Source of the DNA: Phenylobacterium sp.
Lineage (GTDB): Bacteria > Pseudomonadota > Alphaproteobacteria > Caulobacterales > Caulobacteraceae
Direction: 5' to 3'
Length of the DNA stretch: 64,000 nt
Assembly (NCBI RefSeq): GCF_030645195.1
Contig: NZ_JAUSLW010000111.1
Location: 1,885 to 65,884, forward strand
Shown: piece after piece, positions 1 through 64,000 of the stretch
Numbering within the stretch: position 1 is the first letter of the stretch
How the letters are laid out: the number at the start of each line of letters is the position of its first letter
Program-made: the position numbers and the translations under genes
Notes under the pieces: generated by a model
Told to the model about the DNA's origin: nothing
The model's database searches: none
The model's input: only the letters and a program-made list of their open reading frames with translations

Positions 1-307
1 CGGCCTGAAGCGGGGCGGCCGCGGCCTCGATCCGTCCGTGACCATCGCCGTCTCGCCCGAAGAGGCCGAGGACCTGGCCGCCTGGCGTCAGGCCGGCGCG
101 CTGGTGGTCGTCCTGGCCAGCGCCACCAGCCCCCGCTCGATCCACCAGGGGGATCTTCGCCAGCTCTGGGACACCGAAGCGGTTCCCGAAGAGGACTCGG
201 CGAGCGCGCAATCGTCCACCTACGGCGTGGCCCGCGCAGCGCCGGCGCCCACCCGCAGCGTGTCGGTGGTCACCCCTTCGGGCGTCCAGAAACAGGACCT
301 CAAATGA
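1..307 (+). CDS. cpaB: Flp pilus assembly protein CpaB/RcpC-like, C-terminal part (runs off the left edge)
   Basis: Frame is open from position 2. VTIAVSPEEAEDLAA..GALVVVL resembles the CpaB C-terminal strand-helix-strand. Stop overlaps the secretin start. Confidence 0.6.
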   Translation, partial: GLKRGGRGLDPSVTIAVSPEEAEDLAAWRQAGALVVVLASATSPRSIHQGDLRQLWDTEAVPEEDSASAQSSTYGVARAAPAPTRSVSVVTPSGVQKQDLK

Positions 308-1542
308 TTCGGCGCCTTGTGCTGGCCGCCGTCGTCTGGGTGCTGGCCTCGCCCGCCCTGGCCCAGGTCCGCACCACGATCACGGAGGGCGGGTTCCTCG
401 TCCTCACCCCCTCCAGCGATGTCAGCTCGGTGGTCATGTCCAACGACAGCACCCTGAAGGTGGATGTCCGAGGCGCGCGACGGATCGTGCTGTTCGGGGT
501 CAAGGAGGGCATCGCCGAGGTGATGCTGATGAATGGCGCCAACCAACAGATCGAGCGGCGCACCGTCGAGGTTACGGCCGACACCGCCAACCTCGCAGCC
601 CTGATCGCGCGCACCGCCCAGGTGCCGAACCTGACGGTGTCGAAGTCGGCCGGCGTGGCCGTGCTGACCGGCGACGCGCCCAACGCCGCCACCGTTGTCC
701 TGGCCGGGGACATCGCCGCCGGCGCCCTGCCGGGCGTCAAGATCATCAACCTGATCCATAGCGCCACCAACGATCAGCTGGCCGTCTCGGTCCGGGTCCT
801 GGAGGTTCGTCGCAACAAGGTCAGGGAGCTCGGCATCCGCTGGCAGGCGCAGAACCGCTTCAACGGCGGGACCGGGGCCATCGGTAACCTGTTCGCCAGC
901 GCCATCGGCACGGCCACCACCACCGACCTGTTCGCCTCGGCCAAGTTCACCATCGACCGGTTGGTCCTGGATACATTCCTGAACTACCTGCGCTCCGAGG
1001 GCGCGGCCACCATGCTGGCGGAGCCGACCATCGTCGCCACCAGCGGCCAGAAGGCCCGTTTCCTGGCCGGCGGCGAGCTCCCGGTTCCCAGTCCCCAGAC
1101 CAACGGCGTCACCAACAATGCGGTGGGCTACACCTACAAGCCCTATGGGGTGACCCTGGAGTTCACCGCCCTCATCCTCGACAACGAGTCGGTCCGGCTG
1201 CAACTGGCTCCGGAAGTCAGCCAGGTGGACACGTCCAATATCGTCGAGTTCAACGGCGCCAAGGTGCCGGGCCTGATCACCCGTAAGACCGACACCACGG
1301 TGACCCTGAAGTTCGGTGAGAGCGTGGCCATCGCGGGCCTGCGTTCGGCGGAGTCGCAGCGTAACAAGCAAGGCCTGCCGTTCCCGACGCCCTTCGACAT
1401 CGGCGACAAGCTGGCCGGCTCGCGCGACTCCCGCAACAGCGACACCGAGCTGGTGCTCATCGTCACCCCCGAACGGGTGGAGGACGCGTCCAAGCACATG
1501 CCCTCGCCGGCCGTCGAGGCGAACCTGTCGCCCTTAAAATGA
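304..1542 (+). CDS. cpaC: Tad/Flp pilus secretin (CpaC/RcpA family)
   Basis: Signal peptide; secretin motifs LAEPTIVATSGQKARFLAGGELPVP, YKPYGVTLEFT, ELVLIVTP. Confidence 0.9.
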   Translation: MIRRLVLAAVVWVLASPALAQVRTTITEGGFLVLTPSSDVSSVVMSNDSTLKVDVRGARRIVLFGVKEGIAEVMLMNGANQQIERRTVEVTADTANLAALIARTAQVPNLTVSKSAGVAVLTGDAPNAATVVLAGDIAAGALPGVKIINLIHSATNDQLAVSVRVLEVRRNKVRELGIRWQAQNRFNGGTGAIGNLFASAIGTATTTDLFASAKFTIDRLVLDTFLNYLRSEGAATMLAEPTIVATSGQKARFLAGGELPVPSPQTNGVTNNAVGYTYKPYGVTLEFTALILDNESVRLQLAPEVSQVDTSNIVEFNGAKVPGLITRKTDTTVTLKFGESVAIAGLRSAESQRNKQGLPFPTPFDIGDKLAGSRDSRNSDTELVLIVTPERVEDASKHMPSPAVEANLSPLK

Positions 1543-2633
1543 GCAGCCTTCTGGATCGCCGCCAGATCATATCGGCTCTCGTCGACGAAGCCGCGCGCGC
1601 CTATCCCACCGCCCGGGTCGGGGCGCTAGCTGTCGAGCCGGAGACCCTGCGCGACTTCTTCCTGGGTCTGCTGGCTCGGGGGCCCAATGTTCCGGGGCTG
1701 GACGCCGAGGAGCTGGCCCAGACTGCGGTCGATGAGGTCCTCGGCTATGGTCCCATCCAGCCGCTGATGACCGATCCCGGGGTCACCGACATCCTGATCA
1801 ATGGCTGGAATGCGATCGTCTATGAGAAGGGCGGACGGCTCACGCCCTTTGACGGCGGCTTCTTCGGTCCGGAGCATCTGGTGGCCTTCGTCCATCGCCA
1901 TGTGGCCAGGGCCGAACGGGCGATCAATCGCGCCAATCCCTGGGTCGATGTCGAGCTGCCTGATGGCTCGCGGATGCACGCGGTCGCCCCGCCGGTGGCC
2001 ATGGGCGGTCCCTTCGTCTCGATCCGCCGTTTCCCGCAGCGTCCCTACACCCTGGCGGACCTGGAGCGCATGGGCGGCGTCACCGCCGAGCAGCGCCAAT
2101 GGCTGGAGGCGGCCGTCGACAGCCGGCTGAACGTGATCGTCGCCGGCGCGCCTGGGGTGGGCAAGACCACGCTGCTGGGCGCCATGCTCGGCCGTGTGCC
2201 GGCCGACCAGCGGATCGTGCTGGTGGAGGATGTCAGCGAGCTGAAGGTCGACCATCCCCACTGCATCAAGCTGCAGACCCGTCGGATCGATCATGGCGAC
2301 GGCGAACAGGCCAACATCCGCAAGCTGGTGCGCGAGACCCTGCGGATGCGGCCCGACCGCCTGGTGGTGGGGGAGGTGCGCGGCGAAGAGGTGTTCGACA
2401 TGATCGCGGCCATGTCCATCGGCCTGGCGGGCTCCCTGAGCACCCTGCACGCCGGATCGATCACCGGGGCGATTCACCGGCTGGAGTCGCTCTACGCCTC
2501 GGCGACCTCGGGGCAGTCAGGGGTCAATCCGGGCCAGGCCCTGCGCGACGCCGTTGACGCCATCGTCTTCCTGCAACGCGACAGCTCGGGCCGGCGGCTG
2601 GTCTCGGAGATCCACAGGTTGGAACGCGTCTAG
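1539..2633 (+). CDS. cpaF: Tad pilus assembly ATPase CpaF/TadA
   Basis: Walker A GAPGVGKT, LRMRPDRLVVGEVRG, STLHA; ATGA overlap with the secretin. Confidence 0.93.
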   Translation: MSSLLDRRQIISALVDEAARAYPTARVGALAVEPETLRDFFLGLLARGPNVPGLDAEELAQTAVDEVLGYGPIQPLMTDPGVTDILINGWNAIVYEKGGRLTPFDGGFFGPEHLVAFVHRHVARAERAINRANPWVDVELPDGSRMHAVAPPVAMGGPFVSIRRFPQRPYTLADLERMGGVTAEQRQWLEAAVDSRLNVIVAGAPGVGKTTLLGAMLGRVPADQRIVLVEDVSELKVDHPHCIKLQTRRIDHGDGEQANIRKLVRETLRMRPDRLVVGEVRGEEVFDMIAAMSIGLAGSLSTLHAGSITGAIHRLESLYASATSGQSGVNPGQALRDAVDAIVFLQRDSSGRRLVSEIHRLERV

Positions 2634-3325
2634 TGTCCTGGCTGCGCTCCCTGCCCGGGCCCGCCCTGATGGCCGGAGTGGTGGCCCTGGGCGCCACGGC
2701 CTGGTGGGCCAAGAGCCTGCCGATGGGGCTGGCGGTCGGGCTCGGCGTCCTGATTCTGGTGGTGCAACTGCTGCGCGGGCGGCAGGCCACTCAGTTGGCG
2801 GCCGAGCGCGCCGCGGTCTCGCGCCTACTGGAGCAGGTCAGCCCGATGTCACGGGCCGGGATGCCCCTGCTGGCCGCCATGGCGGCCTGTTCGCAGGGGT
2901 CGTCGCACCCCGGTCCCCAGGCCCTGGCGCTGGCCCTGCAGGGCCTCTCGGCCGGCCAGCCGGCGGAGACGGCCGCGCGGGGCGTGGAGGCCTGGCCCCT
3001 GTCGAACCTCACCTATCGCCTGTGCCTGGTGCATCGCGAGCAGGGCGGGGCGCCGGAGGGTTTTCTCAAGGCCTTCAGAGACGCCCTGGGCATGGCCGAG
3101 GACCTGGCCAAGAAGCGCAACCTGGCCCTGATCCAGATCCGCTGGCAGGCCAATATCATGACCGCCTTCTTCTTCCTGGTGCTGCTGGCGTCGGCCGCGC
3201 GCGCCGGGCCGCTGTTCGCCAGTCTGCTGGCCACCGATGAGGGGCGCCTCATGGTGACGCTCTCCGCGGCCCTGGTGATCTGGGGGCGGGTGAGCCTGAA
3301 CCTGATCTCTGAGGCCATGCAATGA
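2633..3325 (+). CDS. tadB: TadB-like inner-membrane platform protein (divergent)
   Basis: N- and C-terminal TM segments, T2SS-F-like central helices; follows tadA. Confidence 0.7.
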   Translation: MSWLRSLPGPALMAGVVALGATAWWAKSLPMGLAVGLGVLILVVQLLRGRQATQLAAERAAVSRLLEQVSPMSRAGMPLLAAMAACSQGSSHPGPQALALALQGLSAGQPAETAARGVEAWPLSNLTYRLCLVHREQGGAPEGFLKAFRDALGMAEDLAKKRNLALIQIRWQANIMTAFFFLVLLASAARAGPLFASLLATDEGRLMVTLSAALVIWGRVSLNLISEAMQ

Positions 3326-3807
3326 GCCTGCTCGATCGCCTGCGTAAGACCGCTGCTCTGGAGGACGAAGCCTGCGAGCTGGTGGCGGTCGCGACCCTGG
3401 CCGCAGCCGAGGCCGGCTCGCCGCCGGCCAGCGCCCTGGCCCTGGCCCTGGATGTCACCACCGTCCGGTTCGGGCCCATCATCGAGGCGCTCCGCGTGGT
3501 GGAGCGGCGGCTCCGGTTCAGCCTGGACGGCGGGGCGGTGGCGCAGACTCTGGTCGGGCAAGGCCCGGGCGCGGCCCTGGTGACCGAGGTCGCCGAGGCC
3601 GAGCGCAACGGAGACGACTTGCGCGAGCGCATGCAGATCTTCCTGAAGAACAGTTTCGAGCGTCGGGAATACGAGCTGCGCCAGCGCATCGAGGTGTTCC
3701 CGGTCTACATGATCGTCGTCCTGGTGCTGTTCTTCATGCCGGCGATCCTGATCGTCCTGGTGGGACCTTCGTTCTTCGCCCTGCTGCGGGCGCTCTACGA
3801 GGTCTGA
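3322..3807 (+). CDS. tadC: TadC-like platform protein, unusually short (161 aa)
   Basis: C-terminal FPVYMIVVLVLFFMPAILIVLVGP is typical of TadC; position after tadB. Confidence 0.65.
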   Translation: MSLLDRLRKTAALEDEACELVAVATLAAAEAGSPPASALALALDVTTVRFGPIIEALRVVERRLRFSLDGGAVAQTLVGQGPGAALVTEVAEAERNGDDLRERMQIFLKNSFERREYELRQRIEVFPVYMIVVLVLFFMPAILIVLVGPSFFALLRALYEV

Positions 3808-3809
3808 CC

Positions 3810-3828
3810 GGCGCTCAATCTGAGCGCC
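3810..3828 (+). terminator. Hairpin after tadC (no U-tract)
   Basis: GGCGCTCA-ATC-TGAGCGCC, 8-bp perfect stem just after the tadC stop. Confidence 0.3.
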
Positions 3829-3912
3829 CGTAGCGTGGAGATCACCGGGCTTACAAATTATGGTGAAACTGCTGTGGTGCGACGCGCGCCCAGTCGCGAT
3901 TTGGGGGGCGAA

Positions 3913-4194
3913 ATGAAACCAGTTGTACGCGCGATGGTATTGGCCTCGGCGCTGATGTTCACGACAGCGACGATCGTGCCGATAGCCACGCCGGCCGAAG
4001 CCAAGGTTGTCGGCAAGGTCTTGCACAAGACTAAGAAGCCGCCGATCAAGAAGGCGCTCTCGAAGAAAAAGGGCCTCGCCAAGAAGAAATTGTCCAAGAA
4101 AAAGGGCGTCGGCAAGAAGGCCCTGACCAAGAAGAAGGGCGTGGCGAAGAAGAAGTTGACCAAAAAGGTCCGTCCGATCGTCAAGAAGCCTTAG
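3913..4194 (+). CDS. Secreted lysine-rich repeat peptide (93 aa; mature part about 63 aa with 28 Lys)
   Basis: ATG at 3913, Sec-type signal ending AEA, four 11-aa KKxL(S/T)KK repeats, Lys codons mostly AAG as expected for a real gene. Confidence 0.7.
   Translation: MKPVVRAMVLASALMFTTATIVPIATPAEAKVVGKVLHKTKKPPIKKALSKKKGLAKKKLSKKKGVGKKALTKKKGVAKKKLTKKVRPIVKKP
4048..4179 (+). repeat. Four degenerate 33-bp tandem units encoding the Lys repeats
   Basis: Units begin at 4048, 4081, 4114 and 4147, each starting AAGAAG. Confidence 0.8.
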
Positions 4195-4211
4195 GTCCCT
4201 GGGTCGCCCGC

Positions 4212-4445
4212 ATGCGAACCCTGTTTACCGGACTGCTGAAGGACAATCGTGGCCTGGCCTCGGTCGAGGCCACGATTGTCCTGGCGACCTTGGGTGTGGC
4301 CTTGATCGCTGGCGGCTATGCCGCCGGCCCTGCGATCAAGGCCTACGCCGAGCGGCTCAGCGGCCTGGTGGTGGAGGCGCGATGCCTGTCCGCCGCCGAG
4401 GCCGGCCAACCGCTTCCGGAATCCTGCCCGGCGGGGCCCGGCTAG
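4212..4445 (+). CDS. Flp/TadE-like prepilin
   Basis: LLKDNRG|LASVE followed by a hydrophobic helix: type IVb cleavage site with Glu at +5. Confidence 0.7.
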   Translation: MRTLFTGLLKDNRGLASVEATIVLATLGVALIAGGYAAGPAIKAYAERLSGLVVEARCLSAAEAGQPLPESCPAGPG

Positions 4446-4634
4446 ATGCTGGGGATCCAGATCCTGCTGATCTCGTTCATGGGGTTCCTGGCGGGACTGG
4501 AGGCCTCGGCGCCCGGCGCCGTCGGCGCGGTCCTGACCGCCACCGCCCAGGTGTCGATGGCCGTCCAGGACGGCACGTATCAGAAACTCCACAACCATGT
4601 CGAGTTGTTGAGGGACAGCCCAGGCCCTGTTTAA
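4446..4634 (+). CDS. Small hydrophobic hypothetical protein (62 aa)
   Basis: ATG directly after the prepilin TAG; hydrophobic N-terminus. Confidence 0.4.
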   Translation: MLGIQILLISFMGFLAGLEASAPGAVGAVLTATAQVSMAVQDGTYQKLHNHVELLRDSPGPV

Positions 4635-4691
4635 GCAATTTTAGGTCGAGTTGAATTCGGCTGGTGGTTATCAGTTACACATAATGAGTAA

Positions 4692-5204
4692 GTGAGGCGC
4701 ACGATCGACTTGTGGGCTGACCCCTCCTGTGGCGCTTTGCCTCCCGAGAGCACCGTTCGGGGGGACGTCGTTATTTCGATCAGCAGTGTCGTGAAACTGG
4801 TTTCGGAGCCTGAGGCGCGCCCGTCGCCCGGGGTGGAGACCATCGGTCAGCGCCTGCGTATCTCCACGCGGATGTTCGGCTTTTTCGTCATGCTTCGGAA
4901 GAAGAAGGGCCTGGATGTGGCTGCCTTCCAGATCATGTCGGCCTTCAATCTCGCCGGCCTGGCCGAGCAGCAACGAGCCTATGGGGCCGGCGCGGCGTTT
5001 GGTGGCGCGCCCTTCGGCGCGGCCCTGTCGGCCACGGCGCTCTCGGACATGACCGGGATTCCGCGCCAGACCGTGCGGCGGCGGCTGCAGACGCTGCAGG
5101 GGCTAGGATACCTGACCGTCGAGACCGACGGCTCCTATCGCATGAGCGCGCACTGGAGCGAGCTGGACATCGTCGACGAGGTCGGCGGCCTCATCGCCCG
5201 CTGA
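4692..5204 (+). CDS. Winged helix-turn-helix DNA-binding protein
   Basis: C-terminal LSATALSDMTGIPRQTVRRRLQTLQGLGYL HTH plus wing. Confidence 0.7.
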   Translation: MRRTIDLWADPSCGALPPESTVRGDVVISISSVVKLVSEPEARPSPGVETIGQRLRISTRMFGFFVMLRKKKGLDVAAFQIMSAFNLAGLAEQQRAYGAGAAFGGAPFGAALSATALSDMTGIPRQTVRRRLQTLQGLGYLTVETDGSYRMSAHWSELDIVDEVGGLIAR

Positions 5205-5465
5205 ATCTCGGGCTCCGCCCGCGGCAGGCCGACGGAGTTGGTCGCGCCCACTGCTGGCTGTCACGAGACCCGACCAATGGCGCTCCAGGGGCGCACAAGG
5301 TTTACGATCTGTTTCTTAGGTCGAGCGCCCTCATACTTGTGAAACCACGTCCATTCTCCAGCCTTTAGGGTCGAGGGCGTTACTTGAACGACAACGGCAG
5401 TTGTTCAGGCTAGGTACGTGTTCAACAAAATCTTTAGTCTTGAGCCGGGGTCCTCCGCCTGGGCC

Positions 5466-5627
5466 ATGGTCACCCGCTCCGTCCGCGCCCTGATCGCCGA
5501 CCGGGGCGGCCTCAGCACCGTGGAATACTCCACCATGGGCGGGGTGATGTCGGGCGCCATCTACATGGCCGGACAGGCGCTCCAGCAGGCCCAGCTCTCG
5601 GCCATCGAAAGCCTAACCGGGCCATAG
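5466..5627 (+). CDS. flp: Flp family type IVb pilin (alternative GTG start at 5418)
   Basis: LIADRGG|LSTVEY, the Flp motif with E+5 and Y+6, then a hydrophobic helix. Confidence 0.75.
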   Translation: MVTRSVRALIADRGGLSTVEYSTMGGVMSGAIYMAGQALQQAQLSAIESLTGP

Positions 5628-6320
5628 CGAGCTGATCGCGTTGACCGTGCCGTCACCTCTGCGGATCGCATCCTACGGTCAGCATGGCGCGCGTCATGTG
5701 GGTCGCTCCTCAGAACTGGCAAGGGGCCGACCACTAGCGTCGCGAAATCCGTTGTCCGGGAGCTGTTCCAGGACAAAACCAATGTAGCTGCTCGACATTG
5801 AGGCCGCGCGCTGGCCAGAGCACGTAACTGACCCGTCATGCCGCTGGGGATGGCCAATAGCGCCTACCTCGCCCTGGGAAAATGTCGCCCGGAAGCCATA
5901 CTGCGCCTTGAAGCGGCGCGGAGGGGAGGTCGCCGCCCAGGTTCCGGAAGGCGCAAATGCCTCCTGCGCGATGCATGACTTGCCTGATCCCACATCATCT
6001 GCGCCATCGCCGAGATGAGCCGGTTCCAGGCTGCGCAGGGCTCGGGACCAGCGGCGCCTCCAATTGAGGGACCTGAGGCGTGTGCCCGCCTGCAGAATAT
6101 TTTCAGATCAGCGTCTGAATTTCTCGAAGCAAATGCCCCTGCTGAAATGTCCACCTGCGTGACTTTGGGCGGATCGCCCTCAAAAATACTCAAGCTTCAC
6201 TGCTGAAGCGTCACAATGGAATTGCGAACTTCGTGACATTAATGCGACCTTAATTGGCCCCCGGAGGGCTTAGAAGCCCCCCAACTGTTCGACTCGTCTG
6301 AATGAACTTGGGGTTTTCTA

Positions 6321-8753
<2,433 letters not shown>

Positions 8754-8776
8754 CCGACAGCCACGGCTGAGCGAAC

Positions 8777-8810
8777 AAGAGGACGCGGAGTCTTGCGCCG
8801 CGTCCTCTTT
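8777..8810 (+). terminator. Intrinsic terminator after the TonB receptor
   Basis: 12-bp perfect stem AAGAGGACGCGG / CCGCGTCCTCTT ending in a short T run. Confidence 0.7.
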
Positions 8811-8894
8811 CGATTCTGGGACCAGTTCGCAGCGGACCCAAGCCAACTTCATTCGGCGTCCCGGCCGGCGAGTTCCGGCGCCATTTGCGTTCGC

Positions 8895-8923
8895 TTGTAA
8901 TGTCCGGCAATTTTCCGTACATA
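8895..8923 (+). promoter_or_regulatory. Sigma70-like promoter of the TA pair with an operator palindrome in the spacer
   Basis: TTGTAA-N17-TACATA; inverted repeat ATGTCCGG-N7-CCGTACAT (7/8) at 8900-8922. Confidence 0.55.
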
Positions 8924-8947
8924 AAGCGTGGAAAGGCAGGCTTCGTG

Positions 8948-9238
8948 ATGGCGATCACATCGAGCAACCGGACGTCCCGCATTGAGGCGAGAATTGCGCC
9001 CGAGGTGCTGGCTGCGGTCAAACGCGCCGCTGAGATTCAGGGGCGGAGCATAAGTGATTTCGTGGTCGCCGCCGCCCAGGACGCGGCGGAGCGCACGATC
9101 GCCGAAACCCAGATCATTCGTCTCTCCCTGGAAGATCAGGAGCGCGTCGCCGACCTGCTGCTCAATCGGCCGGCGCCATCGCCGGCGCTCGACCGGGCCT
9201 TTGAAGCGCATCGCGAGCTGATCCGCGAAAGCAAATGA
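8948..9238 (+). CDS. DUF1778 ribbon-helix-helix antitoxin (TacA/AtaR-like)
   Basis: RIEARI..AAEIQGRSISDFVV..A..TI..IRLSLEDQ..LL.RPAPSPAL; overlaps the toxin start. Confidence 0.9.
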   Translation: MAITSSNRTSRIEARIAPEVLAAVKRAAEIQGRSISDFVVAAAQDAAERTIAETQIIRLSLEDQERVADLLLNRPAPSPALDRAFEAHRELIRESK

Positions 9239-9705
9239 GCCGATACGTTGTCGAGCCCCTGGCCGGGCATGACCGCGCGACCTTCTCAAGCGGCTCGGAG
9301 AGCCTTGACCGCCATTTTTATCAGCAGGTCACCCAGGACGTTCGCCGGCGCATCGCCAGCTGCTTCGTCGCCGTGAGCGATGATGGCGAGCTGGCAGGTT
9401 TCTACACCCTGGCCGCGACGTCGCTGGCGTTCGACCGGCTCTCGGCGGAACGCGCCAGCAGGCTTCCACGCTATCCCGTCGTGCCCGGCATACTGCTGGG
9501 CCGCCTCGCGGTGGCCAAGGCTCACCAGGGCAGGCGATTGGGTGGGGCGTTGGTCGCCGACGCCCTCCTGAGATCGGCGCGCACCGAGATCGTCGGACAC
9601 ATTCTGGTCGTTGACGCCATCGATGACGCGGCGGCGCGCTTCTATCAGCATCTGGGCTTTGAGCCTCTGGCAGATGATCGCCACCGGCTGATCCGGCCGA
9701 TTTAG
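9235..9705 (+). CDS. GNAT acetyltransferase toxin (TacT/AtaT-like)
   Basis: HDRATFSSG..LD, GFYTL, LLGRLAV..HQGRRLG acetyl-CoA loop, VDAID..AARFY. Confidence 0.9.
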   Translation: MSRYVVEPLAGHDRATFSSGSESLDRHFYQQVTQDVRRRIASCFVAVSDDGELAGFYTLAATSLAFDRLSAERASRLPRYPVVPGILLGRLAVAKAHQGRRLGGALVADALLRSARTEIVGHILVVDAIDDAAARFYQHLGFEPLADDRHRLIRPI

Positions 9706-9941
9706 ACACAATGGCGCCTTCGTCGGCAGACCAGCGGTTAGCTTCGCGCGACGAAAATTATCATATTATATAGATCCAATACGCCGGCCTTTTGCGGCTG
9801 ACCCTGCGTAACATACGGCTTAACAACAGATTTCGGCGCGGGGTTTGCTTTGCGGCCCTCGCCATTTAGGATTTGGTTCATTAGGGATCGGCCCCACATT
9901 GGGGCGCGTCAGCGCCTGGGGCCGGCTGGGGAGTTTTTGCT

Positions 9942-11795
9942 TTGACCGCCACCACGTCTATTCCGGGGCTTTTCCCCGCACCGACCAAACACGCCAAGCT
10001 CATCGAATGGGTCGCCCAGACCGCGGCCCTGACCCAGCCTGACCGGGTTCACTGGTGCGACGGCTCCGACGCCGAGTGGGATGCGCTCACCGCCGAGCTG
10101 GTCGCCGGCGGCACCCTGAAGCCCCTCAATCCCGCCATCCGGCCCAACTCCTTCTTCGCCGCCTCAGATCCCCGCGACGTCGCCCGTGTCGAGAGCCGCA
10201 CCTTCATCTGTTCCGAGCTCGAAATCGACGCCGGCCCCACCAACAACTGGCTCGACCCCACCGAGATGCGGGCCGACCTGCAGGACCTGTTCAAGGGCTG
10301 CATGAAGGGCCGCACCATGTATGTGGTGCCCTTCAGCATGGGGCCGCTGGGCTCCAAGATCAGCCAGCTGGGCGTGGAGATCACCGACAGCGCCTATGTG
10401 GCCATCTCCATGCGCGTCATGACCCGCATGGGCGCCGGCGCCTTGAAGGAGATCGGCGACGACGGCTTCTTCGTCCCGGCCCTGCACTCGGTGGGCATGC
10501 CGCTGGCCGAGGGCCAGGCCGACGTGCCGTGGCCCTGCAACGAGATCAAGTACATCGTCCACTTCCCCGAGACCCGGGAGATCTGGTCCTACGGCTCGGG
10601 CTATGGCGGCAACGCGCTCTTGGGCAAGAAGTGCTTCGCCCTGCGCATCGCCTCGGTCATGGCCCGCGACGAGGGGTGGTTCGCCGAGCACATGCTGATC
10701 CTCAAGCTGACCTCGCCGCAGGGCCAGGTCCGCTACGTGGCCGCCGCCTTCCCCAGCGCGTGCGGCAAGACCAACATGGCCATGCTGCAGCCCACCCTGC
10801 CGGGCTGGAAGGCCGAGACCATCGGCGACGACATCTGCTGGATGCGCTTCGGCGACGACGGCCAGCTCTACGCCATCAATCCGGAAGCCGGTTTCTTCGG
10901 CGTGGCGCCGGGCACCGGCATGGTGACCAACAAGAACGCCATCGACTCCCTGCACTCCAACAGCGTCTTCACCAATGTGGCGCTCACCGCCGACGGCGAC
11001 GTCTGGTGGGAAGGTCTCACCGAGAGCCCCCCCGAGGGGCTCACCGACTGGAAGGGCCAGCCCTGGTCCCCCGACAGCGGCCAGCCGGCCGCCCACCCCA
11101 ACGCCCGCTTCACGGTGCCGGCCTCGCAATGCCCGGTGATCGCCCCGGAATGGGAAGACCCCAAGGGCGTGCCGATCTCGGCCATCCTGTTCGGCGGCCG
11201 CCGCGCCAGCGCCGTGCCCCTGGTGACCGAGGCCTTCGACTGGGCCCACGGCGTCTTCATGGCCTCCAACGTGGCCTCGGAAGGCACCGCGGCGGCGGAG
11301 AACAAGATCGGCGAGCTGCGCCGCGACCCCTTCGCCATGCTGCCCTTCTGCGGCTACAACATGGGCGACTATTTCAGCCACTGGCTGAAGATGGGCGCCG
11401 GGGCCGACGCCTCGAAGCTGCCGCGCATCTATTTCGTCAACTGGTTCCGCAAGGACGAGAACGGCAAGTTCGTCTGGCCGGGTTATGGCGAGAACAGCCG
11501 CGTCCTGAAGTGGATCGTCGAGCGCCTGGAGGGCGAGGCCGAGGCCACCGACACCGCCATTGGACGTCTGCCCACGGTGGACAGCCTGGACCTAGGCGGG
11601 CTGACCCTCACCGACGCACAGCTCAAGCTGCTGCTCACCGTCGACGCGGCGGTCTGGCAGGAGGAGGCGGCCCTGATCCCGGCCGCCTATGAGAAGTTCG
11701 GCGACCGCATGCCCAAGGAGCTCTGGGCCCAGTATGAGGCCCTGGTCAGCCGCCTGGCCCAGGCCGCCCGGCCGGCCATGATGGTGGCCGAGTAG
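9942..11795 (+). CDS. pckG: Phosphoenolpyruvate carboxykinase (GTP)
   Basis: [27 protein letters not shown]-loop, GDDI, HPNARF, FVNWFRK; TTG start. Confidence 0.95.
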
Positions 11796-11799
11796 GGCG

Positions 11800-12279
11800 A
11801 TGGTCGAAACCCTGGCGCCCCGACGCCCGCGCCTGGCGATCTTCGGCGCGGGGCCGGCGGGCCAGGCCTTCGCCCGCCAGTTCGCCCTGCTGCCCTTCGA
11901 GGTGGAGGCCTACGACACCCGGGCCGACAAACCCGCCGTCATCCTTAGCGAGGACGAGATGGTGGAGCTGGCTGGGTGCCTGGAGGACGGCGACTACGCC
12001 CTGATCGCCAGCGCCAGCCACGAGCTGGACGGTCGGATCGCCCAGGCCATCCTCACCGCCGGCCGCTTCCGCTACTGCGGCATGATCGGCTCGCGCAAGA
12101 AGCGCGACGAGATCCTGGCGGCGCTGACCGCGGCCGGGCTGCCGGCGGACCAGATCGCCCGCCTGCAATGCCCGATCGGCATCCCCGAGCTGCATGGCCG
12201 CGCCCCGGAGGTGATCGCCGTCTCGGTGGCGGCCCAGGTGCTGCAGGTGCTGCAGGTGCTGCAGGACGACGAGACCTAA
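11800..12279 (+). CDS. XdhC-family accessory protein, C-terminal Rossmann domain only
   Basis: [39 protein letters not shown]; the N-terminal XdhC/CoxI domain is absent. Confidence 0.8.
12235..12264 (+). repeat. (CAGGTGCTG)x3 in-frame tandem repeat
   Basis: Three perfect 9-mers plus CAG, giving [10 protein letters not shown] at the C-terminus. Confidence 0.85.
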
Positions 12280-13313
12280 CCTCCGCGCGCCTTCCCGCCC
12301 GGCGCGCGGACCATCATCTTAAGGATCGTCTCGGTGATCCTTGGCTCCAGGCCCTCGGTGTGGCCCTTGTCCAGCCGCACCACGTCTGCCACCAGGCGTC
12401 CGCCCCGGCACTTGGGATAGACGAAGACCTCCGCGGTCCCAGGCCGGGCCTTCAGGCCCCAGACCGGATAGGTCGACCGCGCGCTGTCATAGACCCAGCC
12501 AGCCTTCTCATCGACCACGTCGGGCCGGCGTATCCGCGGAGCACAGGCGTACTTCTCGGCCCAGGGCGAGGTCACCGGCAGGGTGACGATCTCGCGCTCG
12601 CCGGTCTCATAGATGTGGGAAAAGTCGCAGGCCGGCGGCAGCCCCTCCCCGAAGCTGCGCGGGCGCGGCGGCGGTGGGGTTCCGTCGGCCTGGGGCGGGC
12701 CAAAGCCCGGCACGATCTGCGCCTGGCCGATACGCCCCCCCGACAGGCTGAGCAGGCCATCGACCTTGTCCTTGAAATAGTCCGAGCAGACGATCCGGTG
12801 CGAGGTCATGCCGCCCTGGCTGTGGCCGGCCAGCCAGAAGGCCTTGATGTTCGCGCGGCCAAACTGCTCGAACACCAGGTCGGTGATCGCCTGCAGGTGG
12901 GCGTCGTCGGCGGCCGGCTGCCACATGCGCACGCCCGGTCCGCCAGGGCCCATGGTGGACATCGTCGCGGCGGTCGGGGTGGCCACCACCAGCCGATACT
13001 TCTCCTTGTAGTCCATGGCCGGGAAGTAGTGCCGCTGCCAGTTGCCGATGGAGCCGGCGCCATGGATGTTCAGAATGAAGACGACCTTCTCGTTCGGCTT
13101 CAGGTCGCAGGGATAGTCGAGGAAGAACTTGCGGCCGCCGACGGCGGTGTTGCCGGTCTCGCCGATCAGGGCGCCCTGGCAGTCGGCGCCGGAGCAGTGC
13201 ATGGCCGGCGGCGTCGCGCAGGCCACGCCCGCCTTGTCGGCGGCGAAGGCGCCGTGGGCCAGGCTCATCAGGGCCAGACCCGCCAGGGCGGGAAGCGTCC
13301 AGGTCTTGGTCAT
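12276..13313 (-). CDS. Secreted alpha/beta hydrolase (esterase/PHB depolymerase-like), paralog 1
   Basis: Signal peptide, LNIHGAG, GHSQGG nucleophile elbow, DKGHTEG putative catalytic His. Confidence 0.8.
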
Positions 13314-13324
13314 GGGATGTCCCT

Positions 13325-14356
<1,032 letters not shown>

Positions 14357-14404
14357 GACCCGGCTCCTCCATCTGCGATCGACGTCTGCGCGTCGGCAAT
14401 TTCA

Positions 14405-14452
14405 CCTAACAGTGCTAGGGGGATGTTGCGCCCATATTTCATCGGTGATCAA
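14405..14452. promoter_or_regulatory. Two tetO-like imperfect palindromes in the divergent promoter region
   Basis: CCTAACAGTGCTAGG (14405-14419) and TTCATCGGTGATCAA (14438-14452), both 15 bp. Confidence 0.4.
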
Positions 14453-14482
14453 GTCGGCTCCGACCGGCGCAGGGGAGGCGGC

Positions 14483-15013
14483 ATGGCCCTCGAACGGGCG
14501 ACGATCATCGCCAAGGCGCTCGAACTCCTGGACGAGGTCGGGATCGAGGGCCTGAGCAACCGCCGGCTCGCCGCCGAGCTGGGGGTGAAGGGGCCGTCGC
14601 TCTACTGGCACTTCAAGAGCATGGCGGACCTCCACAGCCAGATGGCCGAGGCGATGATGGCGCAGGTCATGCCGTCGCCGGACCCGGAGGCCTTCCCGGG
14701 CGACTGGCGCGAGTGGCTGTCGGTTGGCGCCTGGGGGTTGCGCGGCGTGGCCCTGTCGCGGCGGGACGGGGTCCTGATCCTGGCGGCCGCTCGCCCGACC
14801 TCCACCAACCCCCTGCTCAGCTTCCCCGCCATGGTCGCCCGGCTGCAGGCGGCGGGTTTCAGTCCCGAGGCCGCCCGCGGGGCCATGATCGCCATCGGCC
14901 GCTATGTCATGGGATCGGCGCGCAGCGAGAACGCCGGCTCGGACGCCGATTTCGCCTTCGGTCTGGAGACCCTGCTGGACGGCCTGCAGGTGAGGCTGGC
15001 GCGGACCTCGTGA
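14483..15013 (+). CDS. TetR-class transcriptional repressor
   Basis: ALELLDEVGIEGLSNRRLAAELGVKGPSLYWHFKS and FAFGLETLLDGL resemble the tetracycline repressor class; GGAGG ribosome site. Confidence 0.9.
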   Translation: MALERATIIAKALELLDEVGIEGLSNRRLAAELGVKGPSLYWHFKSMADLHSQMAEAMMAQVMPSPDPEAFPGDWREWLSVGAWGLRGVALSRRDGVLILAAARPTSTNPLLSFPAMVARLQAAGFSPEAARGAMIAIGRYVMGSARSENAGSDADFAFGLETLLDGLQVRLARTS

Positions 15014-15029
15014 TCCGCGCCAGGACGGG

Positions 15030-16316
15030 TCAGAGCCCCGCCAGCGCCTGGTCGAGGTCGGCGACGATGTCGTCGATGTGCTCGAGACCCACCGAGAGCC
15101 GCACCACGTCCGGGCCCGCGCCGGCGACGATCTGGTCGGCCTCCTCCAGCTGGCGGTGGGTGGTGGAGGACGGGTGGATGATCAGGCTGCGGGTGTCGCC
15201 GATATTGGCCAGGTGCGAGAACAGCTTCACCGAACTCACCAGCTTCACGCCCGCGGCGTAGCCGTCCTTCAGGCCGAAGGTGAAGACAGCCCCGGCGCCC
15301 TTAGGGGCGTAGCGCTGGGCCAGGGCGTGATAGCGGTCGTCCGCCAGGCCGGCATAGGAGACCCAGGCCACCTTGGGGTGGGCTTGCAGCCATCGGGCGA
15401 CCGCCAGGGCGTTCTGGCAGTGGCGCTCCATCCGCAGCGGCAGGGTCTCGATCCCGGTCAGGATCATGAAGGCGTTGAAGGGGGAGATCGCGGGCCCGAG
15501 GTCGCGCAGGCCGAGCGCGCGACAGGCCACGATGAAGGCGGCGGGGCCAAAGGCCTCGGTGAAGACCTTGCCGTGATAGCTGGGATTGGGCGTCGAGAGA
15601 TAAGGGTACTTGCCGCCAGCCGCCCAGTCGAAGCGGCCACTGTCGACGATCATGCCGCCGATGGAGTTGCCGTGGCCGCCGAGGAACTTGGTCAGGGAGT
15701 GGACCACGATGTCGGCGCCGTGGGCGAAGGGCTGGCAGAGGTAGGGAGAGGCCAGGGTGTTGTCCACCACCAGGGGCACGCCCGCGGCATGGGCGGCCTG
15801 CGCGATGGCGGCGATGTCGGAGATCACGCCGCCGGGGTTGGCGATGGACTCGATGAACACCGCGCGGGTCTTGTCATTGATCGCCTTGGCGTAGTCGGCG
15901 GCGTCGTCGGTGTCGATGAAGGTGACGCCCCAACCCATCTTCCTGAAGCTCTGCGAGAGCTGGTTGATGGATCCGCCATAGAGCTTGCGGGAGGCGACGA
16001 TGTTGCAGCCGGGCTCCAGCAGGGTGTGGAACACCAGGAACTGGGCCGCATGGCCGCTGGCCACGGCCAGACCCGCGATCCCGCCTTCCAGGGCGCTGAC
16101 CCGGGCTTCCAGCACGCTCTGGGTGGGGTTGCCCAGCCGGGTGTAGACGTTGCCGGCGCCCTCGAGGTTGAACAGGGCCGCGGCGTGGTCGCTGTCATCG
16201 AAGACGTAGGACGCCGTCTGATAGATGGGCGTGATCCGCGCCTTGGTGGTGGGATCGGGCGTGGCCCCCGCGTGAATGGCCAGGGTTTCGGGGCGCTGGG
16301 CGGCGGGATCACTCAT
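15030..16316 (-). CDS. metY: O-acetylhomoserine aminocarboxypropyltransferase (sulfhydrylase)
   Basis: PIYQTASY, YTRLGNPT, VHSLTKF PLP lysine, FSHLANIGD. Confidence 0.88.
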   Translation of the reverse strand: MSDPAAQRPETLAIHAGATPDPTTKARITPIYQTASYVFDDSDHAAALFNLEGAGNVYTRLGNPTQSVLEARVSALEGGIAGLAVASGHAAQFLVFHTLLEPGCNIVASRKLYGGSINQLSQSFRKMGWGVTFIDTDDAADYAKAINDKTRAVFIESIANPGGVISDIAAIAQAAHAAGVPLVVDNTLASPYLCQPFAHGADIVVHSLTKFLGGHGNSIGGMIVDSGRFDWAAGGKYPYLSTPNPSYHGKVFTEAFGPAAFIVACRALGLRDLGPAISPFNAFMILTGIETLPLRMERHCQNALAVARWLQAHPKVAWVSYAGLADDRYHALAQRYAPKGAGAVFTFGLKDGYAAGVKLVSSVKLFSHLANIGDTRSLIIHPSSTTHRQLEEADQIVAGAGPDVVRLSVGLEHIDDIVADLDQALAGL

Positions 16317-16355
16317 CGGGGTCTCGATTCCTGGGCAAGCAATGAAGCGCCCTCT

Positions 16356-16934
16356 TTAGAGAGGCCGGGGACCGCGGTCACCCGGTCCGGTAGCGGCGGC
16401 CGGGCCCAGGGCCGCGAGGACCTGGTCGGCCTGCGCCTCCGTCGACAGGTCGATGTCGACGGTGATCACCTCCTCCTCGGCCGTGGGCGTCTCCAGGGTC
16501 GCGATCTGGCTCGCCAGCAGGTCCTGGCCCACGAAGTGCCCGGCGCGACCGGCCAGGCGCCGTCTCAGGACCGCCGGCTCGCCCTTCAGCCAGACGAACC
16601 GCAGCCCCGGCCGCCCGTACCGCAGTCCGTCCCGGTAGGCCCGCTTCAGGGCAGAGCAGGCCACGATCGCCGGGCGTCCCTCGACCCGACGCGCGTCCAG
16701 CCAGGCGCCGATGGCCGCCAGCCAGGGCGCGCGGTCGGCGTCGGTGAGCGGCTCGCCCCGGACCATGCGGGCGACATTGGCGGCCGGGTGCAGGTCGTCG
16801 CCGTCCTGGCAGGCCCAACCCAGGCGCGCGGCGAGCGCCCGCATGAGGGTGGACTTGCCGGCGCCGGCCACGCCCATGATGACCAGCTGCGGGATCTCGG
16901 AGGCGGGGAGGGGTGTCGGCATCGCGGCCAGCAT
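16356..16934 (-). CDS. gntK: Gluconokinase (start 16934 or 16922)
   Basis: MGVAGAGKST, DGDDLHP.AN, GEPLTDADR.PW, ACSALKRAYRD. Confidence 0.88.
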   Translation of the reverse strand: MLAAMPTPLPASEIPQLVIMGVAGAGKSTLMRALAARLGWACQDGDDLHPAANVARMVRGEPLTDADRAPWLAAIGAWLDARRVEGRPAIVACSALKRAYRDGLRYGRPGLRFVWLKGEPAVLRRRLAGRAGHFVGQDLLASQIATLETPTAEEEVITVDIDLSTEAQADQVLAALGPAAATGPGDRGPRPL

Positions 16935-16972
16935 GCCGCTTCGGCGTCCCGCGCGCAAAGCCGGCCGCCGAC

Positions 16973-16986
16973 TTGATCCCCATCAA
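16973..16986. promoter_or_regulatory. Perfect FNR/FixK box
   Basis: TTGAT-CCCC-ATCAA between the divergent gntK and BA14K genes. Confidence 0.7.
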
Positions 16987-17030
16987 GGTGACCGCCCGCC
17001 AGGGGGCCAAGCTCAATCATCACCGCAGCG

Positions 17031-17507
17031 GTGATGGAGACTTCGACCATGCGAAAGTTGTCCGCCCTCACCGCCGGGTGCCTGGCCACCGTGATGCTGG
17101 CCCAGACCGCGGTCGCCCAGCCGAGGCCCTATGGCGAGGCTTGGCGGGCCCCGCCGCCCCGCGACGCCGGTCATCGTCACGACGGCTACCAGGGTGATCG
17201 CTACTACTACAATGGTCGATGGGTGGATGCGCAGGAATGGCGCCGCCACGACCGTGAACGCGACCGCTGGGCCCAGGACTATCAGCGCCGCCGCGGCCAT
17301 CGGGACGACGACGACACCACCGCACTCATCGCCGGCATCCTCGGCTTCGCGCTCGGGGCCGCGATCGTCGGATCGGCCGACCAGGCCAATCACGCCCAGA
17401 CCGCCGACCGCAGCTGGGATTCCTACTGCGCCCGCAAGTACCGCAGCTATGACCCCCGCAGCCGCACCTACCTCGGCTATGACGGCCTGAGGCACTACTG
17501 CCAGTAG
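17031..17507 (+). CDS. BA14K family secreted protein
   Basis: Signal peptide, Arg/Asp/Tyr-rich linker, AGILGFALGAAI, YCARKYRSYDP..TYLGYDG..HYC. Confidence 0.85.
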   Translation: MMETSTMRKLSALTAGCLATVMLAQTAVAQPRPYGEAWRAPPPRDAGHRHDGYQGDRYYYNGRWVDAQEWRRHDRERDRWAQDYQRRRGHRDDDDTTALIAGILGFALGAAIVGSADQANHAQTADRSWDSYCARKYRSYDPRSRTYLGYDGLRHYCQ

Positions 17508-17548
17508 CGGCGGAGAGCTTGGCGTCAGCCTGATGAAGGGATCTGCCG

Positions 17549-18121
17549 ATGGACATGCTGGAAGGGATCCGTAGCCGCCGCGCCGTACGTGACTATCGCG
17601 ATGAGCCGGTGTCCCACGCCCTGATCGGCGCCGTCATCGACAACGCGGTCTGGGCGCCCAGCGGCATGAACCGCCAGCCCTGGCGCTTCCTGGTCATCGA
17701 GGGACGGGAGACCTTGGCGCGATGCTCCTCGGCCGCCAAACGCCTGATGCTCGACGAGGCGACACGCCGGCCCGAACTGGCCGCCGTGCGCGGCATGCTC
17801 GAACAGCCCGACTTCAACATCTTCTACAATGCGCCAGCCCTGGTCGTGGTCTGCGCCACAGAGCCGGGCGAGATGGCCGTCAAGGACTGCTGCCTCGCGG
17901 CCCAGACCCTGATGCTGGCCGCCCACGCCCAGGGGCTGGGCTCCTGCTGGATCGGCTTTGCGGAGACCTGGCTCAACAGCCTTGAGGCCAAGGACTGGCT
18001 GGGCATGGCCGACGGCCTGAGGCCGGTGGCGCCCATCATCCTCGGCCGGCCCGCCGCGGCCGTCGCCGCACCTGACCGGCGCCCGGCGGATGTCGAGTTT
18101 GTTCGACTCGGCGGAACCTGA
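17549..18121 (+). CDS. Nitroreductase family protein
   Basis: SRRAVRDY, WAPSGMNRQPWRF, LAAHAQGLGSCWIG. Confidence 0.88.
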   Translation: MDMLEGIRSRRAVRDYRDEPVSHALIGAVIDNAVWAPSGMNRQPWRFLVIEGRETLARCSSAAKRLMLDEATRRPELAAVRGMLEQPDFNIFYNAPALVVVCATEPGEMAVKDCCLAAQTLMLAAHAQGLGSCWIGFAETWLNSLEAKDWLGMADGLRPVAPIILGRPAAAVAAPDRRPADVEFVRLGGT

Positions 18122-18283
18122 GGTCCCGTCCTCGATCGCGCTCGGGATCGCCGTCGCGCCCGATGCTGACCGCCCGGATTTTTCCTAACTCTCATCCCTA
18201 AGCCCGCAAATTCGCGAGGATTTCCTGGCGTCCTCAAACCCGTCAGGGCGCGGAGGTCTCCCGGTCGAGCGCATGCAAGACAT

Positions 18284-18301
18284 TCACTCTCGTGAGAGTG
18301 A
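18284..18301 (+). promoter_or_regulatory. Perfect palindrome, putative TetR operator
   Basis: TCACTCTC-GT-GAGAGTGA, 3 nt upstream of TTGACT (18305) ahead of the TonB receptor. Confidence 0.55.
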
Positions 18302-18384
18302 GTGTTGACTCCGGACGGCTGAGGTTCCAATCCTATGTCCACAGCCCGGCGCGAATGACCGGTGCGGACAGGGAGGAACGGACA

Positions 18385-20646
18385 ATGAGAGTGCTTCTCA
18401 TGGCGTCGGCATGCGCCGCGACGCTGGCTGCCGGGGGGACGGCGGAAGCTCAGACGGTGAGGCCCGAGACATCGGGCGCGCCGGCCCGGACCACGGATGT
18501 CAGCGAGGTCATCGTCACCGCGACGCGCCGGAACGAGCGGCTGCAGGACGTGCCGCTCAGCATCACCGCCTATTCGCAGGAGACTCTCACGGCCAAGGGG
18601 ATCGTGGGCTACGAGGGCCTGGCGCAAGAGACGCCCGGCGTGGTGCTGAACCGGCCCAGCGCCAACTTCAACAACTTCACCGCGCGCGGAATCGCCACCA
18701 ACGGCTATGGCGCGAACCTGCAGAGCACGGTGGCGGTCTATATCGACGAGCTGCCGATCTCGACCATCGGCAATACGACGGTGCTCGACCCCAATCTCTA
18801 TGACGTCGAGCGGGTGGAGTTCCTGCGTGGTCCGCAGGGCACGTTGTTCGGTTCGGGCTCACTGTCAGGCGCGCTGCGCATCCTGAACAAGCGGCCGAAC
18901 CTGACCGAGTTCGACGCCTCGGTGCTCGTGGACTACGCCATGACCGGGTCGGACTCCCTGCGCCAGCGGTACAACGGGATGATCAACATCCCCCTGGTGA
19001 ACGACAAGCTGGCTCTGCGCGCCGTGGGCTTCGTCCGCGACGAGGAAGGCTACATCGACAACATCGGCACCGGCAAAGCCAACGCCAACACCCTGAAGGC
19101 CTGGGGCGGGCGCGTCAGCCTGCTGTGGACGCCGACCGACCGCATGTCGATCAAGCTGCTGGCCTCGCACGAGAAGAGCGAACCGGAGGACTCCTCGACG
19201 GTCAGTCCCAAGCTCGGCCGCGACATCCGTGTGTCGGACCGGCCCGACCTCTTCCAGGGCAAGCTCACCAGCTTCAACGCCACCGTCGAGTACCAGTTCG
19301 ACGGCGCCCAGCTCACCAGCTCCTCGACCTATTCCCAGTTCGACCAGAAGTTCTTCGTCGACCTGGCGGGCACCTTCGGCGGCGCCATCGCCTTCGGCCT
19401 CGACGCCTTTGGATACATGGACACCTTCGTGGAGGAGGCGCGGCTGGCGTCGGATCCGGGCGGGAAGTGGGACTGGGTGGTCGGCGGCTTCTTCCTCGAC
19501 CGGCGTTTGGACGTGGACTACCTCTACCGCTCGTCGCCGGCCTTCCTGACGGCCCGCGGCCTGACCGGCCTGACCGACGAGTACTATCAGCGCCAATTCA
19601 ACCACACGAACTCGCAGGAGCTCGCGGGCTTCGGCGAGGTGACCTACCGCCTCAGCGACAAACTGAAGGTGACGGGCGGGCTCCGGTACGGCGGCTTCGA
19701 GGCGCAGTCCCATGTCGAGGGCGGCTACAACAGCAACTATCTCCTCGCCGCGCTCACCGGCTTCCGAGGACCGCTGACGATCACCCAGATCGCGCCGGCC
19801 ACGGGCGTGAAGGCCAAGGAAGCCGGGCCGTCCTGGAAGGTCAGCGTCTCGTACAAGCCGTCGCCGGCGGTGAGCACCTACGCCACGGTCTCCACCGGCT
19901 TCCGCACGCCGGTGGTGAACGCCTTCGCCGGCCGCGCCAGCGTGGTGAACCCCAGCGACATCATCATCCCGCCGGGCGCCGACTCCGACGACCTGACCAA
20001 CTACGAGCTGGGCCTGAAGGGCCGCTGGCTCGACGGCCGGCTGACCACCAACCTATCGGCCTACTGGATCGACTGGAAGAACATCCAGGTCCAGGCCAAC
20101 CGAGTGTCGGACTCGGTGCAGTTCGCCACCAACATCGGCAAGGCGGTCAGCAAGGGGGTCGAGTTCGAGATCGTGGCCCTGCCCGCCGAGGGGCTGACGG
20201 TGGGGATCAACGGGTCCCTGATCAACGCCAAGGTGACCGAGCTTTCGCCCACCGAGGCGGCCATCTCGGGCGCCGTGGAGGGGGTGAGGCTCGCCGCGCC
20301 CCGTTTCCAGGGGGCGGCCTATTTCAACTACGGATTCGACCTGACGCCGCAGGCCCGCGCCAACCTGTCGGGGGTGGTGCAGCGGGTGGGGAGTTTCCCG
20401 GGCATGTTCCCCAACACGCCGGGCCGTCCCGGCGTGGTCAGCCCGACCTACGCCTTCACCGAGGCCTATACGAATGTGAACGCGACCTTCGCGGTGGCCT
20501 TCGAGCGGCTCACGGTGGCCGCCTACGTGGAGAACCTCTTCGACAGCCGCAAGATCAACTACGTGCATCCGGAAGCCTTCATCGCCAGTCGGTTCGCGGT
20601 CCAGCGGCCCCGCACCATCGGCGTGCGGCTGGGCTACGACTTCTAA
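18385..20646 (+). CDS. TonB-dependent receptor
   Basis: EVIVTATRR, VYIDE, VERVEFLRGPQGTLFG, C-terminal YDF; GGAGG upstream. Confidence 0.95.
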   Translation: MRVLLMASACAATLAAGGTAEAQTVRPETSGAPARTTDVSEVIVTATRRNERLQDVPLSITAYSQETLTAKGIVGYEGLAQETPGVVLNRPSANFNNFTARGIATNGYGANLQSTVAVYIDELPISTIGNTTVLDPNLYDVERVEFLRGPQGTLFGSGSLSGALRILNKRPNLTEFDASVLVDYAMTGSDSLRQRYNGMINIPLVNDKLALRAVGFVRDEEGYIDNIGTGKANANTLKAWGGRVSLLWTPTDRMSIKLLASHEKSEPEDSSTVSPKLGRDIRVSDRPDLFQGKLTSFNATVEYQFDGAQLTSSSTYSQFDQKFFVDLAGTFGGAIAFGLDAFGYMDTFVEEARLASDPGGKWDWVVGGFFLDRRLDVDYLYRSSPAFLTARGLTGLTDEYYQRQFNHTNSQELAGFGEVTYRLSDKLKVTGGLRYGGFEAQSHVEGGYNSNYLLAALTGFRGPLTITQIAPATGVKAKEAGPSWKVSVSYKPSPAVSTYATVSTGFRTPVVNAFAGRASVVNPSDIIIPPGADSDDLTNYELGLKGRWLDGRLTTNLSAYWIDWKNIQVQANRVSDSVQFATNIGKAVSKGVEFEIVALPAEGLTVGINGSLINAKVTELSPTEAAISGAVEGVRLAAPRFQGAAYFNYGFDLTPQARANLSGVVQRVGSFPGMFPNTPGRPGVVSPTYAFTEAYTNVNATFAVAFERLTVAAYVENLFDSRKINYVHPEAFIASRFAVQRPRTIGVRLGYDF

Positions 20647-20649
20647 CCC

Positions 20650-21969
20650 GTGGCGGCGTCTGCCCACGCACGGGCCGCGGCGGCCACCTCCGGGACCGCC
20701 GCGGCCCTGAAGCCGGCGAAGGGCGCCTGGCCGGTGCTGGCGATCCTCTGCTTCGTCTATGTGCTGAACTTCCTGGACCGGCAGCTCCTGTCGATCCTGG
20801 CCAAGCCCATCCAGGACGAGCTCGGGGTCACCGACGGTCAGCTCGGTCTGATCAGCGGCCTCTACTTCGCGCTGTTCTACTGCCTGATCTCCATTCCGGT
20901 CGGCTGGCTGGCCGATCGGACCAACCGGGTGCGTGTTCTGGTCGTCGCCTGCGGCCTGTGGAGCGCGGCGACCATGGGGTGCGGGCTGTCGGCCAACTAT
21001 CCGCAGCTCGTCCTGGCGCGGATGACCGTGGGCGTCGGCGAGGCGGGCGGGGTGCCGCCCTCCTACGCCATCATCAGCGACTACTTCCCACCCGGCCGCA
21101 GGGGCACGGCGCTGGGCCTGTTCAACCTCGGACCGCCGATCGGCCAGGCGCTGGGGGTCGCGTTCGGGGCGGCCATCGCGGCGGCTTATAGCTGGCGGGC
21201 GGCCTTCATCATCCTGGGTGCGGTCGGCATCGTCGCCGCCCTCGTGGTGCTGCTGGGCGTGCGCGAGCCGGTCCGGGGCGGGCTCGATCGCGGGGGCCCA
21301 CCCAAGGGATCGGCCGGCCCCGCTCCCTTCTGGCCGACGGTGCGCATGTTCTTCGCCACCCCGGCCCTGCGGCTGGTGGCCCTGGCGAGCGCGGCGACCC
21401 AGATCATCACCTATGGGGCTGGCAACTTCACGACCCTGTTCCTGATGCGCGAGAAGGGCATGACCCTGCCGGACATCTCGCTCTGGTACGCCCTGGTGGT
21501 GGCGGTGGGCATGGGCGGCGGGATCTTCGTCTCGGGCCGGGTGATCGATCGGTTCACGCGAACCTCGAAGGCGGCCTATGCGACCGTGCCGGCCCTGACC
21601 CTGTCGCTGGCCGTCCTGCCCTATCTGGCCTTCGTCTGGGCCCCGACCTGGCCGCTGGCCCTGGTGTTCCTGCTGGGGCCGACCTTCCTCAACTACTTCT
21701 ATCTCTCCTCGGCGGTGGCGCTGGTCCAGGCGGAGGTGGCCCCCGAGCAGCGCGTGTTGTCGGGCGCCCTGCTGCTGCTGGTGATGAACCTGATCGGCAT
21801 GGGCGTGGGACCGACCTTCGTCGGCCTGGTCAGCGACGCCCTGAAGGCCAGCCATCCGCAGACCTCGCTGCAACTGGCCTTCTACGCCCTGGCGCCGGTC
21901 TATGCGCTCGCCGTGGGGCTGTTCCTGGCGCTCGCCCGCGTGCTCCGGCGGGAGGAGGCCCGAGCATGA
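20650..21969 (+). CDS. MFS transporter (spinster-like)
   Basis: NFLDRQ, GWLADRTNR, GVGEAG; about 12 hydrophobic segments. Confidence 0.9.
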   Translation: MAASAHARAAAATSGTAAALKPAKGAWPVLAILCFVYVLNFLDRQLLSILAKPIQDELGVTDGQLGLISGLYFALFYCLISIPVGWLADRTNRVRVLVVACGLWSAATMGCGLSANYPQLVLARMTVGVGEAGGVPPSYAIISDYFPPGRRGTALGLFNLGPPIGQALGVAFGAAIAAAYSWRAAFIILGAVGIVAALVVLLGVREPVRGGLDRGGPPKGSAGPAPFWPTVRMFFATPALRLVALASAATQIITYGAGNFTTLFLMREKGMTLPDISLWYALVVAVGMGGGIFVSGRVIDRFTRTSKAAYATVPALTLSLAVLPYLAFVWAPTWPLALVFLLGPTFLNYFYLSSAVALVQAEVAPEQRVLSGALLLLVMNLIGMGVGPTFVGLVSDALKASHPQTSLQLAFYALAPVYALAVGLFLALARVLRREEARA

Positions 21970-23605
21970 GAGGGTGGCTGGGCTTGACCCTGGCCCTGGC
22001 GCTGGGCGTCGGGGCCGCCGCGGCGCGGCCGCCGCCGGTGGTCCTGGCGCCGGCGGGGGCCGCGCGGGGCGAGGCGGCGGGTGAGGTGAACGTCTTCCGA
22101 GGCCTGCCCTATGCGGCCCCGCCGGTGGGCGCGCTGCGATGGCGGCCGCCGGCGCCGCTGAAGCCCTGGAGCGGGGTGAGGGAGGCCAAGGCGTTCGGCC
22201 CGGCCTGCCTGCAGCCACGGGCGCCGCCGGGCGGGATCTATGCGAGCGAACTGCCGCGGCTTAGCGAGGACTGCCTGACGCTGAACGTCTGGGCCCCGGC
22301 GCATCCGCCGAGCGGCTCGGCCGCCGCGCCGGTGATGGTGTGGATCCACGGCGGCTCCCTCGCCACCGGCTCCGGCCGCGAGAGCATGTATGATGGCGCG
22401 GCCCTGGCCCGGCGGGGCCTCGTGGTGGTGTCCATCAACTATCGCTTGGGGGTGCTGGGCTGGCTGGCGCATCCGGAGCTCAGCGCCGAGAGCCCCGATG
22501 GGGTCTCGGGAAACTACGGCCTGTTGGACCAGATCGCCGCGCTCACCTGGGTCCGGCGCAACATCGCCGCCTTCGGGGGCGACCCGGCCAGGGTGACCGT
22601 GGCCGGCGAGTCCGCCGGGGCGCTCAGTGTCATGTACCTGATGGCCACGCCCCTGGCGCGCGGCCTGTTCGACAAGGCGATCGCGCAGAGCGCCTACATG
22701 ATCTCGACGCCGGAACTGAAGGCGGCTCGGTTCGGGGAGAGGCCGGCGGAGGCGGCGGGAGTGCAGCTCGCCGAGCGTCTGGGCGCCAGCGGTCTGGCGG
22801 CGCTGCGCGCCCTGGACGCCGCGGAACTCGTCGACAGGGCGCCGAAGGCCGGCTTCGCCCCGTTCGGGGTCGTCGACGGAAAGGTGCTGCCTCGCCAGCT
22901 GGTGGAGGTCTTCGACCGGGGCGAGCAGGCGCCGGCGGCGGTGCTGGCCGGCTACAACGCCGGCGAGATCCGCTCGCTGCGGTTCCTGGCCGCGCCCCGG
23001 CCCGCGAGCGCGGCCGCCTACGAGCAGGTGATCGGTGCGCGCTATGGCGACCTGGCCGAGGCCTTCCTGCGGCTCTATCCGGCCGGCGATCTGGCCGAGA
23101 GCCTGCTGGCCGCGCCCCGCGACGCCCTCTACGGCTGGACCGCCGAGCGGCTGGCGGCGACCCAGGCCGCCGCCGGGCGGCCGTCGTTCCTCTATCTGTT
23201 CGACCACGGCTATCCGGCCGCCGACGACCTCGGCCTGCACGCCTTCCACGCCGCCGAGATCCCCTACGTCTTCGGGACGCGGGACAAGACGCCGCCAGCC
23301 TGGCCCAAGCCGCCGAACTCCGGCGCCGAGATGCGCTTCGCAGACGCCGTGCAGGACTACTGGGTGAGCTTCGTGAAGACCGGGGTCCCGGCCGCCGTGG
23401 GCCAGCCGGCCTGGCGCTCCTATGGCGAGGGCCGCGTCTTCATGGCCTTGGAGGACGTCCCGCGCGCGAAGACGCGGCTGGCGCCTGGCATGTACGAGCT
23501 GAACGAGGAGGTCGTCCGACGCCGCCGCGCGCGGGGCGACACCCCGTGGAACTGGAATATCGGCCTCGCCGCGCCTGCCTCGCCGCCTGAGCCCCCGGAA
23601 CGCCG

Positions 23606-23609
<4 letters not shown>
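21966..23609 (+). CDS. Secreted carboxylesterase, type B family
   Basis: FRGLPYA, SEDCLTLNVW, GESAG, FHAAEI. Confidence 0.92.
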
Positions 23610-25192
<1,583 letters not shown>

Positions 25193-25224
25193 CGCCCGCC
25201 GCCATCGCGTTGAAAGAGTGCCGC

Positions 25225-25920
25225 GTGCCCGACAGCTTGAAACCCCGGAGACGGTCCAAGAAGGCCGAACAACGCGCCGAGTCGATGGAGCAGATCCTCG
25301 ACGTGGCCGAGGAGCTCTTCTCCCGGCACGGGCTGTACGGCGTCACCCTGCAGGACGTCGCCCGGCGGGTCGGCGTCCACCACACGCTGCTGAACTATTA
25401 TTTCGAGGACAAGAAGAGGCTGTTCGACGCGGTGTTCGCGCGGCGCGCCGTGGTGACCAGCGAGCGGCGGATGAAGGCGCTCGACGAATACGAGGCCTCG
25501 GTCGGCGGCAAGCCGACTGTGGAGGGCGCGCTACATGCGTTCCTGGACACCGATCTCGATCTCTACAGCCAGGGCGGCGAGGGCTGGAAGCACTACGGCG
25601 CCCTGGGGGCGCTGGTCTCCAACACGCCGGAATGGGGCGCCGACCTGATGGATCAGCACTTCGATCCCGTGGTGCTGCGGTTGATCGACCTGCTGGGCAA
25701 GGCGCTGCCCGATTGCCCGGAGGAGGATATCTTCTGGGGCTACCACTTCGTGACGGGCGCCCTGATGGTGACGCTCGCCCGGACGGGCCGCATCGACAAG
25801 CTCTCTGGCGGCCGCTGCCGGTCGGAGGACTTCCCGGCCGTGAAGCAGCGCATGGCGCGGTTCATGGCCGCCGGCTTCCTCGAAATCTGCGGGGTTTCCC
25901 CCGCCACCAAGCCCGGCTGA
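25225..25920 (+). CDS. TetR/AcrR family regulator
   Basis: ILDVAEELFSRHG..VTLQDVARRVGV..LLNYYF HTH; GTG start inferred. Confidence 0.9.
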   Translation: MPDSLKPRRRSKKAEQRAESMEQILDVAEELFSRHGLYGVTLQDVARRVGVHHTLLNYYFEDKKRLFDAVFARRAVVTSERRMKALDEYEASVGGKPTVEGALHAFLDTDLDLYSQGGEGWKHYGALGALVSNTPEWGADLMDQHFDPVVLRLIDLLGKALPDCPEEDIFWGYHFVTGALMVTLARTGRIDKLSGGRCRSEDFPAVKQRMARFMAAGFLEICGVSPATKPG

Positions 25921-25930
25921 GCCGCCGCCC

Positions 25931-26188
25931 TCATGGGGGCGGCGCGGCGCCCTTGCGCGCCAGATAGGCGACTAGCGAGGCGAGGCTGGCCAGCTTGGCG
26001 GCGTCCGCGTCGGGGATGTCCACGCCCAACCGTTGGTGCAGCGCCGTCAGCAGGTTGAGGAAGTCCATGGAATCGAGGTCGACCTGCTCCCGAAGGTCGA
26101 GCGCGGGATCGAGGGTCTCGAAGGCGATCTCCGGAGCCAGGCGCGCGAGCTCATCGCGGATCACGGCGAGGATGTCAGCCTCGTTCAT
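25931..26188 (-). CDS. Acyl carrier protein
   Basis: DLDSMDFL phosphopantetheine site; 85 aa and acidic. Confidence 0.88.
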   Translation of the reverse strand: MNEADILAVIRDELARLAPEIAFETLDPALDLREQVDLDSMDFLNLLTALHQRLGVDIPDADAAKLASLASLVAYLARKGAAPPP

Positions 26189-27345
26189 AGGGACTCCGGG
26201 GTCTGCAGACGTCGGCCGACCTCGGCCAGGAACAGCGCGCCCCGGTGGCCGTCGCTGACGCGATGATCGGCCGCGAGCGTCAGGCCGACCACGGGCCTGG
26301 GCCCGATGGCGCCGTCGACGACCCAGGGGCGTTCGACCACCTTGCCGAAGCCGACGATCGCCACCTGGGGCGGATAGATCACCCCAAACAGCGCCTCGAC
26401 GCCCCGGTCCCCCAGGCTGGAGACGGTGAGGGTCGGGTCGGCGATCTCGGAGCTACGGAAGCGGCCGGCGCGGACCCGGCCCACCAGGTCGCGCATCTGC
26501 GCCATGAGGGTCTCCAGGCTGAGGTCGGCGGTGTCGTGGATGGCCGGCGCCGCCAGGCCGCCGCCGCGCAAGGCGATCGCCATGCCGACATGGACGGCGG
26601 CGCTGGGCCGGAAGGCGCCGTTCTCGAAGAATCCGTTGAATTCCGGATAGGCGCGGGCGGCCAGCGCCGTCGCCTTCACGAAGAGCGCGCCCATCAGCAG
26701 GCGCGTCTCGGGCGGTCGCTCGGCGTTGGCCGCGGCCAGCCAGTCACGGGCGGCTGTGATCTCGACCGTGTCGGAGAGGTAGTAGTGCGGAATCTCGTGC
26801 TTGGAGCGCGACATGGCCGCGGCGATCGCCGCGCGCATCTGGCTGAAATCGAAGGGCGCGGCGGCCGGCGCCGCCGGCGGGGCGGCGGGCAGGTCGGCGA
26901 GCTGGATCGCGCCGCCCGGGCCCGTGCCGGTCAGCGCCGCCAGGTCCAGGCCACGCTCGGCCGCCAGGCGTCGCGCCGCCGGAGAAATCCGCACCCGCCC
27001 GGCCGGGGACGGGTGCGTCACGGACGGCGGGGCGGCGGGCGCGAGGGTTGGCGCTGCGGGCGGAGGGCGATCGACGGGCGGTGGAATGGCTTGCGCCTGC
27101 GCCGGTTCGCCCTCCGTACGGATCATGGCGAGCGGGGCGCCGACGGGCACGGTGGCGCCCGGCTCCGCCAGGAGGCGCTCCACCGTTCCGGCCTCGAAGA
27201 TCTCGATCTCGATGGCGCCCTTCTGGGTCTCCACCACCGCGACGATGTCTCCGCGCTTGACCGCCTGGCCCGGTTTCACGAGCCACTCCACGAGGGCGCC
27301 CGCCTCCATGTCCGCGCCCAGCGACGGCATGCGGAACTCGCCCAT
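26185..27345 (-). CDS. 2-oxoacid dehydrogenase E2 (dihydrolipoamide acyltransferase)
   Basis: Lipoyl domain VETQKG, E3-binding-like SPAARRLAAERGLDL..GTGPGG, catalytic DHRVSDG. Confidence 0.92.
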   Translation of the reverse strand: MGEFRMPSLGADMEAGALVEWLVKPGQAVKRGDIVAVVETQKGAIEIEIFEAGTVERLLAEPGATVPVGAPLAMIRTEGEPAQAQAIPPPVDRPPPAAPTLAPAAPPSVTHPSPAGRVRISPAARRLAAERGLDLAALTGTGPGGAIQLADLPAAPPAAPAAAPFDFSQMRAAIAAAMSRSKHEIPHYYLSDTVEITAARDWLAAANAERPPETRLLMGALFVKATALAARAYPEFNGFFENGAFRPSAAVHVGMAIALRGGGLAAPAIHDTADLSLETLMAQMRDLVGRVRAGRFRSSEIADPTLTVSSLGDRGVEALFGVIYPPQVAIVGFGKVVERPWVVDGAIGPRPVVGLTLAADHRVSDGHRGALFLAEVGRRLQTPESL

Positions 27346-27347
27346 GG

Positions 27348-29347
27348 TCAGGCGCGCCCCAGGGCGGCCTTGGCCGCGGCGACGATCTTGTCGGCCTGCG
27401 GCAGGGCGGCCTCCTCAAGGTGGCGAGCATAGGGGATCGGAACCTCCTGGCTGCAGACCCGGGCGGGCGGGGCGTCCAGTTCGAAGAAGGCCTGTTCGAC
27501 GATCCGCATGCCGATCTCCGCGGCCAGGGCGCCCGAGCGCCAGCCTTCGTCGACGATCACCGCGCGGCGGGTCCTGGCGACGGAGGCGAGGATGGCGGCC
27601 TCGTCGAGGGGCCGCAGCACCCTCAGGTCCAGCACCTCGGCCTCTATGCCGTCGGCCGCCAGGCGCTCGGCCGCCTCCAGGGTCTTCCACAGCGAGCCGC
27701 CATAGGTGATCAGGCTGATATCCTTGCCCGGCCGGCGGACGGCGGCCTTGTCGATGTCGACGGCCCCAGCGTCGGGGGAGAGCAGGCCGGTCCGATTGTA
27801 GAGCATGACGTGCTCGAAGATCAGCACCGGGTCCGGCTCCTGCAGGGCGGTCCAGAGCATGCCGCGGGCGTCCTCCACCGTCGCTGGGGCGAGGATGCGC
27901 AGGCCGGGAATGTGGGCGTACCAGCCCTCCAGGCTGTGGGAGTGCTGGGCGGCGAGCTGGCGGCCCGCGCCGGTGGCCATGCGGATCACCAGCGGGCAGC
28001 CGAACTGGTTGCCCGACATGTGGCGGATGGTGGCGGCGTTGTTCAGGATCTGGTCGAGGGCCAGCAGGCTGAAATTCACCGTCATCAGCTCGACGATGGG
28101 CCGCATCCCGGCCATGGCGGCGCCCAGGCCGGCGCCGGTGAAGGCCGATTCCGAGAGCGGGGTGTCGCGGATGCGGGCGGCCCCGAACTCGTCGAGCAGA
28201 CCCTTGGAGACCGCGTAACAGCCGCCGTACTTGCCGACATCCTCGCCCATCAGGAAGACCCGCTCGTCGCGCAGCATCGCGTCGCGGATTCCCTGCCTGG
28301 CGGCCTCGCGATAGGTGATCTCCTGCGGCGTCGCGGCCGATGCGGCGATTTCCGGGGCCGGCGGACGCTCGGGCGCACAGACATATTTGGCGAGATCGGC
28401 CACCGGCTCCCACGGCGCGGCCTCGGCGAAGGCGACCGCGGCGCTGACCTCCGCGGCGGCTTGCGCCTCCAGGCGCACGACGTCCTCGGCGTGGAGGAGA
28501 TTGGCCGAAAGCGCCCAGTCCCGGAATCGCGAGATCGGGTCCTTGGCCTTCCAGGCCTCGACCTCGGCCTTTTCCCGGTACAGCTGGGCGTCGAACATCG
28601 AATGCGCTCGGAACCGGTAGGTGCGGCACTCCAGGAAGAAGGGCTTGCCGGTCTCCCGGATCGCCGCGATCGCCCGCCGGGCCGCGGCTTCCACCGCCAC
28701 CACGTCCATTCCGTCCACGACCTCCGAGACGATGCGATAGCTCTCGGCCTTGAGGTGGATGTCGGTCTCGGCCTCCGAGCGATCAAGGGCCGTGCCCATG
28801 GCGTAGCGGTTGTTCTCGCAGACGAAGAGCACCGGCAGGTCCCAGAGCGCGGCCAGGTTCAGGCTCTCGTGGAACTCGCCCTCGGCCACCGCGCCCTCGC
28901 CGAAGAAACAGGCGGTGACGTTGTCTTCCTGGCGCAGGTGATCGGCCAGGGCCAGACCCGCGGCCACCGGCAGGCCGCCGCCGACGATGGCGTTGCCGCC
29001 GTAGAAGTTCGCCGCCCGGTCGAACAGGTGCATCGAGCCGCCGCGCCCGCCGCTGCAGCCGGACTGCTTGCCGAACATCTCGGCCATGACGGCGGTCATC
29101 GGCACGCCGCGGGCGAGCGCATGGCCGTGCTCGCGATAGGTGGCGACGACCCGGTCGCGGGACTCCAGCAGCGGGACGACGCCGACGGCGATCGCCTCCT
29201 CCCCGTCATAGAGGTGCAGGAAGCCGCGGATCTTCTCCTGGGTGTAGGCCTCGGCGCAGGCTTGCTCGAAGGCGCGGATGCGGATCATGCGCCCCAGCTG
29301 CTCGCTGACATGGGCGTGGGACAGGTGGGGCTTCAGGGCGTTGTCGC

Positions 29348-29351
<4 letters not shown>
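27348..29351 (-). CDS. Pyruvate dehydrogenase-like E1 with alpha and beta subunits fused (667 aa)
   Basis: Alpha part: RGFLHLY, GEGA..ENN ThDP motif. Beta part starts near 28325: TYREA, DTPLSE. No stop between them; ATG overlaps the acsA stop. Confidence 0.9.
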
Positions 29352-31105
<1,754 letters not shown>

Positions 31106-31107
31106 GG

Positions 31108-31563
31108 TCAGGCCAGGGAGTCGGCGTCGCCGTCGACGTCGGGCCGGACCGCCTCGGGCGGCAGGGCGATCCGGTTGTCCACCGACCGGACGCCGGGGAG
31201 GGTCCAGGCGAGCCGCTCGGCGGCGTCGCGATCGAACCAGCTCGCCGCCCGGCCAGACAGGATCACCGCGCCGCCGGCTTCCGCGACCTCGACGCCGTCA
31301 CAGGGTACGCCCTCGCGCCCCAGCAAGGTCAGGAGACGGGTCCGGGCGTCTCCCGGTGGCGAGGCCACCTCCAGGTGGTTGCGGACATCGAGAACCTCGG
31401 GGAGCCGCAGCAATTCCTGCTCGATCAGGACGCGCCGCATCTCGTCGGGAACCGAGCCCGTGAGGGTCACGACGCCCTCGAAGACCGCAGCGGTGATCGC
31501 GCCGCCGCCGCCCAGGCGCTCAAGCTCGACGGTGACGATGTCCTGGAGGGCCTTGTCGTTCAT
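31108..31563 (-). CDS. Double BON-domain protein
   Basis: Two GxVxLxG..(A)..xPGVxxVxNxL-type repeats; start at 31563 or 31566. Confidence 0.8.
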
Positions 31564-31618
31564 CACAAACCTCGCATGCTGCGACGGTCGAACACTGGGG
31601 TGTTCAGGCGGGGCCGCA

Positions 31619-31632
31619 TTGCGATCCATCAA
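31619..31632 (-). promoter_or_regulatory. FixK/FNR-type box upstream of the BON-acsA-PDH-ACP operon
   Basis: TTGAT-GGAT-CGCAA on the minus strand, centred about 60 bp before the BON start. Confidence 0.55.
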
Positions 31633-31691
31633 GCGCCGCGCCGGCCTTGGCGACCCGCGCCGCTCGCCACGCAGGACCTCCCGCAATCCGC

Positions 31692-32249
31692 CTAGTGCGC
31701 TGCTGTCGGCGCGTCGCGGGTGGCGCCCGTCAGGCTGTTGACGATCTTGGCGGCGCCGGGCGCGGCGGAGTCGCCGATCCCCCACCCCGCCGGGCACGCG
31801 CCCAGGCGCTGGTAGCGTCGGACCTGCTCAAAATTCGGCCCCTTCTTGTCTTGGCGCGTGACGGCCATGTCGACCGTGAAGTCACGGGCGCGGTCGCCCT
31901 CGACCGAGGAGCCGACGCGGTAGAGCTGGTCGTCGATGCGACAGCGGACGGAATAGGTGTCTCCGGTCTCGACCGCCTCGCCCACCCGGACGCAGGGCTG
32001 GCCGTTGACCTCCGGGGCGGGGCGCACGAAGGCGGCCTGGATGCTTTGGTCCGCGCAGATCTGAAGTTGGCTCACGGTCTTGCCGCCGTCCAGGACCTCG
32101 ATGAGCCACAGGCTCGTCGGATCGGCGGGCGCGGCGGCGGGAACCGCCGGCTTGGCGGTCGCCGCGGGTTCTGTCTTGCGCTCGCAGGCCGTCGTGGCCG
32201 CGGCAAGGCCGCAGATCGCCAAGAGCGAGATGATGGGCGCCTTATGCAT
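31692..32249 (-). CDS. Predicted lipoprotein, DUF3617-like
   Basis: Lipobox-like LAAATTAC; four further Cys ending in RLGACP. Confidence 0.6.
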   Translation of the reverse strand: MHKAPIISLLAICGLAAATTACERKTEPAATAKPAVPAAAPADPTSLWLIEVLDGGKTVSQLQICADQSIQAAFVRPAPEVNGQPCVRVGEAVETGDTYSVRCRIDDQLYRVGSSVEGDRARDFTVDMAVTRQDKKGPNFEQVRRYQRLGACPAGWGIGDSAAPGAAKIVNSLTGATRDAPTAAH

Positions 32250-32300
32250 GGGGGACCTCCTGCGTCTGGCCAGACTGTGCGCCCCGCGCCGGCGCCGACA

Positions 32301-32314
32301 TTGAGCCGGATCAA
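32301..32314 (-). promoter_or_regulatory. FixK/FNR-type box upstream of the lipoprotein gene
   Basis: TTGAT-CCGG-CTCAA (1 mismatch), centred about 58 bp before the ATG. Confidence 0.55.
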
Positions 32315-32442
32315 GTCGCCTCGATCTCATCGCGTGTGGCAGGTTGCGACCGCGGCGCGAGCCTTCGCATAAAGTCGACATTCCAAGGCTATGCACCGGG
32401 GGCTGCGGGCCGCCTGGTCTCCGGAAGCCCGAGAGGAATTGC

Positions 32443-33744
32443 ATGTTCAGGTTCGGCCTCGTCCTGGCCCTTGGCCTCTTCGCCACCGTCGCCGTCGCCG
32501 AAACCCCACCCAGCCGTCCGGGGATCGACGCGCCGGAACTGGCCCGGCTCGGGACCCATGGCGTTGGCGTGCGATCCATCATCCTCGTCCAGCCCGGCCA
32601 GGCGGACATCCTGGCCTATGACGCCGCCAAGGGCGCCGCGCCCCTGAAGGCCCGCAGCCTGCCGGTGGACATCTGGTACCCCGCCACGGCGCCGGCCAAC
32701 GCCAGGCCCGTCACCTATGCCGACACCCTGCCGGCCGAACCACCGAAGCCCCCGGCGGCCTTCACCGTGGCCGGGGTGGCGGTGCGCGACGCGCCGCCGC
32801 TCAAGGGCGCCTTTCCCCTGGTGATCCTCTCCCACGGCTACAGCGGCACGCCCGCGGCCATGACCTGGCTGGCGGAGAACCTGGCCTCCAAGGGCTATGT
32901 GGTGGCGGGCATCCACCATCGCGATCCCGATATCAGCGACGGCAAGGGGTTCCCAGAGCCCTTCATGCGCCGGCCCCTGGACATCGCCTTCGTGGCCCAT
33001 GAACTCCGGGCCCAGGCCGGCAAGGGCGCCCTGCTGGGAGCCGATATCAGCCGCGTGGCGCTGATGGGCTATTCCATGGGCGGCTACGGCGTGCTGACCG
33101 TGGCGGGCGGAAGCCTGGACCCGGCCGGCGGCGCGGCCGCGATCCCGGGCGGCCTGATGAAACCCTATACTCGCGGCGGAGCCCGGGCCGGCGAGCTGGC
33201 GGTCCCCGGTCTGAAGGCGGTGGTGGCCATCGCCCCCGCTGGCGTCCGCTTCAAGACCTGGGGCCCCGAGGGCCTGGCCGGCGTCACCGCGCCGCTGCTG
33301 ATCATCGCCGGCGACCAGGACCGCACTGTGGGCTTCTCCGACGGGATCAAGCCGGTCTTCGACCAGGCGGTCCACGCCGACCGCTACATGCTGGTCTTCG
33401 AGAACGGCGGCCACAGCATCGGCATGAGCAGCGCGCCCCCCTCGATGCGCGACACCCTGTGGGACTTCCACTGGTTCGAGGATCCGGCCTGGCGCAAGGA
33501 CAAGATCATGGCTGTCAGTCAGCACATGATCACCGCCTTCCTTGATCTCCATGTGAAGGACGACGCCAGCCGCGCCGCCTATCTCGACACCGACGTCGCG
33601 CGCGGGAACGACGCCAAATGGCCCTCGCCGGCGCCGGCCGGTTATGGCGCCTTCAGTCCCGGCGGTCCCGGCCTGACCTGGAAGGGCTTTCCCCGCAACG
33701 GCGCCCAGGGCCTGGAGCTGCATCACCGGCCGCCAGCGCCCTGA
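32443..33744 (+). CDS. Secreted alpha/beta hydrolase (dienelactone hydrolase/PAF-AH-like)
   Basis: Signal peptide, ILSHGY, GYSMGG, GDQD, GGHS. Confidence 0.85.
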   Translation: MFRFGLVLALGLFATVAVAETPPSRPGIDAPELARLGTHGVGVRSIILVQPGQADILAYDAAKGAAPLKARSLPVDIWYPATAPANARPVTYADTLPAEPPKPPAAFTVAGVAVRDAPPLKGAFPLVILSHGYSGTPAAMTWLAENLASKGYVVAGIHHRDPDISDGKGFPEPFMRRPLDIAFVAHELRAQAGKGALLGADISRVALMGYSMGGYGVLTVAGGSLDPAGGAAAIPGGLMKPYTRGGARAGELAVPGLKAVVAIAPAGVRFKTWGPEGLAGVTAPLLIIAGDQDRTVGFSDGIKPVFDQAVHADRYMLVFENGGHSIGMSSAPPSMRDTLWDFHWFEDPAWRKDKIMAVSQHMITAFLDLHVKDDASRAAYLDTDVARGNDAKWPSPAPAGYGAFSPGGPGLTWKGFPRNGAQGLELHHRPPAP

Positions 33745-33783
33745 GGGCTTGGCCCCGGCGCCGGCGCGCCCTTAGTGTGGGCC

Positions 33784-34719
33784 ATGCGAGTCATCGGTCA
33801 GGACGAGGTGCGGGAACGGCTGACCTATGAGGTGGCCATTCCCATCGTGCGGGCGGCGATGATCGCGCTCTCAGCCGGGGAGACCCGCCAGCATCTGCGC
33901 TCCATCATCCCCCTGGCCGAGGGCCGGCTGTTCGGCATCATGCCCGGCGCCCTGGGGGAGCGGGCCGCCTTCGGCGCCAAGCTGATCAGCATCTTCCCCG
34001 AGAACTTCGCCAAGGGCGCCCCGTCCCACCAGGGCGTCGTCGTCCTGTTCGACCCCGAGACCGGCGCGCCCATCTGCATCGCCCACGCCGGGGAGGTCAC
34101 CGCCATCCGCACCGCCGCCGCCAGCGCGGTGGCCACCGACGCCTTGGCCCGTCCCGAGGCCACGCGCCTGGCGATCCTCGGCTATGGGGAGCAGGCGCAA
34201 ACTCACCTGCGCGCCCTGCGCCATGTGCGCCCCATCGACCACGTCACGGTCTGGGGGAGATCACCCGAGCGGGCGGCGGCCTTCGCCGCGCGCATGGCCG
34301 CCGAGACCGGCCTGTCGGTGGAGCCCTCCGCCGATGTCGAGCGCGCGGTGGCGGCCGCCGACATCATCTGCACGGTCAGCGGATCGGAGGAGCCGATCCT
34401 GAAGGGCGCCTGGGTGGCCCCCGGAACCCACCTCAACCTGGTGGGCTCCAGCCGCCCCGGCCCCGTGGAGGTGGACGAGGACCTGGTGGCGGCCTGCCGC
34501 TTCATCGCCGACAGCCGCGAGGGGGTGTTGGCCCAGGGGGCGGAGTTCCTCAAGGCCAAGGCTTCGGGCCGCATCGGCGACGACCATGTCGTCGGCGAGA
34601 TCGGGCAGGTGCTGTCGGGCGCCATCCCCGGCCGCCAGTCGCAGGGCCAGATCACCGCCTACAAGTCTCTGGGCCACATCGTCCAGGACCTCGCCAGTGT
34701 CCAGGCCCTATGCCGCTGA
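33784..34719 (+). CDS. Ornithine cyclodeaminase/mu-crystallin family protein
   Basis: TAIRTAAASA, GYGEQA, TAYKSLG. Confidence 0.9.
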   Translation: MRVIGQDEVRERLTYEVAIPIVRAAMIALSAGETRQHLRSIIPLAEGRLFGIMPGALGERAAFGAKLISIFPENFAKGAPSHQGVVVLFDPETGAPICIAHAGEVTAIRTAAASAVATDALARPEATRLAILGYGEQAQTHLRALRHVRPIDHVTVWGRSPERAAAFAARMAAETGLSVEPSADVERAVAAADIICTVSGSEEPILKGAWVAPGTHLNLVGSSRPGPVEVDEDLVAACRFIADSREGVLAQGAEFLKAKASGRIGDDHVVGEIGQVLSGAIPGRQSQGQITAYKSLGHIVQDLASVQALCR

Positions 34720-35250
34720 GACCCGCGACCGCGCCGGCAGGAAGCCTGGCGCCCGCAGCAGGGCGGCGCTGACCAGGGCCACCAGCAGGCCCACCGGGAA
34801 GATCTCGATGAAGGTCATGGCCAGGCGGAACAGCGGGTTGGCGTACTGGGCCCGCATCGTCTCCATGTCGGCCACCGCCTTGGCGTAGGCTGGGCCCGTG
34901 ACGCCGGCGGCGCGCTTGGCCTCCAGGATCTGGGCGATGTACTCGTCCATGAACCGGTAGTCGGTGATCGCCAGATAGATCTCCCACACCGCGACATAGG
35001 CCAGCGAGGCGACAACGGCGATGCCGAGCCCCATCAGGAAGGCCGTGCGGAACCTGATGACTCCGCCGAGCGCCTGGTCGCGGTGCTGTCTCACCCCCAC
35101 CAGGATCGAGGACAGGGCCACCAGCATGATGAGGTAGCCCAGCCACACATTGGAATGCGGCGCGCCGCCGTTGAGCGCGATCGTGCCGATGATGCCTGTG
35201 ATGATGATCAGGCCCGAGATCAGGCCGTAGGTCAGGATGGTGCGGGTCAT
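34708..35250 (-). CDS. DUF4199-like membrane protein
   Basis: Four TM segments, GGVIRFRTAFLMG, periplasmic-type loop YFM..Y. Confidence 0.7.
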   Translation of the reverse strand: MTRTILTYGLISGLIIITGIIGTIALNGGAPHSNVWLGYLIMLVALSSILVGVRQHRDQALGGVIRFRTAFLMGLGIAVVASLAYVAVWEIYLAITDYRFMDEYIAQILEAKRAAGVTGPAYAKAVADMETMRAQYANPLFRLAMTFIEIFPVGLLVALVSAALLRAPGFLPARSRVSAA

Positions 35251-35362
35251 GCCGGTTGCTCCTGTGCTGCACGGCTTGGCCATGAGGGTGCTGGGTGGGC
35301 GGGCGTCAGCCTATCGCCCAAAAGGGTGAGATCGTGCGGATCGTTCTTTTGGCGCGACCGTC

Positions 35363-35776
35363 TCACGGCAGCAGATGCAGGTCGCGAGCCTTGCGCACGG
35401 CCTGGGTGCGACGGCTGACCTCCAGCTTGGCGAACAGGTTGGCGGCGTGGGTCTTCACGGTGTTGGGCGAGACCCCCAGGGTGCGGGCGATCTCCTTGTT
35501 CGACTGTCCGGCCGCCAGCCGCTCCAGGACCTTCACCTCCTGGCGGGTGAGGCCGAGGGAGGTCATGGCTGCGGTATTGGGCTCGAAGGGACCCGGCGCG
35601 TGGCGGGCGTTGAGCCTCCAACCCACCCACACCCCGGCCGCGGCGAAGGCCGCCCCGATTAGCGCAACATAGACCTCCAGCGAGAAGGTCCGCGCCAGGA
35701 ACCGATATTCGAGCCACTGCAGGGCGAAGGCGCCGGCGGCGAGGACCAGGGCCCAGAGCAGGACGGTGCGGGTCAT
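35363..35776 (-). CDS. Membrane-anchored LuxR-type HTH regulator (137 aa)
   Basis: Two N-terminal TM helices, then LTRQE..LAAGQSNKEIA..LGVSPNTVKTH. Confidence 0.85.
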   Translation of the reverse strand: MTRTVLLWALVLAAGAFALQWLEYRFLARTFSLEVYVALIGAAFAAAGVWVGWRLNARHAPGPFEPNTAAMTSLGLTRQEVKVLERLAAGQSNKEIARTLGVSPNTVKTHAANLFAKLEVSRRTQAVRKARDLHLLP

Positions 35777-35784
35777 GGGCCGGC

Positions 35785-36528
35785 CTAGGCGTTCGGTCGG
35801 GCCGGGTTGTGGCCGCCGCCGACATAGCCGAGCGCCGCGGCCTCGCGCACCGCCTGGGAGCGGCCCACCACCCGCAGCTTCTGGGCGGCGTTCTTCAGGT
35901 GGAAGCGGACGGTGGGGGCGGAGATGCGCACCAGTTCGCCGATGTCGGCGTCGGTCTTGCCCGCCGCCGCCCACTTCAGGCACTGGATCTCGCGCCGGGT
36001 CAGGCGCGGGGGCCCGGCCTGGGGCGTGGCGCCCCGGGTGTCGTTGTAGGCGGCGATGAATTTCAGGGCCGCGACGTGTAGGCGTGGGGCGTGGGCCTCG
36101 AACAGGGCCTCCACCGGGACCTGCGGGTCCGGAGTCGCCCAGACCACCGCCCCGATCAGGCCGCCCGGCAGGTAGGTCGGTGCGATGATGGCCCCAGCCA
36201 CCCCGTGGTCGCGGGCCGAGCGGTCCACCGTGATGGCGCTGAGCTGGGGGACCGGCCGCCAGGTCGCGAACCGCCCCTCGGTGAAGAAGAAGGGCTCGGC
36301 CACGTAGCGGGCGGCGAGCACGAAGGGGGTGCGCAGGGCGAAGCCCCGGTCCTTCCAATATTCCAGCTTGGGATCGACCCAGCGGAACAGAGTCTCGGCA
36401 TAGGGCCGGCCGTCGGAGCCCAGCACCGGCTCGGGGCTGGAGAAATCGGCGCTGACGGCGATGAAGGGCAGGCCAAGCTCGGCGCCCAGCCGGGCCACCT
36501 CCTGAGCGTAGCCGTCGATCTCGTTCAT
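35785..36528 (-). CDS. LuxR solo regulator with a non-canonical ligand-binding domain
   Basis: C-terminal LTRREIQCLKWAAAGKTDADIG..TVRFHL; N-terminal domain of about 170 aa; no luxI in the window. Confidence 0.85.
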   Translation of the reverse strand: MNEIDGYAQEVARLGAELGLPFIAVSADFSSPEPVLGSDGRPYAETLFRWVDPKLEYWKDRGFALRTPFVLAARYVAEPFFFTEGRFATWRPVPQLSAITVDRSARDHGVAGAIIAPTYLPGGLIGAVVWATPDPQVPVEALFEAHAPRLHVAALKFIAAYNDTRGATPQAGPPRLTRREIQCLKWAAAGKTDADIGELVRISAPTVRFHLKNAAQKLRVVGRSQAVREAAALGYVGGGHNPARPNA

Positions 36529-36551
36529 GGCGGCTCCTCCCCACGGCTAGA

Positions 36552-36597
36552 CTATCACCGACGATAGCTTGTGCGCGTCCTGGGATTTCGCAAGCCT
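36552..36597 (+). promoter_or_regulatory. lux-box-like site plus promoter 1 (acyl-CoA dehydrogenase)
   Basis: CTATC-ACCGAC-GATAG (CT-N12-AG) abutting TTGTGC-N17-AAGCCT. Confidence 0.65.
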
Positions 36598-36634
36598 GCA
36601 GATGCGCGCCGGTTGGGCGCCGGAGACCGCGCCC

Positions 36635-37837
36635 ATGAACCTCGACCTCAGCGACGACGAGATCGCCTTCCAGGGCGAGGTCCGCGCCTTCCTGGCGGAC
36701 TCCCTGACCCCGGAGCTGCGCCAGGCCGGTCGCCGGGCCACCAGCGTCTTCATGGACAAGATCTACAGCCTGGCCTGGCAGAGGATCCTCCACGCCCGCG
36801 GCTGGGCCGCGCCCTCCTGGCCGGTGGAACATGGCGGCCCCGGCTGGGGCGTGATGCAGAAGGCGATCTTCGCCGCCGAGTGCGCGCGGGCAGGCGCGCC
36901 GAGCTTGGCCCCCATGGGCCTGAAGATGGTGGGGCCGGTGATCATGGGCCACGGGACCCCGGAGCAGAAGGCCCACTACCTGCCGCGCATCCTCTCGGGC
37001 GAGGACTACTGGTGCCAGGGCTATTCCGAGCCCCAGGCGGGCTCGGACCTGGCGGCCCTGGCGCTGAGCGCCGTGGCCGACGGCGACGACTATGTGCTGA
37101 ACGGGACCAAGCTGTGGACCACCCACGCGCACTGGGCCAACCGCATGTTCTGCCTGGTCCGCACAAGAACCGACGGCAAGGCCCAGGCCGGGATCACCTT
37201 CCTGCTGCTGGACATGCAGACCCCCGGGATCAGCGTCCAGCCGATCGTCACCCTGGCCGGCGAGCATGAGGTCAATCAGGTCTTCTTCGACCAGGTCCGC
37301 GTGCCCCAGGCCAACCGCATCGGGGCCGAGAACGCCGGCTGGACCGTCGCCAAGTACCTGCTGGAGTTCGAGCGCGGCGGCGGGTCCGGGCCGGGGCTGA
37401 AGGTGGCCTTGGAGGCGGTCACGGCGCTCGCCCGCGCAGAGGCTGGCGACGGCGGGAACCGGCTGATCGACGATCCGGCCTTCCGGTCCAGGCTGGCGCG
37501 GGCGGCCTGCGCCGTCGAGGCCGTGGAGATGACCGAGCATCGGGTGCTGGCGGCCCTGGCGGCGGGGAACAATCCAGGCCCGGCCTCCTCCATGCTGAAG
37601 ACCCAGGGGACCGAGACCCTGCAGATGATCGACGAACTGGCGATGGAGGGCGCCGGCGCCTACGCCGCCGTCGACCAGATCGAGGCCCGCGCCCCGGGAT
37701 CGAACCTCGACTGGGTGGGGCCCGAGCACGCGCTGACGGTCACGGCCCGCTATCTCAACGACCGCGCCGCCTCGATCTATGGCGGCTCGAACGAGATCCA
37801 GCGCGACATCATGGCCCGGCTGGTGCTGGGCCTCTGA
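36635..37837 (+). CDS. Acyl-CoA dehydrogenase
   Basis: WCQGYSEPQAGSDLA, LNGTKLWTT, SIYGGSNEIQR. Confidence 0.93.
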   Translation: MNLDLSDDEIAFQGEVRAFLADSLTPELRQAGRRATSVFMDKIYSLAWQRILHARGWAAPSWPVEHGGPGWGVMQKAIFAAECARAGAPSLAPMGLKMVGPVIMGHGTPEQKAHYLPRILSGEDYWCQGYSEPQAGSDLAALALSAVADGDDYVLNGTKLWTTHAHWANRMFCLVRTRTDGKAQAGITFLLLDMQTPGISVQPIVTLAGEHEVNQVFFDQVRVPQANRIGAENAGWTVAKYLLEFERGGGSGPGLKVALEAVTALARAEAGDGGNRLIDDPAFRSRLARAACAVEAVEMTEHRVLAALAAGNNPGPASSMLKTQGTETLQMIDELAMEGAGAYAAVDQIEARAPGSNLDWVGPEHALTVTARYLNDRAASIYGGSNEIQRDIMARLVLGL

Positions 37838-37857
37838 TCCAGGTTCCGTAAGGGACC

Positions 37858-37903
37858 CTATCAGCTTCGATAGCTTGTGCGCTCACCCGGTCTTCGCGAG
37901 TTT
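37858..37903 (+). promoter_or_regulatory. lux-box-like site plus promoter 2 (TonB receptor-ligase operon)
   Basis: CTATC-AGCTTC-GATAG abutting TTGTGC-N17-GAGTTT; 24 of 40 positions shared with promoter 1. Confidence 0.65.
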
Positions 37904-37960
37904 CGCCAGCATGACGGGACGCCCGGCAGAAGGCGTCCGCACCCTGGGAGGGACAGAGCA

Positions 37961-40393
37961 ATGACCAAGATGCACACGCTGCGCGCCGTGCTGGCTATGA
38001 GTGTTTCGGCGGCCGCCATGGCGGCCCACGCCCCGGCCTTGGCCCAGACCGCGCCGGAAGATGACAACACGGTGGAGACCCTGGTGGTCACCGCCCAGCG
38101 CCGCGAGGAAACGGCCAACACCATCGGCATGGCCATCCAGGCCTTCCGTGGCGAGCAGATGCGCGAACTGCACGTCACCACGGTCAAGGACCTGGCCAGC
38201 GTCGTGCCCAGCTTCAGCGTCTCGCAGAGCTATCAGGGGGTGCCGACCTACACCCTGCGCGGGATCGGCTTCAACACCATCAACCTCTCGGCCACCTCCA
38301 CCGTCGGCACCTATGTCGACGAGGTCGCCTACGCCTATCCGATGATGAACACCGGGCCGCTCATGGACCTGGAGCGCGTCGAGGTGCTCAAGGGGCCCCA
38401 GGGCACCCTCTACGGCCGCAACACCACCGCGGGCCTGATCGACTTCGTCACCAACAAGCCCACCAACAGCTTCGAGGCGGGCCTGACCGCCGAGGTCGGC
38501 AACTACAAGACCCACAATTTCGAGGGCTTCGTCAGCGGGCCCCTGGCCGAGGGCGTCCAGGCGCGCCTGGCCTTCCGCACCGACGACAGCGATGAGGGCT
38601 GGCAGCGCAGCAACACCCGCGGCGAGAAACTGGGCGAGATCCACCGCTACGGCGTCCGCGCCTCGCTCGCCCTGCAGCCCACCGAGGCGCTCAGCATCGA
38701 CGCCTCGCTCACCCTGTGGCGCAACAAGTCCGACACCGTGGCCGCGCAAGGCATCGGCTTCACCCCGGCCACGGCGGCCAGCCCCTTCAACGCCGCGGGC
38801 CTGACCAGCTACATCGCCACCCACATGCCCACAGACGCCACCCAGGCCGACTGGGCGCCCTATGCCCGTCGCGCCACCGACATCGGCACGGGCCTGGGCA
38901 TCGGCGGGCCGCTGCGGGAGAACAACGACTTCACCGGCGTCAAGGTGAAGGTCGCCTACGACATCGGCGAGCACATGCGCCTGGTGTCGCTCACCAACTA
39001 TAACGAGCTCACCCGCGACGCGACCTTCGACTGGAGCGGCGCGCCCTACGAGATCCTGGTCCAGAAGGCGGCCGGCCACATCGAGTCCATCGCCGAGGAA
39101 TTGCACCTCGAGGGCGAGACCGACACGGTGAACTGGCTGGTGGGCCTCTATTATGGCCAGGATACGCTCCTCGACTCCAACCGCACCATGCTGGGCGACA
39201 ACGCCAATGTCGGCACGATCCGGTTCTACACCAACAGCCTGCTGCTCTCGCCGTTCAACTCCGGGGGCTACACCGCCCTGCAGGCCAGCCAGGCCTTCCG
39301 CACCTATCGCGACCAGGGCGACATCGACGTCACGACCCAGAGCGTCTTCGCCAACGCCGACTGGCGGCTGAACGACCAGTTCAAGCTGACCGCCGGCCTG
39401 CGCTACACCAAGGACAAGCAGGACTACGCCGGCTGTTCGCGCGACTTCAACGGCAACATGTTGCCCAACGTCAACATCACCAACCGCTTCCTGTTCTTCG
39501 CGGCCCACGGCCTGGTGGCGCCGATCTCCCAGGGGCAGTGCAACACCTTCAACCCCACCACCCACAGCTTCGGCCTGGTGACCTCCACCATGGACGAGGA
39601 CAACTTCGCCTGGCGGCTGGCCCTGAATTGGACGCCGGATCCCAACCTCCTGGTCTATGGCTCGGTGTCACGCGGGGCCAAGGCCGGGGTCACCCCGATC
39701 AACGCGGCCAACATCTCCACCCAGAACGCGCCGGCCACCCAGGAACTGCTGCTGGCCTACGAGGTGGGCCTCAAGGCCGCCCTCTTCGAGCATCGCGTCC
39801 AGGCCAACGCCTCGCTCTTCTACTACGACTACGAGGACAAGCAGCTCAGCGTCTATTTCGCCGACCCGATCTACACGGCCCTGGCCCGCCTGGCCAACGT
39901 GCCCAAGTCCATGGCCTACGGCCTGGACGGCGACGTCACCTGGCGGATCAATTCCGACTTCACGGCCATCGCCTCGGGCACCTGGCTGCATACCGAGGTG
40001 CAGGACTATGTGGGGATCAATTCGGCGGGCAAGCCGGCGAGCTTCGATGGCGCGCCCTTCCTCTACAGCCCCAAGTTCCAGGGCAGCCTGACCCTGCTCT
40101 ACAAGCACGACCTGAACGACAAGCTGGGGATCCAGGCGGCGGTCAACGGCCGCTACCAGTCCAAGTCCCACGCCGACCTGGAGGGCAATCCGCTGTTCGC
40201 CATCCCGGAATACGGCCTGCTGAACGCCAGCCTCGGCCTGCATTCCAGCGACGACCGCTGGGAGGTCTCGCTTTGGGGCCGCAACCTGACTGACGAATAT
40301 TACTGGTCGGCGGTCAGCAGCAACGCCAACGTGGTGGTGCGCTTCCCCGGTCAGACCCGGACCTTCGGCGCCTCCTTCACCGTCAAGTACTAG
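37961..40393 (+). CDS. TonB-dependent receptor
   Basis: ETLVVTAQRR, LERVEVLKGPQGTLYGRN, C-terminal VKY. Confidence 0.95.
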   Translation: MTKMHTLRAVLAMSVSAAAMAAHAPALAQTAPEDDNTVETLVVTAQRREETANTIGMAIQAFRGEQMRELHVTTVKDLASVVPSFSVSQSYQGVPTYTLRGIGFNTINLSATSTVGTYVDEVAYAYPMMNTGPLMDLERVEVLKGPQGTLYGRNTTAGLIDFVTNKPTNSFEAGLTAEVGNYKTHNFEGFVSGPLAEGVQARLAFRTDDSDEGWQRSNTRGEKLGEIHRYGVRASLALQPTEALSIDASLTLWRNKSDTVAAQGIGFTPATAASPFNAAGLTSYIATHMPTDATQADWAPYARRATDIGTGLGIGGPLRENNDFTGVKVKVAYDIGEHMRLVSLTNYNELTRDATFDWSGAPYEILVQKAAGHIESIAEELHLEGETDTVNWLVGLYYGQDTLLDSNRTMLGDNANVGTIRFYTNSLLLSPFNSGGYTALQASQAFRTYRDQGDIDVTTQSVFANADWRLNDQFKLTAGLRYTKDKQDYAGCSRDFNGNMLPNVNITNRFLFFAAHGLVAPISQGQCNTFNPTTHSFGLVTSTMDEDNFAWRLALNWTPDPNLLVYGSVSRGAKAGVTPINAANISTQNAPATQELLLAYEVGLKAALFEHRVQANASLFYYDYEDKQLSVYFADPIYTALARLANVPKSMAYGLDGDVTWRINSDFTAIASGTWLHTEVQDYVGINSAGKPASFDGAPFLYSPKFQGSLTLLYKHDLNDKLGIQAAVNGRYQSKSHADLEGNPLFAIPEYGLLNASLGLHSSDDRWEVSLWGRNLTDEYYWSAVSSNANVVVRFPGQTRTFGASFTVKY

Positions 40394-40403
40394 GGACCAG
40401 CGT

Positions 40404-42011
40404 ATGAGTGTTGCGGAACCGGTCGCCGCCGTCGATTTCGACCAGATGCCCACCCTGGGGGACATCCCGCGCTACCACGCGCGGGAGCGTCCCTCGGCGA
40501 CGGCTCTGGTGTTCGAGGGGCGGGAGACCGACTTCGCCACATTCGAGCGCCGCACCAACCAGGCCGCCAACGCCCTGATTGCCCAGGGGGTCCGCAAGGG
40601 CCAGCGGATCGCCTATGTGGGCAAGAACAGCGACCACTATTTCGAGCTGCTGTTCGGGGCGGCCAAGATGGGGGCGGTGATGACCCCCATCGGCTGGCGG
40701 CTGGCGCCGCCGGAAATGGCCTACATCCTGGGGGACTCCGGCGCGCCGGTGGTCTTCATCGGCCCGGAGGTGATGGACCAGGCGCCGGCCATTCTCGAGG
40801 GCCTGGATCCCGCCCCGGCCGTCATCGCCATGGAGGCCGCCAACGCCGGTGGCGCTTCGGTCTATGAGGCCTGGCGCGACGCCGCGCCCGACACCGACCC
40901 GGGCGTCGTCATCGCCCCCTCCGACGTGGCGGTCCAGCTCTACACCTCGGGCACCACCGGCCGGCCCAAGGGGGCCATGCTGTCCCACGACAACATCCTG
41001 TCGGGCCGTCGCCGCTCGGCCGAGGCCAACATGCCCTGGAACAGCTGGGGGCCCGACGACGTCAGCCTGGTGGCCATGCCGGTGGGCCATATCGGCGGCA
41101 CCGGTTGGGGGATCGTAGGCCTCTACAACGGCGCCAAGGGCGTCGTGGCCCGCGAGTTCGACCCCTTCAAGGTGCTGGACTTCATCGAGGGTGAGCGCAT
41201 CTCCAAGATGTTCATGGTGCCGGCCGCCCTGCAGATCGTGGTGCGCCAGCCCCGGGCCCGCGAGGTCGACTTCAGCCGGCTGAAATACATCCTCTACGGC
41301 GCATCGCCGATCCCGCTGGATCTGCTGCGGGAGTGCATGGAGGTGTTCGGCTGCGGCTTCTGCCAGCAGTACGGCATGACCGAGACCTGCGGCACCATCG
41401 TCTACCTGCCGCCGGAGGATCACGACCCGGCCGGCAACGCCCGCATGCGCGCCGCCGGCCTGCCCATGCCCGGCGTGGAGCTGAAGATCATCGACGAGGC
41501 CGGGGCGAGCCTGCCGGCCAATACGGTGGGGGAGGTGGCCATCCGCTCCAGCTCCAACATGGCCGGCTACTGGCGCCTGCCCGAGGCCACCGCCGCCACG
41601 GTGGGCGCCGACGGCTGGCTGCGCTCGGGCGACGCGGGCTATCTGGACGAGGCCGGCTACCTCTTCATCCACGACCGGGTGAAGGACATGATCATCTCCG
41701 GGGCCGAGAACATCTATCCCGCCGAGGTGGAGAGCGCCGTCTACGGCCATCCGGACGTGGCCGAGGTGGCGGTGATCGGGGTGCCCGACGACACCTGGGG
41801 CGAGGCGGTCAAGGCGGTGGTGGCGCTGAAGCCCGGCGCGACCCCCGATCCGGCCGGCATCATCGCCTTCGCCCGCACCCGTATCGCCGCCTTCAAGGCG
41901 CCCAAGACCGTCGACTTCATCGAGGCCTTGCCCCGCAACGCCTCGGGCAAGATCCTGCGCCGCGAACTGCGCGAGCCCTATTGGGCTGGCCGCGCACGCC
42001 GAGTGAACTAG
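40404..42011 (+). CDS. Long-chain fatty acid-CoA ligase family protein
   Basis: [35 protein letters not shown]. Confidence 0.93.
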   Translation: MSVAEPVAAVDFDQMPTLGDIPRYHARERPSATALVFEGRETDFATFERRTNQAANALIAQGVRKGQRIAYVGKNSDHYFELLFGAAKMGAVMTPIGWRLAPPEMAYILGDSGAPVVFIGPEVMDQAPAILEGLDPAPAVIAMEAANAGGASVYEAWRDAAPDTDPGVVIAPSDVAVQLYTSGTTGRPKGAMLSHDNILSGRRRSAEANMPWNSWGPDDVSLVAMPVGHIGGTGWGIVGLYNGAKGVVAREFDPFKVLDFIEGERISKMFMVPAALQIVVRQPRAREVDFSRLKYILYGASPIPLDLLRECMEVFGCGFCQQYGMTETCGTIVYLPPEDHDPAGNARMRAAGLPMPGVELKIIDEAGASLPANTVGEVAIRSSSNMAGYWRLPEATAATVGADGWLRSGDAGYLDEAGYLFIHDRVKDMIISGAENIYPAEVESAVYGHPDVAEVAVIGVPDDTWGEAVKAVVALKPGATPDPAGIIAFARTRIAAFKAPKTVDFIEALPRNASGKILRRELREPYWAGRARRVN

Positions 42012-42042
42012 AATAGCGCCGAGAGTGAGAGAGGCCCCAGCC

Positions 42043-42429
42043 ATGACCGTCAGCCTTCGCCGCCCGCCCACCACCCTGACCATCGGCCAGCTGTGCCGTG
42101 AGTTCGAGGTGACCCCCCGGACCCTGCGCTATTACGAGGAGCAGGGCTTGCTGGAGCCGGCCCGCCGCGATCAGCAGCGGATCTATTCCCGCCGCGACCG
42201 CGCCCGGTTGCAGCTAATCCTCCGCGGCCGCCGGGTGGGCCTGTCGCTCGCCCAGATCCGCCAGGTGCTGGACCTGCACAATCCCGAGGACGGCGACGCG
42301 GTCCAGAACGCCGTGGCCCTGCGCGCCTTCCAGCAACGGATCGCCGCCCTGGAGCAGCAGCGCGCCGAGGTGATCGGCGCCATCGAGAGCCTGCAGGCCG
42401 CCTGCGAACGCCTGGAGGCGCGGCTCTAG
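42043..42429 (+). CDS. MerR family regulator (LiuR-like)
   Basis: TIGQLCREFEVTPRTLRYYEEQGLL..R..Y HTH plus a coiled coil. Confidence 0.9.
   Translation: MTVSLRRPPTTLTIGQLCREFEVTPRTLRYYEEQGLLEPARRDQQRIYSRRDRARLQLILRGRRVGLSLAQIRQVLDLHNPEDGDAVQNAVALRAFQQRIAALEQQRAEVIGAIESLQAACERLEARL
42368..42429 (+). repeat. Left direct repeat (merR 3' end)
   Basis: 60/62 identical to 44173-44234; weaker similarity extends back to 42323. Confidence 0.95.
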
Positions 42430-42469
42430 CGGCGATTCCGGCCGCGCCAGGCCGTCTCGGCGCCTTTCG

Positions 42470-43732
42470 CTACGTCCCGGGCAGGAAGCGGCCCCAGACC
42501 TGATCGTGGGCCTGGGAGATCATCTGGGTCGATGCGGACGTGACCCCGGCCTCGGCGGCGAACCGCCGCCAGTCTGCGACCGCGGCTCGGACGTTCCCGA
42601 CAATGGATTGGATGTCGCGCAGCGCCAGACCGTGTCGTGCGCCAAGGCGGGTGACATGGTCCAGGGTCGGATCCCGCCCCTCGCCCTCAATGTCCATGTA
42701 ATGCTCGCCGCCGGGCCCCGGGGCATAGGTTAGGTCATAGGCCGGCGCGAGGCGCCAATCGCCCTGCGGCGTCATGATGAAGCTGTGCTGCCGGGTATGG
42801 TCGTCGCGATTACAGGCGACGACATTGAAGACCATTCGCCGAAAGGCCGCTGTCACGTCCTGCGCATGCCGCGTGATCGCCGAAGTCGCACGCAGGAAGG
42901 TGTCGTAGCTGGTCGAAGGCCGCCACGGCGGCGTCTCCAGGGCGCCAGCGAGCGAGACCATATGCAGTCGCAGGCCTTGCCCTGGCCGATCAAAGCGCCG
43001 AGTGGCGAAGAAGCCGGGGCCGGTCTTCGCTGGCAACAGGCGATGCTCACTCAAGGTCAGCCCCGCGGCCTGGGCCATGGCGGCATAGGCTTCCTCGATA
43101 GGGCCGATATCGTGCGGGTCGTTTGGGGCGGGGAATTTCACGATCCACGCCTCATCTTCGGTGGCGACCTCGCCCTGGGAAATTGACACCCCGCCCTGGC
43201 GATCGAACCCGACATGCACCTTGGGGCGCGCTCCCCCCGAGGCGCCGGCTAGGCCTGCGAGCGTGTCTGCGAGCTGGTCTTCTTCCCCCTTGAGAATCTC
43301 CGCCGAAGCCTGAGCCAGTTCGTCGAGATCGAGACCTGCAACATCACCGTCTGGCGCCGTCGAGGGCTCGAAGACGAGGGCGCCACGCCCTTGGCGCCCC
43401 ACCAGGGCCAGCCGCTCAAGGACTGAGAGATCTTCCATCCGGACACCGAGCTTGCCCAAGCGACGGCGCATCAGCAAATGGCCCCAGCCTTCCGGGAGGC
43501 TGTCGGCCAGGAAGCCGTGAAGCCCATCGAACTCGCGACTGCGCGCCGCATGGAGGCCCGGTTCGGGCGGATAGAGCAGAGGATCGATGTTAAGCCGCGC
43601 GGCGATCAGGTCCGGGGCCCATTCCAGTTGGGCGACGCCAGAGGCCATTGCCAGGCGGCCGACGGATCGCGGCGCCTTGGCTTCATCGAAGGCGAGCGCC
43701 ACCGTGAGCGGGGCGCCGGGCGCAAGTTTCAT
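42470..43732 (-). CDS. hipA: HipA-family kinase toxin
   Basis: FLADSLPEGWG, GASGGARPK P-loop, NRDDH catalytic motif, LAPAYD. Confidence 0.92.
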   Translation of the reverse strand: MKLAPGAPLTVALAFDEAKAPRSVGRLAMASGVAQLEWAPDLIAARLNIDPLLYPPEPGLHAARSREFDGLHGFLADSLPEGWGHLLMRRRLGKLGVRMEDLSVLERLALVGRQGRGALVFEPSTAPDGDVAGLDLDELAQASAEILKGEEDQLADTLAGLAGASGGARPKVHVGFDRQGGVSISQGEVATEDEAWIVKFPAPNDPHDIGPIEEAYAAMAQAAGLTLSEHRLLPAKTGPGFFATRRFDRPGQGLRLHMVSLAGALETPPWRPSTSYDTFLRATSAITRHAQDVTAAFRRMVFNVVACNRDDHTRQHSFIMTPQGDWRLAPAYDLTYAPGPGGEHYMDIEGEGRDPTLDHVTRLGARHGLALRDIQSIVGNVRAAVADWRRFAAEAGVTSASTQMISQAHDQVWGRFLPGT

Positions 43733-44061
43733 GGCCGACGCGCCGGCGTGGTCGTCGTGCGTCCGCCACGGGCTCGCGAGGCGGACGCAAAGGCGGTGGC
43801 CTGCCCCTTGAGGAGGTCGTCGAGGCTTGACGCCACGGGCGGGGGAAACAGGCCTTCGAGGCCCTCTTCGCACCTCAGCGCAATTGCGGCCTTCACGAGG
43901 TCTTCGATTGAGGCCCCGCCTTCGCGTTCCAGGCGCCGCCAGGTTCTATAGGCGACACCCGCCCGCAGAGCGGCTTGCTGTTGGGTGAGACCCATCCCCA
44001 GGCGCCGGATCTTGATCTGGTCGCCCAGAGCTCGCAGAAGTTCAGATGGCGTCCGCAACAT
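43729..44061 (-). CDS. XRE-HTH antitoxin (HipB-like)
   Basis: LGLTQQQAALRAGVAYRTWRRLEREG HTH; ATGA overlap with hipA. Confidence 0.85.
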   Translation of the reverse strand: MLRTPSELLRALGDQIKIRRLGMGLTQQQAALRAGVAYRTWRRLEREGGASIEDLVKAAIALRCEEGLEGLFPPPVASSLDDLLKGQATAFASASRARGGRTTTTPARRP

Positions 44062-44062
44062 T

Positions 44063-44117
44063 GTCCATATGTGGACGCAAAGGGACGAAATGGCAAGATA
44101 AACGGCCTCATATGGCC
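44063..44117 (-). promoter_or_regulatory. Two related operator palindromes upstream of the antitoxin
   Basis: GTCCA-TATG-TGGAC (44063-44076) and GGCC-TCATAT-GGCC (44104-44117), 11/14 alike; TTGCCA between them on the minus strand. Confidence 0.55.
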
Positions 44118-44172
44118 GATCGATTTGCGCCCTCCAGCGCCGGATCGCCGTCCCCGCAGCCGCCGCGCGAGA

Positions 44173-44234
44173 AGGTGATCGGCGCCATCGAGAGCCTGCA
44201 GGCCGCCTGCGAACGCCTGGAGGCCAGGCTCTAG
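44173..44234 (+). repeat. Right direct repeat (non-coding copy of the merR 3' end)
   Basis: Its terminal CTAG contains the minus-strand stop of the chemoreceptor. Confidence 0.95.
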
Positions 44235-45817
44235 AACTCCTCCCAGGCGTCCTGGGCCGCGCCGCCGTAGCTGGCGGCGAGCCTTTGGGTCAGGGCTCGG
44301 GCCGGAGAGGCGGGCGGTTTCGCCGGCGCGGGGATTCGGACCGTCGCCGGACCGCCCTGTGACGCCGTCCCCACCCGGAACCGGGTCATCAGGTCCGTGA
44401 GGGCCGCCGTCTCCGCCTTGAGGGCGTGGGTCGCGGCGGTGGACTGCTCCACCATGGCCGCGTTCTGCTGAACCACATGATCCATCTGGTTGACCGCGGC
44501 GTTCACCTCCGAGAGTCCGGTGGCCTGCTCCTGGGCCGAGGCCGAGATTCCGGAGATCACCACGTCGATCTCCGCCACCTTGCTGGCGATCGCCTGCAGG
44601 GCCTGGCCGGTCTCGCCCACCAGGGACACCCCCTGGTCGACCTGCTGACCCGAGGCCGAGATGAGGGTCTTGATCTCCTTGGCGGCCTCGGCCGAGCGCT
44701 GGGCGAGCGCGCGGACCTCCGACGCCACCACGGCGAAGCCGCGGCCGGCGTCCCCGGCCCGGGCGGCCTCGACGCCGGCGTTGAGGGCCAGGAGGTTGGT
44801 CTGGAAGGCGATCTCGTCGATCACCCCGATGATCTGGCTGATCTGGCGCGAGGAGTCCTCGATCTGCCCCATGGCGCCGACCGCCAGGGCGACCACCTCG
44901 CCGGAGCGCTCGGCCTGGCCCTTGGCCTCGGCGACGGCGCTGCTGGCCTGGCGTGCGCCGTCGGCGGTGTTGGACACCGTGGCGGTGATCTCGTCGAGGG
45001 CTGCGGCGGTCTGCTCCAGGCCCGCGGCCTGCTGCTCGGTCCGGCGCGACAGGTCGTCGGAGGCGTGCGCCAGCTCGTCGGAACTGGCGCCGATGGCCGA
45101 GGTCGTGCGGGCCACCGCGGCCATGGTGTCCTCCATCTGGGCGACGGCGGCGTTGAAGTCGCGGCAGAGCTGCAGGTACTCCTCCGGCAGGTCCTCTGGC
45201 ATGCGGTAGGTGAGGTCGCCCGCGGCCAGGGCGGCCATGCCCGCGCCGACCGAGCCCACCACCACGGCGCGCTCCTGGGCCAGGGTCTCGGCCTGGGCCG
45301 TCAGGCGTGCGACTTCGGCGGCCTCCAGATAGACCGAGATCGCATAGTCCATGTCCAGCAGGGTGGCCTTGGCCAGGGCGCCAAGCTCCGCGGCGACCTC
45401 CGAGACCTTGGGCCCCTTGGCGCCGAATCCGCCCTTCGGCCAGCGGGCCTTGAGGACCGCCCCGATCAGGGAGCTCAACACCAGGGCGTAGCCGCCGATG
45501 TACCAGCGGGGCTCCAGGCCGATGCGGGCGTGGGTCTCCCCCACCGTGGTGACGGCGCGCACATAGGTCTGGTCGAACTGGCCGCTGGAGATCGTCTCCC
45601 AGTGGCCGACCTGGCGGCTCTTGGCGCTGGCGACGTGACCCTGGCTGGTGAAGAACTTCCGGGTCTCGGGGTAGGATTGAATCTGAGCGTAGAATGCGTC
45701 GAGGGCGCTTGGCAGCTCCCCCATGATCACCGGCTTGGTCCGGCGGAGGTTCGCCTGGGCGTCGGCGTCCAGTTGCATGAAGTTCAAACGGTCGGCCAGG
45801 GAGTCACTTTGAGACAT
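44231..45817 (-). CDS. Globin-coupled methyl-accepting chemotaxis protein (HemAT-like, soluble)
   Basis: [19 protein letters not shown] proximal His motif; [28 protein letters not shown] signalling tip. Confidence 0.92.
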
Positions 45818-46150
45818 GACGGCTTCCTCAGGTTGATCTGCCCATGCCGCGCGATTAATATTAACAGAACAAAAATACAGACTTTTCACTCAACCTATTG
45901 GTTAGAATTGATATGCACAAACATAGATTTATATATCACAAGATATAACGTCGGTATGGATTGGCGTTGAGTTCTCATCTCTCGCCTTAGGCGAAGCTCT
46001 TCCGTTATGACGTCGCGAATCATCTTGTATATATCTGAGGATATAGAGACGTGATGGGCTTCCCGTGCGACGAATCGGCCATTAACCATTGCATGCATGT
46101 GGTCTTTGTGATTTCGAGTGCCCAATGTCGGCTGCCTCACTTTGACGGAT

Positions 46151-46825
46151 ATGAATCCCGCGGCAGTGCGCCCACCGCCGGGCTCGACGGCGCGGAACCC
46201 TGACAAGGCGCTCCTGCTCGTCGAGGAGAAGCCGATCTGCCGGATGGCCATAGTCCAGCTCTTGGCGGAGGTCGGGGGCGTCGGATCGGTGCGTTACGCC
46301 GCCTCCATCGAGGACGCCCTGGACCAGGCCGAGGCCCTCAAGCCCGAGCTCCTCCTCGTCGACCTGTTCAGCATCAACTATGAGTTCGGCGCCCTGAGGC
46401 GGCTTCTCTCGTTGGCCGCGCCCGCCGCCGCGATCGTGGTGGATGACCGGGTCAATCCGACCTTCGCGCGGCTGGCCAAGGACGCCGGGGCGAGCGGCTA
46501 CGCCTCCAAGGACTTCGACCTGCCGCAGTTCAAGTCGGCCCTTCAGGCGGTCATCGTCGGCGGCGCCTACTTCCCGCGCGACATCCTGCCCGACCAGATC
46601 GGCCTGCGGGTTCCCCGGTCCGCCGCCGGCCTCTCGGCGCGCCAGCTGGAGGTCCTCAAGCAGATGGCGGTGGGCAAGACCAACCGCGAGATCGGCGAGG
46701 CCCTGGGCATCACGCCGGGGACCGTCAAGCTGCACATCCACTCGATCCTGCAGCTCACCGGCGCCCGCAACCGGACCGAGGCCGCCCTCATCGCGGGCCG
46801 CTTCCTGGCGCCTGCTATCGGTTGA
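46151..46825 (+). CDS. NarL/FixJ-type response regulator, atypical receiver
   Basis: LLVEE..LLVDL..GYASK receiver; LSARQLEVL..GKTNREIG..TVKLH HTH. Confidence 0.85.
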   Translation: MNPAAVRPPPGSTARNPDKALLLVEEKPICRMAIVQLLAEVGGVGSVRYAASIEDALDQAEALKPELLLVDLFSINYEFGALRRLLSLAAPAAAIVVDDRVNPTFARLAKDAGASGYASKDFDLPQFKSALQAVIVGGAYFPRDILPDQIGLRVPRSAAGLSARQLEVLKQMAVGKTNREIGEALGITPGTVKLHIHSILQLTGARNRTEAALIAGRFLAPAIG

Positions 46826-46894
46826 GCCGCCGCCCCTTGACGCGCCCACGGCCAAGCCTGGTAAGCCGGACGCACAGCAACGCGTGGAACGACC

Positions 46895-47539
46895 ATGACC
46901 GATTTCCCTGAGGACATCTTCTCCGAGCAGGAGGACATCGATGTCGACACCCTGGCCAATCTCGGTCCCCTGCGCGCCCTGGCCGGGGTCTGGGTGGGGG
47001 TGAAGGGGTTCGATATCAATCCCGATGCCGACGCGCCGCGCCGCCAGGACTATGTCGAGCATATCGACCTGCAGCCCATCGACCCGCAGTCCAATGGCCC
47101 CCAGTTGCTCTACGGCCTGCGCTATCACGCCCACATCGTGAAGCCGGGCGAGGTCGAGACCTATCACGACCAGGTGGGCTACTGGCTCTGGGAGCCGGCC
47201 AGCGGGATGATCGTCCACTCCCTGACCATTCCCCGCGGCCAGATCGTGCTGGCCGGCGGTAAGGCCGAGCCTGACGCCACGCAATTTGAAGTCAACGCGA
47301 CGCGGGGCTCGACAGAGTACGGCATCTGCTCCCAAGGCTTCCTGGAGCACGCCTTCCGCACCGACGCCTTCCGGATGGTGGTGACGGTCAACCCCGACGG
47401 AACCTGGTCCTATTTCGAGGACACCATCCTGCAGGTCCGCGGCCGGCCCGACCCCTTCCACCACACTGACCGCAACACCCTGACCCGGGTGGCTCCGCCG
47501 ACTCCGAACCCGCTGGCCCAGGCGGCCGCCGCCAACTGA
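46895..47539 (+). CDS. Nitrobindin-like/FABP-fold heme-binding beta-barrel (DUF1794)
   Basis: LGPLRALAGVW.G..G, YHDQVGYWLWEP, C-terminal FHHTDRNTL. Confidence 0.75.
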   Translation: MTDFPEDIFSEQEDIDVDTLANLGPLRALAGVWVGVKGFDINPDADAPRRQDYVEHIDLQPIDPQSNGPQLLYGLRYHAHIVKPGEVETYHDQVGYWLWEPASGMIVHSLTIPRGQIVLAGGKAEPDATQFEVNATRGSTEYGICSQGFLEHAFRTDAFRMVVTVNPDGTWSYFEDTILQVRGRPDPFHHTDRNTLTRVAPPTPNPLAQAAAAN

Positions 47540-47614
47540 CGGGGGCTGTCAGGGCGGCGATCCATGCTAGTCAGGGCGCGCGGCGGACGAAGCGCCGATG
47601 GCGTCGAGACGAGA

Positions 47615-48904
47615 ATGCTTGAGAGTCCCTTCACCCGGTCCCCGGTGAACATCGCCGTCATCGGACTGGGCTATGTCGGCCTGCCCCTCGCGGTCGCCCT
47701 GGCGGAGCGTTATCCCGTCGTCGGCTTCGACATTGGGGCCGAGCGGATCGCCGAGCTGAAGGCCGGCCACGACCGCACCCTGGAGGTGGACGCCGCCGAG
47801 CTGGAGGCCGCCGCCGACCTGTCCTTTTCCCTGGACGAGGCCGATCTTGCGGCCTGCAACGTCTTCATCGTCACGGTGCCGACCCCCATCGACCGCCACA
47901 AGCGGCCTGACCTTTCCGCGCTGCTGGCCGCCAGCCGCACCGTCGGCCGGGCGATCTCCAAGGGCGGGGTGGTGATCTACGAATCCACCGTCTATCCGGG
48001 CGCCACCGAGGAGGACTGCGTGCCGGTGGTGGAACAGGTCTCGGGCCTGGTCTTCAACACCGACTTCTTCGCCGGCTACAGCCCCGAGCGCGCCAATCCC
48101 GGCGACCGGGCCCATCGGCTGTCCTCGATCATCAAGGTGACCTCCGGTTCGACGCCCCAGGCCGCGGCCTTCGTCGACGCCCTCTACGGCGCGGTGGTGA
48201 CGGCGGGCACCCACCTGGCCAGCTCCATCCGGGTGGCCGAGGCCGCCAAGGTGATCGAGAACACCCAGCGGGACCTGAACATCGCGCTGATCAACGAATT
48301 TGCTTTGATCTTCAACCGCCTGGGCGTGGACACTCAGGAGGTGCTCGCCGCCGCCGGGACCAAGTGGAACTTCCTGAAGTTCCAGCCGGGCCTGGTGGGC
48401 GGCCACTGCATCGGGGTCGATCCCTACTACCTGACCCACAAGGCCCAGGACGCCGGCTATGATCCCCAGGTGATCCTGGCCGGCCGCCGGATCAATGACG
48501 GCATGGGCGCCTATATCGCCCAGAGCCTGATCAAGACCCTGATCCATCGCGACGCCAAGGTGCGTGGCGCCCGGGTGCTGGTGATGGGCCTGACCTTCAA
48601 GGAGAACTGCCCCGACCTGCGCAACACCCGCGTCATCGACATCGTCCGCGAGCTCGCCGACTACGGGATCGCCGTCGACGTCCACGATCCCTGGGTGAAT
48701 CCCGACGAGGCCCAGCACGAATATGGGGTCTGCCCCGTCGCCGACCTGGCGCCGGGCGCCTATGACGCCATCGTCGTGGCCGTGGCCCATTCGGCCTTCC
48801 TGGAGATGGGTCTGCCGGCGATCCGCGCCCTCGGCAAGCCCGGCGCGGTGCTCTACGACGTCAAGTCGGTCTTCCCCAAGGGCGAGGCCGACCTGCGCCT
48901 CTAG
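47615..48904 (+). CDS. UDP-N-acetylhexosamine 6-dehydrogenase (WbpO/TviB type)
   Basis: [42 protein letters not shown]. Confidence 0.92.
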
Positions 48905-49018
48905 AGCATTTTCCGATAAGTGTGAAACGGTTATCGGATCGAGAAATGCTCTAACTTTTTGAATTAGAGTCCTTTTTATCCGATCTGATTGAAGCGATCA
49001 GATCGGAAAGGGCTCTAG
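48901..49018. repeat. CIR-like double-hairpin intergenic repeat (118 bp, distinct subfamily)
   Basis: CTAG ends, TAGAGCATTT..AAATGCTCTA hairpin, TTTTTGAATT linker, second hairpin, one GANTC site. Confidence 0.85.
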
Positions 49019-49629
49019 GTCAGCGCCCGCGCCACCACCGGCGCCAGCCGCTGGGCGATCAGGGCCGCGCCCTGGGCGTTGGGGTGGATGCCGTCGCGCT
49101 GGTTGAGCTTGGTGAGGCCCGCCACCCCGGCCAGGAGGTTCGGGTAGAAGGCCACGCCCTGGGCCTTGGCCACGGCCGGGAAGACCGCGTTGAACTCCCG
49201 CGCATAGCCCCCGCCGATGGCGGGTGGCGCGGTGAGACCCGCCAGCAGCACCTTGATCTTCCTGGCCTTCAGCCGCCGGACGATGGCCTCCAGATTGGCC
49301 CGGGTCGCCGAGGGCTTCAGCCCGCGCAGCAGGTCGTTGCCGCCCAAGGCCACGATGCAGAGGCGGGTGTCGCGCTGGACGCTGAAGTCCACCCGCGCCA
49401 GGCCACCGGCCGTGGTGTCGCCGGAGACCCCGGCTGGCCGGATCGTGGCGGTCTTGCCCAGCCTGCCCAGCTCCGCCTGGAGGCGGGCGGGGAAGGCGGC
49501 CGAGGCGGGCAGGCCGAACCCGGCGGTGATCGAATCCCCCAGGATGCTCACCACGGGCCGGGCCGCGGCCAGGGACGGCAGCGGGACGGAGAGGGCGGCG
49601 GCGGCGATCAGGTTTCGTCGGGTCAGCAT
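49015..49629 (-). CDS. tesA: GDSL/SGNH arylesterase (TesA-like), Tat-type signal
   Basis: GDSITAG, GVSGDTTAGG, GGND, DGIHP; TRRNL twin-arginine leader. Confidence 0.9.
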   Translation of the reverse strand: MLTRRNLIAAAALSVPLPSLAAARPVVSILGDSITAGFGLPASAAFPARLQAELGRLGKTATIRPAGVSGDTTAGGLARVDFSVQRDTRLCIVALGGNDLLRGLKPSATRANLEAIVRRLKARKIKVLLAGLTAPPAIGGGYAREFNAVFPAVAKAQGVAFYPNLLAGVAGLTKLNQRDGIHPNAQGAALIAQRLAPVVARALT

Positions 49630-49703
49630 GGGGTGGGTGTTTCGGCCATGAGTCTGTCCTATTTAAGGGCTCAAGACGGCGGCTCAATGGACTTGGAGGG
49701 CGC

Positions 49704-50396
49704 TTGGCCCAGACGACGGACGATGCTTGCCCGGTGGCCCTCGACGGGGTCTCCCTCAGCCTGCCCTCCGCGGCGGGGACCGTCGATATCCTGCGGGACT
49801 TGGACTTCCGCGTGGCGCCGGGCGAGCGGGTGGCGGTGACCGGGCCCTCGGGCTCGGGCAAGTCCTCCCTGATCTCGGTGGCGGCCGGACTGGAGTTGCC
49901 CACGGCGGGGACGGTGCGCCTGTTTGGCCAGGACCTCGCCCGGCTTGACGAGGATGGCCGCGCCCGCCTGCGGCGAGGTCGGGTCTCCCTGGTCTTCCAG
50001 TCCTTCCACCTGCTGCCCAACATGACCGCGGCGGAGAACATCGCCGCGCCCCTGGAGATCGCCGGCCGCCGCGACGCAGCCGACCTGGCCCGCGCCTGGC
50101 TCGACCGGGTGGGGCTCTCGGCCCGGGGGCGGCACTATCCACACCAGCTCTCCGGGGGGGAGCAGCAGCGGATCGCCCTGGCCCGGGCGCTAGCGCCGCG
50201 GCCGGCCCTGCTGTTCGCCGACGAGCCCACCGGAAATCTCGACGCCGCCAACGCCGCCCTGGTGGCCGGCCTGATGTTCGACCTGGTGGCCGAGACCGGC
50301 GCCGCACTGGTCCTGGTCACCCATGACGAGGCCCTGGCCCGGCGCGCCGACCGGCAGGTTCGGCTGAGCGACGGACGCACGGTCCTCGCCGCATGA
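49704..50396 (+). CDS. ybbA: ABC transporter ATP-binding protein (YbbA-like)
   Basis: GPSGSGKS, LSGGEQQR, ADEPTGNLD, VTHD; divergent from tesA. Confidence 0.9.
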   Translation: MAQTTDDACPVALDGVSLSLPSAAGTVDILRDLDFRVAPGERVAVTGPSGSGKSSLISVAAGLELPTAGTVRLFGQDLARLDEDGRARLRRGRVSLVFQSFHLLPNMTAAENIAAPLEIAGRRDAADLARAWLDRVGLSARGRHYPHQLSGGEQQRIALARALAPRPALLFADEPTGNLDAANAALVAGLMFDLVAETGAALVLVTHDEALARRADRQVRLSDGRTVLAA

Positions 50397-52912
50397 CGCC
50401 TCTGTCCTGGCGCTTCGCCCTCCGCGAGCTGCGCGGCGGGGTGCGGGGGTTCCGCATCTTCCTGGCCTGCCTGGCGCTGGGGGTGGCCGCCATCGCCGCC
50501 GCCGGTTCGACCGCCGAGGCTTTCCGCCAGGGCCTGGCCAGCCAGGCGCGCGAGATCCTCGGCGGCGACCTGGCCGCGACCCTTGAGCAGCGGCGGTTCA
50601 GCCCCGCAGAGCGCGCCGCGATCTCCAAGATGGGCCAGGTGTCCTGGGCGGTCAGCGCCCGAGCCATGGCCGAGGCGCCCTCCGGCGAGCGGCGGCTGGT
50701 GGAGCTGCGCGGGGTGGGCGGCGCCTATCCCCTGGCCGGCAAGGTCGAGCTCCAGGGAGCGACGTCGCTGGCCCAGGCCCTGGCGCCCGTGGACGGGGTG
50801 CCCGGCGCGGCGGTGGAACAGGCCCTGCTGGACCGCCTGGGCTTGAAGCTCGGGGACCGGCTGCTGGTGGGGAACACCCCCATGGTGGCCCGCGCCGTTC
50901 TGTTGCAGGAGCCCGACCGCCTGTCGCGGGGCTTCGCCCTGGGCCCGCGGGTGCTGACCCGGATGGAGGTGGTGGAGCAGGGGGGGTTCCTGGCGCCGGG
51001 CCTGCCCTTCGGCGAGACCGCGCGGATCGCCCTGCCGCCCGGCGAGGCCACCGCCCCGGCCGCCAAGACCCTTCGCAAGGCGCTGAAGGGCGCCGAGGCG
51101 CGCATCCGCGAGCGCGACGAGGCCGCACCCGGGATCCGCCGGCTGATCGAGCAGCTCGAATACTTCCTGGGCTTCATCGGACTGGCCTCCCTGGTGGCCG
51201 GCGGGCTTGGGGTGCATGGCGCCGTCTCGGCCTTCCTCGAACAACGCAAGCCGGTGATCGCGGTGCTGAAGGCCCTGGGCGCCGAAGGGCCGCTGGTGCG
51301 CAATCTCTACCTGATCCAGATCGGCGCGCTGGCCTTGATGGGCGTCGCCATCGGCCTGGCCGTGGGGGCTGCCGCGCCCCTGGTCCTCGGCGCCCTGATC
51401 GCCGACGATCTGCCCGTACCCGCCCTGTTCGGGGTCTATCCGACACCGCTGCTGAAGGCCGCGGCCTTCGGTTTGCTCTCGGCGGCGGCCTTCGCGCTCG
51501 CCCCCTTGGCGCGGGCCCGGCTGACCTCGCCGGCCACCCTGTTCCGCCACGATCTGCCGACCCGGTTCGCCTGGGGCGTGGAGATCATCGGCGCCCTGCT
51601 GGCGGCGGCGGCCCTGGCCGGCCTGGCGGTGGCCACGGCGCCGACCCCGCTGGCGGCGGGGATCATGATCGCCGGGGTGGCGGCGGCGTTCGGGATTCTC
51701 TGGACCCTGGGGCTTGGCGGCGCGTGGCTGGCGGGTCGGGCCCGGATCGGCGCGCGGGGGCCCCTGCGTATCGCCCTGGCAAGCCTCGCCGGTCCCCGCT
51801 CGGCGGCGCGCACCGCCGCGCCGGCCATCGGCCTGGGCGTGGCCCTGCTGGCCGCCGTGGTCCTGATCCAGTCGAGCCTACTGCGGCAGGTGGCCGAGGT
51901 GGCGCCCCGCACCGCCCCGGCCCTGGTGTTCACCGAGATTCCCGGCGACCGCACCGCCGCCTTCGACGCCGCCCTCGCCGAGGCCTTCGGCCGCGCCTTG
52001 ACCCCCGACATGTACCTCCGCGCGCCCTTCGCCACCGGACGCATCAGCCAGATCAAGGGCGGGCCGGTGGCGGCCAGCCAGATCGCCGCCTCCGAACGCT
52101 GGGCCTATGACAACGATATCTCGCTCTCGGCCATCGGCGCCGAGCCACCCAACGCCGGGCTCATCGAGGGAAAGTGGTGGCCGGCCGACTATGCGGGGCC
52201 GCCCCTGCTGGCCATGGAGGCCGACGTGGCCAAGGCCGGAGGCCTGAAGCTGGGGGACCGGGTCACCCTGTCGGTGCTGGGCCGTGATATCGAGGCGACG
52301 GTGGCCGTGCTGCGCAAGGTGGACTTCGGCGGCTTCGGGGCGAGCTTCCCCCTGGTGCTGGATCCCGCCGCCCTGGAGGGCGCCAACCTGCGCCATGTGG
52401 CCATAGCCAAGGCCAGCAAGGCGCAGGAGATCGCGGCCACCCGCGCCCTCGGCGCCGACTTCGCCGAGGTCAACGTCATCTCCGTGCGCGAGCAACTGGA
52501 GGCGGCCACCGAACTGTTCGGCCGGCTGGCCCTGGCCATCCGGGGCGCGGCGGCCGTCGCCGCCCTGGCCGGCCTGCTGGTCCTGGCCGGGGCCATAGCG
52601 GCGGGCGCTCAGTCGCGCATGCGCGAGGCCGCCATCCTCAAGGTTCTTGGCGCCTCGCGGGGCCAGATCCTCAGCGTCTATGTCCTGGAGTACGGCGCCG
52701 TGGGGGTGGTGGCGGGCGCGGCGGGCGTGGCGCTGGGTTGCGCGGCCGCCTGGCCTATCGTCACCAAGGTTTTCCAGGCCCACTGGAGCGTGGACTGGTC
52801 CGGGATCGCGGCCCTGGTGGGCGGGGCGGCCCTGCTGGCGGCGCTCGGTGGTCTGGCGGCGTCGCTGCAGGCCCTGTCGCGCCGCCCGGCTCCCGCCCTG
52901 CGGAGCGAGTAG
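50393..52912 (+). CDS. ybbP: ABC transporter permease (YbbP/FtsX-like)
   Basis: Two MacB/FtsX-type repeats, 839 aa, part of the tesA-ybbA-ybbP arrangement. Confidence 0.88.
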   Translation: MTPLSWRFALRELRGGVRGFRIFLACLALGVAAIAAAGSTAEAFRQGLASQAREILGGDLAATLEQRRFSPAERAAISKMGQVSWAVSARAMAEAPSGERRLVELRGVGGAYPLAGKVELQGATSLAQALAPVDGVPGAAVEQALLDRLGLKLGDRLLVGNTPMVARAVLLQEPDRLSRGFALGPRVLTRMEVVEQGGFLAPGLPFGETARIALPPGEATAPAAKTLRKALKGAEARIRERDEAAPGIRRLIEQLEYFLGFIGLASLVAGGLGVHGAVSAFLEQRKPVIAVLKALGAEGPLVRNLYLIQIGALALMGVAIGLAVGAAAPLVLGALIADDLPVPALFGVYPTPLLKAAAFGLLSAAAFALAPLARARLTSPATLFRHDLPTRFAWGVEIIGALLAAAALAGLAVATAPTPLAAGIMIAGVAAAFGILWTLGLGGAWLAGRARIGARGPLRIALASLAGPRSAARTAAPAIGLGVALLAAVVLIQSSLLRQVAEVAPRTAPALVFTEIPGDRTAAFDAALAEAFGRALTPDMYLRAPFATGRISQIKGGPVAASQIAASERWAYDNDISLSAIGAEPPNAGLIEGKWWPADYAGPPLLAMEADVAKAGGLKLGDRVTLSVLGRDIEATVAVLRKVDFGGFGASFPLVLDPAALEGANLRHVAIAKASKAQEIAATRALGADFAEVNVISVREQLEAATELFGRLALAIRGAAAVAALAGLLVLAGAIAAGAQSRMREAAILKVLGASRGQILSVYVLEYGAVGVVAGAAGVALGCAAAWPIVTKVFQAHWSVDWSGIAALVGGAALLAALGGLAASLQALSRRPAPALRSE

Positions 52913-52974
52913 CTAGAGCACGTCAGGCAGAAGTGGATACCGGTTCCGCCGCCCGACGTGCTCTCAGGGTCTAG
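52913..52974 (+). repeat. Internally deleted CIR-like repeat (62 bp)
   Basis: First 52 nt (2 mismatches) and last 10 nt of the 117-bp element seen at 61556 and 63213. Confidence 0.9.
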
Positions 52975-53234
52975 CGGATCGAGGCGACGGCGGTGGTGGC
53001 GCCGGGGGAATAGAGGCCCATCAGGCCCTCACGGGCGGCGACGGCGCGCGCCGCGCGGGCCGCGTTCTGGCAGATGACGCCGTGGGCGTCGCCGGAGAGA
53101 CACTGCTGCAACGCGGCCTCACGCTCATAGGCGTTGTCGCGGAAATAGGTAAAGGAGCGGTCGATGGAACCCCAACCGACCGAAGCGGTGATGGCCGCCA
53201 AGGCGACCCCGCACCAGAACACAACGCGTACCAT
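52971..53234 (-). CDS. Small exported hypothetical protein
   Basis: Hydrophobic N-terminus, Cys pair QCL..VICQ; stop lies in the repeat's CTAG. Confidence 0.45.
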   Translation of the reverse strand: MVRVVFWCGVALAAITASVGWGSIDRSFTYFRDNAYEREAALQQCLSGDAHGVICQNAARAARAVAAREGLMGLYSPGATTAVASIR

Positions 53235-53342
53235 ATTGAAGCACCCCCCCAGGGCTGGGTGCAAGTCGTAGGCCCCAACCTGGGGCGCCTCAACCCCGCG
53301 CCCGCGTCAGGCGAAGAGATGCAATCCTCAGGGGTGAAAACC

Positions 53343-54365
53343 TCAGGCGCCCTTGGGCTTGTAGTAGTCCAGGTACCAGTCGACGAACCGTCCGATGCCG
53401 GTCTCGATGGGGGTCGCAGGCGCGTAGTCGAGGGCGGTCTGGGTCTCGGCGGTGTCGGCCTCGGTGCGGCTGACGTCGCCGGGCTGCATGGGCATGAGGT
53501 TGAGCTGCGCCTTGCGGCCGAGCTTCTCCTCCAGCACCTGGATATAGCGCATCAGCTCCACCCTCTGGCTGTTGCCGAGGTTGAGGATGCGCCAGGGGGC
53601 GACGCCGCTGGTGGCCGGATTGGGCGTCTGGGCGTCCCAGGTCGGGTCGATCCCCGGCGGCCGGTCGAGGCCGGCGATCACGCCCGAGACGATGTCGTCC
53701 ACATAGGTGAAGTCCCGCTGCATCTTGCCCTGGCCGTAGACGTCGATGGGCTCGCCCTTGAGGATGGCGTCGGTGAACTTGAACAGCGCCATGTCCGGCC
53801 GGCCCCACGGACCATAGACGGTGAAGAACCGGAAGCCTGTCGAGGGGATGCCGAACAGGTGAGCGTAGGAATGGGCCATGGACTCGTTGGCGAGTTTGGT
53901 GGCCGCGTAGAGGGTGATCGGATGGTGCACCGGATCGCGCACCGAGAAGGGCAGCTTGCCGTTGGCGCCGTAGACCGAGCTGGTGGAGGCGAAGACCAGG
54001 TGCTTGGGCTGGGTGGCGCGGCAGCCCTCCAGGATGTTGAGGAAGCCGACGACGTTGGAATCCACATAGGCCTCGGGGTTTTCCAGGCTGTAGCGGACGC
54101 CGGCCTGGGCGGCGAGATTGATCACCCCGTCGGGCTTCACCTCCTGGAACAGCTTGGCGACGGCCTCGCGGTCGGCCAGGTCGATCTTGGCGTGGCGATA
54201 GCCCTGGCGGGCCTCCAGGCGGGCCAGACGCGCCTGCTTGAGGGTCGGATCATAATAGGCGTTGAGGTCGTCGAGGCCGACCACCTCGTCCCCGCGATCG
54301 AGCAGGCGATGGGCGGTGTGCGAGCCGATGAAGCCCGCCGATCCGGTGACAAGTACGATCGCCAT
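53343..54365 (-). CDS. NAD-dependent epimerase (UDP-glucuronate 4-epimerase type)
   Basis: TGSAGFIG, LAAQAGVRYSLENP, YAATK, RFFTVYGPWGRPDM. Confidence 0.93.
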   Translation of the reverse strand: MAIVLVTGSAGFIGSHTAHRLLDRGDEVVGLDDLNAYYDPTLKQARLARLEARQGYRHAKIDLADREAVAKLFQEVKPDGVINLAAQAGVRYSLENPEAYVDSNVVGFLNILEGCRATQPKHLVFASTSSVYGANGKLPFSVRDPVHHPITLYAATKLANESMAHSYAHLFGIPSTGFRFFTVYGPWGRPDMALFKFTDAILKGEPIDVYGQGKMQRDFTYVDDIVSGVIAGLDRPPGIDPTWDAQTPNPATSGVAPWRILNLGNSQRVELMRYIQVLEEKLGRKAQLNLMPMQPGDVSRTEADTAETQTALDYAPATPIETGIGRFVDWYLDYYKPKGA

Positions 54366-54432
54366 GAAACTCTCTTACCGCAGGTATGATGACTGTTCCG
54401 ACCGCCCGAAAGGCGCGATCGGAGCCTGCCGC

Positions 54433-56373
54433 CTAGCCGTTGGCCACGACCCGGAGGGCCGGGGCTGTCCCGGGCTTCTCGCCCCGGATCTGGGCGACCA
54501 GATCGAAGAGGGCGCGCCGCACCTCGTCCACGTCGCCCTTGTCGGCGAGGCCCTCGAGATCGAGCAGGTGGTTGGCGGTGATGCGCAGGGCCGAGGAGGA
54601 GACCACCTCCATGACCTTGGGCGCGCAGGGCAGGGAGCGCTCGGTCTCGTCCAACAACGCCTCGGTGAGCTTCTCGCCGGGACGCAGGCCGGTGATCTCG
54701 ATCTCGATGTCCTTGCCGGGCAAGCGGCCCGACAGGGCGATCATCTGGCGGGCCAGATCCATGATCCGCACGGGCTCGCCCATCTCCAGCAGGAAGAGGC
54801 GGGCGTGCGAGGTCTCGGCGCCCTCGGCGCTGGTGGCGGTAGCGTGCAGCACCAGCTGGGCGGCCTCGGGGATGGTCATGAAGTAGCGGGCCATCTCCTC
54901 GTGGGTCACGGTGACGGGCCCGCCGCGGTCGATCTGCGACTTGAAGATCGGCACGACCGAGCCGGCCGAGCCCAGGACGTTGCCGAAGCGCACGGCGGAG
55001 AAGCGCGTGCCGCGGCCGTTCTGCTGGGCCTGGATCACGGCCTCGGCCAGGCGCTTGGTGGCGCCCATGACGTTGGAGGGATCGACCGCCTTGTCGGTGG
55101 AGATGAGCACCATCTGGGCGGCTCCGCAGGCGCGCGCGCCCTCGGCGACGTTCCAGGTGCCCACCACATTGGTCAGTACGCCCTCGCAGGGGTGACGCTC
55201 GACCATGGAGACGTGTTTCAGGGCCGCGGCGTGGAAGACCAGGTCGGGCTTCTGGCGTTGGAAGCACTCGGCGATCCGGTTGGCGTTTCGCACATCCACC
55301 AGGGCCGCGTGCCGCGACAGGTTGGGGAAGGTCTCGCCGAGTTCGCGGTCGATCTCGAACAGCGAGGTCTCCGAGAAGTCCAGCATGGTGACGTGGGCGG
55401 CCTGATAGGCGGCGACCTGGCGGACCAGTTCGGCGCCGATGGAGCCGCCGGCCCCGGTGATCAACACCCGGCGGCCGTGGATCAGGGCCTTGACGGCCTC
55501 GTGGTCCAGTTCGATCGGCTCGCGGGCCAAGAGCTCCTCGACGCTGATCTCGCGCATCGGCAGCAGGGCCATGCCGTCATGCTGCGACAGCTCCACGATG
55601 GAGGGCAAGCGCAGCAGGCGGATGCCGTCGTTCTTCAGCCGGCCCAGTTGATCGGCCGTGAGGCCCTTCAGCCGGCCGGGTTCGTCCAGGAACAGGATGG
55701 CGCGGGGATAGCGGTTCCAGCGCCGGAGGTCGGCGAGGGCGGCGTCGAGGTTGTCGATGCTCTCGATGATGCAGACGCCGCGAACCTGCTGGCCCACGTC
55801 GCGGGCCTCGGGACCCACGATGCCCACCGGGGTCCAGGCGTGGTCGTGGCGGCGGGCCACGTCGCGCAGATAGGTGTCGGCGAGCGCCGTCGGGCCGATC
55901 AGCAGCAGGGAGGGGGCCTGGGGCGCGCGGTCGCGGACGGACTTCAGCGGGGCGAAGCTGTCCAGGGCGTGCTCGTGCAGGGCGCGGCGCATGATCCGCG
56001 CGCCCATCGAGCCGGTCATCTGGAAGATGGTGGCCATGGCCAGGACCGAACGCGGCAGGCCGCTCGCCCGGTCAATGACGAAAACCGCCAGCAGGAAGAC
56101 GCCCGCGGTCAAGACCGCGGTCCGGGCCAGGACCAGGGCGTCGGGAATGGAAACGTAGCGCCAGGGCGAAAGCTCGCGGCGGAATACGGTGGAGAAGACC
56201 GCGGCGAGAGCCGCGTAGAGGCACACCAGCTGGGCGATATTGAGGGCCGAGAGGTCACCCTCGTCCAGTCCCATGGTGCGGGTGGCCGAGAGCAGATAGG
56301 CGAGGAAGAAGGCTCCCGCGGCGATCAAGGTGTCGACGACGACGGTCTGGGCTCGGTTGGCCATCTGCTCCAT
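54433..56373 (-). CDS. Polysaccharide biosynthesis dehydratase (CapD/WbpM/PglF type)
   Basis: N-terminal TMs, TGAGGSIG, HAAALKHV, STDKAV, RFGNVLGS.GSV. Confidence 0.92.
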   Translation of the reverse strand: MEQMANRAQTVVVDTLIAAGAFFLAYLLSATRTMGLDEGDLSALNIAQLVCLYAALAAVFSTVFRRELSPWRYVSIPDALVLARTAVLTAGVFLLAVFVIDRASGLPRSVLAMATIFQMTGSMGARIMRRALHEHALDSFAPLKSVRDRAPQAPSLLLIGPTALADTYLRDVARRHDHAWTPVGIVGPEARDVGQQVRGVCIIESIDNLDAALADLRRWNRYPRAILFLDEPGRLKGLTADQLGRLKNDGIRLLRLPSIVELSQHDGMALLPMREISVEELLAREPIELDHEAVKALIHGRRVLITGAGGSIGAELVRQVAAYQAAHVTMLDFSETSLFEIDRELGETFPNLSRHAALVDVRNANRIAECFQRQKPDLVFHAAALKHVSMVERHPCEGVLTNVVGTWNVAEGARACGAAQMVLISTDKAVDPSNVMGATKRLAEAVIQAQQNGRGTRFSAVRFGNVLGSAGSVVPIFKSQIDRGGPVTVTHEEMARYFMTIPEAAQLVLHATATSAEGAETSHARLFLLEMGEPVRIMDLARQMIALSGRLPGKDIEIEITGLRPGEKLTEALLDETERSLPCAPKVMEVVSSSALRITANHLLDLEGLADKGDVDEVRRALFDLVAQIRGEKPGTAPALRVVANG

Positions 56374-56541
56374 GGAATCGCACTCCGCTCAGGTCGTCTA
56401 ACCGGCCACCATAGAGGTGTCGGCGCGACCGTCCAATGAAACTCCCGACTAAGCGCGGTTCTTGCTCCTATTGGGCGAGTGACCGCATGTTTTCACCGGC
56501 GCGCGGCGCAGATACTCGAGCTTGGCCCAGCGCAAAATAGA

Positions 56542-56568
56542 AAAGCCGCCCCGGGTGGGGGCGGCTTT
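56542..56568 (-). terminator. Intrinsic terminator of the porin gene
   Basis: 11-bp stem AAAGCCGCCCC / GGGGCGGCTTT; the minus strand continues into a T-rich tract. Confidence 0.8.
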
Positions 56569-56594
56569 CCCGAAAACAAATCTAGCTGGAAGGC

Positions 56595-57287
56595 TTAGAA
56601 GCTGGCCTTCACGCCGATGACGACCTTGGCGTCGTAGATGTCGCCGAAGCCGTGCTCGTCGGTGTCCCAATAGCGCAGGTCGAAGCCGACGGTGTCGTTC
56701 AGCGCGTAGCCCACGCCCAGGTTCCAGGTGTTGTAGTCGAAGGCGCCTTCGACTTCCTGGTGGCCGACAGCGCCGGAGACCGACACCTTGTCGGCGACGG
56801 GAACCGCGCCGTTGATTTCATAATAGGTGGCCTTGCCGGTCTTGCCGAAGAACTCCGGCGAATAGAAGACCGTCGCGCCGATCGTGGCCGGGCCGACCGC
56901 GGTCGAAGCGGCGGCCTTGTACTCCACGAAGTCTTCGTGGCTGCCGGAAGGCTGGTTGGTGTAGCCGTAGTAGAAGACGCCCAGGTCAAGGTTGACCGCG
57001 CCCACGACGGGCTTCACGCCGGCGTAGAGGTCGTATTCCAGGTCGGTGCCGTTGTTGAAATCGACGTTCGACAGCCACACGCCGGCGTAGCCGATGCCGT
57101 ACAGGGTCGCGTCGGCGCCGCCGAAGATCTGGCCGCTGTTGTCCGTCTGGCTGACGCCGCGGAACATGTAGTCGCTGGCCGCGCCGAGGTTGAAGGACAG
57201 CGCGATGTCTTCGTCGGCTGCGAGAGCGCTTCCACTCATGGCGGCGGTGGCCGCGGCGGCGAGAAGCATGATTTTGAGAGTCTTCAT
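56595..57287 (-). CDS. TorF-family putative porin (TIGR02001-like)
   Basis: ASDYMFRGVSQT, DLYAG, C-terminal KASF; signal peptide. Confidence 0.85.
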   Translation of the reverse strand: MKTLKIMLLAAAATAAMSGSALAADEDIALSFNLGAASDYMFRGVSQTDNSGQIFGGADATLYGIGYAGVWLSNVDFNNGTDLEYDLYAGVKPVVGAVNLDLGVFYYGYTNQPSGSHEDFVEYKAAASTAVGPATIGATVFYSPEFFGKTGKATYYEINGAVPVADKVSVSGAVGHQEVEGAFDYNTWNLGVGYALNDTVGFDLRYWDTDEHGFGDIYDAKVVIGVKASF

Positions 57288-57496
57288 TTCGTTTATCCCC
57301 ATTTTCTTCAGCCGAGCTCCGCCCAACCGTCACCGGAGATCGCCACGGGGGTGACGCTCAGATCAACGCAGGCCGGCGCACAGGCCGCTCCCAACTACCC
57401 TCTGCTCGGAAAATGTGCGTTAACAGAACGTGATGCTGAGCGTTTAGGCGCCGAGCTGTGCCTTAGGCGCCACGGCGCGGTGTCGGGGGTCAAGCG

Positions 57497-58300
57497 TCAA
57501 CGCATCGCCAGGGGCGAATAGTTCAGGTGAGTCCCCGCATCGACCAGCAGGGTCTCGCCGGTGATATGTTTCGAAGCAGGCGCGGCCAGAAACACCGCAG
57601 CCCCGGCGATATCCTCGGCGCTGGAGGCGGCCTTGAGCGGGGTCGAGGCCGCGGCGCCTTCGCGCATCCGTTGCGCGCGTTCGGCGCCCACGCCCTTGCC
57701 GAACCAGGGGGTGTCGATGAAGCCTGGGCAGATGGCGTTGACCCGGATCTTCGGGGCCAGCGCGCGGGCGAGTGACAGGGTCATGGTGGTCAGGGCGCCC
57801 TTGGAGGCGGCATAGGGCACCGAGGAGCCGATGCCCGCCACGCCGGCGATGGACGAGGTGTTGACTACGGCGCCGGGTTGCGGCGCGGCCTCCAGCAGGG
57901 TGCGGGCGGCCCGGACCATCTGGTAGGCGCCCACCACATTCACGCTGTAGAGCCGCAGGAAGTCCTCGGCGGTGACCGCTTCGAGATCGGCATGATTGGG
58001 CGCGAACTTGGTGACGCCGGCATTGTTGAACAGGGCGTCGATCCGTCCGAACGGCTCGGCGGCCGCGACGATCCGGCGACAGTCCTCGTCGGAGGCGACG
58101 TCGCCTTGCACCACCACGGCCTTGGCGCCTTGGGCCTCGACCTGGCGCGCGGTCTCGGCGGCCTCCTCGGCGCTGGAGGCGTAGTTGATGATCACCGCCG
58201 CGGCGCCGCGGCTGGCGGTCTCCACGGCGATGGCGCGACCCAGGCCGGTGGAGGCGCCGGTCACCACCACCACGAATTCGTTGAAGTCCTTGCCGCTCAT
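57497..58300 (-). CDS. Short-chain dehydrogenase/reductase
   Basis: TGASTGLG, NNAG, YAASK, VNAICPG. Confidence 0.92.
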   Translation of the reverse strand: MSGKDFNEFVVVVTGASTGLGRAIAVETASRGAAAVIINYASSAEEAAETARQVEAQGAKAVVVQGDVASDEDCRRIVAAAEPFGRIDALFNNAGVTKFAPNHADLEAVTAEDFLRLYSVNVVGAYQMVRAARTLLEAAPQPGAVVNTSSIAGVAGIGSSVPYAASKGALTTMTLSLARALAPKIRVNAICPGFIDTPWFGKGVGAERAQRMREGAAASTPLKAASSAEDIAGAAVFLAAPASKHITGETLLVDAGTHLNYSPLAMR

Positions 58301-58395
58301 CGCGCGTCCCTTCCCCTGAGTTTGAGCCGTGATAACCCCTCGCCGCGCCGGAGTCTCGGTTGCGGCGGGCGCCCGCGGGCGGTAAAGCGCGCGCC

Positions 58396-58851
58396 ATGGA
58401 CGAGACCCACCTGACCCAGCTCGGCCGCGAGGCCCGCGGCTTCGCCTCGCCGGAGGAGGCCGTGCTCGAGCGGGTTCCTAACCCCCAGGCCGACAGCCCC
58501 TACCTGGCCCGGTTCACGGTCCCGGAGTTCACCTCCCTGTGCCCGGTGACGGCCCAGCCGGATTTCGCCCATCTGGTGATCGACTACGCGCCGGCCGCGT
58601 GGCTGATCGAATCCAAGTCGCTGAAGCTCTATCTGGGCGCCTTCCGCAATCACGGCGCCTTCCACGAGGACTGCACGGTGGCCATCGGTCGCAAGATCGT
58701 CGAGGTCGCCCAGCCCCGTTGGCTGCGGATCGGCGGCTACTGGTTCCCGCGCGGCGGCATTCCCATCGATGTCTTCTGGCAGAGCGGCGCCCCGCCCGAG
58801 GGGTTATGGATTCCAGATCAAGGTGTCGCGCCCTATCGCGGTCGCGGCTGA
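58396..58851 (+). CDS. queF: preQ1 synthase (7-cyano-7-deazaguanine reductase)
   Basis: [34 protein letters not shown]. Confidence 0.95.
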
Positions 58852-59087
58852 CGAAACTTCAGGGTCTTCGCGAAGTTGGGCCGCGATTTCGCGGCAGGTG
58901 TTTGCAGGTGAAAGTTCAAGCTTCACAGTAAAGGGAGGGCGGGTCTTCCGGGCGATCTTTCGATCCAAGAGTCCATCGAGTCCCCGGGCGGGACAGGCTG
59001 ACGCACGAATCAAGCGTCGACTAGCCGACGTCGCCAAAATGGGGTAAGGATTGGTCGCCCAACTCTCCTCGGGCGTGTCACACTTCA

Positions 59088-59117
59088 GGCCGGGCGGCGA
59101 CCCTTCGCCGTCCGGCC
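59088..59117. terminator. Strong hairpin after the nitroreductase
   Basis: GGCCGGGCGGCGA-CCCT-TCGCCGTCCGGCC, 13-bp stem with one G-T pair; no clear U tract. Confidence 0.45.
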
Positions 59118-59125
59118 GTCGTGTT

Positions 59126-59737
59126 TCAGGGCCGCCAGGTGGTGATCAGGCTTGCGACGTCGGGCCGTTCCCGCTCCTGCGGTGGCTCCTTCGGGACGCC
59201 CAGGAAGACGAAGCCCGCCACCTTCTCCCCAGGCTCCAGGCCCAGGATCGCCTTGGCCTCTTCATCATAGGCGTACCAGTCGGTGATCCAGTTGGCGCCG
59301 TAGCCCAGGGCCTGGGCGGCGTAGAGCAGGGTGGTGCAGACCGCGCCGGCCGAGAGCAGTTGCTCCCACTCCGGAATCTCTCCCGCCTTCGGCCGCGAGA
59401 CCACCGCCACCCCAAGCGGCGGGATCTTCAGCTTGGCCAGCTTGGCGGCGGAACGGGCGTCGCCGCGGGAATTGGCCAGGGCCTCCAGCCGGTCGGCGAA
59501 GACCGCCTTGGCGGCGGACTCAAGAACGATGAACCGCCAGGGGGCGAGCTTGCCATGGTCGGGAACCCGGGCGGCGAGCCGCAGAAGGCTGTCCAGTTCG
59601 CCGGCGGTGGGGGCCGGTTCGGCCAGGGTTACGGCAGAGGCCGACCGGCGGTTGGCCAGGAAGCTCAGGACCTCGGGGCAGGGTTGCTGCGGAACCGGCT
59701 GGCCGAACAGCGGGGCGGCGGGAAGCGACAGGGTCAT
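59126..59737 (-). CDS. Nitroreductase (YdjA-like)
   Basis: RRSAS, ARVPDHGKLAPWRF, GYGANWITD. Confidence 0.9.
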   Translation of the reverse strand: MTLSLPAAPLFGQPVPQQPCPEVLSFLANRRSASAVTLAEPAPTAGELDSLLRLAARVPDHGKLAPWRFIVLESAAKAVFADRLEALANSRGDARSAAKLAKLKIPPLGVAVVSRPKAGEIPEWEQLLSAGAVCTTLLYAAQALGYGANWITDWYAYDEEAKAILGLEPGEKVAGFVFLGVPKEPPQERERPDVASLITTWRP

Positions 59738-59814
59738 CTTGGAGCGCGCCTCATTAGGAAAGCCGATAGGGGAGTTCTCTTATATGGGGGTGGTTTCGCA
59801 AGCTAGTTGAGAAC

Positions 59815-60429
59815 ATGTCGCAAAAACCGAGCTGGCTTGTGGCGCACGGGCGTCCCTGGACCAAGGGGCCGCCGCGGCCGATCTACGACAATCCCTGGAT
59901 CAGTGTGACCGAGTACGACGCCGTGGCGCCGACGGGGGCCGACGCGCTTTACGGGGTGGTCAGCTTCAAGAATTTCGCCATGGCGATCCTGCCGATCCAC
60001 GACGACGGAACCGTCACCCTGGTGGGCCAGAACCGGCTGCCCTTCGCCGATTACAGCTGGGAGATCCCTGAGGGCGGCGGGCCACTGGCCGACGATCCCC
60101 TGGAGAGCGCCAAGCGCGAACTGCTGGAGGAGACCGGCCTGGAAGCGGCCCACTGGACGGAGATCCTGCGGATGCAGCTTTCCAATTCGGTCACCGACGA
60201 ACAGGCCTTCGGCTACCTCGCCACCGGCCTGAGCCAGGTCCAGGCCGAGCCGGAGGGCGACGGCACTGAAGATATACTGAGGGCGCGCGTACCTTTTCGG
60301 GAAGCGCTGGATGCGGCGGTCGCGGGTTATATGCAGGACGCCCTGACGGTTGCGATGCTGCTTAGGGGCTACCACATGGCCAGGGAGGGAGCTTTGCCGA
60401 GCGATCTTTCGACGGCCATGCTAGGATAA
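59815..60429 (+). CDS. NUDIX hydrolase
   Basis: Nudix box PEGGG..LESAKRELLEETG. Confidence 0.9.
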   Translation: MSQKPSWLVAHGRPWTKGPPRPIYDNPWISVTEYDAVAPTGADALYGVVSFKNFAMAILPIHDDGTVTLVGQNRLPFADYSWEIPEGGGPLADDPLESAKRELLEETGLEAAHWTEILRMQLSNSVTDEQAFGYLATGLSQVQAEPEGDGTEDILRARVPFREALDAAVAGYMQDALTVAMLLRGYHMAREGALPSDLSTAMLG

Positions 60430-60458
60430 AAAGGTACGTCATGGGACGGGAGAAGCCG

Positions 60459-61289
60459 ATGAGCCAGCGCCTGGAAGTCATCGACCCGGCGGCGCCGCCG
60501 CCGGTGTGGGCCGCGTTGCGCAACGAAGCCGAGCGGGCCGCTCAGTCGGAGCCGACCCTGGCCTCGCTGCTGAACGCGGTGGTGCTGAGCCACCACGACC
60601 TGGGCGCCGCCCTGAGCTACCAGTTGGCGCGCAAGCTGGGCGACCAGGAGTTGCGGGCCATGAGCCTGCGCGAGCTGGCCGACGCCGCCTACAACGACAA
60701 TCCCAATCTGGTGGACATCGCCGAGGCCGACCTAAAGGCGGTCTTCGAGCGCGACCCGGCCTGCAAGGGCTATGTCCAGCCGTTCCTGTTCTTCAAGGGC
60801 TTCCAGGCCCTGCAGACCCAGCGGGTCGCCAACTGGCTCTGGGGTCAGGGCCGCGAGACCATCGCGCTCTACCTGCAGAGCCGCATGTCGGAGGTTTTCC
60901 AGGTGGACATCCATCCGGCCACCAAGATCGGCTCGGGGGTGTTCATCGACCACGGCACCGGTATCGTCATCGGTGAGACCGCGGTGATCGGCGACGACGT
61001 CTCCTTGCTTCAGGGGGTCACCCTGGGCGGCACGGGCGCAGAGCGCGGCGACCGCCACCCCAAGATCGGCAAGGGCGTCCTGCTGGGCGCCGGCGCCAAG
61101 GTGCTGGGCAATATCAAGATCGGCGACTACGCCAAGATCGCCTCGGGTTCGGTGGTGCTCAAACCGGTGCCGGCCCACTGCACGGCCGCAGGCGTGCCCG
61201 CCCGCCTGGTCAATTGCCCGACCTGCGACGAGCCGGCGCGCAGCATGGACCACACCCTGGCCGAAGCTGTGTACGACTACGTCATCTGA
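60459..61289 (+). CDS. cysE: Serine O-acetyltransferase (alternative start 60441)
   Basis: RDPAC, VDIHPA, DHGTGIVIGET, RHPKIG, hexapeptide repeats. Confidence 0.95.
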   Translation: MSQRLEVIDPAAPPPVWAALRNEAERAAQSEPTLASLLNAVVLSHHDLGAALSYQLARKLGDQELRAMSLRELADAAYNDNPNLVDIAEADLKAVFERDPACKGYVQPFLFFKGFQALQTQRVANWLWGQGRETIALYLQSRMSEVFQVDIHPATKIGSGVFIDHGTGIVIGETAVIGDDVSLLQGVTLGGTGAERGDRHPKIGKGVLLGAGAKVLGNIKIGDYAKIASGSVVLKPVPAHCTAAGVPARLVNCPTCDEPARSMDHTLAEAVYDYVI

Positions 61290-61346
61290 CGGTTCCTAAG
61301 ATCGCCGCGAGCCGCTAGGTTCCGCGGCTGTTGAATCGCCGAGGAG

Positions 61347-61559
61347 ATGGCCGTGGACGAGAGAATGATGCGCAAGTTGGAGGGCCACCTGCGCGGCACC
61401 TTCGCCAATGCGCGGATCAGCCTGGTTCCCCGTCCCAAGCAGAAGGACTCGGCCGAGGTCTATATCAACGACGAGTTCATCGGCGTGGTCTTCGAGGACG
61501 AGGACGGCGACGGCTCCTTCATGTTCGAGATGGCGATCCTGGCCGAGGACCTGCCCTAG
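61347..61559 (+). CDS. DUF3126 family protein
   Basis: RPKQKDSAEVYINDEFIGV..FEMAIL. Confidence 0.8.
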   Translation: MAVDERMMRKLEGHLRGTFANARISLVPRPKQKDSAEVYINDEFIGVVFEDEDGDGSFMFEMAILAEDLP

Positions 61560-61672
61560 ACCCTGACCGTTTCAGATGGGCTCATCTGAAACGGCAAGAA
61601 GGGTCCATTTTCAAAACATTAGAGCACGTCGGGCGGCGGAACCGGCATCCACTTCCGCCTGACGTGCTCTAG
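61556..61672 (-). repeat. CIR-like repeat (117 bp)
   Basis: CTAG at both ends, two hairpins; 111/117 identical to the copy at 63213. Confidence 0.92.
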
Positions 61673-62080
61673 CAGGCGTCCGTCCGCCTGAACCGGTCTT
61701 CGCTTCAGGCGGTCGCGCCCTGCAGCGTGTCGGCGATCGCCGGCCCGCCGCGCGTCGGTGACCCCGCCCCGTCGGTAGGCCCGACGCCCCTGCCGACAAC
61801 CTTGATCCTCGTCATGTTGGGCCTGTGCGGCCCTTGCTAGCTCAGAGACGCGCCCGCGCCTGAACGGGCGCATGCGGTGCGACGCCCCCCGCGTCAAACC
61901 CAGGCCTTCGACGCCGCGCCCGGGGGGGCGGGCGGCGAAGTGAGGTGACTCAGACCGGGCCTCCCTCCTGTCCTGACCGGGAGGCCCGGTCGCCGCCTCT
62001 CGCCGGCCCGCCCCGGGCCGTGCGCCCGCGACGCTGGCCACGATTGTTGCTAAGGTGATCCTGTCGGTGGCGGAGGGATC

Positions 62081-63172
62081 ATGAAGCCAAGTTGGCCCAG
62101 GCGTCTGGGGCGGGTCGGGCCGCCGCCCGGCGGGGTGCGCGCCGAGCCGCACGGATTCTCCCAGGTCCGCTTCATCGGCGACGAGGACGAGCAGGGCTTG
62201 GCGCGTTTCTATGGCGAACTGCCGACCCGCGCCCCGACCTCCACGCCCGACTGCCTGCGAGTCCTGGCCCTGTCGGGCGGTGGGGCGGGCGGCGCCTTCG
62301 GGGCCGGGGCCATGCTGGGCCTCACCCAGTCCGGAGCCCGACCGAAGTTCGACATCGTGACCGGGGTCAGCACCGGGGCCCTGATCGCCCCCTTCGCCTT
62401 CCTCGGTTCCGACTGGGACGAGCAGCTCGCCGGCGCCTATCTGGGCGACCAGACCTCAGTGATCCTCGACTGGACCACCCTGCGGCCGGGCGCCGGCCTG
62501 TACGCCAGCGACCCGCTGTCGGGCCTGGTGCGGCGCTACATCGACGCCGAGCTGCTGGCGGCCGTCGCCGTCGCCCATGCCGAGGGCCGTCGCCTGTTCG
62601 TCGCCACCGCCAACCTGGACACCCAGAGGCTGTCGATCTGGGACATGGGGGCCATCGCCAGCCAGGGCGGGCCGGAGGCCCTGATGCTGTTCAAGGACGT
62701 GCTGATCGCCTCGGCCAGCATGCCAGGCCTGTTTCCGCCCAAGATGATCTCGGTGGCCACCGAGGACGCGGTCTTCGCCGAGATGCATGTGGACGGGGGC
62801 ACCATCACCCCGCTGTTCGTGGCGCCCGAGCCGCTGATCGTCCGCCGCGCCCAGCAATGGGCGGTGCGGGAGGTGGAGGTCTACGCCCTGGTCAACACCA
62901 CCCTGGAGCCGGTCTCGGCGGCGACCCCCATGGGGGTGGTGCCGATCCTGATCCGCAGCTTCGAGCTGATGCTGCGGTCCACCTATCGAAACGCCCTGCG
63001 CTCGGTGGAGGCCTATTGCGAGATCAACGGCTTCGCCCTGCGCACCGCCTCGATCCCCGCCGATTTCGGCGGAATCAACATGCTGCGGTTCGACCACGGC
63101 CTGTTGAACAACATGTTCGAGCACGGCGCGGAACTGGCCCGCAACGAACGGCTGTGGACGAAGATCCGGTGA
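62081..63172 (+). CDS. Patatin-like phospholipase family protein
   Basis: LSGGGAGGAFGAG, GVSTG, DGG; GGAGG ribosome site. Confidence 0.88.
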   Translation: MKPSWPRRLGRVGPPPGGVRAEPHGFSQVRFIGDEDEQGLARFYGELPTRAPTSTPDCLRVLALSGGGAGGAFGAGAMLGLTQSGARPKFDIVTGVSTGALIAPFAFLGSDWDEQLAGAYLGDQTSVILDWTTLRPGAGLYASDPLSGLVRRYIDAELLAAVAVAHAEGRRLFVATANLDTQRLSIWDMGAIASQGGPEALMLFKDVLIASASMPGLFPPKMISVATEDAVFAEMHVDGGTITPLFVAPEPLIVRRAQQWAVREVEVYALVNTTLEPVSAATPMGVVPILIRSFELMLRSTYRNALRSVEAYCEINGFALRTASIPADFGGINMLRFDHGLLNNMFEHGAELARNERLWTKIR

Positions 63173-63212
63173 GTCGGCCGGCCTCGGAGCCCCCGAGGCC
63201 GGCCTTCACGCG

Positions 63213-63329
63213 TTAGAGCACGTCAGGCGGAAGTGGATGCCGGTTCCGCCGCCCGACGTGCTCTAATATTTTGAATTTAGACCCTTCTTGCCGTTTCAGA
63301 TGAGTCCATCTGAAACGGTCAGGGTCTAG
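63213..63329 (+). repeat. CIR-like repeat (117 bp)
   Basis: Inverted relative to the 61556 copy; GAGTC in the second hairpin loop. Confidence 0.92.
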
Positions 63330-64000
63330 AGAACCCCCAGCATCTCGGCCACCAGCGGGTGGCGGACGATGTCGCGGTCCTTCAGCCGGACCACGGCGAT
63401 GTTGGCGACCGCCTCAAGCTTCTCAGCCACCGGGCCCAGGCCCGAAAGCTCGGGCAGCAGGTCGGACTGGTTGGGATCGCCGGTGACCACCATGGTGGAG
63501 TGCCAGCCCAGGCGGGTCAGCAGCATCTTGAGCTGGCCGTAGGTGCAGTTCTGCGCCTCGTCGATCACCACGAAGGCGTTGTTCAAGGTGCGGCCACGCA
63601 TGAAGCCAACCGGGGCGATCTCGATGGCGCCCTCGGTCATCAGGGCCCGGACCCGCTTCATGGAGAGACGGTCGGACAGGGCGTCGTAGAGGGGGCGAAG
63701 ATAGGGGGCGAGCTTGTCCTCCATCTCGCCGGGCAGGAAGCCGAGGGATTCGCCGGCCTCGACGGCGGGACGGGAGAGAACGATGCGCCCCACCTTGCCG
63801 GCCTCCAGGGCCTCCACCGCCTTGGCGATGGCCAGATAGGTCTTGCCGGTGCCGGCCGGGCCGAGCGCCATGACCAGGTTCTTGGCGTCGATGGCCGCGA
63901 TCAGCTCGTCCTGGCCCGGGGATTTGGATTTGATGGTCTTGAGATACCCCTGCTCGCGATCATCATTGTGATGGGCCAAGGGCGACCAAGCCCGTTCCAA
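63326..64000 (-). CDS. phoH: PhoH family ATPase, 5' end beyond the window
   Basis: [42 protein letters not shown]. Confidence 0.93.

Follow-up and report, generated by a model that had tools for sequence, protein, structure and literature searches.

A lysine-rich, predicted-secreted protein with a fixed place in a compact second Tad pilus cassette of Caulobacteraceae

Tad pili play a central role in adhesion and surface sensing by bacteria, with Caulobacter serving as the model, and the accessory repertoire of these pili has so far been treated as known. A contig of Phenylobacterium sp. (NZ_JAUSLW010000111.1), of which a window of 64,000 nucleotides was analysed, raises the question of what a small and extremely lysine-rich open reading frame is doing inside a tad locus, and whether it is a gene at all. 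This ORF (3913..4194; positions are those of the window, and features lie on its + strand unless stated otherwise) encodes a protein of 93 aa from the ATG at 3913, a start backed by orthologs, to the stop codon at 4192-4194, which is included in the coordinates. It consists of a 30-aa N-terminal part, MKPVVRAMVLASALMFTTATIVPIATPAEA, and 63 aa with 28 K, 1 R, 1 H and no D or E. The initial annotation had described a 30-aa signal peptide ending in AEA and, after it, a 63-aa stretch containing 28 Lys and 1 Arg but no acidic residues, and had placed the ORF between tadC and a prepilin gene on the same strand; the sequence confirms these counts, and the ORF begins 105 nt after tadC and ends 17 nt before a 77-aa ORF. 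No other ORF of the genome (3.9 Mb, 69% GC) is as dense in lysine, the maximum being 21 K per 40-aa window vs 18 in the runner-up, on a genome background of 2.9% K and 6.1% R.

The lysine-rich (hereafter K-rich) ORF should be regarded as a genuine conserved gene and not as a chance reading frame, since its G-run and ATG are conserved, synonymous differences are in excess in the sense frame, and the antisense frame is unconserved. The G-run ribosome-binding site (3903..3908) is situated 4 nt upstream of the ATG, and ATTTGGGGGGC or a GGGGG variant of it is found 4-8 nt 5' of the ATG in 9/9 orthologs shown, with similar G-runs in three more distant orthologs. When the signal-peptide codons (1-30) are compared with those of the ortholog from locus L024, there are 12 synonymous and 3 non-synonymous differences, and the sense frame as a whole, with 14 synonymous and 8 non-synonymous codon differences, has the top synonymous share among the six frames. 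An F-rich ORF on the opposite strand (3858-4184, -) was rejected, as it shows 2 synonymous and 19 non-synonymous differences in its own frame against 14:8 in the sense frame. The annotated GTG start at 3835, giving a protein of 119 aa, was also rejected in favor of ATG 3913, because across orthologs only the G-run and the ATG are conserved; the public 119-aa annotation thus hides the signal peptide. Between the tadC stop codon and the K-rich gene, just 3' of the former, there is a conserved hairpin or palindrome, GGCGCTCA-ATC-TGAGCGCC (3810..3828), the core of which, GC[TC]CA-AWC-TG[AG]GC, is present in 13/13 loci shown (10 aligned) and includes one compensatory pair, UA -> CG. Scanning of positions 3600-5800 revealed no sigma-70 promoter-like site, and terminator-like sites were no commoner there than expected by chance.

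Judging by gene content, the surrounding locus is a compact second Tad (type IVc) cassette, which occurs in a minority of Caulobacteraceae (Phenylobacterium and Caulobacter). Its genes are arranged in the order flp, cpaA, a gene of a small transmembrane protein, cpaB, secretin, short cpaF, tadB, tadC, K-rich, minor pilin, orf62 and HTH. The window opens with the 3' end of cpaB/rcpC (1..307; the gene begins upstream of the window, and L002 1301-2191 matches TIGR03177, CpaB), followed by a secretin of the CpaC/RcpA type (304..1542; Pfam Secretin and T2SS-T3SS_pil_N), a short CpaF/TadA-type ATPase of 364 aa (1539..2633; Pfam T2SSE), a tadB-like platform protein of 230 aa (2633..3325; Pfam T2SSF) and a short tadC-like platform protein of 161 aa (3322..3807; Pfam T2SSF, PF00482), which serves as the marker of the cassette and has 27 homologous protein clusters. 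The closest solved structure to the ATPase is that of CpaF, aligned at CpaF residues 112-436 of 501, and the cassette enzyme lacks the first ~110 residues of CpaF; its canonical paralog, encoded elsewhere in the genome, is 40% identical. The best NCBIfam match of this ATPase, TIGR03819 ('conjugal transfer-associated TadA'), was below the cut-off and was not taken as evidence of DNA transfer.

Downstream of the K-rich gene, orf77 (4212..4445) encodes a Flp-type, minor-pilin-like prepilin of 77 aa with the motif G/LASVE; its class III signal G/xxxxE and two Cys are invariant in 7 orthologs. In all loci that have the module it is followed by orf62 (4446..4634), the gene of a conserved small protein with a hydrophobic N-terminus and no family match in Pfam or NCBIfam. 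Then come a winged-helix (IclR/MarR-like HTH) regulator with an uncertain start codon (4692..5204; Pfam HTH_IclR/MarR_2), which is conserved in the module, and flp2 (5466..5627; motif G/LSTVEY), a second Flp-type pilin gene found only in the Phenylobacterium loci. At the loci examined, the cassette contains no gene of TadZ/CpaE, CpaD, TadD or TadG, and no gene of immunity, of an ABC exporter/transporter or of a leader peptidase.

Orthologs of the K-rich protein are encoded in Phenylobacterium, Caulobacter henricii, C. vibrioides OR37 and metagenomes, and every one of their genes is located directly 3' of the short tadC and 5' of a Flp-type minor-pilin gene. This linkage was seen in the window and in loci L024, L025-28, L037, L038, L040, L041, L043, L044-47, L049-50 and L051-56, the flanking genes of which vary. 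The K-rich gene is a fixed component of the cassette, occupying the same position in nearly every copy. Whether homologs always adjoin tad genes had been asked in the initial annotation, and all those found lie in the same tad cassette. The gene is lost only jointly with the minor pilin, orf62 and HTH genes, that is, with the whole distal module, in one clade, and the 18 canonical tadC loci of relatives harbor no lysine-rich ORF. Among species representatives of the same genus 0/36 carry it, and a profile of five Phenylobacterium proteins was positive in 3/401 genomes of the family, including the window's own. A profile search of 1.84 billion representative proteins retrieved the protein itself, one close relative and three eukaryotic repeat proteins, which we regarded as compositional matches and set aside. 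A TadC search of plasmids gave no match.

The N-terminal part of the protein (3913..4002) has the architecture of a Sec-type signal peptide, with K2 and R6 in the n-region, 22 uncharged residues and the cleavage motif AEA/K (cut before K); AlphaFold places a helix at residues 3-20 within it. Loss of the signal peptide from homologs was named in the initial annotation as an outcome that would speak against its reading, and the architecture is retained in 12/12 tabulated orthologs. In all 12 the n-region charge is +1 to +3, the uncharged stretch, including the c-region, spans 17-23 residues (17 is short for a membrane span), and A-x-A is found at residues 27-31, with an acidic residue after the hydrophobic core. 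The class III (prepilin peptidase) signal G/xxxxE[YF] is absent from the K-rich protein and is found in the neighboring products of orf77, flp1 and flp2. In the window protein the mature part begins with K and has a net charge of +7 across its first 18 residues; in distant orthologs the first lysine comes only after 3-10 uncharged or acidic residues, yet the charge over 18 mature residues amounts to +4 to +7. Basic early mature regions hinder Sec export in Gram-negative bacteria, and this hindrance, the early mature charge of +7 and the positive-inside rule together argue against easy translocation. The rule itself is described in PMC9360617. A Cys-x10-Cys loop within the basic region of one ortholog fits an oxidising compartment.

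The mature part begins with the segment KVVGKVLHKTKKPPI (4003..4047; family motif K-[VTI]-[LI]-x-K-x-K-K-[PS]-P), the only non-repeat mature stretch that can be aligned across genera, which might act as an export or recognition signal. It is followed by four lysine-rich tandem repeats of 33 bp / 11 aa (4048..4179), KKALSKKKGLA, KKKLSKKKGVG, KKALTKKKGVA and KKKLTKKVRPI, which correspond to residues 46-89. The same four units had been noted initially, and Tandem Repeats Finder agrees, detecting a period of 33 bp with 3.2 copies and 76-79% matches at 4047-4163. The repeat units are replaced lineage by lineage, being of 11, 12 or 13 residues, and their copy number varies even between near-identical strains. 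The mature part comprises 59 to 148 residues across orthologs, with a K share of 27-53%, and its net charge is +29 in the window protein and +20 to +47 in the 12 orthologs tabulated. AlphaFold models coil everywhere outside the signal peptide (mean pLDDT 62), and the mature protein is accordingly predicted to be wholly disordered. An amphipathic-helix reading of the 11-residue repeat was rejected, as in none of the 7 family members does the maximum of the helical hydrophobic moment exceed that of shuffles, and there are orthologs with Pro or Gly in each repeat. The protein has neither a lipobox nor a second domain able to contact a partner. As composition and length are kept while the sequence of the repeats is replaced, we conclude from the comparison of orthologs that the mature polycation should act via its bulk charge and not via a fold.

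Searches of Pfam, NCBIfam and PDB revealed no relative of the K-rich protein, and the orthologs gave scattered, sub-threshold low-complexity matches. Among these searches, an assignment to DUF7279 was rejected, being sub-threshold and confined to one repeat type. No family model of linker histone, Hc1, HBHA or AlgP reaches the threshold, and our literature search found no lysine-rich or polycationic protein linked to Tad. The absence of a Pfam, NCBIfam or PDB family match bears out the earlier statement that the protein is not a recognised Tad component.

What could such a protein do? The reading that we favor, although we put its probability somewhat short of even, is that the K-rich protein is an exported polycation, which leaves the cell with the pilus of the cassette and binds polyanions for adhesion or aggregation. 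The architecture of the precursor suggests that it would be exported by Sec and cleaved after the conserved A-x-A. The mature polycation could then exit the periplasm alongside, or by way of, the pilus and secretin that the cassette itself encodes, in the manner of the pilus-exported proteins TcpF and CofJ; recognition would probably take place between the conserved mature N-terminal segment and the minor pilin encoded next door. Outside the cell, binding of polyanions would lead to adhesion or aggregation, the candidates being the acidic Flp filament of the cassette, extracellular DNA, acidic polysaccharide and negatively charged surfaces. The initial annotation had likewise put forward an exported binder of DNA, polysaccharide or anionic surfaces, possibly exiting via the secretin, and these proposals are hypotheses here too.

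The acidic filament is one candidate partner. The mature cassette Flp1, a weakly hydrophobic subunit of 46-51 residues, carries 4-7 D/E and is free of K/R in every complete copy, and the net charges of the genome's canonical Flp pilins are 0 and -2. The solved structure of the Caulobacter Tad pilus shows the pilin with its C-terminal end facing outward (PMC11067988); if the Flp1 filament packs like this pilus, its linear charge density would be comparable to that of DNA. The cassette might then produce a two-component polyelectrolyte adhesive, in which a strongly anionic Flp filament is coated or bundled by a ribosomally made, pilus-exported, polylysine-like counter-polymer, bridging it to negatively charged surfaces or extracellular DNA. 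We consider this elaboration tentative and improbable; if true, it would be a bacterial counterpart to the protein pairs of opposite charge found in marine bioadhesives, and this would be the first Tad system with a protein cargo. The clade without the K-rich module retains acidic Flp1, which indicates, provided that its cassette works, that the pilin is not strictly dependent on a K-rich partner, and across copies there is no visible relation between how charged the K-rich protein is and how acidic the pilin is.

The protein may never leave the cell envelope. It is unlikely, though by no means negligible, that it is a resident part of the machine, periplasmic and either free or anchored by an uncleaved signal peptide, which would bind peptidoglycan, anionic lipid head groups or the secretin and serve as a spacer, anchor or gate replacing CpaD, the TadD-type pilotin or TadG. 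The lack of CpaD, CpaE/TadZ, TadD and TadG genes in the cassette and the fixed position of the K-rich gene between the platform genes and the minor pilin are in line with such a role, and lysine-rich or proline-rich linkers spanning the periplasm exist in TonB and TolA. However, machine components usually conserve sequence, while the K-rich protein conserves composition alone over 59-148 mature residues and has no lipobox or second domain for contact with a partner, and one clade possesses the core machine without the K-rich gene. As for a membrane anchor of reverse orientation, with the N-terminus uncleaved and a cytoplasmic polylysine tail that binds anionic lipids, the nucleoid or the ATPase and could position the machine instead of TadZ/CpaE, we hold it to be quite unlikely. 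A cytoplasmic tail is what the positive-inside rule (PMC9360617) predicts for the window protein and its close relatives, which carry +4 in the 15 residues after the hydrophobic core vs +2 before it, and both the lack of TadZ/CpaE and the absence of the first ~110 CpaF residues from the ATPase would suit this anchor; yet 5/12 orthologs have a 17-residue core followed by 15 residues that are neutral or acidic, A-x-A stands at the expected distance in 12/12, and the Cys pair in the basic region of one ortholog also counts against it.

Two further functions are suggested by composition, and both appear very unlikely to us. One is that of a DNA receptor in the periplasm or on the cell surface, serving uptake driven by the Tad pilus: the protein would stand in for ComEA and retain the entering DNA by its charge. 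Natural transformation is, to our knowledge, not known for Phenylobacterium or Caulobacter, which counts against this function, and there is no competence gene in or beside the cassette. The composition does resemble that of histone H1 tails, and DNA uptake is reported to be driven by Tad pili in Micrococcus luteus and Liberibacter crescens (PMC4322843, PMC8513845). The genome has ComEC (PF03772) with no HHH_3/ComEA-type domain found, but this absence is judged on a genome that is 92% complete, and a control genome of Caulobacter vibrioides, taken irrespective of cassette carriage, is likewise ComEC-positive and HHH_3-negative. The other function is antimicrobial: the secreted polycation would be either a polylysine equivalent made by the ribosome or a cationic peptide against competitors, possibly delivered at pilus contact. 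Polylysines are antimicrobial, and the charge of the protein is extremely cationic; predation is not known for the hosts, however. Contact killing reported for a Tad-like pilus in Myxococcus (PMC12075869) would speak for such an action. The antimicrobial option, which the initial annotation had also offered, is nevertheless disfavored, since the hydrophobic moment is no higher than in shuffles in any family member, leaving no excess of helical amphipathicity, and since genes of immunity, of an ABC exporter or of a leader peptidase are missing from the cassette; in addition, several orthologs are nearly devoid of hydrophobic residues. Finally, the ORF might be a non-functional, low-complexity repeat expansion hitchhiking with the cassette, a reading in favor of which speak the very fast evolution of the repeat region and the clade without the gene. 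It is largely refuted: the ribosome-binding site, start, signal peptide and A-x-A are kept across genera in which TadC is 50-65% identical, lysine richness is upheld against a 69% GC composition, and the synonymous excess is confined to the sense frame.

Thus, two items for which we found neither a database family nor a literature description are defined here: a second, compact Tad cassette whose acidic pilin is atypical, and its fixed, extremely cationic, disordered and predicted-secreted partner. The K-rich family is a clear example of charge and length being selected amid turnover of the repeat sequence. We know of no Tad system that exports a protein; if the K-rich protein does exit with the pilus, pilus-dependent protein export would extend from type IVb to type IVc, and there would be a polylysine of natural origin, encoded by a gene and served by an export route of its own. 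Since some carriers are in culture (Caulobacter henricii, C. vibrioides OR37, Phenylobacterium ferrooxidans HK31-G and P. conjunctum), these hypotheses are directly testable.

Among the known polycations, the K-rich protein comes close to the C-terminal tails of histone H1, Hc1/Hc2 of Chlamydia and AlgP of Pseudomonas in its K, A, P and S/T content, its disorder and the turnover of its repeats; unlike it, these are cytoplasmic or nuclear DNA binders without a signal peptide. In mycobacterial HBHA and the tail of the laminin-binding Hlp/HupB, short K/A/P-rich repeats bind heparan sulphate or DNA through their charge and act in adhesion (PMC3293801, PMC10665949), and they share with the K-rich protein short lysine-rich tandem repeats of high positive charge. 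However, HBHA has a coiled-coil domain, a short repeat tail and no signal peptide, whereas the K-rich protein is made of a signal peptide and repeats only, and homology between the two was not found by Pfam or PDB search.

With respect to export, the closest parallels are TcpF of the Vibrio cholerae TCP and CofJ of ETEC CFA/III, which, like the K-rich protein, are encoded in a pilus operon near pilin genes and have a Sec signal peptide. Their disordered mature N-terminus is the export signal, bound by a minor pilin, and they exit via the pilus (PMC10120004). The K-rich protein similarly has a conserved, predicted-disordered N-terminal segment, and its gene is located directly upstream of a minor-pilin-like gene, and a recognition of the same kind may be hypothesised. 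The two exported proteins are, however, folded and belong to type IVb systems, while the K-rich protein is a disordered polycation of a Tad (type IVc) system without sequence similarity to them, and its exit through the cassette, in contrast to theirs, is putative. As to the machine, the cassette shares flp, prepilin peptidase, CpaB/RcpC, secretin, CpaF-type ATPase, TadB and TadC with the canonical Tad/Flp systems (flp-tad-rcp of Aggregatibacter and pilA-cpa of Caulobacter). It differs from them in a truncated ATPase, short TadB and TadC (230 and 161 aa) and the lack of TadZ/CpaE, CpaD, TadD and TadG, and it possesses, in contrast to them, an acidic major pilin and an extra module that consists of the K-rich gene, the minor pilin, orf62 and the HTH regulator.

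The lysine-rich gene (window 3913-4194, plus strand) starts with ATG and comprises 93 codons. Residues 1-30 of its product, MKPVVRAMVLASALMFTTATIVPIATPAEA, comprise two basic residues and 22 consecutive uncharged ones, with A-E-A at the end; among the other 63 there are 28 Lys, 1 Arg, 1 His and zero Asp/Glu. Translation of the ORF thus bears out the initial annotation, which had proposed a signal peptide ending in AEA followed by 63 residues of this Lys and Arg content and without acidic residues. The four 11-residue repeats which it had read from 33-bp units were recovered by Tandem Repeats Finder as the same units (33-bp period, 3.2 copies, 76-79% matches, window 4047-4163), and its placement of the gene between tadC and a prepilin gene on the same strand is likewise correct: the stop codon of tadC (T2SSF family, window 3322-3807) lies 105 nt upstream, and a 17-nt gap separates the lysine-rich gene from the next ORF on that strand, orf77, which has 77 codons and a Flp-type prepilin motif. 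The ordinary genes of the window encode 2.9% Lys and 6.1% Arg. In lysine density the gene ranks at the top of the 3.94-Mb assembly, with 21 Lys per 40-residue window (18 in the runner-up frame). The second most lysine-dense ORF in this ranking of the genome's ORFs encodes a MarR-type regulator whose C-terminal K/P/E/A tail is rich in lysine (G000:C56 near 4138, minus strand).

GC3 does not decide between the strands, because the third base is G or C in AAG (sense) as well as in TTC (antisense). The comparative data settle that the ORF is a gene. Five homologues were found among 5.8 billion proteins, and further ones came from related loci. Between the window and the Phenylobacterium ortholog in locus L024, the 30 signal-peptide codons differ by 12 synonymous and 3 non-synonymous changes; over the first 138 nt the synonymous to non-synonymous ratio is 14:8 in the sense frame versus 2:19 in the frame of the antisense ORF. 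Due to this conservation, the possibility of a functionless ORF is essentially excluded. As to the start codon, a G-run (ATTTGGGGGGC or a variant) precedes the ATG by 4-8 nt in every ortholog shown. The public annotation starts at GTG 3835 (119 aa); we rejected this start since the extension (window 3835-3912) is not conserved and buries the signal peptide, and on these grounds ATG 3913 is taken as the true start. The protein of a relative is likewise annotated with an extra, non-conserved 14-residue N-terminus. Such extensions hide the signal peptide from automated prediction.

The window spans 1885-65884 of contig C57 in a Phenylobacterium genome. The surrounding gene order, read from the window plus 1.9 kb upstream, is as follows: flp1 (65 aa), cpaA (prepilin peptidase), a small membrane ORF, cpaB/rcpC, the secretin gene, a CpaF-type ATPase gene (364 aa), tadB (230 aa), tadC (161 aa), the lysine-rich gene, orf77 (a Flp-type, minor-pilin-like prepilin), orf62, an IclR/MarR-like HTH regulator gene and flp2. 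The solved structure nearest to the ATPase is Caulobacter CpaF, of whose 501 residues the alignment covers only 112-436. Since a canonical CpaF paralog (40% identity) and TadB/C paralogs of canonical length are encoded elsewhere in the genome, the cluster is a second, compact Tad cassette. No TadZ/CpaE, CpaD, TadD or TadG was found in the cassette at the loci opened. Orf62 (window 4446-4634), small, conserved and present in every module-bearing locus, starts with MLGIQILLISFMGFLAGLEASAPG and has a hydrophobic N-terminus and a G-x-E-x-x-A-P-G motif, but no family match; in some orthologs the motif resembles a lipobox (VTGC), a form which is not conserved. After flp2, related Phenylobacterium carry an additional ECF sigma/FecR/TonB-receptor set (L024 9709-14848), which is missing from the window between flp2 and its TonB-dependent receptor (interval 5680-6263; receptor 6321-8753).

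The cassette is rare. The lysine-rich protein had matches in none of 36 same-genus species representatives, and a profile of five Phenylobacterium proteins matched 3 of 401 family genomes, the window's own among them; the short TadC forms 27 protein clusters in public data and is present at 9 loci among 185,579 species genomes. The linkage to tad genes, suggested in the initial annotation as a check, held in all opened lineages with sequence beyond tadC except one clade: an ORF with a signal peptide and polylysine directly follows tadC in Phenylobacterium spp. (L024, L025-28, L038), P. ferrooxidans HK31-G (L037), P. conjunctum (L040), C. henricii (L041), C. vibrioides OR37 (L043, the same locus as L033) and metagenomic lineages with TadC 50-80% identical (L044-47, L049-56). 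In the exceptional Phenylobacterium clade (G029/L023/L036 and L035) the whole distal module, i.e., the lysine-rich gene, orf77, orf62, the HTH gene and flp2, is absent, through either deletion or replacement; homology to the window breaks off about 55 nt beyond the tadC stop, inside an AT-rich stretch. At the module's position L023 (G029:C15) carries a transglutaminase-like gene (5717-6565, compared with window 3808-3860). The genes flanking the cassette vary among genomes, close Phenylobacterium relatives included, and therefore the cassette moves or is kept as a unit with the lysine-rich gene inside. Eighteen canonical tadC loci of relatives, used as a control, contained no lysine-rich ORF (maximum 10 Lys per 40 residues).

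Three nucleotides past the tadC stop begins a palindrome, GGCGCTCA-ATC-TGAGCGCC (window 3810-3828), whose core GC[TC]CA-AWC-TG[AG]GC is present in 13 of the 13 cassette loci compared, including the clade without the module, with one compensatory change (T-A to C-G). No T-run follows it. The hairpin may act in RNA processing or stability, or serve as the operator of the cassette's HTH regulator.

All 12 orthologs of the lysine-rich protein share an n-region charged between +1 and +3, then 17-23 uncharged residues whose end lies close to a conserved I-[VA]-P. Directly after this core comes an acidic residue, and A-x-A stands at residues 27-31. Their mature parts contain 27-53% Lys and have a net charge of +20 to +47, and the sole alignable non-repeat segment is the mature N-terminus, K-[VTI]-[LI]-x-K-x-K-K-[PS]-P-x-K-K. 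The repeat units, by contrast, are replaced from one lineage to the next. The window protein has KKALSKKKGLA, other Phenylobacterium have KKKPTKAQLAKL, OR37 has KKVKKDPTKKGA and L044 has KKKAAARKKASLA; those of C. henricii and P. conjunctum consist of S/T/K. Even between near-identical strains the length changes by entire repeats (89 vs 101 aa; 88 vs 125 aa). AlphaFold2 with the family alignment predicted a helix in the signal peptide only and coil in the remainder (mean pLDDT 62, pTM 0.19), and the helical hydrophobic moment does not exceed that of shuffled sequences. Pfam, NCBIfam and PDB families gave no match, and when 1.84 billion representative proteins were searched with a profile, the only family members recovered were the window protein and a single relative of Caulobacter type. 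What is kept and what is replaced therefore indicate selection on the export signal, the short N-terminal motif, disorder, a roughly constant length and a high charge density supplied by lysine and not by arginine. Two divergent orthologs have additions within or beyond the basic region: L047 (7576-8109) has the loop DCQVVSGGVTDC, bounded by Cys, and L044 (7578-8057) the aromatic C-terminal tail PVSYIWVSNPSWMTA.

Judging by sequence, the signal-peptide architecture is canonical and conserved, and the protein is probably exported. A reverse-oriented anchor, with a cytoplasmic polylysine tail standing in for TadZ, would agree with the fact that Sec export is sensitive to basic residues early in the mature protein: the window protein has lysine at +1 and a net charge of +7 over mature residues 1-18. 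The positive-inside rule (PMC9360617) would also favour the tail inside. However, in 5 of the 12 orthologs the hydrophobic core is just 17 residues long and the stretch after it is neutral or acidic, which fits cleavage of a signal peptide better than retention of a membrane anchor, and a Cys-x10-Cys pair within the basic region of one ortholog makes sense outside the cytoplasm. If exported, the protein may alternatively be a periplasm-resident machine part replacing the components missing from the cassette, an antimicrobial polycation, or a ComEA-like DNA receptor. As for the latter, the window's genome has a ComEC-type competence channel (PF03772, G000:C127:8387-9241) and no HHH_3/ComEA-type domain; but a control Caulobacter vibrioides genome, which may or may not carry the cassette, shows the same pattern.

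We favour a role outside the cell. The protein is a conserved polycation, predicted to be disordered, that carries an export signal, and its gene has a fixed place in a compact Tad cassette, after the platform genes and before the minor-pilin-like gene. The cassette's major pilin gene, flp1, lies upstream of the window (L002 408-602 = G000:C57:408-602). Mature Flp1 (LTSTEYSTMGGAMAGG...DNVVNAVAGDDAAV, 46-51 aa) is atypical: every complete copy has 4-7 acidic residues and not a single basic one. Its N-terminal half (STMGGAMAGGVFT) is rich in Gly/Ala/Ser/Thr and weakly hydrophobic, and its cross-genus identity is 77-94% versus 42-73% for the machinery proteins; the canonical Flp pilins of the genome have net charges of 0 and -2. 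According to the solved structure of the Caulobacter Tad pilus, the pilin C-termini face outward and three subunits are added per 14.7 Å (PMC11067988); a Flp1 filament, if packed likewise, would be polyanionic, with a linear charge density roughly like that of DNA. There is also a precedent in TcpF and CofJ of type IVb pili, which are operon-encoded, Sec-exported and exit through the pilus machine, their disordered N-terminal export signal binding a minor pilin (PMC10120004). On this basis, we propose that the precursor would be exported by Sec and its signal peptide cleaved, that orf77 or the growing pilus would recognise the conserved mature N-terminal segment, and that the protein would leave through the secretin and bind by charge to the acidic filament, extracellular DNA, acidic polysaccharide or surfaces, which may promote adhesion or aggregation. 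Lys is strongly preferred to Arg although the genome is rich in GC, which suggests that properties specific to lysine are important; candidates are a weaker activity on membranes, the chemistry of primary amines and interfacial adhesion.

Our literature search found no paper on this cassette or on a lysine-rich Tad-linked protein; the protein is a real, cleanly delimited cassette component, and cultured carriers exist. By resemblance in function, TcpF and CofJ, as operon-encoded pilus cargo, are the nearest known systems, although they belong to a different pilus class and have no homology to the lysine-rich protein, which lacks a folded domain. HBHA and H1-like lysine-rich repeat domains resemble it in its proposed charge-based polyanion binding, again without homology, and H1-like proteins, in contrast to it, have no signal peptide. 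The protein is a member of neither the TcpF/CofJ nor the HBHA/H1-like group.

What the first reader, a model, noticed from the sequence alone, without database searches (positions are those of the whole stretch)
35785..42429. Non-AHL LuxR solo with a two-promoter regulon for uptake and CoA-dependent oxidation of an unknown ligand
Seen in sequence: the 40-bp blocks 36552-36591 and 37858-37897 share the pattern CTATC-N6-GATAGCTTGTGCGC-N10-TTCGC. That is a palindrome abutting an identical TTGTGC (-35-like), with an xAxxxT hexamer 17 bp later. One block precedes the acyl-CoA dehydrogenase; the other precedes the TonB receptor and acyl-CoA ligase. The LuxR gene is divergent, about 106 bp away. Established: CT-N12-AG is the las/rhl-box core, and LuxR activators bind just upstream of the -35. 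The ligand domain reads YWKDRGFALRTP where AHL receptors have W-x3-Y-x(7-8)-DP, and no luxI is present. Inference: this LuxR senses a non-AHL, probably acyl or lipid-like, molecule and induces its import, CoA activation and first oxidation step. This would be signal eavesdropping or quenching, or a catabolic repurposing of a quorum-sensing fold.
Basis: partly seen in the sequence, partly recalled or inferred. Interest (0 to 1): 0.82.

Follow-up and report, generated by a model that had tools for sequence, protein, structure and literature searches.

The report
Non-AHL LuxR solo lipid-catabolic switch
A quorum-sensing-type receptor that has lost its AHL-binding residues sits next to two promoters carrying the same conserved DNA box, and in many Caulobacter-group species it most likely switches on import and CoA-dependent breakdown of an unidentified fatty-acid-like compound.

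Summary
Two exact CTATC-N6-GATAG-CTTG boxes lie at 36552 and 37858. They are the only strong matches in the 3.9-Mb Phenylobacterium genome.

The box is conserved at 111 distinct promoter sites in 80 orthologous loci (Caulobacter, Phenylobacterium, Hyphomonas, Henriciella). Its geometry is fixed: box, one base, TTG (-35), 17 nt, xAxxxT (-10). The box centre is near -45.

The box tracks the LuxR gene, not the target genes:
- Perfect 20-mers number 7 in 8 LuxR+ genomes and 1 in 93 LuxR- genomes.
- Acyl-CoA dehydrogenase (ACAD) orthologs in LuxR- genomes lack the box in 7 of 8 cases.
- The operon's MerR gene and a neighbouring membrane GerE regulator are absent from most box-bearing loci.

The protein folds like TraR, RhlR and SdiA. 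Profile alignment replaces the AHL-contact residues (W57K, Y61W, D70T, G113A, and W85F in the global alignment). No LuxI gene is found in the genome.

Best reading: a ligand-dependent class-II-type activator, and probable autorepressor, of a FadL/FadD/FadE-like entry module (TonB receptor, long-chain acyl-CoA ligase, ChsE4/PimC-like ACAD). Ligand, DNA binding and direction of control are untested. No description was found in the literature searched. I rate it a new variant of a known kind.

The parts
35785..36528 (-). LuxR-family solo, 247 aa: N-terminal autoinducer-binding-type domain plus C-terminal GerE helix-turn-helix
   Evidence: Pfam PF03472 scores 29.7 bits (cut-off 23) and PF00196 scores 55 bits. 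The AlphaFold2 model has pLDDT 87. Top Foldseek hits are TraR, RhlR, QscR, LasR and SdiA. AHL-pocket residues are replaced.
36552..36567 (.). Box 1: CTATCACCGACGATAG, a CT-N12-AG dyad. It lies 23 nt from the luxR ATG and directly upstream of the ACAD -35.
   Evidence: It scores 28.5 bits. A box is found upstream of luxR in 68 of 80 loci.
36569..36597 (+). Predicted ACAD promoter: -35 TTGTGC (36569-36574), 17-nt spacer, -10 AAGCCT (36592-36597). The predicted transcription start is near 36604.
   Evidence: Information-content profile of 111 orthologous sites: TTG is invariant, A at -10 position 2 is 77%, T at position 6 is 81%, and A is enriched at +54. The generic sigma-70 scan finds nothing here, which means a weak promoter.
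36635..37837 (+). Acyl-CoA dehydrogenase (ACAD), 400 aa, ChsE4/PimC-like
   Evidence: All three ACAD Pfam domains match. The best NCBIfam hit is pimC_large at 352 bits, below its cut-off of 624. The best PDB hits are 4x28_A and 6wy9_A.
37858..37873 (.). Box 2: CTATCAGCTTCGATAG, 20 nt after the ACAD stop codon
   Evidence: It scores 32.5 bits. Of 129 box sites in orthologous loci, 62 precede a TonB-dependent receptor.
37875..37903 (+). Predicted promoter of the TonB-receptor operon: -35 TTGTGC (37875-37880), 17-nt spacer, -10 GAGTTT (37898-37903). The predicted transcription start is near 37910.
   Evidence: Same geometry as the ACAD promoter.
37961..40393 (+). TonB-dependent outer-membrane receptor, 810 aa, with no N-terminal signalling (STN) domain
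   Evidence: Pfam Plug plus TonB_dep_Rec_b-barrel. It is not an equivalog of any named receptor.
40404..42011 (+). Long-chain fatty-acid--CoA ligase, 535 aa, starting 10 nt after the receptor stop codon
   Evidence: Pfam AMP-binding plus AMP-binding_C. NCBIfam PRK06187 scores 631 bits against a cut-off of 476.
42043..42429 (+). MerR-family regulator, the last gene of the operon (the alternative GTG start is at 42025). It has no metal-binding Cys pair.
   Evidence: Pfam MerR_1 and MerR-DNA-bind. Sequence read. A MerR ortholog follows ACAD or the ligase in about 20 of the 80 loci. Its 3' end is duplicated at 44152-44234 around hipBA.

Best explanation
The 247-aa protein is a LuxR-type one-component receptor. 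It keeps the AHL-receptor fold and the LuxR-type DNA-binding domain, but it has lost the AHL-contact residues and has no cognate synthase.

Proposed mechanism:
- As a dimer, it binds the 16-bp dyad C-CTATCAnTTCCGATAG (a CT-N12-AG box). The box sits one base upstream of a weak -35 (TTGnnn), with a 17-nt spacer and a cAnnnT -10. This places the box centre near -45.
- With its non-AHL ligand bound, it recruits RNA polymerase in the class-II manner of LuxR, TraR and LasR.
- It thereby switches on two transcription units: the ACAD gene, and the TonB receptor - acyl-CoA ligase - MerR operon.
- Box 1 lies only 23 nt from the luxR start codon, downstream of any possible luxR promoter. The same binding event therefore probably represses luxR itself.

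The induced genes form an entry module analogous to E. coli FadL/FadD/FadE: outer-membrane uptake, trapping as a CoA thioester, and a first alpha,beta-dehydrogenation. The substrate would be a hydrophobic carboxylic acid, such as a long-chain, dicarboxylic, isoprenoid or steroid-like acid. The inducer is probably that compound or its CoA ester.

Shown: the genes, the boxes, their conservation and geometry, box-LuxR co-occurrence, the fold, loss of the AHL residues, and solo status.
Inferred: DNA binding, activation, autorepression, and the class of ligand and substrate.
For: - Both boxes are exact and are the only high-scoring sites in the genome.
- In 80 loci retrieved with the LuxR protein, luxR is divergent from an ACAD or a TonB receptor in nearly all.
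- 68 of 80 loci have the box upstream of luxR.
- Of 129 box sites, 100 precede ACAD or TonB-receptor genes, with the CTTG end facing the gene.
- 111 distinct sites give a fixed promoter geometry.
- Co-occurrence in 101 Caulobacteraceae genomes: LuxR is present in 8. Sites with at most 1 mismatch occur in 6 of 8 LuxR+ genomes and 14 of 93 LuxR- genomes (Fisher p = 6.5e-4). Perfect sites number 7 in LuxR+ genomes and 1 in LuxR- genomes.
- ACAD orthologs of 72-79% identity in LuxR- genomes lack the box in 7 of 8 promoters examined.
- The box is present in Caulobacter-type loci that have no MerR or ligase gene within 7 kb.
- The neighbouring membrane GerE gene occurs in only 3 of 80 loci.
- Paralogs of 33-36% identity in a distant alphaproteobacterium also have CTCTC-N6-GAnAG dyads next to them.
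- Fold.
- Pocket, in TraR numbering: W57->K54 (variable in the family), Y61->W58, D70->T67, P71->P68, G113->A113. W85->F82 holds in the global profile alignment only; HMMER places it on a conserved W90. The helix-turn-helix residues E178, L182 and G188 are kept.
- No LuxI gene. The same search finds LuxI in 13 of 81 alphaproteobacterial genomes.
- Additional box-preceded genes elsewhere are all lipid or CoA chemistry: acyl-CoA ligase, enoyl-CoA hydratase, a Baeyer-Villiger-type monooxygenase, MpaB/Lcp-type oxygenase, and an ACAD paralog.
Against: - There is no experimental or transcript evidence. No RNA runs cover this organism or a close Caulobacter locus.
- The box centre near -45 is 2-3 bp further upstream than the classical lux box at -42.5.
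- 12 of 80 loci have no recognisable box upstream of luxR, and 2 of 8 LuxR+ genomes have no site with at most 1 mismatch.
- One genome scored LuxR- (G139) has a box-like site with 2 mismatches before its ACAD ortholog.
- The mapping of W85 is ambiguous: F82 by global profile alignment, W90 by HMMER.
- The model is least confident (pLDDT 62-74) exactly in the remodelled segment, residues 51-70.
- The closest solved relatives of the ACAD are, from my knowledge of those structures, alpha subunits of heterotetramers. No beta subunit is encoded in the locus.
- The substrate class rests only on family-level annotation.
Confidence: 0.6

Rival explanations
1. The LuxR still binds the box, but it acts as an EsaR/ExpR-type apo-repressor. 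Without ligand it sits on the box and blocks the adjacent -35, and the ligand releases it.
For: - The box abuts, and would sterically overlap, the -35.
- Box 1 lies inside the luxR leader or promoter, so repression of luxR is likely in any case.
- Catabolic regulons for fatty acids are usually derepressed by acyl-CoA, as with FadR, PsrA and DesT (my own knowledge).
Against: - The -35 and -10 hexamers are poor. The generic scan finds no promoter, as expected for an activator-dependent promoter.
- The spacing between box and -35 is invariant across 111 sites. That implies a fixed protein-polymerase contact. A repressor would tolerate variable placement.
Confidence: 0.17
2. The box belongs to another regulator, and the LuxR solo controls something else. 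Candidates are the operon's MerR, the membrane GerE protein downstream of luxR, a TetR, or an unlinked factor.
For: - MerR follows ACAD or the ligase in about 20 loci.
- A second GerE-type helix-turn-helix protein is encoded at 35363-35776.
- TetR genes are preceded by the box in two loci.
Against: - The box is present in many loci without MerR or TetR.
- The membrane GerE gene is present in only 3 of 80 loci.
- MerR operators lie between -35 and -10 of promoters with 19-20-nt spacers (my own knowledge). Here the box is upstream of -35 and the spacer is 17 nt.
- The box tracks LuxR presence or absence across 101 genomes.
- CT-N12-AG is the LuxR-family dyad type.
Confidence: 0.07
3. The receptor still senses AHLs or another acyl signal made by neighbouring bacteria, and induces their uptake and destruction (eavesdropping or quenching).
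For: - The protein has the AHL-receptor fold.
- An acyl-CoA ligase and an ACAD could consume a released acyl chain. RpfB-type ligases turn over DSF signals (my own knowledge).
Against: - W57 and D70, which hydrogen-bond the AHL, are replaced, and position 57 is not even conserved within the family.
- No lactonase or acylase is found in any locus.
- An ACAD is not needed for cis-2-enoic DSF signals.
Confidence: 0.05
4. The module is not catabolic. The ligase and ACAD make a 2-enoyl lipid tail for a secreted amphiphilic metabolite, such as a siderophore, and the TonB receptor re-imports it.
For: The TonB receptor's weak family matches are to siderophore receptors. Some lipid-tailed siderophore pathways use a ligase and an ACAD (my own knowledge).
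Against: - No NRPS, NIS or other synthetase occurs in any of the 80 loci.
- Other box-controlled genes are hydratases and oxygenases typical of degradation.
- No Fur-type context was noticed (no Fur-box search was run).
Confidence: 0.06

Closest known systems
AHL-responsive LuxR-type activators (LuxR, TraR, LasR, RhlR) and their lux/tra/las-rhl boxes
   Same: - Same two-domain architecture and fold.
- The helix-turn-helix triad E178/L182/G188 is conserved.
- The operator is a CT-N12-AG dyad just upstream of, or overlapping, the -35 of a weak promoter.
   Different: - At most two of the six hallmark ligand-domain residues are kept: P71, plus W85 if HMMER's W90 mapping is right.
- There is no LuxI gene.
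- The dyad is 16 bp and centred near -45, rather than 18-20 bp centred at -42.5.
- The targets are catabolic and uptake genes, not signal synthesis or group behaviours.
Non-AHL LuxR solos: plant-associated OryR/XccR/PipR/NesR, and Photorhabdus PluR/PauR
   Same: - A solo receptor with an altered pocket that controls adjacent genes.
- Y61 is replaced by W, as in the plant-associated group.
- PipR also depends on an adjacent uptake system (my own knowledge).
   Different: - The plant-associated solos keep D70 and have W57M. Here D70 becomes T/A/S and position 57 is variable.
- There is no adjacent proline iminopeptidase gene.
- Uptake is through a TonB receptor rather than an ABC transporter.
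- The regulon is CoA-dependent catabolism.
- The clade is restricted to Caulobacterales-type alphaproteobacteria.
E. coli FadR regulon entry steps (FadL, FadD, FadE)
   Same: Same logic: an outer-membrane importer, an acyl-CoA ligase and the first ACAD are co-regulated by one ligand-sensing factor.
   Different: - The regulator has a LuxR fold, not GntR.
- It is probably an activator, not a repressor.
- The importer is a TonB-dependent receptor, not a FadL barrel.
- The ACAD is ChsE4/PimC-like, not FadE-like.
ChsE4-ChsE5 (PDB 4x28) and Tcur3481-3483 steroid ACADs; PimC/PimD pimeloyl-CoA dehydrogenase
   Same: These are the best sequence relatives of the ACAD.
   Different: Those enzymes are alpha2-beta2 heteromers (my own knowledge). 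No beta-subunit gene lies in this or the orthologous loci. The NCBIfam score is below the equivalog cut-off, so the substrate cannot be transferred.

Membership tests
LuxR-type quorum-sensing receptor family (Autoind_bind + GerE) | N-terminal autoinducer-binding-type domain (PF03472 fold) | tested here: met
   PF03472 scores 29.7 bits against a cut-off of 23. The AlphaFold2 model has pLDDT 87. The top 30 Foldseek hits are TraR, RhlR, QscR, LasR, SdiA and CviR. Profile-profile probability is 100%.
LuxR-type quorum-sensing receptor family (Autoind_bind + GerE) | C-terminal GerE helix-turn-helix with conserved E178, L182, G188 (TraR numbering) | tested here: met
   PF00196 scores 55 bits. E180, L184 and G190 are invariant in 39 family members.
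AHL-binding LuxR receptors | Six conserved ligand-domain residues: W57, Y61, D70, P71, W85, G113 | tested here: not met
   Profile alignment against 20 canonical alphaproteobacterial receptors gives K54, W58, T67, P68, F82 and A113. HMMER alternatively places W85 on W90. At most 2 of the 6 residues are kept.
AHL-binding LuxR receptors | Cognate LuxI-type synthase in the genome | tested here: not met
   PF00765 is absent from the 92%-complete genome. The same search finds it in 13 of 81 alphaproteobacterial genomes. HdtS- and LuxM-type synthases were not searched.
AHL-binding LuxR receptors | Binds a dyad (CT-N12-AG type) near -35 and activates transcription | not testable with these tools
   Sequence evidence only: a conserved dyad abutting the -35 at 111 sites, and co-occurrence with the gene.
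Plant-associated-bacteria LuxR solos (OryR/XccR/PipR) | W57M and Y61W with the other four residues kept; adjacent pip gene | tested here: not met
   Y61W is present. However, position 57 is K or variable, D70 is T/A/S and G113 is A. The neighbours are an ACAD and a TonB receptor, not pip.
MerR/LiuR-type regulators (for the operon's last gene) | N-terminal MerR helix-turn-helix plus coiled-coil dimerisation helix; metal-binding Cys residues for the metal sensors | tested here: inconclusive
   The MerR_1 and MerR-DNA-bind domains are present. There is no Cys pair. All NCBIfam equivalogs score below cut-off. No MerR-type operator was found in either promoter.
PimC / ChsE4-type acyl-CoA dehydrogenases | Equivalog-level similarity and a partner beta subunit | tested here: not met
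   TIGR03204 scores 352 bits against a cut-off of 624. No second ACAD gene lies in the locus.

The most novel reading that the evidence does not exclude
This is the founding example of a clade of at least 130 species of Caulobacterales LuxR solos in which the quorum-sensing receptor fold has become a nutrient sensor. It would bind a bulky lipid acid, or its CoA thioester, that enters through a dedicated TonB-dependent receptor. It would act through a well-defined 16-bp operator and a two-promoter minimal regulon. The ligand of both an orphan LuxR clade and an orphan TonB-receptor family would then become directly screenable.
Probability: 0.45. Interest if true: 0.72.

Novelty: new variant of a known kind. 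Interest (0 to 1): 0.6.

Why it matters
LuxR solos are very common, but few have a known ligand, operator or regulon. This case offers three things together:
- a sharply defined operator (C-CTATCAnTTCCGATAG-CTTG);
- a minimal regulon of two promoters;
- a ligand domain that is strongly conserved yet not AHL-like, with invariant F48, W50, Y57, W58, D60, R74, E78, P79, W90 and R91.

Orthologs occur in cultured strains, including Phenylobacterium conjunctum, P. aquaticum, Caulobacter radicis, C. zeae, C. hibisci and Hyphomonas oceanitis. A reporter screen for the ligand is therefore straightforward.

It would also be an example of TonB-dependent uptake tied to CoA-dependent lipid catabolism in oligotrophic alphaproteobacteria. 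And it would show a quorum-sensing fold reused as an ordinary catabolic regulator.

Tried and rejected
- Transcript evidence. No usable RNA runs hold the window or the Caulobacter vibrioides T5M6 locus; only metagenomic DNA contigs were found. Transcription starts therefore remain predictions.
- Literature. Four full-text searches found no description of this LuxR clade, its box or its regulon. The hits checked were irrelevant.
- Third perfect palindrome in the genome (C71:24367). It lacks the CTTG flank and overlaps a gene's 3' end, so I judged it chance.
- Half-site at C129:6975. It lies 26 nt before a HerA/DUF853-like ATPase gene, so I judged it chance.
- Membrane GerE protein at 35363-35776 as an alternative box binder. 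Rejected, because it is present in only 3 of 80 loci.
- MerR operator. No dyad was found in either promoter, and a TGACGTCA-type search was uninformative.
- Covariation between the LuxR recognition helix and half-site variants. PTVRFH is invariant. The 'FHMRNAADKM' clade tends to have GCTAG or GTTAG right half-sites, but this is confounded by phylogeny, so it is inconclusive.
- All-against-all clustering of neighbourhood ORFs. The result was noisy because of spurious high-GC ORFs. It showed only that LuxR, ACAD and the TonB receptor form the core.
- Generic sigma-70 and terminator scan. It found nothing in 36400-38100.

Full report
**What is there.** The window comes from a groundwater Phenylobacterium assembly of 3.94 Mb that is 92% complete. 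Pfam confirms the gene content:
- a LuxR-family protein with Autoind_bind (29.7 bits, cut-off 23) and GerE domains at 35785-36528, minus strand;
- an acyl-CoA dehydrogenase (ACAD) from the ATG at 36635 to 37837;
- a TonB-dependent receptor with Plug and barrel but no STN domain, 37961-40393;
- an AMP-dependent ligase at 40404-42011. NCBIfam places it above cut-off in the long-chain-fatty-acid--CoA ligase subfamily PRK06187;

The receptor, ligase and MerR genes are separated by 10 and about 31 nt, so they are most likely one operon.

**The observation.** CTATC-N6-GATAG occurs only twice in the window. There are three perfect copies in the genome, and about one is expected from base composition. 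The third copy lacks the CTTG flank and overlaps a gene's 3' end. A weight matrix built from orthologous sites scores the two boxes 32.5 and 28.5 bits, against 18.2 for the next site in the genome. In this genome the regulon is therefore these two promoters.

**Conservation.** A search of one genome per GTDB species with the LuxR protein found 133 relatives, and the best 80 loci were fetched. They come from Phenylobacterium, Caulobacter, Hyphomonas, Henriciella, Terricaulis and related MAGs, at 54-99% identity.
- In nearly all loci luxR is divergent from an ortholog of the ACAD or from a TonB receptor. A ligase (about 17 loci) or a MerR (about 20 loci) follows in subsets.
- A box with at most 2 half-site mismatches lies upstream of luxR in 68 of 80 loci.
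- Of 129 sites matching the 20-nt pattern, 100 lie just upstream of ACAD or TonB-receptor genes with the CTTG end facing the gene.
- Aligning 111 distinct sites without gaps gives C-CTATCAnTTCCGATAG-C-TTG. After 17 nt comes a hexamer cAagcT in which A2 (77%) and T6 (81%) are the only conserved positions. A is enriched seven to eight bases further on.

It puts the box centre near -45. The hexamers are too poor for a generic sigma-70 scan to find, which fits an activator-dependent promoter.

**Who binds the box.** Four tests point to the LuxR protein.
1. In an even sample of 101 Caulobacteraceae genomes, the LuxR is present in 8. The 20-mer with at most 1 mismatch occurs in 6 of those 8, against 14 of 93 others at background frequency (Fisher p = 6.5e-4). 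Perfect copies number 7 against 1.
2. ACAD orthologs of 72-79% identity exist in genomes without the LuxR. Seven of the eight such promoters examined have no box (best match 5-7 mismatches). LuxR+ genomes do have one. The box therefore follows the regulator, not the target gene.
3. The other regulators in the window are not conserved with the box. MerR is missing from the Caulobacter-type loci. A membrane-anchored GerE protein that I found directly downstream of luxR (35363-35776) occurs in only the three closest relatives.
4. Paralogs of 33-36% identity in a distant alphaproteobacterium carry similar CTCTC-N6-GAnAG dyads beside them.

CT-N12-AG is also the known core of the las-rhl box (my own knowledge).

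**The ligand domain.**
- The family is tightly conserved. Invariant residues in 39 sequences include F48, W50, Y57, W58, D60, F63, R74, E78, P79, W90 and R91.
- An AlphaFold2 model has pLDDT 87, and its weakest stretch is residues 51-70. Its best structural matches are all AHL receptors.
- I collected 20 canonical Autoind_bind proteins from alphaproteobacterial genomes and aligned the two profiles. TraR W57, Y61, D70, P71, W85 and G113 correspond to K54, W58, T67, P68, F82 and A113. HMMER alternatively puts W85 on W90.
- Position 54 is not even conserved within the family.
- The helix-turn-helix triad is intact.
- The genome has no LuxI gene, and the same search detects LuxI in 13 of 81 alphaproteobacterial genomes. 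This is the only Autoind_bind gene in the genome.

The protein is therefore a true solo with a pocket that is not AHL-like.

**What the regulon does.** The ligase is a long-chain fatty-acyl-CoA ligase by curated threshold. The ACAD is closest to PimC and to PDB entries 4x28 and 6wy9. From my own knowledge these are ChsE4 and Tcur3483, alpha subunits of steroid-type ACADs. The ACAD is below the equivalog cut-off, and no beta subunit lies nearby. The TonB receptor matches no named receptor.

In other species the same box also precedes a second acyl-CoA ligase, an enoyl-CoA hydratase operon, a Baeyer-Villiger-type flavin monooxygenase, MpaB/Lcp-type oxygenases, TetR genes and further TonB receptors. 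The common theme is uptake and CoA-dependent oxidation of a hydrophobic acid. This is an analogue of the FadL/FadD/FadE entry steps. The compound itself cannot be named from sequence.

**Mechanism, with status.**
- Shown: the genes, the operator, its geometry, its co-inheritance with the LuxR gene, the fold, the remodelled pocket and the solo status.
- Inferred: a LuxR dimer binds the dyad. With ligand bound, it activates both promoters from a class-II-like position. Box 1 lies 23 nt from the luxR ATG, between the ribosome-binding site and any possible promoter, so the same binding probably represses luxR.
- Open: the role of MerR. No MerR-type operator was found.
- Rivals: an apo-repressor mode, another binding protein, AHL sensing, and a biosynthetic role. 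These are listed with odds in the rival explanations.

**Comparison and novelty.** The protein is a member of the LuxR receptor superfamily by fold and by helix-turn-helix. It fails the residue and LuxI tests for AHL receptors. It also fails the residue and neighbour tests for the plant-associated solos. Four full-text searches found no description of this clade, box or regulon. I rate it a new variant of a known kind: a non-AHL LuxR solo whose conserved regulon is a TonB-dependent, CoA-dependent catabolic entry module.

**Verdict.** The 'eavesdropping or quenching' alternative has no support. Interest 0.6.

Noticed in passing
window 35363-35776 (-) and 34708-35283 (-): A 137-aa protein with two N-terminal transmembrane helices and a GerE helix-turn-helix (73 bits) starts 9 nt after the luxR stop codon. 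A DUF4199 membrane protein follows it. ORF listing hides the gene inside a spurious 788-aa frame. The gene occurs beside the LuxR solo only in the three closest relatives.
   Followed up: yes
window 42347-42429 and 44152-44234: The last 83 nt of merR are repeated at 89% identity 1.8 kb downstream, bracketing the hipBA genes.
   Followed up: partly
L162 (genome G139), about 90 nt upstream of its ACAD ortholog: A box-like site, CTATCAGGTTCGCGAGCTTG, lies in a genome with no LuxR ortholog at E <= 1e-30. The divergent neighbour is a Baeyer-Villiger-type monooxygenase that looks frameshifted. This could be a relic site or a more divergent regulator.
   Followed up: partly
L159, L160, L161, L163 (one genus, LuxR-negative), upstream of ACAD orthologs: These promoters share a different conserved element, ...CTAGGCTAGCGCTAAGTTTGACGTCAGAAAATGGCGCC.... 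This suggests another regulator controls the same ACAD in that genus.
   Followed up: no
L119:1259, L123:1000, L124:1277 (genome G041): Three paralogous LuxR-type genes (33-36% identity to the query) lie in one distant alphaproteobacterium that also has LuxI genes. Each has a CTCTC-N6-GAnAG-like dyad nearby, and one lies next to a TonB receptor.
   Followed up: partly
L137 and L154 (genome G143): A Caulobacter-group genome has four perfect boxes. Two lie at the luxR locus. One precedes an unlinked acyl-CoA ligase and one precedes a Baeyer-Villiger-type monooxygenase. The regulon is therefore larger in some species.
   Followed up: partly
G000 C215:12096-13304 and C225:16383-17582: The window's genome has two ACAD paralogs (60% and 50% identity) elsewhere. 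Neither region produced a PWM site above the 14-bit reporting threshold.
   Followed up: no
window 44231-45889 (-): A protoglobin domain is fused to a methyl-accepting chemotaxis signalling domain (a globin-coupled sensor). It lies just beyond the hipBA islet.
   Followed up: no

Follow-up and report, generated by a model that had tools for sequence, protein, structure and literature searches.

The hipBA pair described here lies between a merR-family regulator gene and a chemoreceptor gene (mcp), where it constitutes an insertion of 1,805 bp. This insertion is old, inherited and of single origin, and hipBA has co-diverged with its flanks in at least four lineages. The locus was analysed within a window of 64,000 nucleotides from a Phenylobacterium sp. 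genome, which is a MAG of 232 contigs. The best explanation of the whole, to which we assign a probability of about 0.72, is a single old insertion whose right-hand copy of the merR end decayed, followed by a later exchange with an unoccupied allele that renewed the flanking repeat. The locus is an ordinary chromosomal toxin–antitoxin (TA) islet with an informative recombination history, and no active mobile element. Its features, in window coordinates, are:

42043–42429, plus strand: merR-family regulator gene, intact, 128 residues (Pfam MerR_1, MerR and MerR-DNA-bind).
42323–42429, plus strand: left repeat copy, comprising the last ~107 nt of merR and ending GGCGCC...GCGCGGCTCTAG.
42430–42469: 40-nt spacer from the merR stop to the hipA stop, the left end of the inserted DNA according to alignments.
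42470–43732, minus strand: hipA, intact, encoding a predicted HipA-family Ser/Thr kinase toxin of 420 residues (Pfam HipA_C and Couple_hipA).
43729–44061, minus strand: hipB, encoding a predicted HTH_3 antitoxin/repressor of 110 residues (Pfam HTH_3).
44062–44126: region upstream of hipB, forming the right end of the insert as read from the sequence.
44127–44171, plus strand: upstream, decayed section of the remnant of the merR 3' end; 35/46 positions agree with the left copy, and there is one inserted nucleotide.
44172–44234, plus strand: clean core of the right copy, a 52-nt perfect run (44172–44223) followed by GCCAGGCTCTAG, with no filler.
44231–45817, minus strand: mcp, encoding a protoglobin-coupled methyl-accepting chemotaxis protein with the C-terminus ...AWEEF (Pfam Protoglobin and MCPsignal; gene calls in the G016 locus).

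The direct repeat had been described in an earlier note made from the sequence alone, and all of its figures were confirmed on recount. Positions 42368–42429 and 44173–44234 are identical at 60 of 62 nt, and an upstream stretch matches at 21/24 before a 1-nt indel, at which the right copy has an extra T. The repeat search returned 83 nt (42347–42429 versus 44152–44234) at 89% identity with a spacing of 1805, together with a further repeat (42323–42349 versus 44127–44153) at a spacing of 1804. BLAST of the two flanks against each other gave an E-value of 2e-27, so the repeat is not due to chance. The 52-nt stretch is the longest perfect run. Beyond it, the left copy ends in the insertion-linked type GCGCGG and the right copy in the empty-site type GCCAGG, without filler: GGCGCC...GCGCGGCTCTAG is the haplotype of every occupied allele, and GCCAGGCTCTAG is the same as in empty-site alleles. 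The copies enclose no genes other than hipA and hipB, and no integrase (Pfam), as had been claimed, and the CTAG at 44231–44234 indeed carries both stops, one TAG ending the merR frame and the other, on the opposite strand, ending mcp.

The proposed ancestor, merR and mcp with overlapping stops, corresponds to an arrangement that exists as an empty site (merR–CTAG–mcp) in three related assemblies (G016, L090 and L091), which lack hipBA and hold one repeat copy, not the two copies that the earlier note had named as a refutation of its insertion model. Gene order in G016 is unchanged (TonB receptor, AMP-ligase, merR, CTAG, mcp), and the empty contigs L090 and L091 code for identical MerR. These three assemblies establish the 1,805 bp as a true insertion. 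The 40-nt spacer is likewise missing from the aligned empty sites. The merR gene is native to the locus: its protein is 100% identical in G155, which is occupied, and in G016, which has the empty site, the gene is collinear with that of G016 at 93% as far as the stop codon, and its dN is about 0.

The identical site is occupied in at least three other lineages, whose hipBA DNA is 90–96% identical. These occupied relatives are G155/L022 (95% identical over 11 kb), L083, L081/L082 and L085. The pair is single-copy in this genome, and copies at 90% identity or more were found only in lineages that share the flanks, at the same site. hipA evolves under purifying selection (dN/dS of 0.10–0.22 among four lineages), and its divergence matches the flanks in depth, with a dS of up to 0.34 versus 0.29 for merR. 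The hipBA tree, in which G000 denotes this genome, reads (L085, L081/L082, (G000, (G155, L083))), with support of 91/99 for the last group, and the flank tree likewise groups G000 with G155 and L083. Flank trees are not congruent with occupancy. They cover 311–731 nt, and the region is itself subject to recombination, which makes the position of G016 amid the occupied lineages tentative. That recombination has made the locus a mosaic is illustrated by positions 46038–46437, over which G155 and G016 are 96–100% identical and this genome is 82–89% identical to either.

The right-hand merR remnant has decayed in all occupied lineages except this genome, which alone among them has a clean core in the right copy. 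The remnants of G155/L083, L081/L082 and L085 have in common a GAG>GAA change and, in front of CTAG, a 7–8-nt filler (CCGGTCGG); lineage-specific deletions are added to these. Remnant divergence from the left copy is about 20%, a value consistent with neutral decay for as long as the clade has existed. In this genome, the right copy is a mosaic of the shared decayed upstream part and a clean core with an empty-site-like end. The upstream part (44127–44171) is identical or almost identical to the same part of G155, from which it follows that it was inherited from the ancestral occupied allele. The renewed core first carries GGCGCC, the type of the occupied left copies, which also occurs in the right remnant of G155 and in merR of the outgroups; it continues with GCCAGG, the empty type, and lacks the filler. 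The two parts are heterogeneous by Fisher test (p = 0.002). Because the decay and the filler are shared elsewhere and this genome is nested, the 60/62 identity is a product of later recombination. The repeats are thus not the readable original junction for which they had been taken, the insertion itself being common to at least four lineages.

Two observations count against renewal by exchange. No donor haplotype was found that combines GGCGCC with GCCAGG and lacks the filler, as all three empty alleles sampled have GGGGCG, and the homology at the left breakpoint of the exchange amounts to only about 5 nt (AGGTG), beside poorly matching DNA, which is unusual for RecA-type exchange. Three other origins of the pattern were considered and rejected. 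A foreign, outgroup-like merR allele as the source of the remnant would account for its few outgroup-like states, but the remnants differ among lineages there. The one paralogue of merR that the genome has, on contig C87 with 55% amino-acid identity, matches the remnant no better. Finally, the converse polarity, with an imported patch in G155 and the ancestral state here, disagrees with the filler and other changes that L081/L082 and L085 share with G155, and with the nested position of this genome in the hipBA tree.

Under the preferred reading, a self-contained hipBA operon (about 1.7 kb with its own control region) would have entered the locus in a single ancient event, directly after the merR stop. 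A duplication of about 108 nt from the merR 3' end would have accompanied it, leaving merR and mcp both with intact ends. The left copy would have remained within a working merR, and the right copy, no longer coding, would have decayed as a remnant. The allele with the insertion appears to have persisted next to unoccupied ones while several species-level lineages diverged, probably passing between lineages by ordinary homologous recombination in the flanks, and hipBA would have been retained by selection or addiction. In this lineage, a later homologous exchange with an unoccupied-type merR–CTAG–mcp junction, with a breakpoint at 44171–44177, probably overwrote the decayed core and the filler and thereby re-created the 52-nt perfect (60/62) direct repeat. 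The sequences establish the insertion, the empty site, the common ancestry of the occupied alleles, the decay in the other lineages and the mosaic in this genome; for the form of the secondary exchange we infer patch conversion, import of the islet into an empty site by double crossover, or the re-integration of an excised circle, and the mechanism of the original duplication is likewise conjectural.

It is unlikely that the locus is a Campbell-type footprint, in which a small circle carrying hipBA and a merR 3' homologue entered the empty merR–CTAG–mcp junction and left a still excisable, self-stabilising islet. The mosaic expected from such an event is present (native 5' part and GCGCGG on the left; insertion-borne 5' part and GCCAGG on the right, with a seamless CTAG), empty sites exist, and the perfect run of 52 nt is long enough for RecA-dependent crossover. 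In a weaker form, restricted to secondary re-integration in this lineage, the product would be exactly that of a double-crossover import, and the sequence is compatible with either. However, decay and filler were already present in the right copy of the ancestor, which means that the present repeat does not show the original footprint, and the single origin and the co-divergence of hipBA with its flanks in at least four lineages also argue against this scenario. The part of the proposal that stands is a real insertion with target duplication and an empty site; the "live islet" finds no support in a shared old insertion, purifying selection and decayed remnants.

Searches for mobility point the same way. 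No integrase was found inside the insertion, nor any PF00589 match on the window's contig, the six PF00589 genes of the genome all being on other contigs. Likewise, translated ORFs inspected by eye revealed no integrase-sized ORF downstream of merR in eight outgroup genomes. Neither this genome nor any of 197 genomes from the genus yielded a second copy or a copy at another site. Taken with the single origin and the missing integrase, this leaves nothing that points to the earlier view of a site-specific element targeting the merR 3' end. A parent element was sought with HipA in one genome per species, JGI metagenomes, the 197 genus genomes and 5.8 billion proteins, and homologues at 60–73% identity were found in other genomic contexts. 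The earlier note had suggested looking for the same pair with a merR fragment elsewhere; among more than 40 homologous hipBA loci, none had a merR-like gene or fragment nearby, and none of the 35 with sufficiently long flanks had comparable flanking repeats, the best being of 21–30 nt and hundreds of bases away. Of the attributes of integrative elements, target-derived direct repeats and an empty site in relatives were found, whereas a recombinase in the element or for the same att site was not, and in place of recurrent independent integrations there is one site. An integrase acting in trans on the islet is possible, and excision or amplification through the repeats in this genome is mechanistically possible. 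A bolder version appears distinctly unlikely, in which the merR remnant would act as portable target homology and the re-armed 52-nt repeat would allow the 1.8-kb cassette to loop out and re-enter empty junctions by host RecA alone. If true, this would be a recombinase-free, homology-guided mobile TA islet, and the mosaic found here could be a re-integration scar.

Very unlikely, too, is intragenomic gene conversion, by which the intact left merR copy would have overwritten the right core and the GCGCGG/GCCAGG differences would have arisen by later point mutation. This needs no foreign donor, and the renewed core does equal the genome's own left copy except for two bases, including the GGCGCC that is absent from the sampled empty alleles. 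Nevertheless, the two differing bases are the exact state of 3/3 empty-site alleles (GCC AGG), whereas 6/6 occupied left copies read GCG CGG, and two independent mutations to exactly the empty state are improbable, with a rough estimate below 1e-3.

The assembly itself was compared with Logan contig L086, an independent assembly from run SRR13727526, which is identical to window positions 42390–44202. As it is identical across 44171/44172, the join of remnant and core is present in the reads. This k=31 contig stops inside the 52-nt perfect run, so that linkage across the run is given by the MAG assembly alone. An assembly artefact or strain mixture, with an empty-site chromosome and hipBA elsewhere or on a circle joined through the 52-nt run, is conceivable in a MAG of so many contigs, since a de Bruijn graph with k of at most 52 should fit both pairings equally, yet it is highly improbable given the read-supported join, five independent assemblies of related lineages that are integrated with unambiguous decayed repeats, and the final k above 52 of the usual metagenome assemblers.

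Compared with known systems, the locus resembles Campbell-type islands, islets and CIMEs at gene 3' ends in its duplicated target 3' end, intact target, empty site and addiction-module cargo. It differs from them in that no recombinase is found in cis and there is no sign of one in trans, the insertion is single and ancient rather than recurrent, the attR-like copy decays freely in most lineages, and the target is a regulator gene overlapping a convergent gene, not a tRNA gene. It is also similar to small accessory islets, polymorphic for presence, that are kept and spread by homologous recombination in their flanks, homology-facilitated illegitimate recombination included (PMC3240628), in that occupied and empty alleles coexist in close relatives, flank trees and occupancy are incongruent, and the breakpoint lies inside short homology carried by the insert. 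Unlike such islets (PMC3240628), the insert here carries a remnant of the target gene, so that an exchange with an empty allele can end inside the insert border and regenerate a long perfect repeat.

The chief value of these results is corrective, as what appeared to be a fresh integrase-less mobile islet is an old TA insertion, inherited vertically and by recombination. An insertion between genes with overlapping stops can survive because the duplicated gene end keeps both intact. The redundant copy then decays at a roughly neutral rate, and the TA pair is under purifying selection for as long as its hosts diverge. When an occupied/empty exchange regenerates the repeat at the insert border, precise loss becomes possible again in principle. 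Near-identical flanking repeats alone therefore neither date nor explain an insertion.

Within the hipB upstream region (44062–44126), two near-palindromes, GTCCATATGTGGAC and CGGCCTCATATGGCCG, are putative HipB operators or promoter elements, and a sigma-70 consensus scan of the region returned no promoter-like site. A terminator role of the conserved core was rejected, as its folds did not surpass those of shuffled sequence (z = 0.77 and -0.50); a terminator consensus scan gave one weak hairpin, in the hipB upstream region, and equally many in shuffles. A 62-residue ORF spanning the remnant (44046–44234) is spurious, as it has no family match in Pfam and is broken by filler and deletions in other lineages.

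The hipBA module most likely works as a type II TA system, judging from its sequence. The hipA product matches HipA_C at 150.1 bits (cut-off 30.5; 9e-44) and Couple_hipA at 31.8 bits (cut-off 22.5), and the hipB product matches HTH_3 at 25 bits (cut-off 23) and, weakly, NCBIfam couple_hipB. The antitoxin gene is upstream and co-directional, its stop overlaps the hipA start (ATGA), and the pair is conserved at all of the more than 40 homologous loci. The HipA motifs GGARPK, NRDDHTRQH and PAYDLT, which by homology we take to be the Gly-rich loop, the catalytic loop and the DFG-like Asp, are present and conserved in 97–120 of 121 subfamily members. By homology only, HipA would stop growth through phosphorylation of an aminoacyl-tRNA synthetase, and HipB would neutralise HipA and repress the operon; the purifying selection on hipA lends indirect support to growth arrest and neutralisation. 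The closest PDB match of HipA is HipT 7ab4 (E-value 4e-5), which places it very distant from any solved HipA or HipT. As in other chromosomal type II hipBA modules, such as E. coli K-12 hipBA and Caulobacter crescentus hipBA1-3 (PMC7029023, PMC8545095; HipA survey PMC8262856), hipB precedes hipA with a stop/start overlap, the antitoxin is of the HTH_3 type, the toxin combines a Couple_hipA N-domain with a HipA_C kinase domain, and the upstream region has palindromes of its own, all within a two-gene chromosomal module of Caulobacteraceae-type genomes. Unlike in known hipBA systems, the catalytic loop of this subfamily reads DDHTRQ.

The window, contig C57 of a 232-contig MAG, carries the only hipBA copy in this genome between an intact merR 3' end (left copy, 42323-42429) and a remnant of that end (right copy, 44127-44234). 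The locus comprises the following features.

Genes and stops at the hipBA locus (coordinates, strand, feature)
40404-42011, +, AMP-dependent ligase (gene call)
42043-42429, +, merR-family regulator (gene call)
42470-43732, -, hipA (HipA_C, 150 bits; Couple_hipA)
43729-44061, -, hipB (HTH_3)
44231-45817, -, protoglobin-coupled chemoreceptor, mcp (gene call)
44231-44234, both strands, CTAG with both merR and mcp stops (sequence)

A direct-repeat search of the window returned an 83-nt repeat (42347-42429 versus 44152-44234; 89% identity, spacing 1805) and a second stretch (42323-42349 versus 44127-44153, spacing 1804), with a flank-versus-flank BLAST E-value of 2e-27. On recounting, 42368-42429 and 44173-44234 were identical at 60/62 positions, the upstream stretch matched at 21/24, the right copy having an additional T, and the perfect run between the copies measured 52 nt (44172-44223 in the right copy). 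The upstream part (35/46 matches) was significantly more divergent than the core, 44172-44234 (Fisher p = 0.002). The repeat reported in an earlier note was confirmed by the search, the recount and the gene calls, with both stops in the CTAG. The G+C content of the inserted segment, 0.66-0.68, is slightly below the 0.70-0.74 of the flanks.

The complete genome G016, from the same genus, has the window's neighbourhood of TonB-dependent receptor, AMP-ligase, merR and chemoreceptor, with 93% identity on the left side and 91% on the right. Its merR and mcp overlap in CTAG, with a single repeat copy and without hipBA. Searching for the identical MerR protein provided two further empty junctions from independent assemblies (L090 and L091). 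The empty merR-CTAG-mcp site anticipated by the earlier note is present in all three, and relatives lacking hipBA carry one repeat copy, not both. Of the note's interpretation, the insertion and its empty site were upheld, whereas the still-readable original junction, the circle and the targeting were not.

HipA is 95% identical in a second species-level genome (G155, locus L022), where 11 kb align collinearly with the window at 95.2% identity and the hipBA part at 96%. The HipA 90%-identity protein cluster contributed four more assemblies (L081, L082, L083/L084 and L085), all with the order mcp, remnant, hipB, hipA, merR, ligase and with hipBA DNA 90-96% identical to the window. The hipBA tree was (L085, L081/L082, (window, (G155, L083))), the last group with support of 91/99. 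In all occupied lineages hipA is intact, with dN/dS of 0.10-0.22 and dS of up to 0.34, as deep as the merR dS between window and G016 (0.29); purifying selection has therefore maintained hipBA over roughly the whole time in which the lineages have diverged. HipA has the kinase motifs common to the subfamily as a whole. Outside this site, no HipA more than 73% identical was found in a set of one genome per species, the JGI metagenomes, 197 genomes of the genus or 5.8 billion proteins. Sequence comparison shows a single ancient insertion directly after the merR stop, with a duplication of ~108 nt, long-term retention of hipBA, and coexistence of occupied and empty alleles.

All occupied and empty junctions were aligned to compare haplotypes. 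Every left copy has the intact merR end in one haplotype, GGCGCC ... GCGCGGCT[C/T]TA[G/A], and every empty allele has another, GGGGCG ... GCCAGGCTCTAG, the differences being synonymous. In G155/L083, L081/L082 and L085 the right copies are decayed over their full length and share a GAG>GAA change and a filler of 7-8 nt, CCGGTCGG, between ...GGCT and CTAG. Lineage-specific deletions remove 15 nt in L081/L082 and ~34 nt in L085, and repeat identity in G155 is merely 81-83%. The remnant's divergence from the left copy, ~20%, is what the clade's age predicts under neutral decay, so that a foreign merR homologue is not needed as its source; the redundant right copy has decayed freely. A 62-aa ORF (44046-44234, +) reading out of the hipB control region, across the remnant and up to the shared TAG had no family match, is broken by filler and deletions in other lineages, and is probably not a gene.

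The right copy of this genome is composite. Its 44127-44171 segment and the adjoining hipB control region are almost identical to G155, including the extra T and a proline-rich nonsense reading. From 44177 on, it lacks the filler and every decay mark common to the other remnants, and it ends in GCCAGGCTCTAG, as do the empty alleles. Because this genome is nested among filler-carrying lineages, the clean core is derived and does not preserve the original junction. A simple copy of its own left repeat was ruled out as the origin of the core, since that repeat ends in GCGCGG like all left copies, and the sampled empty alleles were ruled out as exact donors by their GGGGCG versus GGCGCC in the core. 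Outgroup merR genes have GGCGCC, and the simplest donor would be an unoccupied allele, so far unsampled, that combines GGCGCC with GCCAGG. These patterns indicate that a secondary exchange in this lineage renewed 44172-44234.

A Logan contig from run SRR13727526 matched window 42390-44202 with zero mismatches. The join of decayed remnant and clean core exists in the reads, because the sequence shared there (5 nt, then at most 13 nt) is too short for a graph chimera. The contig ends within the 52-nt run, as expected at k = 31, so that which flanks are linked through the run was decided by the MAG assembler. In this genome only, the repeat is long and perfect enough for RecA-dependent precise loss or looping out, and that reading alone, if true, would make the locus more notable.

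The secondary event may have copied a short patch from an incoming empty-type junction by gene conversion, brought the islet into an empty site through a double crossover whose right-hand exchange fell in the remnant, or re-integrated a looped-out circle in Campbell fashion; the product is identical from all three. Its left breakpoint sits in minimal homology (AGGTG), which fits heteroduplex extension from mcp halting where homology fades, or a microhomology join, and fits a classical crossover less well. The original duplication could have arisen by a single crossover of a circle that carried a merR end, or through illegitimate repair that generated the duplication. The shared filler would speak for an untidy join if it goes back to the original event; a slip early in the pseudogene's history may account for it equally well.

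Targeting of the merR 3' end found no backing. Neither the islet nor its contig contains a recombinase, the genome's six tyrosine recombinase genes all lying on other contigs. Among more than 40 homologous hipBA loci (60-73% identity), none had a merR gene or fragment, and none of the 35 with usable flanks had comparable repeats. Only G016, G155 and this genome, of 197, have merR adjoining this mcp. In eight outgroup genomes the genes 3' of merR are unrelated, and no integrase was seen there among translated ORFs judged by eye, without domain search. In architecture the locus looks like what an integrative element leaves behind without its integrase (CIME-like), but it lacks the two defining features that could be assessed, a recombinase and recurrent integration. 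It is best described as an islet with presence/absence variation that homologous recombination has moved and edited; end-joining variants are covered in PMC3240628.

Recombination also marks the neighbourhood. At 46038-46437, G155 and G016 are 96-100% identical and this genome is 82-89% identical to either, a swap that clearly points to recent recombination in what is visibly a mosaic; it covers the 5' part of a GerE/LuxR response regulator gene. In flank trees, the empty G016 grouped with the occupied L081 and L085, not outside all occupied lineages, a placement that is tentative because the segments are short. A sharp G+C trough (45840-46100; 0.43-0.50 versus ~0.70 around) lies between the start of the chemoreceptor gene and the divergent response regulator, in their intergenic region; 45948-46037 is only ~60% identical to G016, so this control region is hypervariable. 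The receptor, a globin-coupled sensor type MCP, ends in the pentapeptide AWEEF, and the preceding linker varies by indels between lineages, such as a 6-nt insertion in G155/L083. In two outgroup genomes (G050 and G105; loci L075 and L076), the tail of a THAP4-like haem-binding gene and a UDP-glucose dehydrogenase gene come almost immediately after merR; in the window these genes lie ~4.5-5 kb further right (46895-48904). The entire mcp/response-regulator block may itself be polymorphic through an older insertion or deletion.

The cargo is a typical HipBA module, judged by its domains and gene order. Solved HipA/HipT structures are all far (best match 7ab4, E = 4e-5); taxonomically, the closest modules that have been studied are those of Caulobacter crescentus (PMC7029023, PMC8545095), and the HipA family has been surveyed (PMC8262856). 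Two homologous hipBA pairs share a contig ~4.5 kb apart in L057 (Ga0116229_10001092), ~5 kb apart in G104 (G104:C91:95742-102290) and ~20 kb apart in Ga0255338_1000733 (L054, L055); the family therefore duplicates or accumulates locally. Candidate HipB operator sites, two near-palindromes with the sequences GTCCATATGTGGAC and CGGCCTCATATGGCCG, occur upstream of hipB at 44062-44126, and G155 has retained most of both.
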